From an uncultured delta proteobacterium (GTDB lineage Bacteria > Desulfobacterota > Binatia > JACPRU01): a stretch of 64,000 bases of DNA. The stretch covers positions 64,001 through 128,000 of the forward strand of contig CAVUWD010000014.1 in assembly GCA_963745025.1 (NCBI GenBank), written 5' to 3'. Shown here one piece after another: positions 1-64,000 of the stretch. Within the stretch, counting starts at the first letter, position 1. Every line of letters begins with the position of its first letter. The notes beneath the pieces were generated by a model. It searched no databases. It was not told the origin of the DNA and saw only the letters and a program-made list of their open reading frames with translations. Position numbers and translations under genes: made by a program.

Positions 1-65
1 CATAGTATGGCGGGGCGGCATCTTCGCCGAGCGGAAGGAGCTCGCGCGGATAGGAGGACCAGCGG

Positions 66-869
66 ATGAGTCGGATCGACGGGAAGGTGGCGCTCATTTC
101 GGGCGCGGCGAGCGGCATCGGCGCGGAGACCGCGCGTGTGCTCGCCGAGGCGGGCGGCGTGGTGGTGCTCGCCGACATCGACGAAGCGGGTGGCGTGCGT
201 GTAACCGCGGCGCTCAAGGCGGCGGGGCACGGCGCACACTTCCACCGCCTTGACGTCACGCGCGAGCAGGACTGGGAGTCCGTCACGCGCCGCGTCTGCG
301 GCGAACTCGGCGGCATCGACGTCGTGGTGAACAACGCCGGGATCGAGCTGATCAAGCGTATCGCCGATCTCACCCTCGACGATTGGCACCGCGTGAGCGG
401 CGTGAACCTCGACGGTGTATTCCTGGGCACGAAGTACGGCATTTGGGCCATGACCGAGGGCAGCACCCGGCGGCCGAAGGGCGGCTCGATCGTGAATCTG
501 TCGTCGGTGGCGGGTCTCGTCGGCACGCCCGGCCAGTCCGCGTACAACATGAGCAAGGGCGGCGTGCGCCTCTTCACGAAATCGGCGGCGCTGGAGTGCG
601 CGCAGCTCGGCTACGGAATCCGCGTCAACTCGGTGCACCCCGGCGTGATCGAGACGCCGATGGTCGCGGCGGCGTGGAAGGAGTGGTCGGCGGTCGGCTT
701 TGGCGCGACGGACGCGGAGACGCGAGCGAACGTCCTCGCGCTGCACCCGATCGGCCGGCTCGGCCGCGCCGAGGACGTCGCGCGCGCGATCCTCTACCTC
801 GCCTCCGACGACTCGTCGTTCGTCACGGGCGCGGAGCTTGTGGTCGACGGCGGCCTCACCGCGCAGTAG
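66..869 (+). CDS. Short-chain dehydrogenase/reductase (3-beta/cyclopentanol dehydrogenase-like)
   Basis: SGAASGIG NAD-binding motif, NNAG, YxxxK (YNMSK), C-terminal VDGG; AGGAGG RBS upstream. Confidence 0.92.
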   Translation: MSRIDGKVALISGAASGIGAETARVLAEAGGVVVLADIDEAGGVRVTAALKAAGHGAHFHRLDVTREQDWESVTRRVCGELGGIDVVVNNAGIELIKRIADLTLDDWHRVSGVNLDGVFLGTKYGIWAMTEGSTRRPKGGSIVNLSSVAGLVGTPGQSAYNMSKGGVRLFTKSAALECAQLGYGIRVNSVHPGVIETPMVAAAWKEWSAVGFGATDAETRANVLALHPIGRLGRAEDVARAILYLASDDSSFVTGAELVVDGGLTAQ

Positions 870-1082
870 CAAGATCGACTGATCGTCCGGCAGCGACTTC
901 CCGCCGCCCGCACGCGACCCGCGCGCCTACACGCCGAAGCACCTTGCCGAGAAGATTCTGCCATCCAAGCGACCAACTCGACCCGCGCCATCGCGCGGGA
1001 CAACGTGGCAGTCCAACGAGCCGCTCTGCTATGCTGCGGTCGCGGCTTTCGTCATGGTTGCGGCAATCCGGGAGGGATGTCG

Positions 1083-1550
1083 ATGGAAACTTCAGCGCTT
1101 CTGAAGGCGTTCTGCTCCGCCGTCGAACGGCGTGACGGCAAGGCATTCGCTGCCCTGTTCACGTCCGACGGCGTCTATCACGATGTGTTTTACGGCGCGT
1201 TCAAAGGACCCGAAAAAATCGTCGAGATGATCGACGATTGGTTCTATCGTACGGCGCGCGAGCTCCGCTGGGAAATGTTCCGGCCGGTGAGCGACGGCAA
1301 GACACTCTACGCCTACTACACCTTCAGCTACGTCTCGACCTTGCCCGAAGCTCGGGGCAAGCGCGTGGGCTTCGAGGGCGTCTCGATGATGAGCTTGCGC
1401 GACGGCAAGATCGCCGAGTATCGCGAGGTCGCCAACGTCGGCCCGGGCTTCGTGCAGATGGGCTTTGCTCCGGAGCGCATCGCCAAGATCCTCGGGCGCG
1501 AAGGCGAGCAACTGAGGAAGCGGCCAGAGTGGACGCGGCACTCGGCGTAG
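1083..1550 (+). CDS. SnoaL/NTF2-like protein
   Basis: FAALFTSDGVYHD...DGKIAEYRE pattern of the NTF2 fold; GGAGG 7 nt upstream of ATG 1083. Confidence 0.8.
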   Translation: METSALLKAFCSAVERRDGKAFAALFTSDGVYHDVFYGAFKGPEKIVEMIDDWFYRTARELRWEMFRPVSDGKTLYAYYTFSYVSTLPEARGKRVGFEGVSMMSLRDGKIAEYREVANVGPGFVQMGFAPERIAKILGREGEQLRKRPEWTRHSA

Positions 1551-1557
1551 CTCCGCG

Positions 1558-1605
1558 TCCGCCCTTCGGGCACGTCACCCACCCATATGGTGGGGGAGGA
1601 AGGGA
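1558..1605. repeat. REP-like palindromic element
   Basis: GCCCTTCGGGC tetraloop hairpin followed by CCCAC..GTGGG hairpin and AGGAAGGG, resembling the common CCGCCCTTCGGGCACCTTCTCCC...GGGAGAAGGG intergenic repeats; directly after a stop codon. Confidence 0.4.
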
Positions 1606-1796
1606 CTCTTCGTTCACGGCCTTAGACCTCGGCCAGAGACGGTCGCCGAAGTGATCAGGGAGTCGACAGTCGAGCGGCGGCAGTCTAGAGTGCGTGCGGT
1701 CGGTGCTGTCGGCGGGGGCTACGGCCACGTGAGTTGCGGCTGCCCTTTTACCATTACCATCTCATGACAGGTTCACGCAGCGAAAGGAGCTGACCT

Positions 1797-3033
1797 ATGC
1801 GCTTCAAAGCGGTGGTTGGCGGCGTCGGCATGACGCGATTCGGCAAGCACATGGACACGGGGCTCAAGGCGCTCGGCGCCGAGGCCGTGCAGGCGGCGAT
1901 CGCGGACGCCGGCATTCAGGCCGGCGACATCGAGGCCGCGTTCGTCGGCAACGCCGCGGCCGGGCTCGTCACCGGCCAGGAGTCCATCCGCGGCCAGGTG
2001 ATCCTGCGCAGCATCGGCATCGGCCGCATTCCCGTGGTCAACGTCGAGAACGCCTGCGCCAGCGCCTCGACGGCGCTCCACCAGGCCTGCGCGATGGTGT
2101 CCGCCGGCATGCTACGACGTCGTGCTCGCGCTCGGCGTCGAGAAGCTCTACCACGAGGACAAGCGCAAGAGCTTCGCGGCCTTCAGCGGCGCGGTGGATG
2201 TCGAGATCCTGCAGATGCTGCTCGAGGGCCTCAAAGCGAGCGCCAAGCGCAGGGGCGCCGAGGCCGCCGAGGGCGGCGCCGGCGAGAAGCGCTCGATGTT
2301 CATGGACATCTACGCCGCCGCGGCGCGCAGCCACATGCAGCGCTACGGCACCACCGCCCAGCAGTTCGCCGCAGTGGCGGCCAAGAACTCATTCCACGGC
2401 AGCATGAACCCGCGCGCGCAGTTCCGCGAGGTGCTGACCGTGGACCAGGTGCTCGCCGCGCCGATGATCGCCGAGCCGCTGACGCGGCCGATGTGCTCGC
2501 CGATCGGCGACGGCGCCGCGGCGGTGCTCGTGGTGAGCGAACGGAAGGCGCGGGAGCGCGGCGTGCGCGCCCCGGTGCGCGTGGTCACGCATGGTGCTCC
2601 GCTCCGGCTGGGATCACGGCATCGACGAGCCGGGCACGGTCGAGGTCTGCGCGCAAGAAGCCTACGAGGAAGCCGGCCTCGGCCCGAACGACGTCAACGT
2701 CATCGAATGCCACGACGCCTCCGCGCCGGCCGAACTGATGGCCTACGAGTCGCTCGGCCTGTGCGCCAAGGGCGAGGGCGGGGCACTGGTCGACAGCGGC
2801 GCGACGAGACTCGGCGGACGCATTCCGGTCAACACCTCCGGCGGCCTGCTGCGCAAGGGGCACCCGGTCGGCGCCACCGGCATCGCGCAGATCGTCGAGC
2901 TGACCGAGCAGTTGCAGGGCCGCAGCGGCAAGCGCCAGGTCGCAACGCCCGCATCGGTCTCGCACACAACGGTGGCGGCACGATCGGCATCGACGCCGCC
3001 GCGATGTGCGTCACCATCCTGCAGCGCGATTAG
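1797..3033 (+). CDS. Thiolase, SCP2/lipid-transfer type (frameshifted in this assembly)
   Basis: NVENACAS, ECHD and GHPVGATG motifs spread over three ORF frames (shifts near 2110, 2590, 2945). Confidence 0.85.
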
Positions 3034-3118
3034 GGCGCCTGTGGAATCGTGCACCCTACACCGCAGGGCCGGCCGTGCCGGCCGAACCATAGTTGCTGCA
3101 GTTGAGGCTTGGAGCCCT

Positions 3119-3143
3119 CTCTCCCACACTCGCGGTGGGAGAG
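3119..3143. repeat. REP-like hairpin
   Basis: CTCTCCCAC-N7-GTGGGAGAG perfect 9-bp stem in the thiolase-ligase spacer. Confidence 0.45.
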
Positions 3144-3165
3144 GGCCCTCCCGGAGAGAACGCAC

Positions 3166-4779
3166 ATGCGTGAACGCAACGAACTGATCCTGACCGACCT
3201 GATCGCGGCGCGCGCCGAGGCCCGCCCGGACCTCGACGTGCTCACCTTCGAACGCTGGAGCATCGGCGACGGCGCCTCGCCCGACGAGGTGCGCACCTAC
3301 GCGGCACTGCGCGAGAATGCCAACCGCATCGCCGCCGCGCTGGTGCGCCACGGCATGGCGCCGGGGGCGCGCTTCGGACTGATGATGCGCAACCATCCCG
3401 AGTTCGTGGAGACGATGATCGCGGCCTCCATCACCGGCTGCGTGTTCGTGCCGATCGACCCGCGCACGCGCGGCGAGAAGCTCGCGTACATGCTGCGTCA
3501 GTCGGGATGCCAGGGCCTGGTGTGCGCCGACTATTGCCTCGATCAGGTCCGCGACATCCGCGCCAAGGTGCCCGACATGCGCTGGGTCCTGGTGCTCGAG
3601 ACGGGCGAGAACGGCGCGCCGGTGCCGCTGGACGGCGTCGATTCCCTCAACGAGGTGCTCGCAAAGGCGGCGGCAACGGTGGACGTGCGCCTCGAGCACG
3701 CCGACGCGCCGCTGCAGATCATCTACACATCGGGGACGACCGGCGACCCGAAAGGCGTCGTCTTCCCCAACTCGCGCTTCGGGCTCTTCGCCATGCTCGG
3801 GATGATGCTCGGCTACCAGCCCGACGACCGGCCATACACCGGCCTTTCGCTTACGCACGGCAACGCCCAGGCGGTGACCCTCGGCCCGTCCCTGCACATG
3901 GGCTTGCGCGCGGTGTTCAGCCGCAAGTTCACCAAGTCGCGCCTGTGGGATATCACCCGCCGCTACGGGTGCACGACCTTCTCGATGCTCGGCGGCATGG
4001 CCACGGCGATTTACAGCGAGCCGCGCCGCCCCAACGACGGCGACAATCCGGTGCGCGTGGTGATCGACGCCGGCATGCCGGCGTCGATCATGGGGGAGTT
4101 CGAGCGGCGCTTCGGGGTGCGCATCTTCGAGTGGTACGGCGCGGTCGAAGGCGGACTGGCCTTCAAGCCGATCGGTGTCGGGCCGATCGGCAGCTTCGGC
4201 AAGCCGGTGCCCGGACTCGATATGAAGGTCGTCGACGAGCAGGACAACGAGTGCCCGCCGGAGGTGGTCGGCGAGATCGTCTCGCGCCCCGCGACCGGCG
4301 AGTCGGCCAACGTCGAGTACTTCGAAAACGAGGAGGCGTCGCGCAAGAAGACGCACGGCGGCTGGCTGCGCAGCGGCGACATGGGACACCGGGACGCCGA
4401 CGGTTGGTTCTTCTTCGATTACCGCAAGGGCGGCAGCATTCGCCACAACGGCGACTTCGTCAACGCCGGCTTCGTCGAGAAGGTGATCGCCGAGCACCCG
4501 GCCGTGGCGGACGTCTTCGTGTACGGTGTCCCGGCGGCATCGGGGGCACCGGGAGAGAAGGACGTGGTTGCGGCGATCGTGCCCGCGGCCGGCGTGGGGT
4601 TCGATGCCGACTCGGTGTTCGCGGCGTGCCGCAAGGGGCTCGAGCCGAACTTCGTGCCGTCCTATTTGCAGGTGGTGGACGAGATTCCGAAGACGGCATC
4701 GGAGAAGCCACAGGAGCGCTTCCTGATCGAGCGCTTCGCCCCCGACGGACCGGGGATCTTCACCCAAACGCAAGCGTAG
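3166..4779 (+). CDS. Acyl-CoA ligase (AMP-binding, CaiC-like)
   Basis: IYTSGTTGDPKG AMP-binding motif, WYGAVEG, SGD, C-terminal PKTASEK; GGAGAG RBS. Confidence 0.9.
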   Translation: MRERNELILTDLIAARAEARPDLDVLTFERWSIGDGASPDEVRTYAALRENANRIAAALVRHGMAPGARFGLMMRNHPEFVETMIAASITGCVFVPIDPRTRGEKLAYMLRQSGCQGLVCADYCLDQVRDIRAKVPDMRWVLVLETGENGAPVPLDGVDSLNEVLAKAAATVDVRLEHADAPLQIIYTSGTTGDPKGVVFPNSRFGLFAMLGMMLGYQPDDRPYTGLSLTHGNAQAVTLGPSLHMGLRAVFSRKFTKSRLWDITRRYGCTTFSMLGGMATAIYSEPRRPNDGDNPVRVVIDAGMPASIMGEFERRFGVRIFEWYGAVEGGLAFKPIGVGPIGSFGKPVPGLDMKVVDEQDNECPPEVVGEIVSRPATGESANVEYFENEEASRKKTHGGWLRSGDMGHRDADGWFFFDYRKGGSIRHNGDFVNAGFVEKVIAEHPAVADVFVYGVPAASGAPGEKDVVAAIVPAAGVGFDADSVFAACRKGLEPNFVPSYLQVVDEIPKTASEKPQERFLIERFAPDGPGIFTQTQA

Positions 4780-4925
4780 GCGGCGGAGCGTTCAGCGAAT
4801 AGGCGCAGTGTCCCCCGGCACCTGCGCTGAGGGGAAGTGCGCCCGCTCAGAAAGCGAACTTCCCATCAGTCGCCGGTGCGGCCGACGGGCTGCCACAAAA
4901 ATCGCCGCCACATCTGCCGATGACG

Positions 4926-5312
4926 CTATTCTCCGCCTCCCGAAGGAACGACATGACAGTCGCTACACCTATCGTAGGCCGGCATATACGAAATGAAAAT
5001 TTTGTTGCCATGGCATCTGGCGCACGGTTTATCGGCTTCCATATTCACATTCTGAAAACCGACTAAGCTGGGGGGGACCATTGGCCCGGCACCCGTATTG
5101 ACATCGGTATGGCAATCGGTGCAGCTGCCCGCGCCTTCCGAATTGTACATCTCAATATGCCTCTTGCCGATGTCGGCCGTGGGTTTCCATAGGAGGCCCG
5201 CACTTTCACCACCACCACTACGACGACTACCAGTGCCATCCGCCAGGGCAATCCCTGCAAAGGCGACGAGAACAACCGCCACTACAAGCAACTTCACAGA
5301 CAGACTTTTCAT
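4926..5312 (-). CDS. Small secreted triheme c-type cytochrome
   Basis: Signal peptide MKSLSVKLLVVAVVLVAFAGIALA; three CxxCH motifs (CTDCH, CARCH, CSDCH); AGGAGG RBS at 5321-5326; visibly lower GC than flanks. Confidence 0.85.
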   Translation of the reverse strand: MKSLSVKLLVVAVVLVAFAGIALADGTGSRRSGGGESAGLLWKPTADIGKRHIEMYNSEGAGSCTDCHTDVNTGAGPMVPPSLVGFQNVNMEADKPCARCHGNKIFISYMPAYDRCSDCHVVPSGGGE

Positions 5313-5767
5313 CTCAAGCACCTCCTCTTGATTGGTGGAACCGTCAATGAACCTGAATGCACCGCGGCCGCCCGCAAATTGCCCATGTGTTGGGCGACGT
5401 GACGCCTTCTCGAACCTTCGACCTTGTCCTTCCGGCAGCTTCCACATCCATGGCTGCTTCCCCCCTTTTCGCGATCTCAAAATGGGAATTTTACCCATTC
5501 ACAATGCATCTGATAGCAACTAGCCGTGAGCCGAGCAAGAGGAAAAATGCGATGAGTTGGGGATCAACGAAGGACAGCGCTTTGGCGAGAGCCGACCAGG
5601 AATCGTAAACACGGGCCGGTCTCCCCCACGATCTCGGGCTCGATGTGGTAGCCCGAGTTGTCGAGGTAGCGCCTGGCGATCGAACCCGCAGGCGGCACAC
5701 CTGCCGCAGGCCGATCATCGCGCCGTTCGGCACCGGCGTCGCGCAGGGTGCGTCAAGAAGGCCCGGG

Positions 5768-5930
5768 CGAGCTCTAAGACAAACGGCGAACCTTACCGTG
5801 CCCGTTCCGGTAACCCGCCGCCGCATCCACCACTACCCCGCCGCTCCGGCTCGTGCCGCCCGAGCAGATCGGTGATCTCTTCCTCGAGCAGATCTTGGAT
5901 CCGGCCCTGCAACCTGATCCGCGCGAATCC
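5768..5930 (-). mobile_element. IS256-family transposase remnant
   Basis: Minus strand encodes IQDLLEEEITDLLGRHEPERR then, after a shift, DAAAGYRNGHGKVRRLS*; the LEEE...LG...YRNG pattern is the IS256 transposase N-terminus. Confidence 0.7.
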
Positions 5931-5942
5931 GGGGGACGACGT

Positions 5943-6470
5943 CTATTTGACGACGCCGCAGGCGATGCGGCCGCCGCCGCCACCGAGCGGCTTCGGCTGG
6001 TCGGATAAGTTGTCGCCGCCTTCGTGGATCACCACCGCGTGTCCCGCGAGGTCCGCCACCTTGAGACGCGGGGCCGTCAGCTTCTCCTCGGCGATGCCAT
6101 TCTTGTCCACGACGAGGGGCGGCAGGTCGCCGAGGTGCCCCTGGCCATTCGGTCCTTCGTGCTTGCCGGTCTTGGCTGGATCGAGGTGGCCTCCGGCCGC
6201 CACCCCGGCCGTCATCTTTCCGTCCTTCTCCTTCGGGCCGCAGTCGCTCCCCTCATGCACGTGGAGGCCGTGCTCGCCCGGCGGCAGACCAGTGAGCTTG
6301 GTCTCGATGACGAGCCCCTCCTTGCCGTCGTCAAAATGGATCGTGCCGAGCGCCTTACCAACCCCCTTTTCATCGATCTGGTTCATCGTCACGGTGACGC
6401 CCGCCGCCAAAGCGAACGGGCTCATCGCAACCGTCGCCGCGATCGTGAGAACGCTCGTTTTCCTCAGCAT
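5943..6470 (-). CDS. sodC: Cu/Zn superoxide dismutase, periplasmic
   Basis: Signal peptide; metal ligands HGLHVHE, GGHLDP, KHEGP, GHLGDLP, VIHEGGD; RIACG. Confidence 0.95.
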   Translation of the reverse strand: MLRKTSVLTIAATVAMSPFALAAGVTVTMNQIDEKGVGKALGTIHFDDGKEGLVIETKLTGLPPGEHGLHVHEGSDCGPKEKDGKMTAGVAAGGHLDPAKTGKHEGPNGQGHLGDLPPLVVDKNGIAEEKLTAPRLKVADLAGHAVVIHEGGDNLSDQPKPLGGGGGRIACGVVK

Positions 6471-6591
6471 CTTTTCTCTCCTTTCCCGTTGAGAAGAGAC
6501 TCTCTACTCTTTCTCCGGTTTCGTCGCCATCGCCGGGTGGCACCACGCCTCCTTGCTCATCTTGCCCGCTCGGCCTCGCGTCTCTTCCCGC

Positions 6592-6648
6592 GCGCAAGCC
6601 TTCTTGTGAACCACGGGCGGAGCCAAGACAAACGATGCGAATCGTCAT
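6592..6648 (-). pseudogene. Possible 5' relic of a DUF488-family gene
   Basis: MTIRIVCLGSARGSQEGLR resembles the DUF488 N-terminus (MxIRIVxLGxPRxxxEGLR); similarity ends abruptly. Confidence 0.3.
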
Positions 6649-7087
6649 GCTGGATCTCTTACAAGATTTCGCGCCGCGCAGTCGATCGGACGGTTCCCTT
6701 GGCACGCAACTATGTCGGCGACAGCGACCTGATCGCCTTCGAAAGGTGAATCTTTGCCAGCGAGGCCGTGAGCGTCGCTCGCGCCCGCGGAACTCGGGAC
6801 CGAGCGACCAAGCGTCCCACATCGCCGCGGGGCACGCCGCGTCGAGCGTCCGCTCGCGGCGCCCGTCGTCACGGCAGATCCTTCGAAGGAAGAGCAGCCG
6901 ACCGTCGTCCTGTGCGAAAGCATAGTCGCAGAGCTCGCACCGCGTCGGCCATGGAGGATCGTCACGAAAGCCGCCGCCGCCAAAGCGCTGTCGGGGCTAC
7001 GGAATCCGGTCATCGAACCGGCATCGCACTAGCCAACATCGTTCGCGGGAATTGCAATCGCTCGGTTGCTCTCAGACAATCGCCGCC

Positions 7088-8488
7088 GTGAACGCGTTTG
7101 CCACCACCACGCCGCAGAAAGCGATCGCGCTCAATCTCGACAGCAGCAAGTACGGCACCATCGCCGAGATCGGCGCGGGGCAGGAGGTCGCGCGCTGGTT
7201 CTTTCGCGTGGGCGGGGCCGCGGGCACCGTGGCGAAGAGCATCTCCGCTTACGACATGGCGGTGAGCGACGCTATCTACGGTTCCGCGCCGCGCTATGTC
7301 AGCCGGCAGCGGCTGCAGGCCATGCTCGACCACGAGTTCACCCTGCTGTGCGATCGCCTGGACGCGTCAAGGGGCGCGACGACGACCTTCTTCGCCTTTG
7401 CCGATACCGTTGCGACACGTAGCTACACGCGCGCAGAGGACGGGCGCGGGTGGGTCGGTGTCCGCTTCCAGCGCGCGCCGCGGGAGGCGCCATCCGACAT
7501 CCTCATCCACGCCCACCTGAAGGACATGACTGCGATGCACCAGCAGGAGGCGCTGGGGGTGCTGGGAGTCAACCTGATCTACGGCGCCTACCACCGCCAC
7601 GCCGAGCCGGCGGCCCTAGCGGGCTCGCTCATGGACGAGCTCTCGCGCGAACGCCTCGAGGTCGACATGATCAAGTTCTCGGGGCCGGCATTCGAGGGCG
7701 TCGACAACCGGCTCATGAGCCTGCAGCTGGTCGAGCAGGGGCTGACGGACACGGCCATGTTCACGGCTGACGGGGAGGTCGTTCAGCCGTCGGAGGTGCT
7801 CTACAAGAAACCCATCCTCGTCGAGCGTGGCAGCTTCAGACCGGCGACCAATCTCACGCTCGACATCCTGGCCGGGGCACGCGCGCAGTTCGTCGAGGAG
7901 CCGGCCGTCAGGGGGCAGGAGCCGATCGTGCTCATGGAGATGACGCTGCGGAATCTCACCACCGAGGCCGGCGTAGACCACGCCGACTTCCTCGCGCGGG
8001 CGGACATACTGGGCGCCCTTGGCTTCGACGTGCTCATCTCCCGTTTCGGGCAGTACTACCGCCTCGTCGATTACCTCGCCACCTACACCGACAAGCCGAT
8101 CGGCATCGCCGCCGGCTTGCCGAGCATCACGGAGATCGCCAACGAGCGATACTACGACAACCTCGCCGGCGGCATGCTTGAGTCGATCGGGCGTCTCTTC
8201 AAGCGCTCGGTCCGGATGTATGTCTATCCGCTGCGCGACGCGGCCGCGGGGCACGTCGTCACCGTCGAGACGCTGCCGGTGACGGGGGCCTGGCGCCACC
8301 TGCGCGACTTCCTCCTTGATAGCGGCCATCTCGTGCCGATCCACCGCTACGACGAGCTCTTGCTGACCATTTCCACCAAGGATGTCCTCGCGCGCATCCA
8401 GTCGGGCGACTCCGGGTGGGAGGCGATGGTGCCCCCCGCGGTCGCGGACACGATCAAGGCCAAGCGTCTCTTCGCGAGCAATCCGTAA
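7088..8488 (+). CDS. Conserved uncharacterised protein with nucleotidyltransferase-like C-terminus (family often labelled nicotinate-nucleotide adenylyltransferase or TonB receptor)
   Basis: YGTIAEIGAGQEVARWFF, SAYDM..SDAIYG, RGSFRP and terminal WEAMVP..VA..IK motifs; no signal peptide or beta-barrel character. Confidence 0.7.
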   Translation: MNAFATTTPQKAIALNLDSSKYGTIAEIGAGQEVARWFFRVGGAAGTVAKSISAYDMAVSDAIYGSAPRYVSRQRLQAMLDHEFTLLCDRLDASRGATTTFFAFADTVATRSYTRAEDGRGWVGVRFQRAPREAPSDILIHAHLKDMTAMHQQEALGVLGVNLIYGAYHRHAEPAALAGSLMDELSRERLEVDMIKFSGPAFEGVDNRLMSLQLVEQGLTDTAMFTADGEVVQPSEVLYKKPILVERGSFRPATNLTLDILAGARAQFVEEPAVRGQEPIVLMEMTLRNLTTEAGVDHADFLARADILGALGFDVLISRFGQYYRLVDYLATYTDKPIGIAAGLPSITEIANERYYDNLAGGMLESIGRLFKRSVRMYVYPLRDAAAGHVVTVETLPVTGAWRHLRDFLLDSGHLVPIHRYDELLLTISTKDVLARIQSGDSGWEAMVPPAVADTIKAKRLFASNP

Positions 8489-8666
8489 AGCGGGCGCGAA
8501 AACCGTGAAGAGCGCCCGGGGACATCATCGCCCCGGGAAATCCGTGAATGGGTGACGGAGTCCATGCGAGACCCCTTTTGATGGAACCGGTGTTCGATTG
8601 ACTTCGGCGCGATGTCCGCAGGAGACTCCGCGCACTTTCGTTTCCTCTCACCCAGGAGAAGAGTCC

Positions 8667-10751
8667 ATGAAGCGTCCTTCGCTGGTAGAGGTCGGTCTTT
8701 GGGGGCTGTCGATCGTGCTCGTCCTTTCCCGCCAGAGTCTCGGTGCGGACGAGGCGGGGACGCGGAAGCCTCCGACCGTCGAGGAGATCCAGGCCGCCAC
8801 GGCCCAGGTCGACGACGAGCGGCTGAAGCATCCGCAGCCGGGGGAATGGCTGACCTACAACGGCAGCCCGAACGAGCAACGCTACAGCCCGCTCGATCAG
8901 GTCAATGACAAGAACGTCACCGACCTGAATCTGGTGTGGAGCTTCTCGACGAACTCGATCCGCGGGCTCGAGGCCACGCCGCTCGTGGCCGGCGGCGTGA
9001 TGTACACGACCGCGCCGTGGAGCGTGGTCTTCGCGCTCGACGCACGCACCGGCAAGCAGATCTGGAGCTACGATCCGAAGGTACCGAAGGAGTGGGGACA
9101 GAAGGCGTGCTGCGACGTGGTGAACCGCGGTGTGGCGGTCTACAAGGGCAAGGTCTACGTCGCGACGCTCGACGCGCGGCTGGTGGCGCTGGATGCCGCG
9201 ACCGGAAAGGTCGTGTGGGAAGAGCGGACGACCGAAAAGGACAAGCCCTACACGATCACCGGTGCTCCGCGCATCGTCAACGGCCGTGTGGTGATCGGCA
9301 ACGGCGGCTCCGAGTACGGCGTGCGCGGCTACGTGTCGGCCTACGACGCGGAGAGCGGGAAGCTTGCCTGGCGCACGTACACGGTTCCGGGCGATCCCGG
9401 GAAGCCGTTCGAGTCGGAAGCGATCGAGGAGGCCGCGAGGACCTGGAAAGGCGCCGACAAGTGGCTGAAGGAAGGCGCGGGCGGCACCGCGTGGGACGCG
9501 ATCACGTACGATCCCGAGCTCAACCTACTCTATTTCGGCACCGGCAACGGCGTGTCGTGGGATCGCGATGACCGCAGCCCCGGTGGCGGCGACAACCTCT
9601 ATCTGAGCTCGATCCTCGCGGTGTTCGCCGACACCGGCGAGGTCAAATGGCACTATCAGGTCGTCCCCGGCGACACCTGGGACTTCGACGCCTGCCAGCA
9701 ACTCGTGCTCGCCGATCTCAAGATCGACGGCAAGGTGCGAAAGGTCTTGATGCAGGCGCCGAAGGAGGGCTTCTTCTACGTCATCGATCGCGAGACCGGA
9801 ACCCTGATCTCCGCGAAGCAGTACGCCGACACGGTCACCTGGGCCAAGGCGATCGACATGAAGACCGGCCGGCCGATCGAGAATCCGGATCAGCGCTACG
9901 CCAAGGGCGTATCGCTGGTCATGCCCTCCAATTTCGGCGCCCACAACTGGCACCCGATGTCGTTCAGTCCGAAGACGGGGCTCGTCTACATTCCGGCTCA
10001 AGAGACGGGGGGGGCGTTCGCGAAGGAAGAGAATCCGAAGATCAAGCCGGGCGCCTGGAACCTGGCGATCGACCTCAATCAGTTCCGGGCGTTGAATCGC
10101 CAGAACGCAGGCACGGGGCACCTGCTCGCGTGGGACCCCGTGAAGCAGAAGCCCGCGTGGCGCGTGCAGCATGCGTACCTCTGGAACGGCGGCACGGTCG
10201 CCACGGCCGGCAACCTGGTCTTCCAGGGCACGTCCGACATGCGCTTCGTGGCCTACAGCGCCGACAAGGGAAAGAAGCTCTGGGAGGTGCCCGTCCAGAG
10301 CGGCATCATCGCCGGGCCGATGACCTACATGCTCGACGGCGTGCAGTACGTCACGGTGAGCGCCGGCTGGGGCGGCGCGTTCGCGCTCGCCGGCGGCGAT
10401 GCCGCGCTCGCGACGGGAGCCCGGCCCGGTGGCGCGGTGCTCACCTATGCGCTCGCGAGCAAGGTGCCGCCCATCTCTGCGGCCGCGGTGGATCCCGACG
10501 TCGCGAGAGGCGAAAAGCTCTACCACAGCTACTGCGCGGTCTGTCACGGCGCGGGCGCCGTCTCGGGCGGCCTGGTGCCGGATCTGCGCCACTCGAACGA
10601 GGACGTGAAGAAGAACATGCTGCTGATCACCAAGCACGGTCTTGCGGGAACCGGCATGGCGCCCTTCGGGGCATGGGTGAGCGAGGACGAGGCGCAGCTC
10701 ATCCAGAAGTACATCCGCGCGCGCGCCGACACCGAGAAAAGCGGGAGGTGA
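8667..10751 (+). CDS. PQQ-dependent quinohemoprotein alcohol dehydrogenase (type II), candidate lanthanide-dependent
   Basis: Signal peptide, PQQ beta-propeller W-motifs, vicinal [30 protein letters not shown]; C-terminal cytochrome c CAVCH...GMAPF; AGGAG RBS. Confidence 0.93.
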
Positions 10752-10898
10752 CGGTCTCGCACCGTCTCTGACGAGGAGGTTCTGGTGGCGCTGCCGACGT
10801 GGCGGTGGTAGTCGGAAAGTGTAAGCGCGACAGCGCGCGACGCAACGACAACAAGGTCCTGATCGGGGCAACGCCGCTTCTTCGTTATGGGATAGGTC

Positions 10899-11879
10899 AT
10901 GGTGCGCGCCCGCATCATCGGAACCGGAAGCTATGCGCCCGAGACGGTCGTGACAAACCACGATCTCTCGAATCGCATCGAGACCAGCGACGAGTGGATC
11001 TTTACGCGCACCGGAATCCGCGAACGCCGGATCGCCAAAGACGGCGAGCAGACGTCCGACATGGCCGTCGCTGCGGCGAGGCGTGCGCTCGAGATGGCCG
11101 GTGTGAAGCCCTCCGAGCTCGACCTGATCATCGTCGGGACGATCTCCGGAGACATGAAGATGCCGTCTTGTGCGGTCTTCGTCCAAGCGAAACTCGGCGC
11201 ACGCGCGCCCGCATTCGACGTCTCCGCCGCATGCGCCGGATCACTCTACGGTCTTTCTATCGCCGACAAGTTCGTGCGCACGGGTGCCGCGAAACGCGTG
11301 CTCGTGGTCGGTGTCGAGCTCCTCTCACGCCTCCTCGACTGGGAAGACCGGAGTACTTGCGTGCTCTTCGGTGATGCAGCCGGGGCGATGCTGATCGCGC
11401 CCGAGACCGAGAGCGACCGCGGTGTTCTCACGACTCACCTCGATGCCGACGGCACCCTCGCCGCGATCCTAACCATCCCGGGTGGGGGCTCCGTCCATCC
11501 GACGACCCACGAGACCGTGGACGCGCGCCTTCACAAGGTGAAGATGAATGGGCGCGAGGTCTATAAGATCGCAGTGCGCGCGCTGGTCGACACGGTCGAG
11601 AAGAGTCTCGCTGCGAACAAAATGACCGCCGCCGACATCACCCACGTCGTCGCGCACCAAGCGAACATCCGCATCGTGGACGCCGTGTTCGAGAGGCTCG
11701 GAGTTCCCAGGGAGAAGGCGATTCTCAACATCCATCGCTATGGGAATACCTCGAGCGCGTCCGTACCGGTCACGCTCGACGAGGGGGTACGGAGTGGCCG
11801 CATCTTGAAGAACGACATCGTTGCGATGATGGCGATCGGCTCGGGGATGGCCTGGGGGAGTGCTCTCATCCGTTGGTGA
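10899..11879 (+). CDS. fabH: 3-oxoacyl-ACP synthase III
   Basis: Catalytic triad motifs AACAG, AHQAN, GNTSSAS. Confidence 0.95.
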   Translation: MVRARIIGTGSYAPETVVTNHDLSNRIETSDEWIFTRTGIRERRIAKDGEQTSDMAVAAARRALEMAGVKPSELDLIIVGTISGDMKMPSCAVFVQAKLGARAPAFDVSAACAGSLYGLSIADKFVRTGAAKRVLVVGVELLSRLLDWEDRSTCVLFGDAAGAMLIAPETESDRGVLTTHLDADGTLAAILTIPGGGSVHPTTHETVDARLHKVKMNGREVYKIAVRALVDTVEKSLAANKMTAADITHVVAHQANIRIVDAVFERLGVPREKAILNIHRYGNTSSASVPVTLDEGVRSGRILKNDIVAMMAIGSGMAWGSALIRW

Positions 11880-11908
11880 TCGGCCAAGGGGGGGGCAGAG
11901 CACACTCG

Positions 11909-13057
11909 ATGACACGAGGAGAAGGGAAGCCGGTTGACGTTCTCATCATCGGCGCGGGCATCGCGGGCGCATCGCTCTCCTACTTCCTGAGCGAGCACGG
12001 CGTGAGCGACGTGCTCGTGATCGAGCGCGAAAGCCAGCCGGGCTACCACGCCACCGGACGAAGCGCTGCGACTCTCGTCGAGCTCGATTCGATCCCGGAG
12101 CTCCAGAAGCTCAAGATGTTGGGTGCCCGCTTTCTACGCGAGCCGCCGGCAGGCTTCGCGACGAACCCGGTGCTCGAGCGCACGGGCGTGCTCAGCCTGC
12201 TTCGCGAGCCGCAATGGAGCGGGCTGCGCCAGGCGGCAACCGCATCCCAGCCAGACGGGTTGCGCTTCGAGCTGCTGACGCCCCGGGAGGCGAGCGAGCG
12301 CCTCGACGGAGTGTTGCAGGAGGGCGAACTCACCGGCGCAGCCTGGTTGCCCGACGACGGCTTCATCGACATCCACGAGCTGCTCACCAGTTACATGGGT
12401 CACGCGAAGCGCCGCGGCATCGAGTTTCGATTCGGCGTCGAGGTCGCCGGCATCGTTCGCGAGGGCGGCGAGTGCCGGGGAATCTCGACGACGGCCGGCC
12501 TCATCCGGGCGCGACGCGTCGTGAACGCAGCGGGGGCGTGGGTCGGTGAGATCGCCCGGGCGGCGGGTACGACTCCGATCGAGTTCCGGCCGTTACGCCG
12601 CAGCATCGCGATCCTCCCAGCCCCGGCGGGCATCGATGTGCGTCGCTGGCCGATGGTGTGGAGCGATCCGCACAACGTCTACTTTCGCCCCGAGTCGGGC
12701 GGGCTCCTCTTCTGCCCGATGGACGAGGTGGCGATGGCGCCGTGCGATGCCAGCCCCGATGAGGAGATCATCGCCGAGGGGCTCGAGCGTCTGCGCGCAC
12801 TCGCGCCCGCGCTGGTGCCCCGCGTACTGGGCCGGCGCTGGGCCGGTCTGCGGACCTTCTCTCCCGACCGCGTGCCCGTGGTCGGCGACGACCCCGCCCT
12901 GCCGGGGTTCTTCTGGCTCGCCGGTCAGGGTGGCTGCGGAATAGAAACCAGCCCTGCTCTCGGCCAGATCGCCGCCGACCTCATCGCCACCGGCAAGACG
13001 AACCTGTTCGACGCCGCCGCCCTGTCACCGGCGCGATTCGCCGCCTTGCCGGCGTGA
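11909..13057 (+). CDS. FAD-dependent oxidoreductase (DAO/sarcosine oxidase beta family)
   Basis: IIGAGIAG, HATGRSAA, VNAAGAW, WAGLRTFSPD, GQGGCGI. Confidence 0.9.
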   Translation: MTRGEGKPVDVLIIGAGIAGASLSYFLSEHGVSDVLVIERESQPGYHATGRSAATLVELDSIPELQKLKMLGARFLREPPAGFATNPVLERTGVLSLLREPQWSGLRQAATASQPDGLRFELLTPREASERLDGVLQEGELTGAAWLPDDGFIDIHELLTSYMGHAKRRGIEFRFGVEVAGIVREGGECRGISTTAGLIRARRVVNAAGAWVGEIARAAGTTPIEFRPLRRSIAILPAPAGIDVRRWPMVWSDPHNVYFRPESGGLLFCPMDEVAMAPCDASPDEEIIAEGLERLRALAPALVPRVLGRRWAGLRTFSPDRVPVVGDDPALPGFFWLAGQGGCGIETSPALGQIAADLIATGKTNLFDAAALSPARFAALPA

Positions 13058-13222
13058 ACGGTGCGACTCGGGGTCTGGAGCCATCGGATGGGCCGCCTTC
13101 CTGCCGGCCCATCACCGCGCGATCATGGCCCACCTTCCGGCAGCTGCTCGCTCGCCTGGGTCACACGGTTCCCAATTCTGAGAGCGTTGTCCGTAACGAT
13201 TCTCATGGCTCGGAAGCGCGAG

Positions 13223-13660
13223 CTAGGGAACGCACAGAACCGGAACCCGCGCGCCGCGCAGGACTTTCTCGGCCGTGCTGCCGAACAAGAGCTCCTCGAC
13301 GCTCCCCTCCGCACTGCGGCTGCCGATCACGATGAGGTCGCACTCGAGGTCGCCGGCGATCTTGATGATCTCGGCGAACGGCACGCCTTCGACGACCATG
13401 CGTTCGAACTTGCCGGCGACCGATCGCTCGACGTCGTCGAGCTGGCCCTCGGCGCGTGCGCGCATTCGCGTCACCGCCTCCGCGTACGAGCAGATGCCCG
13501 TAGCCTCGAGGTGCCGCGCGAGTTCCACGTCGACGACGTGAACCGCAGTGATCTCGGCGGCCGGGGAGTACCAGGCGATCGCGGTCTCGAGCACGCGTCG
13601 CGAAGATGCCGAGAGATCGACCGCGACCAGCACGGCGGTAGGCACCGGGCGCGCGCTCAC
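13223..13660 (-). CDS. Universal stress protein (UspA family)
   Basis: VLVAVDLS, CDLIVIGSR, LLFGSTAEKVLR..VPVLCVP; 145 aa from GTG 13660. Confidence 0.9.
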   Translation of the reverse strand: MSARPVPTAVLVAVDLSASSRRVLETAIAWYSPAAEITAVHVVDVELARHLEATGICSYAEAVTRMRARAEGQLDDVERSVAGKFERMVVEGVPFAEIIKIAGDLECDLIVIGSRSAEGSVEELLFGSTAEKVLRGARVPVLCVP

Positions 13661-13827
13661 CGTCCGCCTCTCGGTGCGGCGGTTCGGCAGCCGCGATCGG
13701 GGAGCGCGCGAATCGCGTCGGCGGGTACCCGCCGGGTCAATGGTCGTACCTCCTCTCTCGAGCGCATCTGCTCCAGGTTCCGATCCGCGAGCACGAGGGC
13801 GCGGGCAATCCAGAGTATGGTGATCAT
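13657..13827 (-). CDS. Small unannotated protein (56 aa) coupled to usp
   Basis: GGAG RBS, ATG 13827, MITILWIARALVLADRNLEQMRSREEV...GGR*; stop overlaps the usp start (GTGA). Confidence 0.4.
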   Translation of the reverse strand: MITILWIARALVLADRNLEQMRSREEVRPLTRRVPADAIRALPDRGCRTAAPRGGR

Positions 13828-13856
13828 AGTTCAATCTCCCCTGGCTCGTAAGCAGA

Positions 13857-13872
13857 TGCACGGATCGTGCCC
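13857..13872 (-). promoter_or_regulatory. Possible sigma54 -24/-12 promoter
   Basis: Minus strand GGGCACG-ATCC-GTGCA fits the GG-N10-GC spacing of TGGCACG-N4-TTGCW. Confidence 0.4.
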
Positions 13873-14043
13873 TGGGAGAGGGCTGACGGCTTCTACGAGC
13901 GGCGGAAGGACGTCGATCGGACGTCTACTTCGCTGTACCCGGGCCAATAGCGAAATAAAGACCAAAACGGTGCTTCGGTGCGCCTCGGGTCGCTTCAAGT
14001 ATACGCCGTGGGATATCGTCCGGTCCTCACGAAAGGAGATCTC

Positions 14044-14553
14044 ATGAACCCCAACGATGCCATCCGCCTATTCGCCAAGACCCTGCAGAATCTCGAACGT
14101 TGGATGGACAAGGCCACCGCACACGCGAAGGCCAAGTCCTTCGATATCGACGTGCTTGCCCAGGCACGGCTGGCGCCGGATCAGTACGCCTTCGTCGGCC
14201 AGGTGCAGTCCGCCTGCGACCAGGCGAAGTACGCGGCCGCGTACCTCGGCAACAAGACGGCGCCGTCCCACCCGGACACGGAACAGACGTTCGCCGAGCT
14301 CCGGCAGCGGATCCAGAAGTGCCTCAGCTTCGTCGAGACCGTGCAGGAGAATGATCTGGCTGGAGCGGACGAGCGGAAAGTGGCTCCGCCTTGGCTCGGC
14401 GGCAGATGGCTCCGCGGCGACGACTACCTGGTGCACATCGCGCTGCCGAACTTCTTCTTCCATGCGACGATGGCGTACGCGATCCTCCGCCACAACGGCG
14501 TCGATCTCGGCAAGATGGACTACATCGGATCGATCCCGACGAGGGAAGGCTGA
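14044..14553 (+). CDS. DUF1993 / DinB-like helical protein
   Basis: ARLAPDQ, QVQSACD, PNFFFHATMAYAILRHNGVDLGK.DY; AAGGAG RBS. Confidence 0.9.
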   Translation: MNPNDAIRLFAKTLQNLERWMDKATAHAKAKSFDIDVLAQARLAPDQYAFVGQVQSACDQAKYAAAYLGNKTAPSHPDTEQTFAELRQRIQKCLSFVETVQENDLAGADERKVAPPWLGGRWLRGDDYLVHIALPNFFFHATMAYAILRHNGVDLGKMDYIGSIPTREG

Positions 14554-14709
14554 CGTCAGGCGGCATCGATCTCTTGAACGCTCGATCGCCGGTGGCGTCT
14601 ACGGGAAACACTGACAGCACGGGTGAAGGCGGCTTCCCCTGAACGTCGGATCGAAGTAGTCGAACTCCGGGAGACCGAGATCGGCGACGAGCGTGGGAGA
14701 CTACCCACC

Positions 14710-15627
14710 ATGAACGAGAAGCCCGCGTGGCTCCGTGAGCTCTTCCCGTGGGAGCAGCAAACGCTCCGCGTGAACGGGCGCTCGATGGCATACGTCGACG
14801 AGGGCGAGCGCGGGACGCGGCCGGTCGTCCTCCTCCACGGGAACCCGACGTGGGGCTTTCTCTATCGCGACTTCGTCGGGCCGTTGAAGCGCGCCGGCTA
14901 CCGCGTCGTCGTCCCCGATTGGATCGGCGCCGGCTACTCCGACCACCCGCGCCTCGACGCCGCGTACTCGCTCGCGCACCACGCGGCCGACCTCGTGTCG
15001 CTGATCGACCAGCTCGATCTCCGGGGCTTCGTGATCGTCGGGCAGGACTGGGGCGGACCGCAGGGCGTCGGCGCCGCGCTCCGGCGGCTCGACCGCCTGG
15101 CGGCGCTCGTCCTGATGAACACTTGGCTCTTCACGGGTTATGCCGGGAAGTTCCATTCCTCTCCGCGGCCGTGGACGACGTGGCACGCGCCCCTGGTCGG
15201 CCAACTGCCGATGAAGCGCTGGAAGGTGCTGTCGCATGCGGGGCCCTCCGCCGTCACGCGGCGGGGATTGAGCGAGGCGGAGAAGCGCGCCTACCATCAC
15301 GTCTTCGACGAGCCGGAGTCGGATACCGTGGTGCTTACCTGGCCGCGGACGATCCCGATGCGCGAGGGGGACCGCGGCTGGGCGGACATGAAGGAGATCG
15401 AGCGCCGCCTCCCCGAGCTCGCGAGCACGCCGACGCTTCTTCTCTGGGCGCCGGAGGACAACGTCTTCCCGATCGAGTACGCGAACCGGATGAAGGAGCT
15501 CCTGCCGCACGCGGAGGGCCCGATCCTCTTCGACCGCGCGGCGCACTTTCTCCAAGATGATCGTGGCCCGGACCTCGTCGCCGCGATCGTGCCGTTTCTC
15601 GACCGCACCGTCGGGAGCCGCCGATGA
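14710..15627 (+). CDS. Alpha/beta hydrolase, haloalkane dehalogenase/OleB family
   Basis: HGNPTW, GQDWGG (Asp nucleophile followed by Trp), AAHFLQDD. Confidence 0.85.
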   Translation: MNEKPAWLRELFPWEQQTLRVNGRSMAYVDEGERGTRPVVLLHGNPTWGFLYRDFVGPLKRAGYRVVVPDWIGAGYSDHPRLDAAYSLAHHAADLVSLIDQLDLRGFVIVGQDWGGPQGVGAALRRLDRLAALVLMNTWLFTGYAGKFHSSPRPWTTWHAPLVGQLPMKRWKVLSHAGPSAVTRRGLSEAEKRAYHHVFDEPESDTVVLTWPRTIPMREGDRGWADMKEIERRLPELASTPTLLLWAPEDNVFPIEYANRMKELLPHAEGPILFDRAAHFLQDDRGPDLVAAIVPFLDRTVGSRR

Positions 15628-16001
15628 AGTTCGTGACGGCCCCGACGCCCGAAGAGCTCGCCGCCCTCCGTGCCGATCCTCTCCTCTGGGAGCAGGAGCT
15701 CGACGTACGACCCGAGGTCGCCGAGTCGATCGAGCGCGCGCTCGGGTTCCGCGCCGGGCGGGCCTACTGGCAATCGGCGCGTGGCCACCTCTACGCGCTC
15801 GAGCTCGCGGATCTCGGGCGCGGCCGGCCATCGATGGCGATCGTGTACGGCTTCTGGTCGCGCTGGGAGCCGCGGCCGGCCGAGGACGTCATCGACGCCG
15901 ATCTCGTCGACTTCTGCCTGTGGTTCGCCGAAGCCGCCGACGGGCTCGAGCGGGAGGACGTCGAGCGGGTGTTCGAGCGCGCACGGCGACGGCCGGCGTG
16001 A
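15624..16001 (+). CDS. Hypothetical protein (125 aa, acidic)
   Basis: ATGA overlap with the upstream hydrolase; GC-rich third positions. Confidence 0.65.
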   Translation: MKFVTAPTPEELAALRADPLLWEQELDVRPEVAESIERALGFRAGRAYWQSARGHLYALELADLGRGRPSMAIVYGFWSRWEPRPAEDVIDADLVDFCLWFAEAADGLEREDVERVFERARRRPA

Positions 16002-16219
16002 CGCCGTGCTTCGGCGTCGTCATTCCCGCGGGCCGCTTTCCATCTCCCGCTTCAATGCCGAAGACGGTCGCCCGGTCCCTCTTCGGTTCGCCTCGGTCCG
16101 GAATTTGCGCCGGTGGCGTCGGCATCGGGCGCCCGAGCCGCGCGCAGCGAATGCGGGGCGAAGCCCCGGGGCGGCAAGACGAGCGTGACGGCGGCGTGGA
16201 ATGGAATTCGGTCGAGCGG

Positions 16220-16696
16220 TCAGCCTGCGGTTTCGCTGAGCCGATCGGTCGGAATGCATCCTTCTCGGCCCCGAAGGTTCCCGGACAGGATTCTAACCTT
16301 TGCCATCAGCCCGCATTCGCCCAGGATCTCTACCTTGGTCCCATGCGCGACTTCGCCGAGCTGAAAAGGCGCGCATGCGTCCTGATCTTGCCGGTCGGCC
16401 GAAGGACTCACCTCCGAACGTACCAGGTCGTCGATCCGCCTTTTCGCATCTCGCTTCCTCGCCTCGATCACCTGAGCGCAATCCTCGAGGGCCGTGGACG
16501 TCTGCCAAGCCATTGCGTTCGGTTGGCTCGCGCCGTCCCTGTTCTCGCCGGCATTCACGAACCGAAATACCGGCGTGACGGCAGCTTCTCGACTAGCGGG
16601 TGCGACCACGCTTTCGATCAACCGGCCTATGGCAAGCCACGCCACTGCGCCGAACAACAGCACCGCTCCGAGGACCGAGATGTTCTTCGTCTTCAC
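16220..16696 (-). CDS. Hypothetical membrane-anchored or secreted protein
   Basis: N-terminal hydrophobic segment; C-terminal GTKVEILG..AKVRIL.G...EGCIP resembles an SH3-like fold. Confidence 0.55.
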   Translation of the reverse strand: MKTKNISVLGAVLLFGAVAWLAIGRLIESVVAPASREAAVTPVFRFVNAGENRDGASQPNAMAWQTSTALEDCAQVIEARKRDAKRRIDDLVRSEVSPSADRQDQDACAPFQLGEVAHGTKVEILGECGLMAKVRILSGNLRGREGCIPTDRLSETAG

Positions 16697-16993
16697 AACT
16701 CCGATTCGAAACGCAGCTTCTCCCGGGTGAGCACTGCGACGGCTCCTCATGGGCGATCGGAGCGCCGAACGGCGCGAAGATCAAGGACCCGGCATGCGAT
16801 CCCCCGCGAAATTTCGAGACACGACGTGTTCTTTGCCGGTGGCCGCATGCCAAGAGCCGTCCGTTCAGCCGCCGGCCGCTCTTGCGCGGCTCTCTGTCGT
16901 CGGAGAGAGTCCGGCAGGCACCCTCGTGGCTCTCCTCGGCGACGTCATGGCGGCACACCGCGGCGCTCGATCGCTCGATCACCGGGTCGGCGC

Positions 16994-18415
16994 GTGACCG
17001 GCCGCCTCGACTTCGCCACGAAGCTCTCCTACGGCCTCGGCTCGGTCGCCTTCGGCGTCAAGGACAACGGCTTCTCGTTTTTCCTGCTCCTCTACTACAA
17101 CCAGGTGCTCGGTCTGCCGGAAGCGTGGGTCGGTCTCGGCATCATGGTAGCGCTCATGATCGACGCCGTCGTCGACCCGGTCATCGGTCACCTCTCCGAT
17201 CATCTCCACGCTCGCTGGGGCCGCCGACATCCGTTCATGTACGCGTCCGCGGTCCCGGTCGCGGTCGTGTACTGGCTCTTGTGGAATCCACCCACTCACT
17301 TGCCGCCCGCGCCGCTCTTCGGCTACTTTCTGCTCGTCTCCGTGATCGTGCGGATCGCGATCTCGGTCTACGAGATCCCCAGTGCGTCGTTGGCGCCCGA
17401 GCTGACCGACCACTACGACGAACGCACCTCGATCATCAGCTATCGCTTCTTCTTCGGCTGGTGGGGCGGCCTCGGCATGACCGTGCTCGCCTACGCGTTG
17501 TTCCTGCAACCCGACGCCGCGCACCCGGTCGGCGTGCTGAATCCGGAAGGCTACCGCCGTTACGGCCTCGCCGCGGCGATCCTCATCCTGCTCGCGATCC
17601 TCGTCTCTGCCGTCGGGACGCATGGCTTCATCCCCTATCTGAAGCAGCCCCCGGCGAAACGACACCTCGGAGTCCGCGGCATATTTCGCGAGCTCGGCGA
17701 GACGCTTTCGAACCGTTCCTTCCTCGCGCTCTTCTGTGCCGGAGTGTGCGCCGCCATGGCGGCCGGTCTCGCGGCAGCGCTCTCCATCTACGTCAACACG
17801 TACTTCTGGGAGCTGACGTCGAGCCAGATCTCGGTGCTCGTCTTGAGCTCGTTCGTGTCGGCCGTGGTGGCCCTCGCCGCGACGCCGATCGTATCGAGGC
17901 GGTTCGGGAAGAAGCGTGCGGCGATCGGAGTGTCGCTCGCCGCGATCACCCTCGGTCCGGCGCCGATCGTGCTTCGCCTGTTCGACGCTTTCCCCGCGAA
18001 CGGTTCGCCGAAGCTGATGCCGCTCTTGCTCGTCGCCAATCTCGTCACCACCACGCTGGTGATCATGTCCGGCATTCTTGGCTCCTCGATGGGCGCGGAC
18101 ATCGTCGAGGACAGCGAGCTGTCGACGGGCCGCCGGTCCGAAGGAGTCTTCGTGGCCGCGAACGCCTTCGTGCAGAAGGCGGTATCCGGAGTGGGGATCT
18201 TCGCCTCGACCCTGCTGCTCGGCTTCATCGGCTTCCCGAGGGATGCGAAGCCCGGCGCGGTCGATCCGGCGGTGGTGCGGCACCTCGGCCTGGTCTTCGC
18301 ACCGGCGACCGTGGTGCTCTATCTGATCGCGATCGGCTTCCTCGCGACGTATCGGATCAGTCGGGAGCGCCACGAGGCGAACCTCGAGAAGCTCGCCGAG
18401 AAGGCGCGCTCGTGA
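16994..18415 (+). CDS. MFS transporter, glycoside-pentoside-hexuronide (MelB-like) family
   Basis: DAVVDPVIGHLSD, WGRRHPF, ELTDHYDERT, GRRSEG; about 12 TM segments. Confidence 0.92.
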   Translation: MTGRLDFATKLSYGLGSVAFGVKDNGFSFFLLLYYNQVLGLPEAWVGLGIMVALMIDAVVDPVIGHLSDHLHARWGRRHPFMYASAVPVAVVYWLLWNPPTHLPPAPLFGYFLLVSVIVRIAISVYEIPSASLAPELTDHYDERTSIISYRFFFGWWGGLGMTVLAYALFLQPDAAHPVGVLNPEGYRRYGLAAAILILLAILVSAVGTHGFIPYLKQPPAKRHLGVRGIFRELGETLSNRSFLALFCAGVCAAMAAGLAAALSIYVNTYFWELTSSQISVLVLSSFVSAVVALAATPIVSRRFGKKRAAIGVSLAAITLGPAPIVLRLFDAFPANGSPKLMPLLLVANLVTTTLVIMSGILGSSMGADIVEDSELSTGRRSEGVFVAANAFVQKAVSGVGIFASTLLLGFIGFPRDAKPGAVDPAVVRHLGLVFAPATVVLYLIAIGFLATYRISRERHEANLEKLAEKARS

Positions 18416-18552
18416 AGGTCGTCCGCGAGACGCCGAACCCTGGCAAGGCCTGGACTCTCGACCCCTATGACCGAGGCAAGACGTGGTCCCATGGCGCGGC
18501 CGAGATCGAGACGAGTCACGATGGCGGACGCACGTGGAGCCCGCCGCTCACG
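18412..18552 (+). pseudogene. Relic of an Asp-box (BNR/sialidase-like) protein
   Basis: GTG overlapping the MFS stop; encodes DRGKTW and SHDGGRTWS Asp-boxes, in frame with the downstream phosphoesterase. Confidence 0.5.
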
Positions 18553-18633
18553 TGTCGATTCGGAGCGACGAATCCCGATCCGCAGCGCTCGGTCTCGAGC
18601 GCTCGGCTCGGTGAGCATCGCCAGCGCGAGGGC

Positions 18634-19623
18634 ATGGCAGAGAAGCGACTCCCCTCGTTCGGCTGGCTCATGCTCGTGCTTCTCAGCGCGACGGTCGCTC
18701 GGGCCGCCGGCGAAGCATCGAAGGCGGGCCAGGGTGTGCCGCGCCTTCAGCACGTTTTCGTCATCATCGAAGAGAACATGGGCTTCGACGAAGTCGCCAC
18801 CACCCACGCCGGCGAAGCCCCGTATCTGAACGCGCTGGCGGCGGCTCACGTGCGGCACGAAGCCTACTACGCGATCACTCACCCGAGCTTGGGTAACTAC
18901 ACGGCGCTCGTCAGCGGGCAGCTTCCGAGCCCGCTCGAGCGACGAAATTGCCCTTTTTATAACAATTGCATCCGCGCAGGGCCGACGCTCGCCGATCAGC
19001 TCACGACCAAAGGCCTCACCTGGCGCGGCTACTTCGAAAGCATGCCCGTTCCTTGCGCCCGGCCCACCGGCTTCTGGGACGACTACCAGGACGGCTATGC
19101 GACGCGGCACAATCCCTTCGTCTATTTTCAGGAGATCGTCCGCGACGAAGCCTACTGCCAGACACACGTCGTCCCCTACGAGAAGCACTTCGCGGCCGAT
19201 CTCAAGGCCGGCCCGCCGAACTTCGCGTTCATCGTGCCGAACACCTGTAACGACGGCCACGATACCGGCTGCAAGGTCGGCAAGACGGCGCTCGAGGTGC
19301 TCGACGGCTGGCTGCAGAACAACGTGCCGCCGATCCTCAAGTTCGTCTACGAGAATCCGGGCTCGGCGCTCGTCATCACCTTCGACGAGGCGGAATTCAG
19401 CGACGGCGCGGCCTGCTGCAAGCAGAAATCGGGGCGCGGCGGCGGCCACATCGACTTCGTGCTGATCGCGCCCGGCCTCGAGCGAGCTCCGGGGCATCGC
19501 TCGCGGGTGCCGGCCAATCACTACTCGTTGCTGCGAACGCTCGAGGACGCGTTCGGCCTCGCACCCCTCGGCGAAGCGGCACACGTCGAGCCCATGAAGG
19601 ACCTGTTCGCCTCGGCGCCTTGA
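18634..19623 (+). CDS. Secreted phosphoesterase (acid phosphatase/phospholipase C family)
   Basis: Signal peptide; HVFVIIEEN, THPSLGNY, RHNPF, NDGHD, ITFDE, NHYSLLRT. Confidence 0.9.
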   Translation: MAEKRLPSFGWLMLVLLSATVARAAGEASKAGQGVPRLQHVFVIIEENMGFDEVATTHAGEAPYLNALAAAHVRHEAYYAITHPSLGNYTALVSGQLPSPLERRNCPFYNNCIRAGPTLADQLTTKGLTWRGYFESMPVPCARPTGFWDDYQDGYATRHNPFVYFQEIVRDEAYCQTHVVPYEKHFAADLKAGPPNFAFIVPNTCNDGHDTGCKVGKTALEVLDGWLQNNVPPILKFVYENPGSALVITFDEAEFSDGAACCKQKSGRGGGHIDFVLIAPGLERAPGHRSRVPANHYSLLRTLEDAFGLAPLGEAAHVEPMKDLFASAP

Positions 19624-19793
19624 GGGTCGTTCAAGTGCTCGACCGCGCCGTGACCATACTCGACACGCTGGCTGCCGACGACGATCTGTCGCTCTTCGAG
19701 CTCGCCGAGCGGTTGAGCCTCCACAAGAGCACGATCCATCGCCTGCTCGTGGTGCTCGAGCGGCACCGGCTGGTCGAGCGCCGTTCTACGTGA
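19620..19793 (+). pseudogene. IclR-family regulator, HTH domain only (truncated)
   Basis: VQVLDRAVTILDTLA...LSLFELAERLSLHKSTIHRLLVVLERHRLVER then stop; no effector domain. Confidence 0.8.
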
Positions 19794-19987
19794 CCGGCGG
19801 CACCTTCACACACGGTAAGGAGTCGCTCGGCGAGAGTTACGTCGAAGGAACGGCGATCGAACCCCCGTGGACGGCGGTCGCTTTGAGTGTCGCTTTCACA
19901 TTGCCAACGGTCGGCCGACGTGCTTGCCTGCGGTCGAGCCGATCATCACCGATGCCATGGCGGTGGTCGGGGAGCTCGGGGGTCGAT

Positions 19988-20269
19988 ATGCGCGGGTTGA
20001 AAGACAAGGTAACGCTGGTGACCGGCGCGGGTCGTGGCATCGAGCGGGCGATCGCGGAGCGGTGCGCCGACGAAGGCGCGAAGGTTGCGGCGCTCGACGT
20101 CGCCCCGGACAATCCGAAGCTCATCGAGGCGCTGAAGCGAGCTGTGCCGTTCGGACGAATCGGCGAGCCGCACGAGATCGCTGCGGCGGTCGCGTTCCTC
20201 GCCGTAGCCGACGCCGCGTTCATCACCGGGCAAACTCTGTCGGTGAGCGGCGGCCTGACCACGGTGTAG
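19988..20269 (+). pseudogene. badH: BadH-like 2-hydroxycyclohexanecarboxyl-CoA dehydrogenase with a large in-frame internal deletion
   Basis: SDR N-terminus (VTGAGRGI...ALDV) joined directly to the C-terminus (GRIGEP...GQTLSVSGGLT); NAG and YxxxK absent; 93 aa. Confidence 0.75.
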
Positions 20270-20273
20270 GAGC

Positions 20274-21053
20274 ATGTACGAGACGCTCCGCTTCGAGGTG
20301 GAAGAATCGATCGGCTGGGTGCGGCTCGCACGGCCGCAGAAGCTGAACGCGATCAGCCCGCAGATGGTGCGCGAGCTCCGGGCGGTGGTCGACGCCGTGC
20401 GGGCCGACGCGTCGATCCGTGCCGTCGTGTTCACCGGCACGGGGCGCGCCTTCTCTGCAGGCGCCGACATCGCCGAGCTCGTCGGTCTCGCGAGCTCGAC
20501 GCGCTTCCTGCAATTCCTCGAAGAGATCCAGGGCGTGTACGACGAGATCGAAGCGCTCGACCGTCCGACGCTCGCCGCCGTGAATGGCCTCGCCTACGGT
20601 GGCGGCTGCGAGCTGGCCATCGCCTGCGACCTACGCATCATGGCCGAGAGCGCCACGCTCGGCGTACCGGAGATCCTGATCGGCATGCTACCGGGGGGCG
20701 GCGGCACGCAGCGGCTCTCGCGTCTGCTGCCACCGGCGATCGCCAAGCAGTTGATCTTCTTCGGCGAGCCGCTCGACGCGGCATCGGCGGCGCGCCATGG
20801 CATCGTCAACTCGGTGGTGCCCGACGAAGCGATCGAGCCGACGGCTCGGCGATGGGCAAAGAAGCTCGCGTCGCGACCGCCGCTCGCGCTCGCCGCCGCC
20901 AAGAGGCTCGTCCGCGCGGCGGGCAATGCCGACCTCCAGAGCGGCCTCGACGCCGAACGAACCGCCGTCGGGTTCCTCTACGGCACCGAAGACGGCCGTG
21001 AAGGCCTCACGGCGTTCCTCGAGAAGCGTGCGGCGAAGTTCCGCGGGCGGTAG
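20274..21053 (+). CDS. Enoyl-CoA hydratase (BadK-like by context)
   Basis: FSAGADI, GGGCELAIACD, PEILIG, EKRAAKF. Confidence 0.9.
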   Translation: MYETLRFEVEESIGWVRLARPQKLNAISPQMVRELRAVVDAVRADASIRAVVFTGTGRAFSAGADIAELVGLASSTRFLQFLEEIQGVYDEIEALDRPTLAAVNGLAYGGGCELAIACDLRIMAESATLGVPEILIGMLPGGGGTQRLSRLLPPAIAKQLIFFGEPLDAASAARHGIVNSVVPDEAIEPTARRWAKKLASRPPLALAAAKRLVRAAGNADLQSGLDAERTAVGFLYGTEDGREGLTAFLEKRAAKFRGR

Positions 21054-21061
21054 AGCGTCGC

Positions 21062-22723
21062 ATGTTCTTCGAGACGACGCTCGCCGCCGAGCGAATCGAG
21101 ACGCTCACCGCCAACGGCAGCTATACCGATCGGCTGCTCAACGACTTCGTCGAGGACTGGGCGAAGCGCCGGCCCAACAAGACCGCGATCGTCGACGCGC
21201 GCGGCCGCTACAGTTACGGCGAGCTCCGCGCGCGCGCCGACACGGCGGCACTCGGCTTTCTCGACTGCGGCGTGCGTCATGGAGACGTCGTCACGGTTCA
21301 GCTTCCGAACTGGAACGAATTCGTCGTCATCGCGCTCGCGCTCGAGCGCATCGGAGCCGTGATCAACCCCGTGGCGCCGATCTTCCGCAGCCACGAGCTG
21401 CGGAGCATCCTGCGCCTCGCCCGCAGCAAGGCGGTGGTCATGCCGGCGAGCTTCCGCGGCTTCGATTACGCGCCCATGTATCGCGCGCTTTGCGCGGAGC
21501 TTCCGACGGCCGCCACGCAAATCGTGGTCGGAGACGGGGGATCGACGCCCGACTACCTCTGCTGGGACGAGCTTCTCGATCGCGGCACGAGCCGCGATCG
21601 GCTCCGCGTCGCGCTCGACGTGGTTCGTCCCGGGCCAAACGAGGTGCGCGAGCTGATATTCACCTCGGGAACGACCGGTGAGCCGAAAGGAGTGATGCAC
21701 ACGGCGAACACGATCTCGGCGGGCGTCGATCCCATCATGCGCACCCTGGGCATGTCGGGCGACGACGTCTGCCACATGGCTTCCACGCTCGGTCACCAGA
21801 CGGGGTTCCTCTACGGCATGGAGCTCGCCCTGCGCAGCGGCGCGCGCCTGATCCTCCAGGAGACCTGGGATGCCGTTCACTTCGTGAAGCTCGTCGAGGC
21901 GGAGCGCATCACCGTGACGATGGGCGCGACGCCCTTCCTCGCCGACACGCTGGCGGCGCCGAACGTGGCGCATCACGACATGACGTCGCTCCGCGTCTTC
22001 ATCTGCGGGGGGGCGCCGATTCCGCGCCCGCTCGCCGAGCGCGCGAGCCGCGAGCTCGCCTGCCGGCTGGTGCCGGTCTGGGGGATGACCGAGATCGGCA
22101 TCGTCACCACCGTCGGCCCACAAGACCCGGCGGCGAAGATCTCGACGAGCGACGGCAAGCCCTACCCCGGAGGGGAAGTTGCGGTGCGCGCCGACGACGG
22201 CACGCCGGCGCCGGCCGGGTGCGAAGGCGAGCTTTGGACACGGACGCCCGCGATGTTCGCGGGCTACAGCCAGGGCCGCGCGTTCACGGCGAAATTCTTC
22301 GACGCGGACGGCTGGTTCCAGACGGGCGACCGTGCGACCATGGACGGCGACGGGTACATCCGCATCACCGGCCGCAGCAAGGATCTCATCATCCGCGGGG
22401 GCGAGAACGTGTCGGTCAAGGAGATCGAGGACGTGTTGATCCGCCACCCCAAAGTGCGAAGCGTCGCGCTCGTCGCCGTGCCGCACCCTAGGCTCGGCGA
22501 GATCGGCTGCGCCTGTGTGGTGCCCAAGACCGGGGCAAGCCCCTCGCTCGAGGGGCTCTGCGCCTTGCTGAAGGAGGACCAGGTGACGCGACAGTTTTGG
22601 CCCGAGCGGATCCTCGTGCTCGACGAGCTGCCGATGACGCCAAGCGGCAAGATCCAGAAGTTCCGCCTGCGCGAGCTCGCCGCGGAAGCGGGATGCGTTG
22701 CCGCTTCCGCAACGGGGGGTTAA
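21062..22723 (+). CDS. aliA: Cyclohexanecarboxylate-CoA ligase-like
   Basis: FTSGTTGEPKGVMHT, HQTGFLYG, WGMTE, GRSKDLIIRGGEN, PSGKIQK; next to aliB and bad relics. Confidence 0.8.
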   Translation: MFFETTLAAERIETLTANGSYTDRLLNDFVEDWAKRRPNKTAIVDARGRYSYGELRARADTAALGFLDCGVRHGDVVTVQLPNWNEFVVIALALERIGAVINPVAPIFRSHELRSILRLARSKAVVMPASFRGFDYAPMYRALCAELPTAATQIVVGDGGSTPDYLCWDELLDRGTSRDRLRVALDVVRPGPNEVRELIFTSGTTGEPKGVMHTANTISAGVDPIMRTLGMSGDDVCHMASTLGHQTGFLYGMELALRSGARLILQETWDAVHFVKLVEAERITVTMGATPFLADTLAAPNVAHHDMTSLRVFICGGAPIPRPLAERASRELACRLVPVWGMTEIGIVTTVGPQDPAAKISTSDGKPYPGGEVAVRADDGTPAPAGCEGELWTRTPAMFAGYSQGRAFTAKFFDADGWFQTGDRATMDGDGYIRITGRSKDLIIRGGENVSVKEIEDVLIRHPKVRSVALVAVPHPRLGEIGCACVVPKTGASPSLEGLCALLKEDQVTRQFWPERILVLDELPMTPSGKIQKFRLRELAAEAGCVAASATGG

Positions 22724-22742
22724 GCCGACTTCGAGGATTTCC

Positions 22743-23894
22743 GTGGACTTCACGTTTTCCGACCCGGAACGCCAATTCGCCGAATCGCTCCGTCGCTATG
22801 CGCGAGAGCGCCTGCGTGCGGAGTACGCGCAGTGGGACCGCGGCACGCCGTACCCGCGTAGCCGCATTCGCGAGCTCGCGGAACTCGGTATCACGGGCTT
22901 GCGCATCCCGGCCGAGTACGGCGGCGCCCAGGCGACCTACGTGATGGCCGGGATCGCCGCCGAGGAGCTCGCGCGCGGCGACTACAACGTGACGCTCGTC
23001 CTCCAGATCGCGATGATCAGCGGCGACATATTGAGCGCGCACGCGACGGCAGCGGTGAAGGATGCGTGGCTGCCGGCGATGGCGAGCGGTGAGCGTCTGG
23101 TCGCCTTCGGCCTGACGGAGCCGGGTGCGGGATCCGACGCAGCCGCCCTCACGACCACCGCGGTGCGGGACGGCGACTCGTACCTCGTGAGCGGCGAAAA
23201 GGCCTCCATCACCTTCGCGGGAATGGCCGACGCATGCATCGTCTTCGCCCGCATGGGCGGCACGGGAGCGCGCGGCATCGGCGCGGTCCTCGTGCCGCTC
23301 GACGCGCCGGGAGTCTCGCGCCGCATCTACCGCTCGCCGGGAGAACGATTGAGCCAGCGAGGCTCGCTCTGCTTCGACGGCGTGCGCGTGCCGGCGGAGA
23401 ATCGGATCGGCGACGAGAGCGGCGGCTTCATCCAGGCCATGACCGCGTTCGACTACAACCGCGCGGTCATCGCGCTCTGCTGCGTCGGAGCCGCAGAGCA
23501 GTCGCTCGACGAGACGATCGAGTACGCCAAGCAGCGCCACACGTTCGGCAAGCCGATCGCCAAGCACGAAGGCGTATCGTTTCAGATCGCCGAGCATCTG
23601 ACGATGCTCTCCGCCGCCCGTCTGCTCGCCTATCAGTGCCTGGCGCTTCGCGACCGAGGACGACCGCACACCAAGGAAGCGGCCATGGCCAAGTGGCTCG
23701 GTCCGAAGGCGGCCGCGGAGGCGATCCACGCCTGCATCCTGCTCCACGGCTGGATCGGCTACGATCAGGACTTGCCGCACGAGCAGCGGCTGCGCGACGT
23801 CATCGGTCTCGAGATCGGCGACGGAACCCCGGAGATCATGAAGGCGATCATCGCCCGCGAGACGTTCGGGCGCGAGTTCTCCGCCTACAAGTGA
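22743..23894 (+). CDS. aliB: Cyclohexanecarboxyl-CoA dehydrogenase (acyl-CoA dehydrogenase)
   Basis: LTEPGAGSDAA, GEKASIT, FDYNRA, QRLRDVIGLEIGDGT typical of AliB/BadJ. Confidence 0.8.
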   Translation: MDFTFSDPERQFAESLRRYARERLRAEYAQWDRGTPYPRSRIRELAELGITGLRIPAEYGGAQATYVMAGIAAEELARGDYNVTLVLQIAMISGDILSAHATAAVKDAWLPAMASGERLVAFGLTEPGAGSDAAALTTTAVRDGDSYLVSGEKASITFAGMADACIVFARMGGTGARGIGAVLVPLDAPGVSRRIYRSPGERLSQRGSLCFDGVRVPAENRIGDESGGFIQAMTAFDYNRAVIALCCVGAAEQSLDETIEYAKQRHTFGKPIAKHEGVSFQIAEHLTMLSAARLLAYQCLALRDRGRPHTKEAAMAKWLGPKAAAEAIHACILLHGWIGYDQDLPHEQRLRDVIGLEIGDGTPEIMKAIIARETFGREFSAYK

Positions 23895-24100
23895 GGAGCC
23901 AAATTTCCTTCGACGACATCCTCTACGACAAGCGGGACGGCAGCGCGACGATCACCATCAACCGTCCCAATGTAGGGATCTCGGCGCTCGGGATGTCGTC
24001 GCTCGCGCTCTGCTAAATCACGGAGGAAGCGATGGAAGGCCGCAACGCGTTCATCGAGAAGCGCAAGCCAAACTTCCGCAAATACCGTCGATCGCCATGA
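23891..24100 (+). pseudogene. badI: BadI 2-ketocyclohexanecarboxyl-CoA hydrolase relic (internal deletion plus nonsense codon)
   Basis: FDDILYDKRDGSATITINRP fused to GISALGMSSLALC*ITEEAMEGRNAFIEKRKPNFRKY; TAA at 24014-24016. Confidence 0.75.
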
Positions 24101-24855
24101 GACTCGCCGGAAAGATCGCGCTCATCACCGGGGCGTCGCGCGGCATCGGCCGTGCGACGGCCGAACGTTTCGCCCGCGAGGGCGCTGCGATCGTCGTCAA
24201 CTACCGGCGCGGTCGCGAGGCCGCCGCCGCAACCGTCGACGCAATCGTTGGCGGCGGCGGAACGGCGATCGCCGTCGAGGCCGACCTCGGGAGCGGCGAC
24301 GCGATCGCGGCGATGTTCGCCGAGGTTCGCAGCCGCTTCGGCGCGCTCGACGTACTCGTCGCCAACGCGGCGGCGACCGCGTTTCGCCCGCTCCTCGAGA
24401 CCAAGCCGCATCACGTCGAACGCACGTTCGCGATCACGGTCTCGGGCTTTCTCCGCTGCGTGCAGGAGGCCGTGCCGCTGATGGACGGGCGCGGCGGCGC
24501 GATCGTGGCGGTCTCGGGCTTCGACACGCTGAAGACGCTCCCCGGCCACGGCACACTCGGTGCGGCCAAGGCTTCGATGGAGATGCTGGCCCGCTACCTC
24601 GCCGCCGAGCTCGCGCCGCGTGGGATCCGAGTCAACGCCGTGAATCCCGGTTACGTCGACACCGACTCGGCGCGCTTTTACGCGGGAGAGGACTACGAGC
24701 GGCGGGTCCGCGAAGAGTGGATTCCATCGATCCCGGCGTCGCGCATCGCGTCGCCGGAGGAGATCGCCGCGGCGATCCTCTTTCTCTGCTCGGCCGACGC
24801 GAGCTACGTCTACGGCCAGACGCTCGTCGTGGACGGAGGGCTAACGCTCGCTTGA
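24097..24855 (+). CDS. SDR, FabL-like enoyl-thioester reductase
   Basis: TGASRGIG, ANAAATAFRPL, GAAKASME, VNPGYVDTDS. Confidence 0.8.
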   Translation: MRLAGKIALITGASRGIGRATAERFAREGAAIVVNYRRGREAAAATVDAIVGGGGTAIAVEADLGSGDAIAAMFAEVRSRFGALDVLVANAAATAFRPLLETKPHHVERTFAITVSGFLRCVQEAVPLMDGRGGAIVAVSGFDTLKTLPGHGTLGAAKASMEMLARYLAAELAPRGIRVNAVNPGYVDTDSARFYAGEDYERRVREEWIPSIPASRIASPEEIAAAILFLCSADASYVYGQTLVVDGGLTLA

Positions 24856-24922
24856 CGGACGTTCACGGCGTCGCCCAAATTCTGGGGATCTCATCTCGTA
24901 ATATAAGACGGCGGATCGGGTC

Positions 24923-25666
24923 ATGGATTCGGGGCTGAGAGTCGCGGTCGTCACCGGAGCGAGCCACGGCATCGGCCGAGAGATCGCGATGACGCTCGCC
25001 GAGCACGGTTTCATGGTGCGCGGCATCGGTCTCTATGCGCGCGACATCGCGGCGGCCCACGAGGAAGCGAAGCGCCGCTCGCTCGATGTCGAGATCTACG
25101 AAGGCGATGTCAGCCGCGCCGCGGAGGTCGCCAAGTTCCAGCGCTGGGTGGAGAAGACGGGCGGCCGGCTGCGCGCGATCTGCAACAACGCCGCCATCCG
25201 CCCGGCCGGCACCGTCCTCACCACGTCGGAGGAAGACTGGGATCGCGCGTTCGCGGTCAACGTGAAGGGGGCGTTTCTCGTCCTGCGCGCCTTCGTTCCT
25301 AGGCTGATCGCCGCCGGCGGCGGCTCGATCGTCAACATCGCGTCGTGCTCGGCGATGGGTGCCGCGAACCTCCTCGCCTACTCGGCGAGCAAGAGCGCTC
25401 TCATCGCCATGACTCGCTGCCTCGCGGAGGACCACAAGGGCGACCGAATACGCGCCAACGTGATCCTTCCCGGGCCGATCCGCTCCGGCATGACCGAGGG
25501 CTTGCCGAACGAGCGCCTCGTCTGGTGCGAGCACAACGGCGTACAGGGGCGCCTCGGGCTGCCGCGCGACGTCGCCAACGCGGTCGCGTTCCTGGCCTCG
25601 GACGAAGCCGAAACCATCAGCGGAACCGAGCTCCGCGTGAATTACTGGCCTGCCCTCTTCGGCTGA
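24923..25666 (+). CDS. Short-chain dehydrogenase/reductase
   Basis: TGASHGIG, NNAA, YSASK. Confidence 0.88.
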   Translation: MDSGLRVAVVTGASHGIGREIAMTLAEHGFMVRGIGLYARDIAAAHEEAKRRSLDVEIYEGDVSRAAEVAKFQRWVEKTGGRLRAICNNAAIRPAGTVLTTSEEDWDRAFAVNVKGAFLVLRAFVPRLIAAGGGSIVNIASCSAMGAANLLAYSASKSALIAMTRCLAEDHKGDRIRANVILPGPIRSGMTEGLPNERLVWCEHNGVQGRLGLPRDVANAVAFLASDEAETISGTELRVNYWPALFG

Positions 25667-25747
25667 GGCTAAAGCACGAGTATGTACGGGCGGAGACGAC
25701 TCGCGACCAACGGGAGCGAGCAAACGAGACGGTAAGGCGCAGTGCCC

Positions 25748-26533
25748 ATGGACTCCACGAAGATCGAGCACTACGGCGACGAGCTCTACCGGGCGTTACG
25801 CGAGCGTTTCACCGTCGCGCCGCTCACCGAGCGGGAGCCGGAGATCACGGTCGAAGACGCCTACCGCATCCAGCTCGCGATCGTGGCGCGGAAGCTCGCT
25901 CGCGAGGGCGTTCGCCACGTCGGCAAGAAGATCGGCGTGACGAGCGAGGTCGTGCAGAAGGCGCTCGGCGTCGACCGGCCCGACTTCGGCCACCTGACCT
26001 CGGAGATGTGGCTGCGCGACGGCGACTCCGTACCGACCGATCGCCTGCTCCAGCCGCGCGCCGAGGGTGAGATCGCCTTTGTGCTGAAGCGGGACCTCCG
26101 TGGCCCCGGCCTCACGGAGGCCGACGTGCTCGCGGCGACCGATTGCGTCAAGGCCTGCTTCGAGATCGTCGACTCGCGGATCCGCGACTGGAAGATCAAG
26201 ATCCAGGACACGATCGCCGACAATGCTTCCTCCGGCATGCTGGTGGTGAGCGACGGCGCGGTCTCGCCGGCGTGCGTAGACCTGCTCGGCTGCCGCATGA
26301 GGCTCGAGAAGAACGGTGGCGTCGTCGGCACGGGGACCGGCGCCGCGACGATGGGATCGCCGCTCCGCGCCGTGACGTGGCTCGTCGACACGCTCGGCGA
26401 GCTCGGCGTCGTGCTCCGCGCCGGCGAGATCGTGCTTTCGGGCTCGCTCGGGCCGCTCGTCCCGGCGCTCCACGGGGACCGCATGCGGCTCGCCATCGAG
26501 GGGATCGGCGAGTGCGCGGCGCACTTCGGGTGA
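25748..26533 (+). CDS. 2-keto-4-pentenoate hydratase (MhpD/XylJ/DmpE family)
   Basis: GKKIGVTS, PDFGHL, QPRAEGEIAF, EIVDSRI, DTIADNAS, VLSGSL. Confidence 0.9.
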   Translation: MDSTKIEHYGDELYRALRERFTVAPLTEREPEITVEDAYRIQLAIVARKLAREGVRHVGKKIGVTSEVVQKALGVDRPDFGHLTSEMWLRDGDSVPTDRLLQPRAEGEIAFVLKRDLRGPGLTEADVLAATDCVKACFEIVDSRIRDWKIKIQDTIADNASSGMLVVSDGAVSPACVDLLGCRMRLEKNGGVVGTGTGAATMGSPLRAVTWLVDTLGELGVVLRAGEIVLSGSLGPLVPALHGDRMRLAIEGIGECAAHFG

Positions 26534-26652
26534 GCGGCCGGAAGCCGCCTGCGCGATCACCGGATCGGGCGACGTCGCGACCGACCGCCTCTACCTGCTG
26601 CGGTGCTTCGCGCCACCCCTCGTCCGATGCCGGATCGGCTGGTCTCGGCTTC

Positions 26653-27762
26653 TCAAAACCGCACCACGGCCCGGATCGACTCGCCGCGGTGCATGAGATC
26701 GAAGCCCTCGTTGATTCGTTCGAGCGGCAGCACGTGGGTGATGAGGTCGTCGATGTCGAGACGTCCTTGCATGTACCAGTCGACGATCTTCGGCACGTCC
26801 GTGCGGCCCCTCGCACCGCCGAACGCGGTGCCTTTCCATACCCTGCCGGTGACGAGCTGGAAGGGGCGCGTCGAGATCTCCTGACCGGCGCCGGCGACGC
26901 CGATGATCACGCTCACGCCCCAGCCCTTGTGGCAGCATTCGAGCGCCTGCCGCATGACCGTCACGTTACCGATGCACTCGAAGCTGTAGTCGGCGCCGCC
27001 TCCGGTGAGGCTCACCAGGTGGGGCACTAGATCGCCTTCGACCTCGTTCGGGTTCACGAAGTCCGTCATGCCGAACTTCTCGGCGAGCGCCCGCTTCGCG
27101 GGGTTGACGTCGACGCCGACGATCCGGTTGGCGCCGCAGAGGCGCGCTCCCTGAATGACGTTCAACCCGATCCCGCCGAGCCCGAAGACCACGACGTTCG
27201 CGCCGGCCTCGACCTTGGCGGTGTTGATGACCGCGCCGATACCCGTGGTCACGCCGCAGCCGACGTAGCAAACCTTGTCGAAAGGCGCGTCCTCACGGAT
27301 CTTGGCGACGGCGATCTCGGGGAGCACCGTGTAGTGCGCGAACGTCGAGGTCCCCATGTAGTGGTGAACTTTGGTCCCGCCGAGCGAGAAGCGACTGGTG
27401 CCGTCGGGCATGACGCCCCTCCCCTGCGTCTCGCGGATCGCCTGGCAGAGGTTCGTCTTGCGGCTGAGGCAGTACTCGCACTGGCGGCACTCCGGCGTGT
27501 AGAGCGGGATCACGTGGTCGCCCTTCTTCACGCTGGCGACGCCGGCGCCCACCTCCACCACGACGCCGGCGCCCTCGTGGCCGAGGATGGCGGGGAACAA
27601 TCCCTCGGGATCGGCACCGGAGCGCGTGAACTCGTCGGTGTGGCAGATCCCGGTGGCGTGGATCTCGACCATCACCTCGCCCGCGCGCGGGCCGTCGAGA
27701 TCGACGGTCTCGATCGCCAAGGGCTCGCCCGCCTTGTGCGCGACTGCGGCTTTGACTTTCAT
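26653..27762 (-). CDS. frmA: S-(hydroxymethyl)glutathione dehydrogenase / class III alcohol dehydrogenase
   Basis: GICHTD, GHEGAG, structural-Zn CRQCEYC...[13 protein letters not shown]. Confidence 0.96.
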
Positions 27763-27986
27763 CGATCTGCCCCCTCAAGACGAGATGTCCGCCACTCTGA
27801 CGTCGTGGGCATGACCGTTTGTCAAGCGATTCGCCCTGACGACAGGCCATCGTCGCGGGGCGCTCGCGAAGTCACGGCGAGCGTTCGGATGGTTCCGGAA
27901 CGCCCTCAGGCGCGCATCGCGTAGAGGCCGGAGAACGGATCTCGACGGCAGCCTGCCGAACTCTCGAAAGCGCGGCCTCGGCGAGC

Positions 27987-28324
27987 TCACGCGCCTTGCT
28001 CGCCGAGCACCGCGTCGATGCCCTCGCTCTGGGCGAGCGACTGCGTCATGCGGTAAAGCGTGCTCACGCTGTAGAGAAGCTTGCCGATGAAGTTGATGTT
28101 CTCGTCGACGTTCGCCGAGCAGTTCATCTCCAGCATGAGGTAGGTGCCGCCGGGGGCGAGCGCGCGCCGGATCGCCTTCAGCAACGCGACGGGATGGGCC
28201 GATTCGTGCACCATGTCGAAGGCCGTGATGAAGTCGAACTTCGGTCCGCGCATCCGTTTGGCGTCGAGCACTTTGAAGGTGATCCGCTTCCCGATGCCTT
28301 CGAAGCGGGCATTGGCGCGGGCGC
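27987..28324 (-). pseudogene. 3' fragment of a SAM-dependent methyltransferase (same family as 61763-62815)
   Basis: FDFITAFDMVHESAHP..LKAIRRAL.PGGTYLMLE...YSVSTL; N-terminus replaced by the repeat at 28325. Confidence 0.75.
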
Positions 28325-28389
28325 GGCCGATCACAACCGACCGCGCTCTTCGTCGTCCCGAAGCATTCGAGGCGAAGACTGAGGCGTTA
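28325..28389. repeat. Partial copy of the long palindromic element at 56656-56945
   Basis: 57/65 nt identical to 56859-56923 by manual alignment. Confidence 0.85.
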
Positions 28390-28475
28390 CGCGAGCGAAT
28401 AACGCCTGAATCGCTCCGCAAGACAGGCGACTCGACGCCGAGGATTTCGGCGACTGCCGGCAGCGCTCAACTATC

Positions 28476-29252
28476 TCAGCGACCGCGGAAGACCGGCCTT
28501 CGCTTCTCGAGAAACGCGCGTACGCCTTCGCGATAGTCCTCGCTCGCGAAGCAGGCCCGGATCGATTCGGCGGCCGCCTCGGTTTCGTCGCGGCCTCGCG
28601 CCAGCGCGCCGAGCATGCGCTTGGCGCTGCGGATCGTCAGCGGCGCGTTGGAGGCGATGTCCTCGGCGGCCTTGCGCACGAAGGGCTCGAGCTCGCGCTT
28701 CGCCACGACCGCGTTGACGAGCCCCTTCCGCGCCGCTTCCCCGGCATCGAAGCGGCGCGCCGTGAAGAGGATCTCCTTTGCGACCGATTCGCCGACCACG
28801 GCCGTCAGAGCCGCCAGGCCGTGCGCCGGATAGCCGAGCCCGAGCCGAGCCGCGGGGATCGCAAACGTGGCGTCGTCGGCGGCGTAGCGAATGTCGGCAC
28901 AGAGGGCGAGCGCGACACCGCCGCCGACGCAGAATCCGTGAATCATGGCGAGGAGCGGTTTCGTCACCGCCCGCAGCGCCTCGAACGCCCTCGCGTTCTC
29001 TTCCTCGTACCGGCTGCCTGCCTCGCCGGTGCGCAGTCGCTCGAACTCGGAGATGTCCGCGCCGGCGACGAACGCTTCCTCGCCCGCTCCGCGGAGGATC
29101 ACCACGCGAACGGCGTCGTCCTCGTCGACTCTCTTTGCCGCGGGCGAGATCGCCCGCCACATCTCGCCGGTGATCGCGTTTCGTCGCTCGGCGTGGTCGA
29201 AGACGATCCAGCCGATAGCGCCCTCGCGAACGATGCGCACTTCGCCGGGCAT
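28476..29252 (-). CDS. Enoyl-CoA hydratase/isomerase
   Basis: [37 protein letters not shown]. Confidence 0.9.
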
Positions 29253-29367
29253 CAGCAGCCCCCTCGACGCGGTACGGTGCCTTGCATTCTTGGCTCTCTA
29301 TCTCGTTCGAAAGATCGTGTCGATTCGCCTTGACTGCATGGCCGGCGACGCGCGAAACCTTGGTTCG

Positions 29368-29881
29368 ATGCGCTCGCTCCTGCTTTTTTGCGCGCTGCTT
29401 CTGCTACCGGCGAGCGTGGGCGCCAACCTGCTCAAGGAAGGCGACAAGGCGCCCGATTTCACGCTCACGGATCAGGGCGGAAAGCCCGTCCGACTCGCCG
29501 ATTTCCACGGGAAGTCGAACGTGGTCATCGCCTTCTACGTGATGGCGTTCACGCCCGGCTGAACGCAAGAGCTGAAAGCGTATCAGGCCGATGCGCCCGA
29601 GCTCCGGAAATCCGAGACGCGAGGTGTTAGCGATCAGCGTCGATGATCGAAAGACCGTGCGCGAATTTGCCGACTCGCTCGGCGCGTCGTATCCTCTTCT
29701 TTCGGACGAGACGCGGGAGGTCTCCAAATCCTATGGCGTCCTCGATGCGAGCGGGCGAATCGACCGGCGCGTCACCTTCGTCGTCGATCGTGAGGGAGTC
29801 ATCCGCAAGGTCGACGAAGGCATGGCCGCCGTCGATCCGAGCGCCGTCGTGAAGTTCTGCAGCGTCCTCAAACGCAAGTGA
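29368..29881 (+). CDS. Secreted peroxiredoxin (BCP/AhpC-TSA family), putative selenoprotein; one extra base near 29610-29620
   Basis: Signal peptide, [24 protein letters not shown] (TGA 29560-29562 at the peroxidatic Cys position), then EVLAISVD...LLSD...RVTFVVD in the +1 frame. Confidence 0.85.
29563..29595 (+). promoter_or_regulatory. Candidate bacterial SECIS hairpin
   Basis: Immediately after the UGA: CGCA(29564-67)/UGCG(29592-95) lower stem; CUGA(29572-75)/UCAG(29583-86) upper stem; G-containing apical loop AAGCGUA. Confidence 0.55.
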
Positions 29882-29892
29882 ACGGAGTCCCT

Positions 29893-30978
29893 ATGCGCGC
29901 CGCCGTCATGAGACAGAAGAAGCTCGTGGTCACCGATCTCCCCATGCCGGAGCCCGGCCCCGGCGAGGTGCTCGTCAAGACCCTCGCCTGTGGGATCTGC
30001 GGCTCGGACCTGCACGCGCTGAAGCACGCCGAGAAGCTCGTCGACAGCGCGCGACGGTCGGGCGGGCCGTTCGTAATGGACCTCGCACGCGACATCGTGA
30101 TGGGTCACGAGTTCTGCGCCGAGATCGTCGACCACGGCCCCGCGACCACCAAGGCGCTGAAGACCGGCACGCGCGTCTGCTCGCTGCCGGTGCTGATCCG
30201 GCCCACAGGCGTCGAGACCGTCGGCTACTCGAACGACAACCCGGGGGGTTACGGCGAGTACATGCGACTCACCGAGGCCCTCCTGCTCGAAGTGCCGGCG
30301 GGCCTTTCTACGGAGCACGCCGCCCTCACCGAGCCGCTGGCCGTCGGCCTGCATGCCGTCGAGAAATCGCGGCTCGACAAGCAGGACGTGCCGCTCGTCA
30401 TCGGCTGTGGGCCCGTCGGTCTCGCGGTGATCGCGGCGCTCCGCCTGAAGAACGTCCATCCGATCGTGGCCGCGGACTTCTCGAAGCGCCGGCGCGAGCT
30501 CGCGACGGCGCTCGGCGCCGACATCGTCGTCGATCCGGCCGAGAAGTCTCCCTACGAAAGCTGGAAGCAAGTGGCGACTTGGAGCGATCCCGCCGAGGCA
30601 CCGCCCTTGCCGCCCTGGATTCCCGGACCAGCGCTGCGGCCTGCGGTCATCTTCGAGTGCGTCGGCGTGCCCGGCGTCATCGACAAGATCATGATGTCGG
30701 CCCCGCCGGGAGCCCGCGTCGTGGTCGTCGGCGTGTGCATGGAGCGCGACTCGATCGAGCCGATGTTCGGCATCAACAAGGAGCTGAATCTGCAGTTCGT
30801 GCTCGGCTACACGCCCGAGGAGTTCGCCGCCACGCTCTACAACATCGCGGACGGCAAGATTCTGACCGAGCCGCTGATCACCGGCAAAGTCGGCGTCGAG
30901 GGAGTGGCCGGCGCCTTCGAAGAGCTCGCCTCGCCCGAGCGGCACGCGAAGATCCTCGTCGAGCCCTGGCGGAGCTGA
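29893..30978 (+). CDS. Zinc-binding (MDR) dehydrogenase
   Basis: CGICGSDLH, GHEF, GCGPVG, FECVG. Confidence 0.9.
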   Translation: MRAAVMRQKKLVVTDLPMPEPGPGEVLVKTLACGICGSDLHALKHAEKLVDSARRSGGPFVMDLARDIVMGHEFCAEIVDHGPATTKALKTGTRVCSLPVLIRPTGVETVGYSNDNPGGYGEYMRLTEALLLEVPAGLSTEHAALTEPLAVGLHAVEKSRLDKQDVPLVIGCGPVGLAVIAALRLKNVHPIVAADFSKRRRELATALGADIVVDPAEKSPYESWKQVATWSDPAEAPPLPPWIPGPALRPAVIFECVGVPGVIDKIMMSAPPGARVVVVGVCMERDSIEPMFGINKELNLQFVLGYTPEEFAATLYNIADGKILTEPLITGKVGVEGVAGAFEELASPERHAKILVEPWRS

Positions 30979-31082
30979 GCGCCGAGCGCGCGCCACGGAA
31001 CTCGGCATCGGGCGCTTCCTCTCGCCGACGCTCGAGCGAGGCGGTGGCTTGCGCCAGACCCGCTCGAGCGTATAGTCAGCGG

Positions 31083-31430
31083 ATGTCGATATCGAATGCC
31101 GATGGGAATGATCGAGACCTCTACGCCGGGCTGATCCGCCTCCACATCCTTCACCACGCGGCGCTCGAGTCGGTGTTCGGCTCGTGGATCACCGAAGAGC
31201 TCGCACGCCACGGATACCGGCTGAGCGCGGGAACCTTGTATCCGCTGCTCCATGGGCTGGAGCGTCGCGGCTATCTGCGCTCGAAGATCGAGCGCGCGGG
31301 CCGCCGGTCTCGGCGGATGTACCGGGCGACGCCGCGCGGCCGGCGGGCCCTCGTCGCCGCCAAAGGAAGAGTGCAGGAGCTGTTCGGCGAGCTGTTCGAA
31401 GAGAGGCTTCGGCCGAGGAGGTCGCGATGA
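31083..31430 (+). CDS. PadR-family transcriptional regulator
   Basis: LHILHHA, SAGTLYPLLHGLE..GYL, RRMYRATPRGR. Confidence 0.88.
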   Translation: MSISNADGNDRDLYAGLIRLHILHHAALESVFGSWITEELARHGYRLSAGTLYPLLHGLERRGYLRSKIERAGRRSRRMYRATPRGRRALVAAKGRVQELFGELFEERLRPRRSR

Positions 31431-31861
31431 ATGCTGTACGGGAGCGGTGGCGCCTCGCCGCCGGCTTGCTGCTCGTCCGCGCGATGATCGGTGGTGTCTT
31501 CCTCTCCGAAGGCATCCAGAAGTTCCTCTTCCCCGAGGCGCTCGGCGTCGGGCGCTTCACCCAGATCGGCATCCCGGTCCCCGCGCTGTCGGCGCCGTTC
31601 GTGGGAATCGTCGAGATCGCGTGCGGCGCGCTCACGCTCCTCGGCCTCTGGACGTCGCTGGCCACCCTGCCGCTTCTCGCCGATATGGCTGTCGCGATCG
31701 CCACGACCAAGGTGCCGATTCTCCTGCAGAAGGGCTTCTGGAGCATGGCCCATGAGGCGCGCACGGACTACTGCATGGTGCTCGGGTCGCTGACGCTCTT
31801 CCTCTTGGGCGGCGGTGCCTGGTCCGTCGACGCTGCGCGATGGCCGGAAAGAGAGCCATGA
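31427..31861 (+). CDS. DoxX-family membrane protein
   Basis: VFLSEGIQKF, HEARTD, GGGAWSVD; ATGA overlap with padR. Confidence 0.85.
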   Translation: MNAVRERWRLAAGLLLVRAMIGGVFLSEGIQKFLFPEALGVGRFTQIGIPVPALSAPFVGIVEIACGALTLLGLWTSLATLPLLADMAVAIATTKVPILLQKGFWSMAHEARTDYCMVLGSLTLFLLGGGAWSVDAARWPEREP

Positions 31862-31989
31862 GGAGGCCTGCAGGCTCGTCCGTGTCAGGGGCAGCGCTCG
31901 GCGCGCTGGCGCTCGTCGGTTCGGTCGTCGCGGCCGAGCCGCCGACGGGGGATTACCTGCCCGAGAACGCATCGGCGGCGGCGTCGGCG

Positions 31990-32983
31990 GCGTTGGCTCA
32001 CGCACGAGCAGTTTCTCGATCTTCTCGGTGCGACGAATCTGATTCCCGGGCCGAACTCGACCGAGATGGCGATCCACGTAGGCTACCTGCAGGCGGGCGC
32101 GCCAGGACTCCTCGTTGCCGGGGTCTCCTTCATCGTGCCAGCGGTGGTCATCGTGACCGCGGTCGCATGGGCGTACGTCCAATTCGGTTCGCTCCCGGTC
32201 GCCGTCGGATTGCTGTCCGGCGTCAAGCCGGTGGTCGTCGCCGTCGTCGTACAGGCGCTTTGGGGACTCGCGCGGAGCGCCGTCAAGACGACCGAGCTCG
32301 GTGCTCTCGCCGTCGCGGCAACGATCGCCAATGCCATGGGCGCGGACGAGCTGCTTGTGCTGTTCGCTGCCGGGCTCGTGGCCCTGGCGCTCCGCTCGCA
32401 GCGCAACCGCGTACGTTGCGCCGCCGCCGCCCCGCTCTTCCTCTCTCCAGGAGCGATAGCCGCGGCGCCGCTCAGCCTGGGCGCGCTCTTTCTCTTTTTC
32501 CTGAAGGTGGGCTCGGTGCTGTTCGGCAGCGGTTACGTGCTGATCGCCTTTCTGCGAGCGGACCTCGTCGGGCGATGGCATTGGCTGTCGGAAGCGCAGC
32601 TGCTCGATGCCGTGGCGGTCGGCCAGGTCACGCCGGGCCCCGTGTTCACCACCGCCACGTTCATCGGCTACGTCCTCGGCGGACTCTCTGGAGCGGCGGT
32701 CGCGACCGTCGGAATCTTCCTCCCCGCCTTCGTCTTCGTCGCGCTGAGCGGCCCGCTGGTGCCGCGCTTGCGGCGCTCCGCCGTCGCCGGCGCGTTTCTC
32801 GACGGCGTGACCGTCGCGTCCCTGGCTCTCATGGCGGTGGTCACGTGCAGGCTCGCGGCAGAGGCGATCGTCGACTGGCCTGCCGCGCTCTTGGCCTCGG
32901 CGAGCGCGGTGCTGCTACTCCGATTTCGCGTCAACTCGTCGTGGCTGGTGCTCGGCGGTGCGGTGGTCGGGCTGCTGCGATGA
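31990..32983 (+). pseudogene. chrA: Chromate efflux transporter (long-chain CHR), 5'-truncated
   Basis: WLTHEQFLDLLGATNLIPGPNSTEMAIH, FGSGYVL, GQVTPGP; the first FGG-containing helix and an in-frame start upstream of these motifs are missing; preceded out of frame by a signal-peptide-like ORF from 31858. Confidence 0.75.
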
Positions 32984-33017
32984 CGATCGACGGTCGAGCG
33001 CGGGTCGGGCGAGCTCG

Positions 33018-35396
33018 CTACGCGCGCTCGATCCGGCAGCGCACGTAGCGGTGGTGGGGAACGCCGGTGAACGGGTCGCGGTCGGCCACGTCGGTGAGCT
33101 CGTTCTGATTGGCGCCGTCGAGGTGCGTGCCGCCATTGCCCTCGACGGCGACTCTCATGCCAAAGCCGTTCGGCATCCATACGTGTCCCGGGAGCAGCTT
33201 ACTGTCGATCCGCGCGGGCAGCGTGACCGAGCCGCGCCGCGTCGAGATGCGCAGCGTGTCTCCGTCGTCGATGCCGAGATGCGTGGCATCCGCGGGCGAG
33301 AGATTGAGCGCGCAGTGCGGTCCGCGGCCCTTCCGCCACTTCGGATCGCGGTGGATCGTGTTGGCGGTCCAGCGCGTGCGCAGGCCGGCGGCCAGGACGA
33401 ACGGGTAGTCGGCATCGCTCGCCGGAGGAGCGGCCGCAGCGCGGCGGATTTCTTCGATCATCGCCTCGGGTGCGAGCCGGACGCGGCCGTCTTCGAAGCC
33501 GACGTGGTCCTCGAGGTTTCGCTCGGGGTCGATGCGCGCGACCTCCACGCCTTCCGGATGATCGAGGATTCGGCGGAAGATCTCGGTGCCGATCTCGAAC
33601 GGGCTCTTCTCCCGCCACTCGGCGCCGAGCGTGCGCAGAACGCTATCCCTGCGGAGCATCGCGTTCAGGTGACACTGGAGCCAGATCGCCGCCAGCGACG
33701 GCGCCGCGAGCTCGCGGCCGATCGTGCGGTAGCTCCAGAAGAGCACTCGCTCCTTGGCGATCTTCGCGTACTCGGGCTCGCTCGCCGCCAGCGCTTGCGC
33801 CGCGGCGAGGAACTTCCCCGCCCCCTCTGCATCGAGCGCATCCGCGCGCGAGCTCGGCGAGCGCCGCCGGCGGCTCGCCGAAGAGATTCATCGCCTCGGC
33901 CAGGCGCGCATAGATTTCCGGCTCCGGCAGCGCTTCGCCGAGCGCCGGAACGACGGGCGGCCGCACCTGGACGAAGATCTCCGGGTAGCCCTTGGGGAAG
34001 TTCGCCATTTCCCACTTCTCGTAGCCGACCGGCGTCGGCAGGACGTAGTCGGCGAGCACGCGCGGTCTCCGTCATGGCCGGCTCGATCACGACGAGGAGA
34101 TCGAGCCGTTCGCGCGCCTCGCGCCAGCGCGCGGTGTCGGAGTACGAGAGAAGCGGGTTCGATCCCTCGACGATGAGCGCACGCAGGCGCTCGGGGTGGT
34201 CGGCGAGCACCTCCTCGGGCACGAGGGTCGGCGAGAACATGGCGAAGTTGCCGAGCGCCGCGATCGCCGGAATGCCCGAGACGAGCGCGCGCTCGAGCTC
34301 GCGCCCGCGCGTGCGGCTCGCGTCCTTCACCGGCGGCAGCAGGGTCTCGATGAAGATGTTGCCGCCCGCGTCGCCCGACGTTGTCGGTCAGCGTGAGCAG
34401 GACGCGGATGAGGTAGGAGATCAGCGTCGAGAACGGCGTCTGCTCGACGCCGAGGTCGTAGAAGATCGCCGCCGACTCGGCGCGCGCGAAGCTCGGACGC
34501 CGTCTCGACCAGCGCGGCGGTGTCGATTCCCGAGCGTCGCGCCATCTCGTCCACGTCGACGGTCGCGAGCGCCTCGCGCAGGATCTCGAAGTCGCGTGTG
34601 CGCTCGCGCACGAACTCGTCGTCGACGAGCTCGTTTCGCACGATCGCCGCGGCCATGCCGAGGAGCAGATAGGCGTCGGTTCCGGGCCGCACGCGCAGGT
34701 GGCGGTGAGCGCCGCGGGTGGTCTCGGTCTCGCGCGGGTCGACCACCACCATGCGGCGCGCTGGGATCTTCGACGAAGCGCTTGAAGCTCTCGGTCGGGT
34801 TGTGGCCGCGGTTGCGAGATCCGCGGGTTGGTGCCGAGCACGAGAAGGAAGCGGGCGTTCTCCATGTCGGCATGGAAGAACGTCGCCGGCGAGGCGTCGA
34901 ACATCCACTGATCCATCAGGTTGTGCTGGGTCTTCTCCTGAGCGAAGGCGTTGAACCAGCGCCGCGAGCCGAGCGCGCGGAGAAACCCGAGACCGTAGGG
35001 CGCGTCCATGTGGTTGCCCTGGCCGCCGATGCCGACCAGGCCGATCGATCGCGGCGAGTGCTCGGCGCGGATCTCACGGAGCTTCGCGCCGATCTCGGCG
35101 ATTGCGGTGTCCCAGCCGACGCGCTCGAAGCTGCCGTCGGCGCGCCGGCGCAGCGGATGCTCGAGACGCTGTGCATGGTTCACGTAGAAGGGAATGCTGA
35201 CGGCCTTGTTGCAGATGTAGCCGGTCGTGATCGGGCTCGTTTCGTCGCCGCGAACGGCGGTGATCTTCCCCGCGCGGACGTCGACGCGCACGGCGCAGTT
35301 GTGGCTGCAGAGCACGCAGACGGTGGCGAGGTCGTCGCCGTCGAGCGCGAGCGGCGTCTTCGAAATCGAGGGATCGAGGGTTCGGGTCGCGGTCAT
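33018..35396 (-). CDS. Molybdopterin (Mo-bisPGD) oxidoreductase with N-terminal 4Fe-4S motif (frameshifted in this assembly)
   Basis: CVLCSHNC...GYICNK, RLEHPL, GTNPRIS, VDPRETET, ADYVLP, C-terminal PNGFG...DPFTG; split across several frames. Confidence 0.85.
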
Positions 35397-35881
35397 GAAT
35401 GGACTCCTTTCGCAATCGCCGAGCGGCGTCCGCGGAGGGCGGGCCCCGGCCGCACGGTCATGTCGCGCGCCCCCACGGGTTCTCCGCACTCGGGACAGGC
35501 CAGCGCGGGCATGACGTGGCGGCCGCAGCCACGATGGACGAGCTCGATCGGCGGCCCGGCCTTGCCGGCCATCCAGCGGTCGCCCCAACGCGTGAGCGAG
35601 ACGATGATCGGATAGAGATCTCGGCCCTTCTCCGTCAAGCGGTACTCGAAACGCGCCGGATGCTCCCGGTAGCGGACGCGCTCGAGGATCCCGTGTCGCA
35701 CGAGCTTTCGCAGGCGGTCGGCCAGGCGGTGACGCGTCGTGCCGAGATCGCGCTGGAAGTCCTCGAATCGACGGACGCCGAGAAACGCATCGCGCAGCAC
35801 GAGCAACGTCCAGCGATCGCCCACCACCGACAGAGCGCGCGCAACCGAGCAGGTCATGTCCCCGATCTGGCTCCAGCGCAT
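35393..35881 (-). CDS. HxlR-family winged-helix regulator
   Basis: CSVARALSVVGDRWTLLVLRD, EYRLTEKGRDL, C-terminal HRGCG..CPECG; ATGA overlap with the Mo-enzyme gene. Confidence 0.9.
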   Translation of the reverse strand: MRWSQIGDMTCSVARALSVVGDRWTLLVLRDAFLGVRRFEDFQRDLGTTRHRLADRLRKLVRHGILERVRYREHPARFEYRLTEKGRDLYPIIVSLTRWGDRWMAGKAGPPIELVHRGCGRHVMPALACPECGEPVGARDMTVRPGPALRGRRSAIAKGVHS

Positions 35882-35888
35882 GGCGGGC

Positions 35889-35918
35889 ACTATAAGTTCC
35901 AAATTAGAACTGAGTCAA
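35889..35918 (-). promoter_or_regulatory. Sigma70 promoter with operator palindrome; likely leaderless transcript
   Basis: TTGACT-N18-TATAGT-N7-ATG; spacer contains AGTTC-N7-GAACT (35895-35911); no RBS. Confidence 0.7.
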
Positions 35919-36145
35919 GCGAATCGGCAGTTTCTCCGTACGGTCGTCGGTGGATTGCCGGATCGGCGCGTGCGCGCCACGTCACGACCAGTCGAGGTGC
36001 TTCACCGCGACCGGGACTGCGGGGCGCTCGCGAGAGTTTCCGGCTTGCGCGAGCGATCCGCCTGCGGGGTCTGATTCGTTCGAACTTCCGCCTTGCGAGG
36101 AAGGAAGCAATTTCGATCGTGCCGCAACGTCCCCCCCTCGGGCAC

Positions 36146-37186
36146 TCACGCGAGCGGCGGGCCAGCCGGGAGGCCCGACGGCTCGCGCCAGCGACCCAGG
36201 AACTCCTCGGCGAGAGCACAGCCGCCGGCGAACGCTCCGCGCGGGTGTTTCATCGCCATCGCGATGAGGTCGACGATCCGGCGTTCGACCAGGTCGAGCA
36301 TCTCGCGATGTGTCGCGACCGACGTCGACACGTAGCCGAGCACTGCGCCCGCGTTGCAGATGAAATCCGGCAGGGCGAGAATGCCGCGCTCGCCGAGGAC
36401 CTCCGGCGCGCCGGCCACGTACGGAACGTTCGCGGCGGGCGCGATCACCCGAACCGCGACTCTCCGCGCCCGCTCGGCGTCGATCACGCCCGTTCGCGCT
36501 CCGGGCACGAGGACGTCGGCTGCGACGTCGAATAGGGCAGCGGGCGAGCGGACCTCGAGCCCGAGATGCCGGACGAGTTCGTCGCCGTGACTGGCCCGCA
36601 GCCGCCAGAGCTCCTCCACGTCGATCCCGCCCGCGTTCGCCACCGAGCCTGCGAGGGTCGACAGAGCAACGACCCGCGCGCCTCGTCGCACTGCCTCGCG
36701 GGCGGCGCCGCCCCCGACCTTGCCGAAACCTTCGATGGCGACCGACCGTCCGTGGAGCGAGCCGAGCGCCGCCTCGGCGGCGATGACGACGCCGAAGCCG
36801 GTGAGCACGTCCTCGAACGAGATTCCATCCATCGGCTGCGACATCACGCCCGTCTCACCGGGACGCCGCAGCGGCGCAAAGTCGGCCTCGAACGTCCCGA
36901 GGTCCGGACCGGTGAGAAAACGCACGGATTCGACGAGCGGCCGGATCTCCTCGCAGTAGCGCCGCATCAGCTCGACACGGTCTTCGGCATGGCCACGGAC
37001 GACCGCTTTGGCTCCGCCCATTTCGAGCCCGAGCGCCGCGAACTTGTAGGTCATCGCCCTCGCCAATAGGCGCGCCTCTCGTTCGCTCACGTCCGGTGCC
37101 AGCCTCGTCCCGCCGGCGTTGACGCGGCAATCGTCGAGATCGAAGGCGATGAAGCCGTCGACGTTCTTCAGTTGGAGAAGACCCAT
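36146..37186 (-). CDS. Glu/Leu/Phe/Val dehydrogenase family
   Basis: GGTR, MTYKF, GGAKA, GPDLGT, EGFGKVG, PDFICNAG. Confidence 0.88.
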   Translation of the reverse strand: MGLLQLKNVDGFIAFDLDDCRVNAGGTRLAPDVSEREARLLARAMTYKFAALGLEMGGAKAVVRGHAEDRVELMRRYCEEIRPLVESVRFLTGPDLGTFEADFAPLRRPGETGVMSQPMDGISFEDVLTGFGVVIAAEAALGSLHGRSVAIEGFGKVGGGAAREAVRRGARVVALSTLAGSVANAGGIDVEELWRLRASHGDELVRHLGLEVRSPAALFDVAADVLVPGARTGVIDAERARRVAVRVIAPAANVPYVAGAPEVLGERGILALPDFICNAGAVLGYVSTSVATHREMLDLVERRIVDLIAMAMKHPRGAFAGGCALAEEFLGRWREPSGLPAGPPLA

Positions 37187-37242
37187 GGAAACTGGCTCTC
37201 CACTGCCGTCCGCACCACCCGCATTCGCACGTCATCCACTCA

Positions 37243-38208
37243 CTACTTGATGGCCTGCGGATTGATCGGCGATCCAACCGCTCCGGTAATCGGCAACGGC
37301 GGGGCGACGAAGAAGAACTCATAGACGCCGTCCTGCGCACAATCGGCGGCGAGCGGATCGAGATCGAAGATCTCGCCGATCAGGATTCCCGTGTGCACGA
37401 GCGACACGCAGTGGATCGGCTGCAAGACGTCGGGCGTCTCGTTGGGCAGGACCTCGGTGCCCCACGTGTCGGTGGCAAAGCCGGCGATCTCCTTCTCGTA
37501 GATCCATTGGGCGCAGGCGAGGCTCAAGCCCGGCGCATCGCTGGTGCCCGCGTAGCTTCCCCAGGCTCCCTGCTTGCGGCACATCGCCATCTGCCCCGTG
37601 CGGATGAGCACGATGTCGCCACGCTCGACCGATACGCCTTCGGCCTTGGCGGCGCCGTCGAGGTCTTCGGGATAGACCGCCTCCCCCGGCTCCAGCCAGT
37701 CCTTCTTCTTCAGGCTCGGGATGTCGAGGAGCACGCCGCGCGTGGCGAGCTTGTTGCGGAGCGGCACGATGCTGTTCTTCTCCGCGCCGTTGCTGTTGAC
37801 GGCCGATGGGGGCCGGTCGTTGTACATCTTTCCATCGAAGAAGATGTGGGCCAGGGCATCCCATTGCGTGGCGCACTGGAGCGGCATGACGATCGCATCG
37901 TCCGTGTAGCGCAGCGTCGGGATCCAGTCCTGCGCGCCCGACACGACATCGCCGCCGTCCTGCATCATGTAGTGAATGGGATTCACCCGCCCGGCGAAGC
38001 CCGTCTGTGGCCCGTCCTTGTCGAACGGAATCGCCAGCCCGAAGATCCTTCCCTGGCGCACCAGCCGCGCGGCCGCGCAGACCTTCTCCGGGGTGATGAA
38101 GTTCACGGTTCCGAGCTCGTCGTCCGCGCCCCACCGCCCCCAGTTCGAAAACCGCTTCGCCATCTCGCGGACGTCGCGCACGGTGAACGACAGCTTCTTC
38201 GCACTCAT
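37243..38208 (-). CDS. Cyclase-family metal hydrolase (kynurenine formamidase-like)
   Basis: NWGRWGADDELGT, TQWDALAH, RGVLLD, GEIFDL, GSPINP. Confidence 0.9.
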   Translation of the reverse strand: MSAKKLSFTVRDVREMAKRFSNWGRWGADDELGTVNFITPEKVCAAARLVRQGRIFGLAIPFDKDGPQTGFAGRVNPIHYMMQDGGDVVSGAQDWIPTLRYTDDAIVMPLQCATQWDALAHIFFDGKMYNDRPPSAVNSNGAEKNSIVPLRNKLATRGVLLDIPSLKKKDWLEPGEAVYPEDLDGAAKAEGVSVERGDIVLIRTGQMAMCRKQGAWGSYAGTSDAPGLSLACAQWIYEKEIAGFATDTWGTEVLPNETPDVLQPIHCVSLVHTGILIGEIFDLDPLAADCAQDGVYEFFFVAPPLPITGAVGSPINPQAIK

Positions 38209-38269
38209 GGCTCGCCCCCCTCTGTTGCTCGCCTAAAAGTCCCCCAGGAGGAAACGCACCGGGCTCCTC

Positions 38270-39883
38270 CTAGATGATCCTCTCGGCAAGGAACACCCCG
38301 ACCCTGTCGATCGCGATTCGCTCCTGCCGGCCGGTGTCGCGATAGCGAACCGTCACGGTCTCGTCCTGGACGGTCTGACCGTCGATCGTGAAGCAGAACG
38401 GCGTGCCCGCCTCGTCCATCCGCGCGTAGCGCTTGCCGATCGATCTGCTTCACGTCGAACTGCGACGGACGACTCGATTGCGGATGTCGTGGTAGAGCTT
38501 CTCGGCGATCTCGGGCATGCCGTCCTTGTTCACGAGCGGGAAGATCGCCCGCCTTGATGGGCGCCAGGCGCGGGTGGAAGCTCATGCAGCTCTGGCTCGG
38601 GCGCGAGCTCGTCGACGCGTGTAGGCCTCGCAGAGCACCGCCAGCAGGCCGCGCGTGAGCCCCGCGGCCGGCTCGATCACGTGCGGGAGGTAGCGCTCGT
38701 TCCGCTCCTGGTCGAAGTACTCGAGGCCGACGCCGCTCGCCTTCTGATGCTGGGCGAGATCGAAGTCGCTGCGGTAGGCGATGCCCTCGAGCTCGCTGAA
38801 GCCCTTCTCCCCGGAGAACGGGAAATGCGTACTCGACGTCGCAGCAGCCGCCGTTGTCCTTCGCGTAGTGCGCGAGCTCGTCCTTCTCGTGGTCGCGCAG
38901 GCGAAGGTTTTCGCCCGCGAGGCCGAGCTTGCACCACCAGTCGTAAGCGGTTCTTCGCGCCAGAAGTGGTACCAGTCGTTCGCCTCGCTCGGGTGGCACG
39001 AAGAACTCGAGCTCCATCTGCTCGAACTCGCGCGAGCGGAAGATGAAGTTCCGCGGCGTGACCTCGTTGCGGAATCCGCTTGCCGACCTGGCGATGCCGA
39101 ACGGCACCTTCACGCGCGTCGAGTCGAGCACGTTCTTGAAGTTGTAGAACATCCCCTGCGCCGTCTCGGGCCGGAGATAGGCCTTGCTCTCCTCGTCGAC
39201 GCAGGCGCCGACGTAGGTCTCGAACATCAGGTTGAACTGCCGCGGCTCGGTGAGCGTCCCGCCGCAGACCGGGCATGGGATCACGAGCTCGCTCCCGCCG
39301 CTCGCCAGCAGCTCGAGCAAGCGCTCCACGCGCCGATCGGCCGGCGGGTGCTCGTTGAATGGGACGATCCATGCCTCGATCGTCGACGGGTCACGCACCG
39401 CGAGCAACCCCGGCGCGAGCTTTTTGCCCTTGTGCTGGACCCATTTCCTGAGCGCCGCCGCGGTGATCGGATCTTCTTCGAGCACGTCCAGCAGCGAGTC
39501 CACCCACTCGCTTTCCTCGTAGAGGAGCGGCCAGACCTGGTCGGCGCGATGGCGGGCTTGCAGTGCCTGCAGTCCTGCATCGGATCGGCGAAGCCCGCGA
39601 CGTGGCCGCTCGCCTCCCACACTTTGGGATGGCTGATGATCGAGCAGTCGAGACCGACGATGTCGAGCTCTTTGCCGTCGGGTCCGGTCGGCGGGGCCAG
39701 CACCATGTCGCGCCACCAGCGGTCGCGAATGTTGTTCTTGAGCAGCACGCCGAGCGGGCCGTAGTCCCAGAACCCGTCGATGCCTCCGTAGATCTCGGAC
39801 GACTGGAAGATGAATCCGCGCCGCCGGCAGAGCGCGACGATGGCATCCATGCTCTTGGTGGAGTTCGAGATCGCTCCGGTCAT
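38270..39883 (-). CDS. glyQS: Glycine--tRNA ligase, alpha2 type (frameshifted in this assembly)
   Basis: [65 protein letters not shown]. Confidence 0.9.
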
Positions 39884-39960
39884 CGCAGCTCCGTCCGTCG
39901 AGAGAAGAAGGCGCGGACAATACGCGAATCGATCGCGCCCGACAACGACGATCGCGGCGC

Positions 39961-40476
39961 TTACGGGGTCGGGGTGGGTGTCGGGCTCGGGGGCGTGGCC
40001 GTAGCGGCCGGCACCGGAGGGGGCGCCAGCCTCGCTCGGAGGGACATGTCGAAAGAACCCGATTGCGTCGACGAGCAGTTGCTTTCGGTCACGTAGGTGC
40101 CGCTGATCTCGGTCGGGCTGACCAGCGTGCCCGTCACCTGATATTCGCACGTCGTGATGCTGAAGCAGTTCGGGTCGATGCATTCCAAGAGAGTGAGCTG
40201 CACGTTCGTCGTTTCCGGAGGACTACCGGTGATCTGGAAATTCTTGTTGAGGGTAGGGGATTGAAACGTGAAGTTCCACGACCCGCCGAGCTCGCAGCCA
40301 CTCTGCAGGATCGTGGCTTCGATCGTTCCAGGATTGCCCCGCGAGACGTCGTCTTGAAGTACCGGGCCGCTCCAGGCTCCGGTGATATCCGTGGTCGAGC
40401 CACATGTGCTGCCTCCGCCGCCGCCTCCGCAGCCGACGAGCAGCAATGCGATGATGCCGAATAGGGGGCGCCGCAT
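39961..40476 (-). CDS. Putative lipoprotein with Pro/Thr-rich tail
   Basis: [16 protein letters not shown] lipobox, Gly run, several Cys, PTPTPTP C-terminus. Confidence 0.7.
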
Positions 40477-40701
40477 GGTCGTGGGTCGCAGACGCATATC
40501 GTAGTTGGCGGTCGAGGTCACGCGCCGGTCAAGACCGCAGAGCCGCCTTGCCGAGCGGCATTCACCGCTCTTCGCTCATCGTCGCCGACCGGCGACGAAC
40601 GCTCCCCAGGTCTTCCGTGCCAGTTCCTTGTTCTTGCTGGTTCGCATGTGACGCCGCCACCCCCCTCCTCGTATGATCACGGCGGCGCGGATTCAAGGCC
40701 G

Positions 40702-40754
40702 GACGGAATATTACGAACATTGACCGGCTTTCTCATCAACAGTAATATTTCGTC
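40702..40754 (+). promoter_or_regulatory. Sigma70 promoter of the desaturase flanked by a 13-bp inverted repeat
   Basis: TTGACC(40720-25)-N17-TAATAT(40743-48); GACGGAATATTAC (40702-14) versus GTAATATTTCGTC (40742-54), one mismatch. Confidence 0.6.
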
Positions 40755-40817
40755 TCGCGATAAACCTGACGCCAAAGAGCTTGATCCTCGACCTGCTCTC
40801 GACGCTCGGGGGGGCGC

Positions 40818-41750
40818 ATGAGGGAAACGACCATGACCTGGCAAGAGGCGCTCACGCGCGACGAGATTCGCGAGCTCATCGAGATTCGTGATTGGCGCGC
40901 CTGGCTCTCGATCGTCCTCGATTGGGGACTCATCGGCGCGTCGTTCGCGCTCGTCGCCGCGTTCCCGAACCCGCTCTCGATCGTCGTCGCGATCGCCGTG
41001 ATCGGCAGCCGCCAGCTCGGCCTCGCGATCCTGATGCACGACGCCGCGCACCGCGCCCTTCTCCGCAATCGCTCCTGGAACGACTGGGTCGGCAACTGGC
41101 TCTGCGCCTATCCGGTCTGGAACGACGTGCATCCCTATCGCAAGTATCATCTCCAGCACCATGCCAAGACGTGGACGGACGAGGACCCCGATCTCGAGCT
41201 CGCCACTCCCTTTCCGATCAATCGAGCGAGCCTCAAGCGGAAGTTTTGGCGCGATCTTTCGGGACAGACCGGTTGGAAGCGCTTCCAGGCGATCCTCAAT
41301 CGCGATGTCGGGCGCTCGCGCGGGCGCGTCCAGCGCGACTTCGGCTCCGGCCTTCAGGCGCTGCACGGCGTGGTGATCACCAACCTGGTGCTGCTCGGGC
41401 TCCTCACCCTCTTCGGCCACCCGGCGCTCTATCTGCTCTGGATCGTCGCCTGGTTCACGACCTACAGCCTCGTCATGCGCATCCGCTCGATCGCCGAGCA
41501 TGCGATGGTCCCCGACATCAAGGACGAGCTGCGCAACACCCGTACGACGCTCGCCCGCTGGTGGGAGCGCCTGCTGATCGCGCCGAACCGCGTGAACTTC
41601 CACCTCGAGCACCACCTCTTGATGACGGTGCCGCACTACAACCTGCCCCGCCTGCACCACATGCTGCGCAGCCGTGGCGTGCTCGCCGACGCCTGCGTGA
41701 CCGACGGCTACTGGAACGTTCTGAATCTCGCCGCGTCGAAAGCAGCCTGA
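40818..41750 (+). CDS. Membrane fatty acid desaturase family protein
   Basis: Three His boxes HDAAH, HLQHH, HLEHH; TM segments. Confidence 0.92.
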   Translation: MRETTMTWQEALTRDEIRELIEIRDWRAWLSIVLDWGLIGASFALVAAFPNPLSIVVAIAVIGSRQLGLAILMHDAAHRALLRNRSWNDWVGNWLCAYPVWNDVHPYRKYHLQHHAKTWTDEDPDLELATPFPINRASLKRKFWRDLSGQTGWKRFQAILNRDVGRSRGRVQRDFGSGLQALHGVVITNLVLLGLLTLFGHPALYLLWIVAWFTTYSLVMRIRSIAEHAMVPDIKDELRNTRTTLARWWERLLIAPNRVNFHLEHHLLMTVPHYNLPRLHHMLRSRGVLADACVTDGYWNVLNLAASKAA

Positions 41751-41905
41751 GGCTAGCTCCGCAGGATGTTGCATCCCCTTTGATCGCGCCCAACGGGCGC
41801 GATCCGTGGCGCACGCTCCTCGCTCGGCAGACCGCGTCGGCCGGAGAGGGTTCGCGACGAATCGGCCGAAAGATTTGCTAGGGTGCGCGGCCGGGAGGAC
41901 GAACC

Positions 41906-42763
41906 ATGAACTTCTCTTCGCTGCTGTACGAGACCCGCGGCCGGATCGCTCGCATCACGCTGAATCGCCCCGAGCGTCTGAACGCGATCGACCCGAAAAT
42001 GCCGCGCGAGATCCGCCAAGCCGTCGAGCGCGCCAACGACGACGACGACGTCCACGTCATCGTCCTCGCGGGAGCGGGGCGCACATTTTGCGCCGGTTAC
42101 GATCTGAAGATATGGGCCGAGGGTCACAGCGAAGGCATCCAGGAAAAGATGCCCTGGGATCCGATGAAGGATTATCGCGGCATGAAGCGGAACACCGACG
42201 ACTTCTTCTCACTCTGGCGCTCCTACAAGCCAACGATCTGTAAAGTGCAGGGACACGCGGTCGCCGGCGGGAGCGACATCGCGCTCTGCTGCGACCTGGT
42301 CGTCATGGCCGAAGACGCACGCATCGGCTACATGCCGGCACGGGTATGGGGTTGTCCGACCACCGCGATGTGGGTGTTCCGTCTCGGAGCCGAGAAGGCC
42401 AAGCGGATGCTCCTCACCGGCGACACCATCGACGGCAAAACGGCGGCGGCGTGGGGGCTCGTCTATCAATCGGTGCCGGCCGCCGAGCTCGATCGAGCCG
42501 CGGATGCGCTCGCCGAGCGAATGGCATCGGTGCCGAAGAATCAGCTGATGATGCAGAAGCTGATGATCAACCAGGCCTACGAGAACATGGGCCTTGCCAA
42601 TACGCAGATGATCGCCACGCTCTTCGATGGCATCACCCGCCACTCGCCGGAAGGGTTTTGGTTCAAACGCTACGCCGAGAGCCACGGCTTCCACGCGGCC
42701 GTCGAGTGGCGCGACTCGGGACGAGCGATTCCCGAGGGGGGCGTCGAGACGGAAGAGAAGTGA
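41906..42763 (+). CDS. Crotonase/enoyl-CoA hydratase family protein
   Basis: [26 protein letters not shown]; GGAGG RBS. Confidence 0.9.
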
Positions 42764-42819
42764 TCGGTCTTCGGCTTTCTGTCTTCGGCGCGCATCATCG
42801 AAGTCGATCTCGGGGCGAA

Positions 42820-42903
42820 TCTGCCGGGCTCGGGGTCCGGAAGCTCGCCTCGCCGCAAGACCTCGGCGGCGGGACCGACCCGCTCGTACCAGACGGCCTT
42901 CAT
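42820..42903 (-). pseudogene. 5' relic of an NADPH:quinone reductase (zeta-crystallin/MDR)
   Basis: MKAVWYERVGPAAEVLRRGELPDPEPG then loss of similarity; GGAGG RBS upstream. Confidence 0.65.
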
Positions 42904-42951
42904 GACATCACATCGCCTCCGACCCGAGGGTGATCGCGGACGTCAGCCGCG

Positions 42952-43620
42952 CTAGACGAGGATCTTCGCCCCTTGCCTCGCGAGCTCCTCTTCCTTGTTC
43001 TCGAGCTTGATCATCTCGGGGATCCCCCTGCCCTTTACGACCGCCGGGCGCTCCCCGACACGCTGGATCCATCGTTCGAGATTCGGCAGATCGTCGATGT
43101 CGACGCCCGCCCAGCCGTGCAGCGTCGCCCAGGGCCAGGTCGCGATGTCGGCGATCGAATAGTCGCCGGCGAGATACTCGTGATCGGCGAGCCGACGGTC
43201 GAGGACCTTGTAGAGGCGCTTGGTTTCCTTCTGGTAGCGCTCGATTGCGTAGGGAATCTTCTCCGGGGCGTAGCGGTAGAAGACGTTCGCCTGGCCTTGC
43301 ATGGGCCCGATTCCGCCCATCTGGAACATCAGCCACTGGATCACCGTGGAGCGGCCCTTCGTATCTCTGGGCATCAGCTGGCCGGTCTTCTCCGCGAGAT
43401 AGATGAGGATGGCACCGGACTCGAAGACCGCAAAGCCACCTTCGTCGTGATCGACGATCGTGGGAATCCGGCCGTTCGGATTCAACTTGAGGTACCACTC
43501 CTGCTTCTGCTCGAGCTGTCCCAGGCGGATCGGCTTGACCGTATAGGGAAGGCCGATCTCCTCAAGCATGATGGAGGCCTTCCAGCCGTTCGGTGTCGGC
43601 GACGTGTAGAGGTCGATCAT
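42952..43620 (-). CDS. Glutathione S-transferase, YfcG/YghU (Nu) class
   Basis: TPNGWK, NPNGRIP, FESGAIL, GPMQGQ, SIADIA. Confidence 0.92.
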
Positions 43621-43763
43621 GGACCCTCCTCGATGGCGAACCTTCGCAATCTATGCCCGCCCGCTACCAGACGGAAGCCTCGCAAGCGAGTGGCGACCTA
43701 GCGACGGCTGAGAGCCTCTGTTATCTTCGAGGCATGCTTCGGTGAACGGAAGGAGCCGGATCG

Positions 43764-44087
43764 ATGAGCGCTGTTCAAGAAGTCACCGACACCAACTTCG
43801 AAAACGAGGTCATCAACTCCGATCTGCCGGTGTTGATCGATTTCTGGGCCCCATGGTGCGCGCCATGTCGGGCAATCGGCCCGGTCGTCGACGAACTGTC
43901 GCGCGACTACTCGGGCAAGCTCAAGGTCGTCAAGATGAACGTGGACGACAACCCGCTCACTCCGTCCCGCTTCGGCGTGCGCTCGATTCCCAATCTGCTC
44001 ATCTTCAAGAACGGCCAAGTGAAGGACCAGATCGTCGGCGCCGTTCCGAAGCAGGTGTTCGAGCAAGCGATTCGTAAGGTCGTATAG
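43764..44087 (+). CDS. trxA: Thioredoxin
   Basis: [15 protein letters not shown]; AAGGAG RBS. Confidence 0.95.
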
Positions 44088-44198
44088 CCTACCTTCAGCG
44101 CGCTGCACGCCCGAAGGCGCCGTTCCGTCGAGGCAGGACCGTGGCGGCACAGGCCGCGCTCCGCACCCAACCGCGCGATGAGGGCGCATCTCTGCGGC

Positions 44199-45311
44199 TC
44201 AGAACGTGAACCGCCGCATCGAGACGTTGAGAAGCAGCCCGACGCCGAGCAGGAGCGTGATCATCGACGACCCGCCGTAGCTGAAGAACGGGAGCGTGAT
44301 GCCGACCACCGGCAGGAGCCCCGTCGTCATCGCCACGTTGACGAAGGCCTGCCAGAAGATCATCGCGACGACCCCGAAGGCGACGAGCGCGCCGAAACGA
44401 TCCTTCGCACGCGCAACCACCTGAAGGCCGCGCAGGAGAAGCGCCGCGTAGAGGAACACGAGCGTCGCGCAACCGACGAATCCCCATTCTTCGGCGAATA
44501 CCGAGAAGATGAAGTCGGTGTGCTGCTCCGGCAGGAACTGCAGCTGGTTCTGCGTACCGTGGAGAAAACCCTTGCCCCAGAACATGCCCGAGCCGACGGC
44601 GATCTTCGACTGGATCAGGTGGTAGCCGGAGCCCAGCGGGTCGGACTCGGGGTTCAGGAAGGTGAGGATCCGCTTCTGCTGGTACGGCTTCAGATGCGAC
44701 CACAGGCTGTGACCGGCGACGAAGATGCCGATCAGACCGACGAGCACCAATGTCACGAACACGCGCCCGCGTAGCCCGGCGATCAGCAGTACGCTCACGA
44801 AAACGAAGCCCATCACCGCCGCCGAGCCGAGATCCGGCTGCGCCAGCGTGAGGACAGCCGGAACGGCGCAGAGCGCCGCGGGAACGAGGATCTCCTTCAC
44901 GCCGTAGCTCTCGCGCGCGCTGTCGCGATGGAAGAAGCGAGCGAGCACGATGATCAGCGCGAGCTTGGCGAGCTCGGAAGGCTGCAGCGCGAAGAACCCG
45001 AGACGGATCCATCGACGCGATCCGCCGCTCAGATAGCCGGCGAGCGGAACCAGCACGAGGAGCTGGAGCACCGCAATATAAATCACGTACGCGTAGCGCT
45101 CGAGCTTGCGATAGTCGACGAGCAGCAGCGCGAACATCGCCACGGCGCCGCCGCAGGCCCAGAGCGCCTGGCGCCAGACGAGCGCGTGCATCTGGTTCTG
45201 CGCTTGCGCGTAAGTCGCGCTGTAGACGGTCGTCACGCCCATCGAGATGATGGCCGTAACCAGCACCAACAGCAGTGGATCAATGTGTTGCGCGAGCCTC
45301 TTGTCGATCAT
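44199..45311 (-). CDS. rodA: Rod shape-determining protein RodA (SEDS)
   Basis: QPSELAK, QPDLGSA, LPEQHTDFIFS, LPFFSYGGSS; follows mrdA. Confidence 0.96.
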   Translation of the reverse strand: MIDKRLAQHIDPLLLVLVTAIISMGVTTVYSATYAQAQNQMHALVWRQALWACGGAVAMFALLLVDYRKLERYAYVIYIAVLQLLVLVPLAGYLSGGSRRWIRLGFFALQPSELAKLALIIVLARFFHRDSARESYGVKEILVPAALCAVPAVLTLAQPDLGSAAVMGFVFVSVLLIAGLRGRVFVTLVLVGLIGIFVAGHSLWSHLKPYQQKRILTFLNPESDPLGSGYHLIQSKIAVGSGMFWGKGFLHGTQNQLQFLPEQHTDFIFSVFAEEWGFVGCATLVFLYAALLLRGLQVVARAKDRFGALVAFGVVAMIFWQAFVNVAMTTGLLPVVGITLPFFSYGGSSMITLLLGVGLLLNVSMRRFTF

Positions 45312-47163
45312 CACGAACCGGCGAACCCTTGTGAGAGAAGTAATAGGTGAGCACTTTTTGCACGACCGGTGCGGCCATCGCCCCGCCGCCCCCGCCGGCG
45401 TGCTCGATCAGGCACGCCACCGCGACCTCGGGCGCGCCGACCGGCGCAAACGATACGAACCAGGCATGGTCGCGCTGCTCGCGAGGGAGCAGAAGCTGAT
45501 TCACCTTTCGATCGGTCTTCAGCCGCACCGCCTGCGACGTTCCCGTCTTGCCGGCGACCTCGATGCCTTCGACCCGCGCCTTCTTGCCGGTGCCGTGATC
45601 GCTCTCGACGACGTCCCGCAGCGCCGCTTGGACCTGCGCGAGCGTGCTCGAGCGTACGCCCAGCTTGACAGGCTTCTCCGCTTCGGTGGAACCCGCCTCA
45701 CCCCCTTCCGGCACGTCGAGCCGCTCGACGTAATGCGGACGATGCCGAACTCCGCCGTCGGCGACGGTGGCGATCAGGTTCGCCATCTGTAGCGGCGTCG
45801 CCGTCACGTACCCTTGGCCGACGGCGACCGAGAGCGTCTCTCCCGAATACCAAGGCTCACCATAGCGTTGACGCTTCCATTGCGTGTCGGGGATCGTGCC
45901 CGGGCGCTCGTGATCGAGGTCGACGCCGGTCGGTTTCCCGAGGCCGTAGCGATGCGCGTACTCCGCGATCGTGTCGACGCCGAGGCGCTGGCCGACCTGG
46001 TAGAAGTACACGTCGCACGACTGCACGATCGCCTCGTGCAGATTCACCCAGCCGTGCCCGCCCTTCTTCCAGCAATGGAACTCGTGATTTCCGAAGTGCA
46101 GGCTGCCGGTGCAGAAGATCCGTTGGAACGGATTGATGATGTTCTCTTCGAGCGCGGCGGTCGCGACCACGATCTTGAAGGTCGAGCCCGGGGGATATTG
46201 CCCCTGGATCGCCTTGTTGGAGAGCGGATGCAGCGGATCCTCGGTCAGCGACCGCCACTCGTCTTCGGTGATGCCCCGCGCGAAGAGGTTCGGGTCGAAG
46301 GCTGGCTTGGAGACCATCGCCAGAATCGCTCCGTCGCTCGGCCGCAGCACGACGACCGATCCCTCTCGGTCGCCCATCGCCTCCTCCGCCGCCTGCTGGA
46401 GCCCGATGTCGAGCGTGAGATGGATGTTCGCTCCGGGGGTCTCGGGAACCTCGTCGAGCACGCGGAGCTTGCGGCCGAACGCGTCCACCTCGATCTGCTG
46501 CCCGCCGTTCTCGCCGCGCAGACGGTCTTCCCAGTATTTCTCGAGCCCGTACTTCCCGATCGTGTCGCCCATCTGGTAGCCGGAGAGCCGCTGCAGTTCG
46601 TCGACGCTGACCTCGCCGACGTAGCCGAGCAGAGGGGCGGCTAACGGACCGTAGAGATAGTTGCGGCGCGGACCGATCTGCATCGACACGCCGGGAAGCT
46701 CGATCTGCCGCGTCTCGACCGCGACCAGCGTGTCCCAATCGACGTCGCGCCTCAGCACGACGTTCTCGAACGGCGGTCGGTGACTCGCCGAGGCCGAGGC
46801 CAGTGCCTGCCGAGCATCGCTCATGTCTTGGTGGAGAAACCCCGCGAGCCGGCTCAAGATGTCCTGGGGCCGCCGCGCATCTTCGGGCACCATCACCACG
46901 TCGAAGGAGGGGCGGTTCTCGACCAGCAACTGCCCGCTGCGGTCGTAGATCAAGCCGCGCGTGGCGTTGACGCGCTTCAAACGCACGCGGTTGTTCTCGG
47001 AGAGGGTGCGATGGTACTCGCCCTCGACGACCTGAAGCTGCCACAGGCGCAGGATCAAGAACGTGAAGGCGACGACGCCGAGCCCGAGGGAGATTCCGAG
47101 CCGGCGCTGAAAGCCGTTGGGGGCCTCGCGGGGATTCGGCAGCGGGACCGACGGATTGTCCAC
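45280..47163 (-). CDS. mrdA: Penicillin-binding protein 2
   Basis: PGSTFK (SxxK), SCD (SxN-type), KTG; N-terminal TM anchor. Confidence 0.96.
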   Translation of the reverse strand: MDNPSVPLPNPREAPNGFQRRLGISLGLGVVAFTFLILRLWQLQVVEGEYHRTLSENNRVRLKRVNATRGLIYDRSGQLLVENRPSFDVVMVPEDARRPQDILSRLAGFLHQDMSDARQALASASASHRPPFENVVLRRDVDWDTLVAVETRQIELPGVSMQIGPRRNYLYGPLAAPLLGYVGEVSVDELQRLSGYQMGDTIGKYGLEKYWEDRLRGENGGQQIEVDAFGRKLRVLDEVPETPGANIHLTLDIGLQQAAEEAMGDREGSVVVLRPSDGAILAMVSKPAFDPNLFARGITEDEWRSLTEDPLHPLSNKAIQGQYPPGSTFKIVVATAALEENIINPFQRIFCTGSLHFGNHEFHCWKKGGHGWVNLHEAIVQSCDVYFYQVGQRLGVDTIAEYAHRYGLGKPTGVDLDHERPGTIPDTQWKRQRYGEPWYSGETLSVAVGQGYVTATPLQMANLIATVADGGVRHRPHYVERLDVPEGGEAGSTEAEKPVKLGVRSSTLAQVQAALRDVVESDHGTGKKARVEGIEVAGKTGTSQAVRLKTDRKVNQLLLPREQRDHAWFVSFAPVGAPEVAVACLIEHAGGGGGAMAAPVVQKVLTYYFSHKGSPVRDDRQEARATH

Positions 47164-47226
47164 GGTGGTGATTCTACCGAGCGGCGGGGCGAGTGAAAGG
47201 GCCGCGCGCGAGCGCGCAGATCCCCG

Positions 47227-47729
47227 TCAATCGAGCCCCCACACGCGTCTCCCGCCATCCAAGACCGAGAAGACGAACGGCGAGAACGCCGCGGCGAGGG
47301 CGGCCTCGATCCAAACCGTCGAGACCAGGTGGCGCCAGGGATAATCGGCGGACAGGCAGAACACCAGCAGCAGCGCGATGGACAGCGCCTTCAACAGCGA
47401 AGCGGCGAAGACGACGGCGACGTTGGCGACGACGTTGTCCATCCAGAGTTGCCGCGCGAGCAGATAGACGAGAAGGAAGATGAGGCTCATCGCAAAGGCG
47501 TGCAGACCGATCGCGTCTCCGGCGAAGCTATCGACGAAATAGCCGAGCAGGAATGCGCCGAGCGCGCCCGCGACACTTTGCTCGCGGAGCGCCAGATAGA
47601 CGCAGAGGATGACGACGAGGTCCGGCATGACCGGTCCCAGGGGGAGCAGATGGAAGATCGTGGTCTCGAGCAGCACGCCGCAAACGGCCGCGATCATCAC
47701 CAGGGTGAGGAGCCCCATCGCCGGTCCTC

Positions 47730-47733
<4 letters not shown>
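47227..47733 (-). CDS. mreD: Rod shape-determining protein MreD
   Basis: Hydrophobic protein with PDLVVIL and G...D motifs between mreC and mrdA. Confidence 0.88.
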
Positions 47734-49939
<2,206 letters not shown>

Positions 49940-50087
49940 TCAAAATTCGTCACCGAGGGCAAGAAAAAACTGTTTCCAAAATTCAGGGGTGACCAAATCG
50001 GGTTGAAGTGGTCCAAGTCGCCGGTTTCGATCACCCACAGTAGCCACAGTACTCAATGAGCAGCAGGGAAGTCAAAAAAGCTGCCCG

Positions 50088-52574
50088 CTATCGGCCAAAC
50101 AGCCCCTCGAGGCCCTTCTTGAGCAGCTCCCGCTCCGGATGCTTCAAATCAGGAGTCGGTTTGACTCCGGGTGGCAGCGCTTTCTCCTTGCCGAAGAGCT
50201 TGTCGAGCCCCTTGCCAACCGCCGCGCGGCCGAGCGCGCGCACGATGAACTCGGTGTCGGGCTTCGGCTTGACGTGGGGCAGCGCGCCGGTGAGACGAAA
50301 CGGAATCGCGATCCTTCCCTGCGCGTCCGCAATGTACTTCGCTTCACGCACGTCGGCGATGACGTCGTCGGAGAGCTCCTTCGATGCGACGAGCGTCGCG
50401 TTGAAATCGAGCTCGTTGTCGAGCGAGTAGGTGCCCTTGCCCAGCATCGCGTAGTCGCGCGCGGCGAGCGTGAGATCGTCGCTTCGTGCCACGCCGTCGG
50501 CGATCTGCACGCTGCCGCCGAGCTTCTCGAACTTCGTGTCCCCCATCTCGAACAGCTCGGGATGCCTGGCCCGCACCCGCGGCGAAATCAAATTCGACAG
50601 GCCGCCGATTCCCGTCACGCTGGCGAGCACCTGATCGGCGATGTTCACGTCCTTGATCATGCCGTCCTTGACCTCGATGCGTCCGTTGCCGCGCATCTGT
50701 CGCTTGATCGTCTCCCACTGCTTGCCCGCGCCGGCGAGCGCGAGAGCGGCGTCGAGACGCCCCTCGATGCGCTTCTCGGAGCCCGGCGACTGGCTCGCCA
50801 GCACGCTCTTCAGATCCATGCCGCGAATCGTCGAGCGGAAGTCGAACTTGGGATTTTCCTTCTCGCGCATGTCGTAGCGGCCGCCGCCGCTGTAGCTGCC
50901 GTCGAAGGCACGGAGGTCGAGCTTGGTGAGCGTCGCCACTTGATCGCGAAGATTCACGTCGGCGGCGAGATCGCGGTAATCGAAGTCACGGAGGCTTCCG
51001 TCGCTCGAGCGCAGCGTCCCCTGGAACTCCGGCGGGGACTTCTCCGGCGCGCGGAATTGCCCCTGAATGTCGACGCCGTGCAGCACTTCGGCCTTCTTCA
51101 CCGTCGGGCTCGCGAAGTTGAGCGAGGCCGCCGAGAGCTGCGGCGACTTCAGCGCGAAGGTTGCCGCCATCGGGCGAAAGCTCGCGACCTCCCCCTGCAC
51201 GGATACGGGCGAGCCGGAAAGCTTGAACGTCGTCGGCGGCACGCTCGCCGACGCTCCCTTGAGCTCGATCGCGCCGGTGAGGTCCTCGATCTCGTAGGGG
51301 GAGCCGCTCTGCTTGGCGGAGACGCCGTCGAGCGCGACCCTGCCGAAGAGCTGCGGGGGCTCGTTGCTGCCGCTCTTGCCTTTGGCGCGAACGTGCACCT
51401 CGGCGTTGCCCGAAATCTGATGACCCCTGAACGCGGGGAGCAGCTTGTCCCAGCCCGCGAGCGGCGTCCTCGGGCTGTCGATCTGAAAGTCGAGCGCGCC
51501 GCCGGGGCTCGTGTCGACGCTCCCTTTCCCCGTGAGGTTCAGCTCCGCAAGGCGCAGCGACAGGCTCTTCACGTCGATCGTGTTGCCCGCCCGCTCGGCG
51601 CTCACGGCGAGCTTCATCGTCACGCTCTTCGGCTTCTGAAAGGTCGCGCCGTAGCGGATCGCCGCGGCGGTGCCGTCGAAGTTGGCGTCGACCTTCAGGC
51701 GGTCGCCGAGCGTGCCGGACACCCTGGCATCGAGCGATACCGGATCCGGCGACGACAGATCCGGCGGCAATGCCTTCGCGAGGGCCTCGAGCTTCTTCAT
51801 ATTGTCGACGACCAGCGGACCGACCTGAATCGACAGATCGAGCGCGGCGTTCTTCACATTCGGCGGCGAGCCGACCGGACCGAGCGAGCCGTCGAGCTTG
51901 ACGTTCTGCTGGTCCGCGCCGAAGAGAGCGGTCGCAAGCTTCAGGTGGATCGGTCGGTCGAGGCTGACGTCGGAGGCCGAGAAATCGAGATCGCGCGCGC
52001 GAAAATCCCCCGGCGGGCTCGTCGTGCGGTCCAGAAAGCGGAACTGCCCTTTCTCGATGTCGACGAGCGACACGAGGAACGCCGCCTTCTCACCGCGGCT
52101 TTCCTCCTGGCTCGGCGGTTTCGCGGCGGGCGGCGCCTTCGGCGCGGCTTCGCGAGCGGGAGGCCTTTCCCCCTCCGCTTGCGGCTTCTTGCCGATCGAA
52201 TCGTAGTTGAACCCGTCCTTGGTGCGTACGATCGTCACTTCGGGCTGAAGCAGCACGACGCGCTTGACCTCGTAGCGGCCGAAGAGCGCGGGCCAGAGAC
52301 GGATCGACACCTGGACGTCGCCTGCCTTCACGAAATCGCCCTTCGCGAAGGCAGGATCGTCGGCGATCCTCAGGTCCTGGATGCGTGCACCGAACCCGCC
52401 GAAGAGCTGCACGCCGATCTCGGAAAAGCTCACCTTGCGGCCGAGAGCATTCTCGACCTGGCCGGCGAGCCAGTCCTTGTTGCGGTTCAGGTACGAGTTC
52501 AGGTTGGCGAGCGCGAGCGCCACCGCGCCGACGATCACTGCGAGAATCACTCCGAAAATGATCCACTTGCGCAT
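50088..52574 (-). CDS. AsmA-family protein
   Basis: N-terminal TM, ALGRKV..., beta-rich repeats, C-terminal IPFRLTG...P. Confidence 0.85.
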   Translation of the reverse strand: MRKWIIFGVILAVIVGAVALALANLNSYLNRNKDWLAGQVENALGRKVSFSEIGVQLFGGFGARIQDLRIADDPAFAKGDFVKAGDVQVSIRLWPALFGRYEVKRVVLLQPEVTIVRTKDGFNYDSIGKKPQAEGERPPAREAAPKAPPAAKPPSQEESRGEKAAFLVSLVDIEKGQFRFLDRTTSPPGDFRARDLDFSASDVSLDRPIHLKLATALFGADQQNVKLDGSLGPVGSPPNVKNAALDLSIQVGPLVVDNMKKLEALAKALPPDLSSPDPVSLDARVSGTLGDRLKVDANFDGTAAAIRYGATFQKPKSVTMKLAVSAERAGNTIDVKSLSLRLAELNLTGKGSVDTSPGGALDFQIDSPRTPLAGWDKLLPAFRGHQISGNAEVHVRAKGKSGSNEPPQLFGRVALDGVSAKQSGSPYEIEDLTGAIELKGASASVPPTTFKLSGSPVSVQGEVASFRPMAATFALKSPQLSAASLNFASPTVKKAEVLHGVDIQGQFRAPEKSPPEFQGTLRSSDGSLRDFDYRDLAADVNLRDQVATLTKLDLRAFDGSYSGGGRYDMREKENPKFDFRSTIRGMDLKSVLASQSPGSEKRIEGRLDAALALAGAGKQWETIKRQMRGNGRIEVKDGMIKDVNIADQVLASVTGIGGLSNLISPRVRARHPELFEMGDTKFEKLGGSVQIADGVARSDDLTLAARDYAMLGKGTYSLDNELDFNATLVASKELSDDVIADVREAKYIADAQGRIAIPFRLTGALPHVKPKPDTEFIVRALGRAAVGKGLDKLFGKEKALPPGVKPTPDLKHPERELLKKGLEGLFGR

Positions 52575-52628
52575 TCGTCAAGCTCCTCCGTTCGGTGTGA
52601 ACACCCGCCCGTCGTCGATCTCTCGGGC

Positions 52629-52913
52629 CTACTTCTTGCGAAACAACGCGTCGAGCTTGGTTCGGGCGTCGCTCGCCAGACTACCGGTTGTGCGCGGCGC
52701 GGACGAGAGGCGGAAATACTCGCAAAAGTTTCCCTGCTCCTTGTCCGCCACCACCTCGGCGTTCGGCTCGCGGCAATCGTTGTGCGCGCCCGGCTCGTAG
52801 AATTCGCAGTTCCGGCAACAGTGGAGGTATGCGCCGCAACTCTCGCAGACGTCGCGCACGCCGACCGCGCTCTCGGCGACTTCGGCGCCGCAGCGCTGAC
52901 AGGCTCCCCTCAT
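52629..52913 (-). CDS. Small Cys-rich conserved protein (probable Zn/Fe binding)
   Basis: CQRC, CESC, CCRNCEFY, C.EP.AE.V.DKE..NFCEYF. Confidence 0.75.
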   Translation of the reverse strand: MRGACQRCGAEVAESAVGVRDVCESCGAYLHCCRNCEFYEPGAHNDCREPNAEVVADKEQGNFCEYFRLSSAPRTTGSLASDARTKLDALFRKK

Positions 52914-53698
52914 GCCACCCCGTTCCTCGCCAAGTGACGCTCGAGCCAGGCGGCACAGTCCTCGAGCAGGGTCTCGAGATCGGACGGCTTCGAGAAGCGG
53001 TGATCCGCCCCGGGGTAGATCTTCAGGAGATGCTCGCCGCCGAGCGCGGCGGCGATTTCCTCGGCATCGGAGCACGGCACGACGCGATCCGCGTCGCCGT
53101 GAGCGAGAAACGTCGGGCAAGCGATCCTCCGGCACGCGCCGATCACGTCGAGCGTTTCGACGTCGTCGAGAAACGATCGCTTCAAGCGCACGCCGCCGAG
53201 CGACAAGATTCCTTCCGTCCGCCAGCGCTCGAGCTCGGCCGGACGAAGCTCGGCAAGCGCGCGGGCGGGGCGCGCGACCGCGGCGATCGTCGCCAGCGCG
53301 CGCACGCGCGGCTCCGCCGCCGCGAACAGCAGCGCCACAGCCCCCCCCATGCTCGAGCCGAGGAGACCGATCGGTCCGCCGACTCGCGTGCGAAAGAAAT
53401 CCCAGGCGCCGACGAGGTCGTCGACTTCGCCGCGAAACGTCAGATCCGCGAATTCGCCCTCGGACTCGCCGACGTAGGAGAAGTCGAAGCGCAGGACGGA
53501 CATGCCGGCCCTCGACAGCCGTTCACCGAGGAGCCTTTGCTTCGCTCCGTCCTTCGTCGACTCCATGCCATGGCAGAGAATCACGCCGGCAGGGGAACCG
53601 GCGGCGCCTTCGCCGGCCGCGGTGTGAACGACGCCCACGAGGCGGTTGCCGCGGCGGCTCGCGAAGGCTACGCGTTCTTCAGCCTGCATTGCTGCCAC
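52910..53698 (-). CDS. Alpha/beta serine hydrolase
   Basis: CHGM, RFDF, GSSMGG, HGDAD, GADH. Confidence 0.88.
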   Translation of the reverse strand: MAAMQAEERVAFASRRGNRLVGVVHTAAGEGAAGSPAGVILCHGMESTKDGAKQRLLGERLSRAGMSVLRFDFSYVGESEGEFADLTFRGEVDDLVGAWDFFRTRVGGPIGLLGSSMGGAVALLFAAAEPRVRALATIAAVARPARALAELRPAELERWRTEGILSLGGVRLKRSFLDDVETLDVIGACRRIACPTFLAHGDADRVVPCSDAEEIAAALGGEHLLKIYPGADHRFSKPSDLETLLEDCAAWLERHLARNGVA

Positions 53699-53756
53699 GC
53701 AGCGGCACAGCTACCATAGGCTCGCGCACGCGGCTATTCCCGCAAGGGCACGTGTC

Positions 53757-54647
53757 ATGCGCGAGGAGATCGAACTCTACATGCACCACCTGCGCGCCGA
53801 GCGGCACGTCTCTCCGCACACGCTGCGGAGCTACCGAAGCGACCTCGAGGAGCTGCGGACGTTTCTCGCTCCGGACGGCCCGAAGCCCGGCGACGTCAGC
53901 GTCGGGAGGGTCTCGATCGACGATCTGCGAGCCTACGCGGCCGCGAAGCTCCGCTCGTCACGGCGCGCGACCGTGTCTCGGAAGGTGGCGGCGATCCGCG
54001 GCTTCTTTTCGTTTCTCGTCGGCTCCGGCAAGGTCCGCCGTAACCCCGCCGCCGAGCTCGTCGCCCCGAAGATCGAGAAGCGGCTACCGGTCTTCCTGCC
54101 GATCGACGATACCGAGCGCCTGCTGAACGGCATGACGGACGGCGATGCCTGGGCCGAGCGCGACCGGGCGATTCTCGAGACGCTCTATTCTTCGGGGCTT
54201 CGCGTGAGCGAGCTCACCGGGCTCGACTGGCAACACGTGGACTTCGAGAACGAATGCGTGCGCGTCTTCGGCAAAGGGCGCAAAGAGCGCATCGTGCCGA
54301 TCGGCGAGGTCGCCCTCGACGCGCTCCGATCCTTCCGCAAACGGCTGCGCGACGACGGCATCGAGACGGCCGCCGTGTTCGTCAACCGCCGCGGCGGGCG
54401 CCTGACGACGCGAAGCGTGGGCCGCTTCGTCAAGCGCTATGCGCTTCGCTCCGGCACCCCGGTTGCGGCGAGCCCCCATTCGCTGCGGCACAGCTTCGCC
54501 ACCCATCTCCTGAACCAGGGCGCGGATCTGCGCTCGATCCAGGAGCTGCTCGGCCACTCGAGCCTCTCGACCACGCAGCGCTACACGCACGTGAACCTCG
54601 ATCATCTCATGCAGGCCTACGATGGTGCGCATCCCCGAGCGAAGTGA
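53757..54647 (+). CDS. xerC: Tyrosine recombinase XerC
   Basis: [27 protein letters not shown]...TTQRYTH; upstream of hslVU. Confidence 0.92.
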
Positions 54648-54705
54648 GGGCGGGCGCGGGGACTCCCCCTCGCCCGCCCTCTCCACCACGGCAGAGGCGA
54701 CCCGC

Positions 54706-55236
54706 GTGCGGGCAACCACGATCCTTGCCGTGCGCCACAAGGGAAAAGTGGTGATCGCCGGCGACGGCCAGGTGAGCCTCGGCCAGACGGTGATCAAGCG
54801 CCGCGCGCGCAAGGTGCGCCGGCTCTTCGAGGGCAAGGTCCTCGCCGGCTTCGCCGGCGGAACCGCGGACGCGCTGACGCTCTTCGAGAAGTTCGAGGCC
54901 AAGCTCGAGCAGTATCACGGCAACCTGAAGCGCGCGGCCGTCGAGCTCGCCAAGGATTGGCGAACCGACCGGGTGCTGCGGCGGCTCGAGGCGCTGCTGA
55001 TCGTCGCCGATCGCGACGCTTCGCTGCTCGTCTCCGGCAACGGCGACGTGATCGAGCCCGACGACGGGATCCTCGCCATCGGCTCGGGCGGAAACTTCGC
55101 GCTCGCGGCGGCGCGCGCGCTCGCGCTGCACTCGAGCCTCGATGCGCGCGCCATCGCCGAGGAAGCGATGAAGCACGCGGCGGCGCTCTGCGTCTACACG
55201 AACGAGGCGATCGTCATCGAAGAGCTCGCGGAGTAG
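54706..55236 (+). CDS. hslV: ATP-dependent protease peptidase subunit HslV
   Basis: TTILAV N-terminal Thr, GDGQVS, GSGG, CVYTN. Confidence 0.95.
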
Positions 55237-55246
55237 GATTCCCTCC

Positions 55247-61335
<6,089 letters not shown>

Positions 61336-61384
61336 CGCCTCCCTTTCGTCGCTCTCATGGTCCATATGGTCCATACTGAGCAAC

Positions 61385-61726
61385 GTGGGTACGCGCAGCT
61401 TTCGCCCGACCAGACGCCGGCGCGTGCCGAGCGCCGACGACATCGACCGCGTGATCCGCGAAGCGAAAGCAGCGGCGCGAGCCCGCGGGCTCGACTACCG
61501 CGCCCGCTCGCTCGCGCTCCACGGCTGGATCTGCGCGCGCTGTGCGCGCGAGTTCGACGAGGCGAATCTCCATCTGCTGACCGTGCACCACAAGGACGGG
61601 AACCACGAGAACAACCCTCCCGACGGCCGCAACTGGGAGAACCTCTGCGCCGACTGCCACGAGGCCGAGCACACGCGCGGGCTGCTCGGTGACTACCTCA
61701 CCGGCAAGGCGCCGCGAAAATCTTGA
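61385..61726 (+). CDS. yajD: YajD-family HNH nuclease
   Basis: WICARCAREF, LTVHHKDGNHENNPPDGRNWENLCADCH. Confidence 0.88.
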   Translation: MGTRSFRPTRRRRVPSADDIDRVIREAKAAARARGLDYRARSLALHGWICARCAREFDEANLHLLTVHHKDGNHENNPPDGRNWENLCADCHEAEHTRGLLGDYLTGKAPRKS

Positions 61727-61756
61727 CAGCACGCGGTTGGCGTGGCACGTGCCACG
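61723..61756 (+). promoter_or_regulatory. -35 box and perfect 16-bp palindrome upstream of the methyltransferase
   Basis: TTGACA 61723-28; CGTGGCACGTGCCACG 61741-56, 6 nt before ATG 61763. Confidence 0.45.
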
Positions 61757-61762
61757 GTCACC

Positions 61763-62815
61763 ATGGCGATCAATCCGGACAAGCTGAACGAGTTCGTCGC
61801 CAAGGCCGTCGGTGACCTCGGCGCCACTCTCGGCGCCGCGCTCGTCGCGATCGGAGACAAGCTCGGCCTCTACCGGGCGATGAAGGAAGCGCCGGTCACG
61901 TCGGCGGAGCTGGCGAAGAAGACCGACACGCACGAACGGTACGTCCGCGAATGGCTTGCCGCCCAAGCGGCTGGCGGCTACGTCTCCTACGATCCGGAGA
62001 CCAGCCGCTACTTCCTCACCGAGGAGCAGGCGGAGTGTCTCACCAACGAGGAGAGCCCCGCCTGCGTGCTCGGCGGCTTCCAGGCGATGCTAGCCGCCAT
62101 GAAGACCTCGACGAAGGTGATGGACGGGTTCCGCACGGGCAAGGGCGTGGCTTGGCACGAGCATGACGCCGACCTCTTTCGCGGCACGGAGCGCTTCTTC
62201 CGCCCCGGCTACAACGCGAATCTCGCCGGCTCGTGGATTCCCGCTCTCGAAGGCGTCCTCGCGAAGCTCGAGTCGGGCGCGACGGTCGCCGACGTCGGCT
62301 GCGGACACGGCGCGTCGACGATCATCCTCGCCAAGGCCTTCCCCAAGTCGAAGTTCCGCGGCTTCGATTACCACAAGCCCTCGATCGACGCGGCCACCCA
62401 GCGCGCACGCGAGGCCGGCGTCACCGACCGCGTGACGTTCGAGGTCGCCTCTGCCAAGGACTATCCCGGGAGCTACGATCTCGTCGCCTTCTTCGACTGC
62501 CTCCACGACATGGGCGATCCCGTCGGCGCGGCCGCCCACGTGCGACAGTCTCTCGGTCGCGACGGGACCTGGATGCTCGTCGAGCCGTTCGCCAACGACA
62601 CGGTGGAGGAGAATCTGAACCCGATCGGGCGTATCTTCTATTCGGCCTCGACGCTCATCTGCTGCCCTGCCTCGCTCTCGCAGGAGGTCGGCGCCGCGCT
62701 CGGCGCCCAAGCGGGCGAGGCACGGATGCGCGAGGTCATGCAGAAAGCGGGCTTCACGCGGTTCCGGCGCGCAACCCAGACGCCATTCAATCTCGTCTAC
62801 GAGATCAGGCCGTAA
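61763..62815 (+). CDS. SAM-dependent methyltransferase with N-terminal wHTH (Rv2258c-like)
   Basis: IGDKLGLY, ERYVREWL, DVGCGHG, FDCLHDMGDP. Confidence 0.9.
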   Translation: MAINPDKLNEFVAKAVGDLGATLGAALVAIGDKLGLYRAMKEAPVTSAELAKKTDTHERYVREWLAAQAAGGYVSYDPETSRYFLTEEQAECLTNEESPACVLGGFQAMLAAMKTSTKVMDGFRTGKGVAWHEHDADLFRGTERFFRPGYNANLAGSWIPALEGVLAKLESGATVADVGCGHGASTIILAKAFPKSKFRGFDYHKPSIDAATQRAREAGVTDRVTFEVASAKDYPGSYDLVAFFDCLHDMGDPVGAAAHVRQSLGRDGTWMLVEPFANDTVEENLNPIGRIFYSASTLICCPASLSQEVGAALGAQAGEARMREVMQKAGFTRFRRATQTPFNLVYEIRP

Positions 62816-62834
62816 TCGGCTACGGGCTTCAGGC

Positions 62835-62875
62835 TGCTACGGGTAAGACGCCACGGGGTCTTAGCCCGTTAGCCG
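62835..62875. terminator. Hairpin between convergent genes (possible bidirectional terminator)
   Basis: GCTACGGG-TAAGAC...GTCTTA-GCCCGTTAGC stem; no clear U-tract. Confidence 0.4.
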
Positions 62876-62879
62876 CGAT

Positions 62880-63617
62880 TCATCCTTGCAACTGCTTCTT
62901 GAAGAACCCCTTCGTCCGCTCCCAAGCGAGCTTCGCCGCTTCTTCGTTATAGTCGGCGCGCTCGCGACAGAAGAAACCGTGGCCTGCGCCCTTGTACACG
63001 TGGATCTCGTAGTCCTTCTTCTCGCGCACGAGCGCCTGGCGGATTTCCTCGACCGCCGACGGCGGAATGTAAGAGTCGTTCTCGCCGAAGTGAAGCTGGA
63101 TCGCGGCGCGCATCTTCGCGGTGCGCGACACCGGCGCCGCGGCGCCCGGACCGAATTGCTGGCCGGCGATGCCTCCGCCGTAGAACGGGACCGCCGCGCG
63201 GATCGCCGGGACCTCGCAGGCGGCGAGGTAGCTGACGCGACCGCCCATGCAAAAGCCCGTGATGCCGATGCGATCGGCGCGAACGCCGCCGTCCGATTCC
63301 AGCGCGGCGACCGTCGCGCGCACATCGGCGACGATCTGCGCGTCGGTCCAGCGCCCCATCAAACCGATCGCCTGCTGCAGCTCGCCGTACCCCACCGCCG
63401 TGCCGCCTTCGCGGTAATAGAAATTCGGCGCCACCGCGTGGTAGCCCTCCGCGGCGATGCGCTCGGCGATCTCCTGGATGTTCCGGTTGAGGCCGAACGC
63501 CTCCTGCACGACGATCACCGCAGGCAGCTTGGCGCTCAGGCCTTTCGGCCGTGCCACGTGAGCCGACATCGTGCCATCGGGCGTCTTCACGCTCGCGCTT
63601 CGCGTCTCCACGTTCAT
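62880..63617 (-). CDS. Dienelactone hydrolase family protein
   Basis: QEAFG, GFCMGG (Cys nucleophile), GEND, AGHGF; GAGG RBS. Confidence 0.92.
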   Translation of the reverse strand: MNVETRSASVKTPDGTMSAHVARPKGLSAKLPAVIVVQEAFGLNRNIQEIAERIAAEGYHAVAPNFYYREGGTAVGYGELQQAIGLMGRWTDAQIVADVRATVAALESDGGVRADRIGITGFCMGGRVSYLAACEVPAIRAAVPFYGGGIAGQQFGPGAAAPVSRTAKMRAAIQLHFGENDSYIPPSAVEEIRQALVREKKDYEIHVYKGAGHGFFCRERADYNEEAAKLAWERTKGFFKKQLQG

Positions 63618-63809
63618 GGTCTTTCCTCCTCTTCGATCGATGGGTCGCGACCGCAACTATCGCATTCGACCAACGACGCCAACCGACCTTCGGGCAGCGT
63701 CGTCGATTGCTTTCCCTCGTCTACGAAATCGGTGTCTACGAAATCGGCTTGACTACCGGGGTACGACCAGTTACTCGCCGTGGCTGCCACGCGGAAGGAG
63801 GATTCGCGG

Positions 63810-64000
63810 ATGACTGAGCCACTGTCGACGGAACGCACGTTCTTCAGCGCGGGGACCCGCATCCAAGGAACCCTGGAGCTCGACGGAGAGGTCAAGCTCG
63901 AAGGGCAGATCAAAGGCAAGGTGTCGGGTACCGGAGTGGTGATCGTCGGTGAGCAAGCAAATCTCGAAGCGGATGTGTTCGCGCCCTCGATCGTCGTGCA
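63810..64000 (+). CDS. Bactofilin (polymer-forming cytoskeletal protein), runs off the window end
   Basis: MTEPLSTERTFFSAGTRIQGTLELDGEVKLEGQIKGKVSGTGVVIVGEQANLEADV beta-helix pattern; AGGAGG RBS; absent from the ORF track. Confidence 0.85.
   Translation, partial: MTEPLSTERTFFSAGTRIQGTLELDGEVKLEGQIKGKVSGTGVVIVGEQANLEADVFAPSIVV

Follow-up and report, generated by a model that had tools for sequence, protein, structure and literature searches.

The locus and the encoded peroxiredoxin

The gene described here lies on the plus strand of a 64-kb stretch of DNA (the window; GC content 66.8%), between a divergent enoyl-CoA hydratase gene and a downstream Zn-dependent dehydrogenase gene, neither of which suggests a redox partner (Table 1). 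Frame 0 runs into an in-frame TGA directly after the residues FYVMAFTPG, and alignment to homologues placed this codon at the column of the peroxidatic Cys, so that T62-P-G-U65 is the counterpart of the TxxC motif of peroxiredoxins (Prx). When the TGA was read as selenocysteine (Sec, U) and a four-base step was made at CGAG, a read-through protein of 170 residues was obtained. The Pfam AhpC-TSA domain (PF00578) covers residues 25–147 of this protein with 126.6 bits (cut-off 26, 6.9e-37), and its best match among solved structures is AhpE of Mycobacterium tuberculosis (E 1.6e-22, residues 18–148). The NCBIfam equivalogs all stayed below their cut-offs (Prx-SUH NF045827, 32.5 against 298; PrxU NF040737, 62 bits against 270, hence the protein is not a PrxU equivalog), as did the best NCBIfam match, BCP PRK09437 (87.2 against 140).

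Table 1. Coordinates of the features discussed in the text, numbered from the first letter of the window
Feature	Position	Strand	Basis
Enoyl-CoA hydratase, divergent neighbour	28476–29252	−	ORF family matches
Sec-containing Prx gene (putative)	29368–29881	+	ATG 29368–29370, final stop TGA 29879–29881
Start codon and predicted Sec-type signal peptide, residues 1–19	29368–29424	+	hydrophobicity
First coding segment, frame 0, residues 1–84	29368–29619	+	translation; gapless alignment to relatives
Active-site Thr62, ACG	29551–29553	+	frame 0 translation
In-frame TGA, read as Sec65 (TxxU)	29560–29562	+	peroxidatic column, alignment with Cys forms
SECIS-like stem-loop	29569–29604	+	fold, family conservation
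Outer stem, GAGCU/AGCUC	29569–29573/29600–29604	+	fold
Inner stem, GCGUAUC/GAUGCGC	29578–29584/29590–29596	+	fold
Apical loop, AGGCC	29585–29589	+	fold
One-base surplus relative to relatives (+1 frameshift)	29620–29623	+	alignment, frame switch
Second coding segment, +1 frame, EVLAISVDD...KFCSVLKRK and stop	29621–29881	+	translation, match to relatives
Catalytic Arg134, CGC	29768–29770	+	invariant in 20-sequence alignment
Cys164, TGC	29858–29860	+	invariant in 20-sequence alignment
Zn-dependent dehydrogenase, downstream neighbour	29878–30978	+	ORF family matches
Thiolase, split	within 1794–3184	+	ORF family matches
Molybdopterin oxidoreductase, split	within 33021–35903	−	ORF family matches
argB, split	56319–57314 and 57318–57764	+	ORF family matches
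argD, three frames	within 57008–59173	+	ORF family matches
argF, three frames	within 59170–60119	+	ORF family matches
argG, split	59885–60931 and 60868–61332	+	ORF family matches

Both Arg134 and Cys164 were invariant in the 20-sequence alignment, and the latter belongs to a conserved A-x-D-P-x-G-x(4)-C tail. The whole protein has only one further Cys, Cys8 of the leader, and Cys164 suggests itself as the partner in a selenenylsulfide, in which it may act as the resolving residue. The PxxxTxxC motif, as quoted in PMC13188914, lacks its canonical Pro here, Val58 (29539–29541) taking that place at −7 from the TGA; the fold and the remaining catalytic residues are in place.

Residues 1–19 begin with the n-region MR, continue with a hydrophobic core and end in VGA, and their maximal 10-residue Kyte-Doolittle mean is 3.37. 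Cys8 is not conserved in two close relatives (P0033 and P0038; P numbers denote database proteins and L numbers genomic loci), and its context is no lipobox. A hydrophobic leader ahead of the Prx domain was found in 58 of the 59 family copies, many of them ending in A-x-A-Q, by a crude home-made script that asks for a mean Kyte-Doolittle value of 2.0 or more over 10 residues and picks its own favourable start codon; the 59th copy is cut by a contig end. On the strength of this predicted signal peptide the protein would be exported. The original prediction had claimed a TGA at the peroxidatic Cys, Prx-like sequence past it, an N-terminal signal peptide and one C-terminal Cys as a possible resolving residue, and these features were recovered, the signal peptide as a predicted hydrophobic leader.

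The TGA column and the downstream hairpin

In a protein database search with the read-through protein, the best 120 of 174 matches were classified. Three N-terminal fragments, P0018, P0033 and P0038 (98%, 86% and 88% identity, respectively), all stop exactly at FYVMAFTPG, while 18 of the best 120 matches are fragments of approximately 100–108 aa that start 4–5 residues past the Sec column with sequences resembling (M/L)KAYQADIAK. Four full-length proteins among these matches have Trp at the column (P0006, P0007, P0009 and P0010), presumably where a TGA was called under code 4 or 25. Cys occupies the aligned position in P0008, P0011, P0012, P0019 and P0005 and at the genomic locus L038, thus the Cys/TGA pairs that had been proposed as a check on this column were found. 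A second search, with the C-terminal ORF of the window (96 aa) as query, gave 27 fragments of 83–92 aa with 69–95% identity, and the sole full-length close match was P0005, a Cys form with 67% identity over the C-terminal part. One protein of 92 aa (P0152) starts like the C-terminal part of the Prx family and continues like an aldehyde dehydrogenase (PF00171); its source is probably a chimeric or broken contig of 646 nt.

Species-representative genomes were then scanned with an 8-sequence alignment and the pattern TFV[VI]D[RSK][EGQ]G[VI][IV], by which at least 432 loci were confirmed, 80 of them being kept. Among the matches listed, none exceeded 57% identity to the window gene. The 56 nearest listed loci (L001–L056) carry TGA at the column in 55 cases and TGC in one (L038), and two of them, L003 (copies at 9438 and 10181) and L009 (10127 and 10784), contain tandem copies with TGA in both. 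The listed loci from L057 on are ordinary Cys Prx genes, with TGC in the five of five that were inspected. According to their record titles, L001–L056 derive from Terriglobia, Pyrinomonadaceae, Blastocatellia and other Acidobacteriota, from Myxococcaceae (L050 and L052), from a "delta proteobacterium" (L051) and a "Deltaproteobacteria bacterium" (L055), and from two records binned as Clostridia or Heliomicrobium. Since the stop codon is conserved at the catalytic Cys column across such taxonomic breadth, it does not reflect decay. At −7, 56 of 57 TGA copies have V, I or A in place of the Pro, L035 being the sole exception; the Cys forms L038, P0011, P0012, P0013, P0015, P0017, P0019 and P0020 retain it but P0008 does not, relatedness being uncontrolled in both counts.

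A stem-loop with G in its apical loop had been predicted within about 16 nt of the TGA. The fold of the window bears this out, as the inner stem begins 15 nt past the TGA and closes the loop AGGCC. The 86-nt segment 29555–29640 has a minimum free energy of −34.8 kcal/mol (z = −2.62; one of 200 shuffles folds as well), while the 34-nt hairpin core of the window is by itself unexceptional against shuffles (z = −0.68). The family was compared over 58 gene copies from the TGA to +60 nt, comprising 50 distinct 34-mers, in 49 of which a hairpin in the same columns with G in the loop is the minimum-energy fold (median z −2.08 against shuffles). The loops are GGC, GUC, GGA, GGU, AGGCC or CGGGAC. The named structure of 13 pairs has 85.2% of its cells paired in the 58 sequences compared with 20–49% when the partners are slid by 1–3 columns. 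Changes on both sides of a pair occupy 33 cells compared with 16.5 in shuffles, and the covariation score is 0.162 compared with 0.105; neither value was reached in any of 500 shuffles. Pair 21–36, for example, is GC in 29, AU in 10 and CG in 10 sequences, and the lower-stem variants GGCG/CGCC, GGCA/UGCC, GCAA/UUGC, CGA/UCG and GCC/GGC all keep the pairing. The register of the stem varies, most members having a bulged U that is missing from the window and from the Myxococcaceae-type loci; this is why RNAalifold, run on the ungapped family alignment, returned a consensus of 6 pairs only. The Cys form L038 reads AYQLNLG at the hairpin site and has no hairpin. The peptide A-Y-Q-A-D-I-A is nearly frozen in the TGA forms because the hairpin is its coding sequence. 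Like the E. coli fdhF-type SECIS, the window hairpin lies inside the ORF shortly past the UGA and has G in the apical loop; its sequence is unrelated to that element, and the bulged U of most family members is a further point of likeness. Nowhere in the 64-kb window did an Rfam family attain its gathering score.

With regard to the machinery of Sec insertion, a tRNA scan of the 64-kb window detected no tRNA-Sec (nor a tRNA of any kind), and no SelA, SelB or SelD family was found among the selected ORFs of the window that were scanned. At the related locus L007, a tRNA-Sec gene (13729–13823, +) is situated 3.3 kb downstream of the family gene, and no selA, selB or selD lies beside it within the 20-kb locus. 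Past this tRNA-Sec, the opposite strand of L007 encodes an AhpC/TSA-Redoxin-like protein (14149–14700, −) and a pyridine-nucleotide disulfide oxidoreductase (14755–16302, −).

The window gene could alternatively be an ordinary Cys Prx in decay, in which a TGC turned into TGA by chance, a frameshift followed and no Sec is involved. Two lesions in 510 nt and the lack of visible Sec machinery among the selected ORFs and in the tRNA scan of the window are what such a history would leave. It would not account, however, for a TGA shared at this column by 55 of the 56 listed loci from several phyla and by close relatives that end at FTPG, for a co-varying hairpin downstream that is missing from the Cys form L038, or for a protein sequence past the TGA that is conserved at 69–95% among 27 relatives. 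We consider this explanation highly improbable. A frameshifted gene with no TGA-bearing homologues had been named beforehand as the finding that would speak for a pseudogene; TGA-bearing homologues make up nearly all of the nearest listed loci.

The surplus base and the state of the record

Frame 0 matches the relatives up to T84 (29617–29619) and then resembles nothing until its stop at 29644–29646, while the +1 frame matches them from 29621/29624 (E-VLAISVDD...) to the stop at 29879–29881. The relatives align across 29620–29623 without a gap, and P0138, P0148 and P0149 read through the site in a single frame. The shifted head of the window's C-terminal ORF occurs in none of the 13 close C-terminal fragments inspected, and all 27 fragments are shorter than this 96-aa ORF. 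The +1 shift that had been suspected near 29610–29620 is thus real in the given sequence and unique among the relatives, and it maps to the edge of that interval, at 29620–29623.

At least eight other frame changes were counted in the window. They affect argB, argD, argF and argG as well as the thiolase and molybdopterin oxidoreductase genes. It is hardly plausible that four neighbouring genes of arginine biosynthesis have all died, so indel errors explain the breaks most simply. The genes for PBP2 (627 aa, with 98% identity to P0157 along the entire protein), the AMP-ligases and the PQQ dehydrogenase are intact, thus the frame breaks are patchy across the record. The surplus base at 29620–29623 is probably an error of the record and not biology, which agrees with the original suspicion of a sequencing error. 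The indel-rich state of the record matters for every other "broken gene" within the window.

Under the standard code the gene as deposited has two lesions and the look of a pseudogene, which counts against its being intact. It is conceivable that the family does consist of selenoproteins while the window copy is a genuine pseudogene, truncated after residue ~92 by a real mutation at 29620–29623. The shift is present in the given sequence, no relative has it, as expected of a recent lesion, and large genes nearby, such as that of PBP2, are intact, so that the record is not uniformly error-ridden. Nevertheless, the frame changes elsewhere fall in genes on which a free-living cell depends, four of them (argB, argD, argF and argG) in a 5-kb stretch, besides the thiolase and the Mo-enzyme, and the 85 codons downstream of the shift are 95% identical to P0125 and open to the usual stop of the family. 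A dead copy therefore appears unlikely to us.

Recoding of another kind, that is, a TGA read as a standard amino acid (e.g., Trp under codes 4/25) or a programmed +1 shift, is hardly credible. Trp at the column in four database proteins and the position of the shift 16 nt past a stable hairpin would suit it, but the gene itself terminates with a TGA (29879–29881), the homologues of the Trp forms have Cys at this catalytic column, where Trp cannot act, a tRNA-Sec gene lies beside the L007 copy, and the shift occurs in no relative. Considering these results together, we favour, with a probability of roughly three in four, the reading that the locus encodes an exported Prx of approximately 170 residues with the AhpC/TSA fold, nearest to the AhpE and BCP types and with a peroxidatic Sec, and that the extra base is most likely a record error. 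In this reading, Sec would be inserted in the source organism itself.

Known selenoperoxidases and the proposed function

AhpE of M. tuberculosis (Rv2238c; PDB 1xvw and 4x1u) is a 1-Cys Prx. Its AFT..C/U and R.TFVVD segments align with the window protein, AhpE having Cys where the window protein has Sec, and the alignment ends before the C-terminal Cys tail of the latter. Eubacterium acidaminophilum is a Gram-positive anaerobe, and its PrxU (NF040737) is located in the cytoplasm. PrxU has Sec at the peroxidatic site like the window protein; reviews present it as the experimentally shown case of a Sec-containing Prx (PMC9312934 and PMC13188914, available portions). That Prx-like selenoproteins were already known, as the original prediction had stated, is evident from the same sources together with PMC1794560, in whose available portions Prx of the TxxU type is catalogued. 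The bacterial selenoprotein tables include Prx with COG1225/Bcp, PF00578 and TxxU, citing Soehling et al. 2001 (PMC9312934 and PMC13188914), and Table 1 of Zhang et al. 2006 contains 12 Sec-Prx, three of which are from Anaeromyxobacter dehalogenans (PMC1794560).

The window gene has the fold and the TxxU motif of the catalogued family, with Sec likewise in the peroxidatic column, and it belongs to this family. An A. dehalogenans entry (supplement file 4 of PMC1794560) resembles it in AFTPGU, in the AIDP...C tail and in the Cys near the C-terminus, and differs in having SAYRDRY where the clade of the window gene has KAYQAD. Neither the lineage nor an exported location is discussed in the available portions of PMC13188914, PMC2398784 and PMC9312934, in which signal peptide, periplasm and secreted are absent or refer to other proteins. 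Literature searches on periplasmic or signal-peptide-bearing Sec-Prx returned nothing specific, and one on Binatota and selenocysteine yielded a single unrelated paper. Table 2 of PMC1794560, as far as available, names no phylum of a Binatia-like host. PBP2 of the window points to such a host, as its named relatives are entered as Candidatus Binatia, Binatota or "Deltaproteobacteria bacterium" (58–84% identity), and RodA gave a weak lead towards Acidobacteriota.

According to the mechanism we propose, the UGA at 29560 would be recoded by SelB and Sec-tRNA(Sec), recruited through the hairpin at 29569–29604, which, being inside the coding sequence, would impose A-Y-Q-A-D on the protein sequence. 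By means of the leader, the protein would cross the inner membrane. There, the selenolate, together with Thr62 and Arg134, may reduce peroxide and turn into a selenenic acid, which Cys164 would resolve to a selenenylsulfide, and an envelope thiol reductant of the DsbD or ScsB-TlpA kind may reduce the latter. The available text on PprX of Caulobacter crescentus, a cell-envelope Prx reduced by TlpA and ScsB (PMC3322552), offers a precedent for this reductant pathway. PprX, likened here by description and not by sequence, is also a Prx outside the cytoplasm; it is a thiol enzyme, whereas the window gene would encode a Sec enzyme.

Neither a ScsB/TlpA-like neighbour nor any conserved redox partner or reductase was found near the family gene among the 89 of 146 neighbouring ORFs examined at 20 related loci, short, distal or gene-overlapping ORFs having been left out by eye. 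The neighbours vary across these 20 loci, with Ser/Thr kinases in five and HSP20 in three. The tandem paralogues of L003 and L009 adjoin HSP20 and Ser/Thr kinase genes, and ClpB is also present in L009. In the window, the region 29150–30000 contains no sigma-70-like promoter and no intrinsic terminator.

A wider reading is that a large clade of exported selenoperoxidases provides a selenium-based peroxide defence of the envelope, the clade being widespread among soil phyla (Acidobacteriota, Binatia-like bacteria and Myxococcota), that the SECIS dictates AYQAD(I)A and that the active-site Pro was lost with the switch to Sec; we would give this reading no better and no worse than even odds. If it is true, the clade would need an envelope reductant for the selenenylsulfide, and if the proteins are exported, these bacteria would be investing selenium in protection from peroxide beyond the cytoplasm. 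Gene callers split or mis-translate the family, leaving N-terminal stubs that end at FTPG, C-terminal stubs that begin from KAYQAD or LAISVDD, and the Trp forms; because of this, what may be an antioxidant enzyme widespread among soil bacteria for the most part does not show up in protein databases. L038 and the P0011-type forms would make a clean Sec/Cys pair for asking what Sec buys a Prx.

Other in-frame TGAs with coding-like flanks occur at 16 places in the window, all of them looking like antisense frames, gene ends or frameshift debris, and they yielded no second candidate. TGA 33888–33890 (−) in the Mo-oxidoreductase gene, considered as a possible Sec codon, was assigned to frameshift debris, since the plausible frame differs there. 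Further redox genes of the window encode a Cu/Zn superoxide dismutase (5946–6503, −) and a thioredoxin (43746–44084, +), neither of which adjoins the Prx gene, and the PQQ dehydrogenase, which has a C-terminal cytochrome c domain (8556–10748, +), is not adjacent to it either. Directly after the broken argG lies an ORF with an HNH endonuclease domain (61304–61723, +), which is followed by a gene for a methyltransferase with a winged-helix domain (61727–62812).
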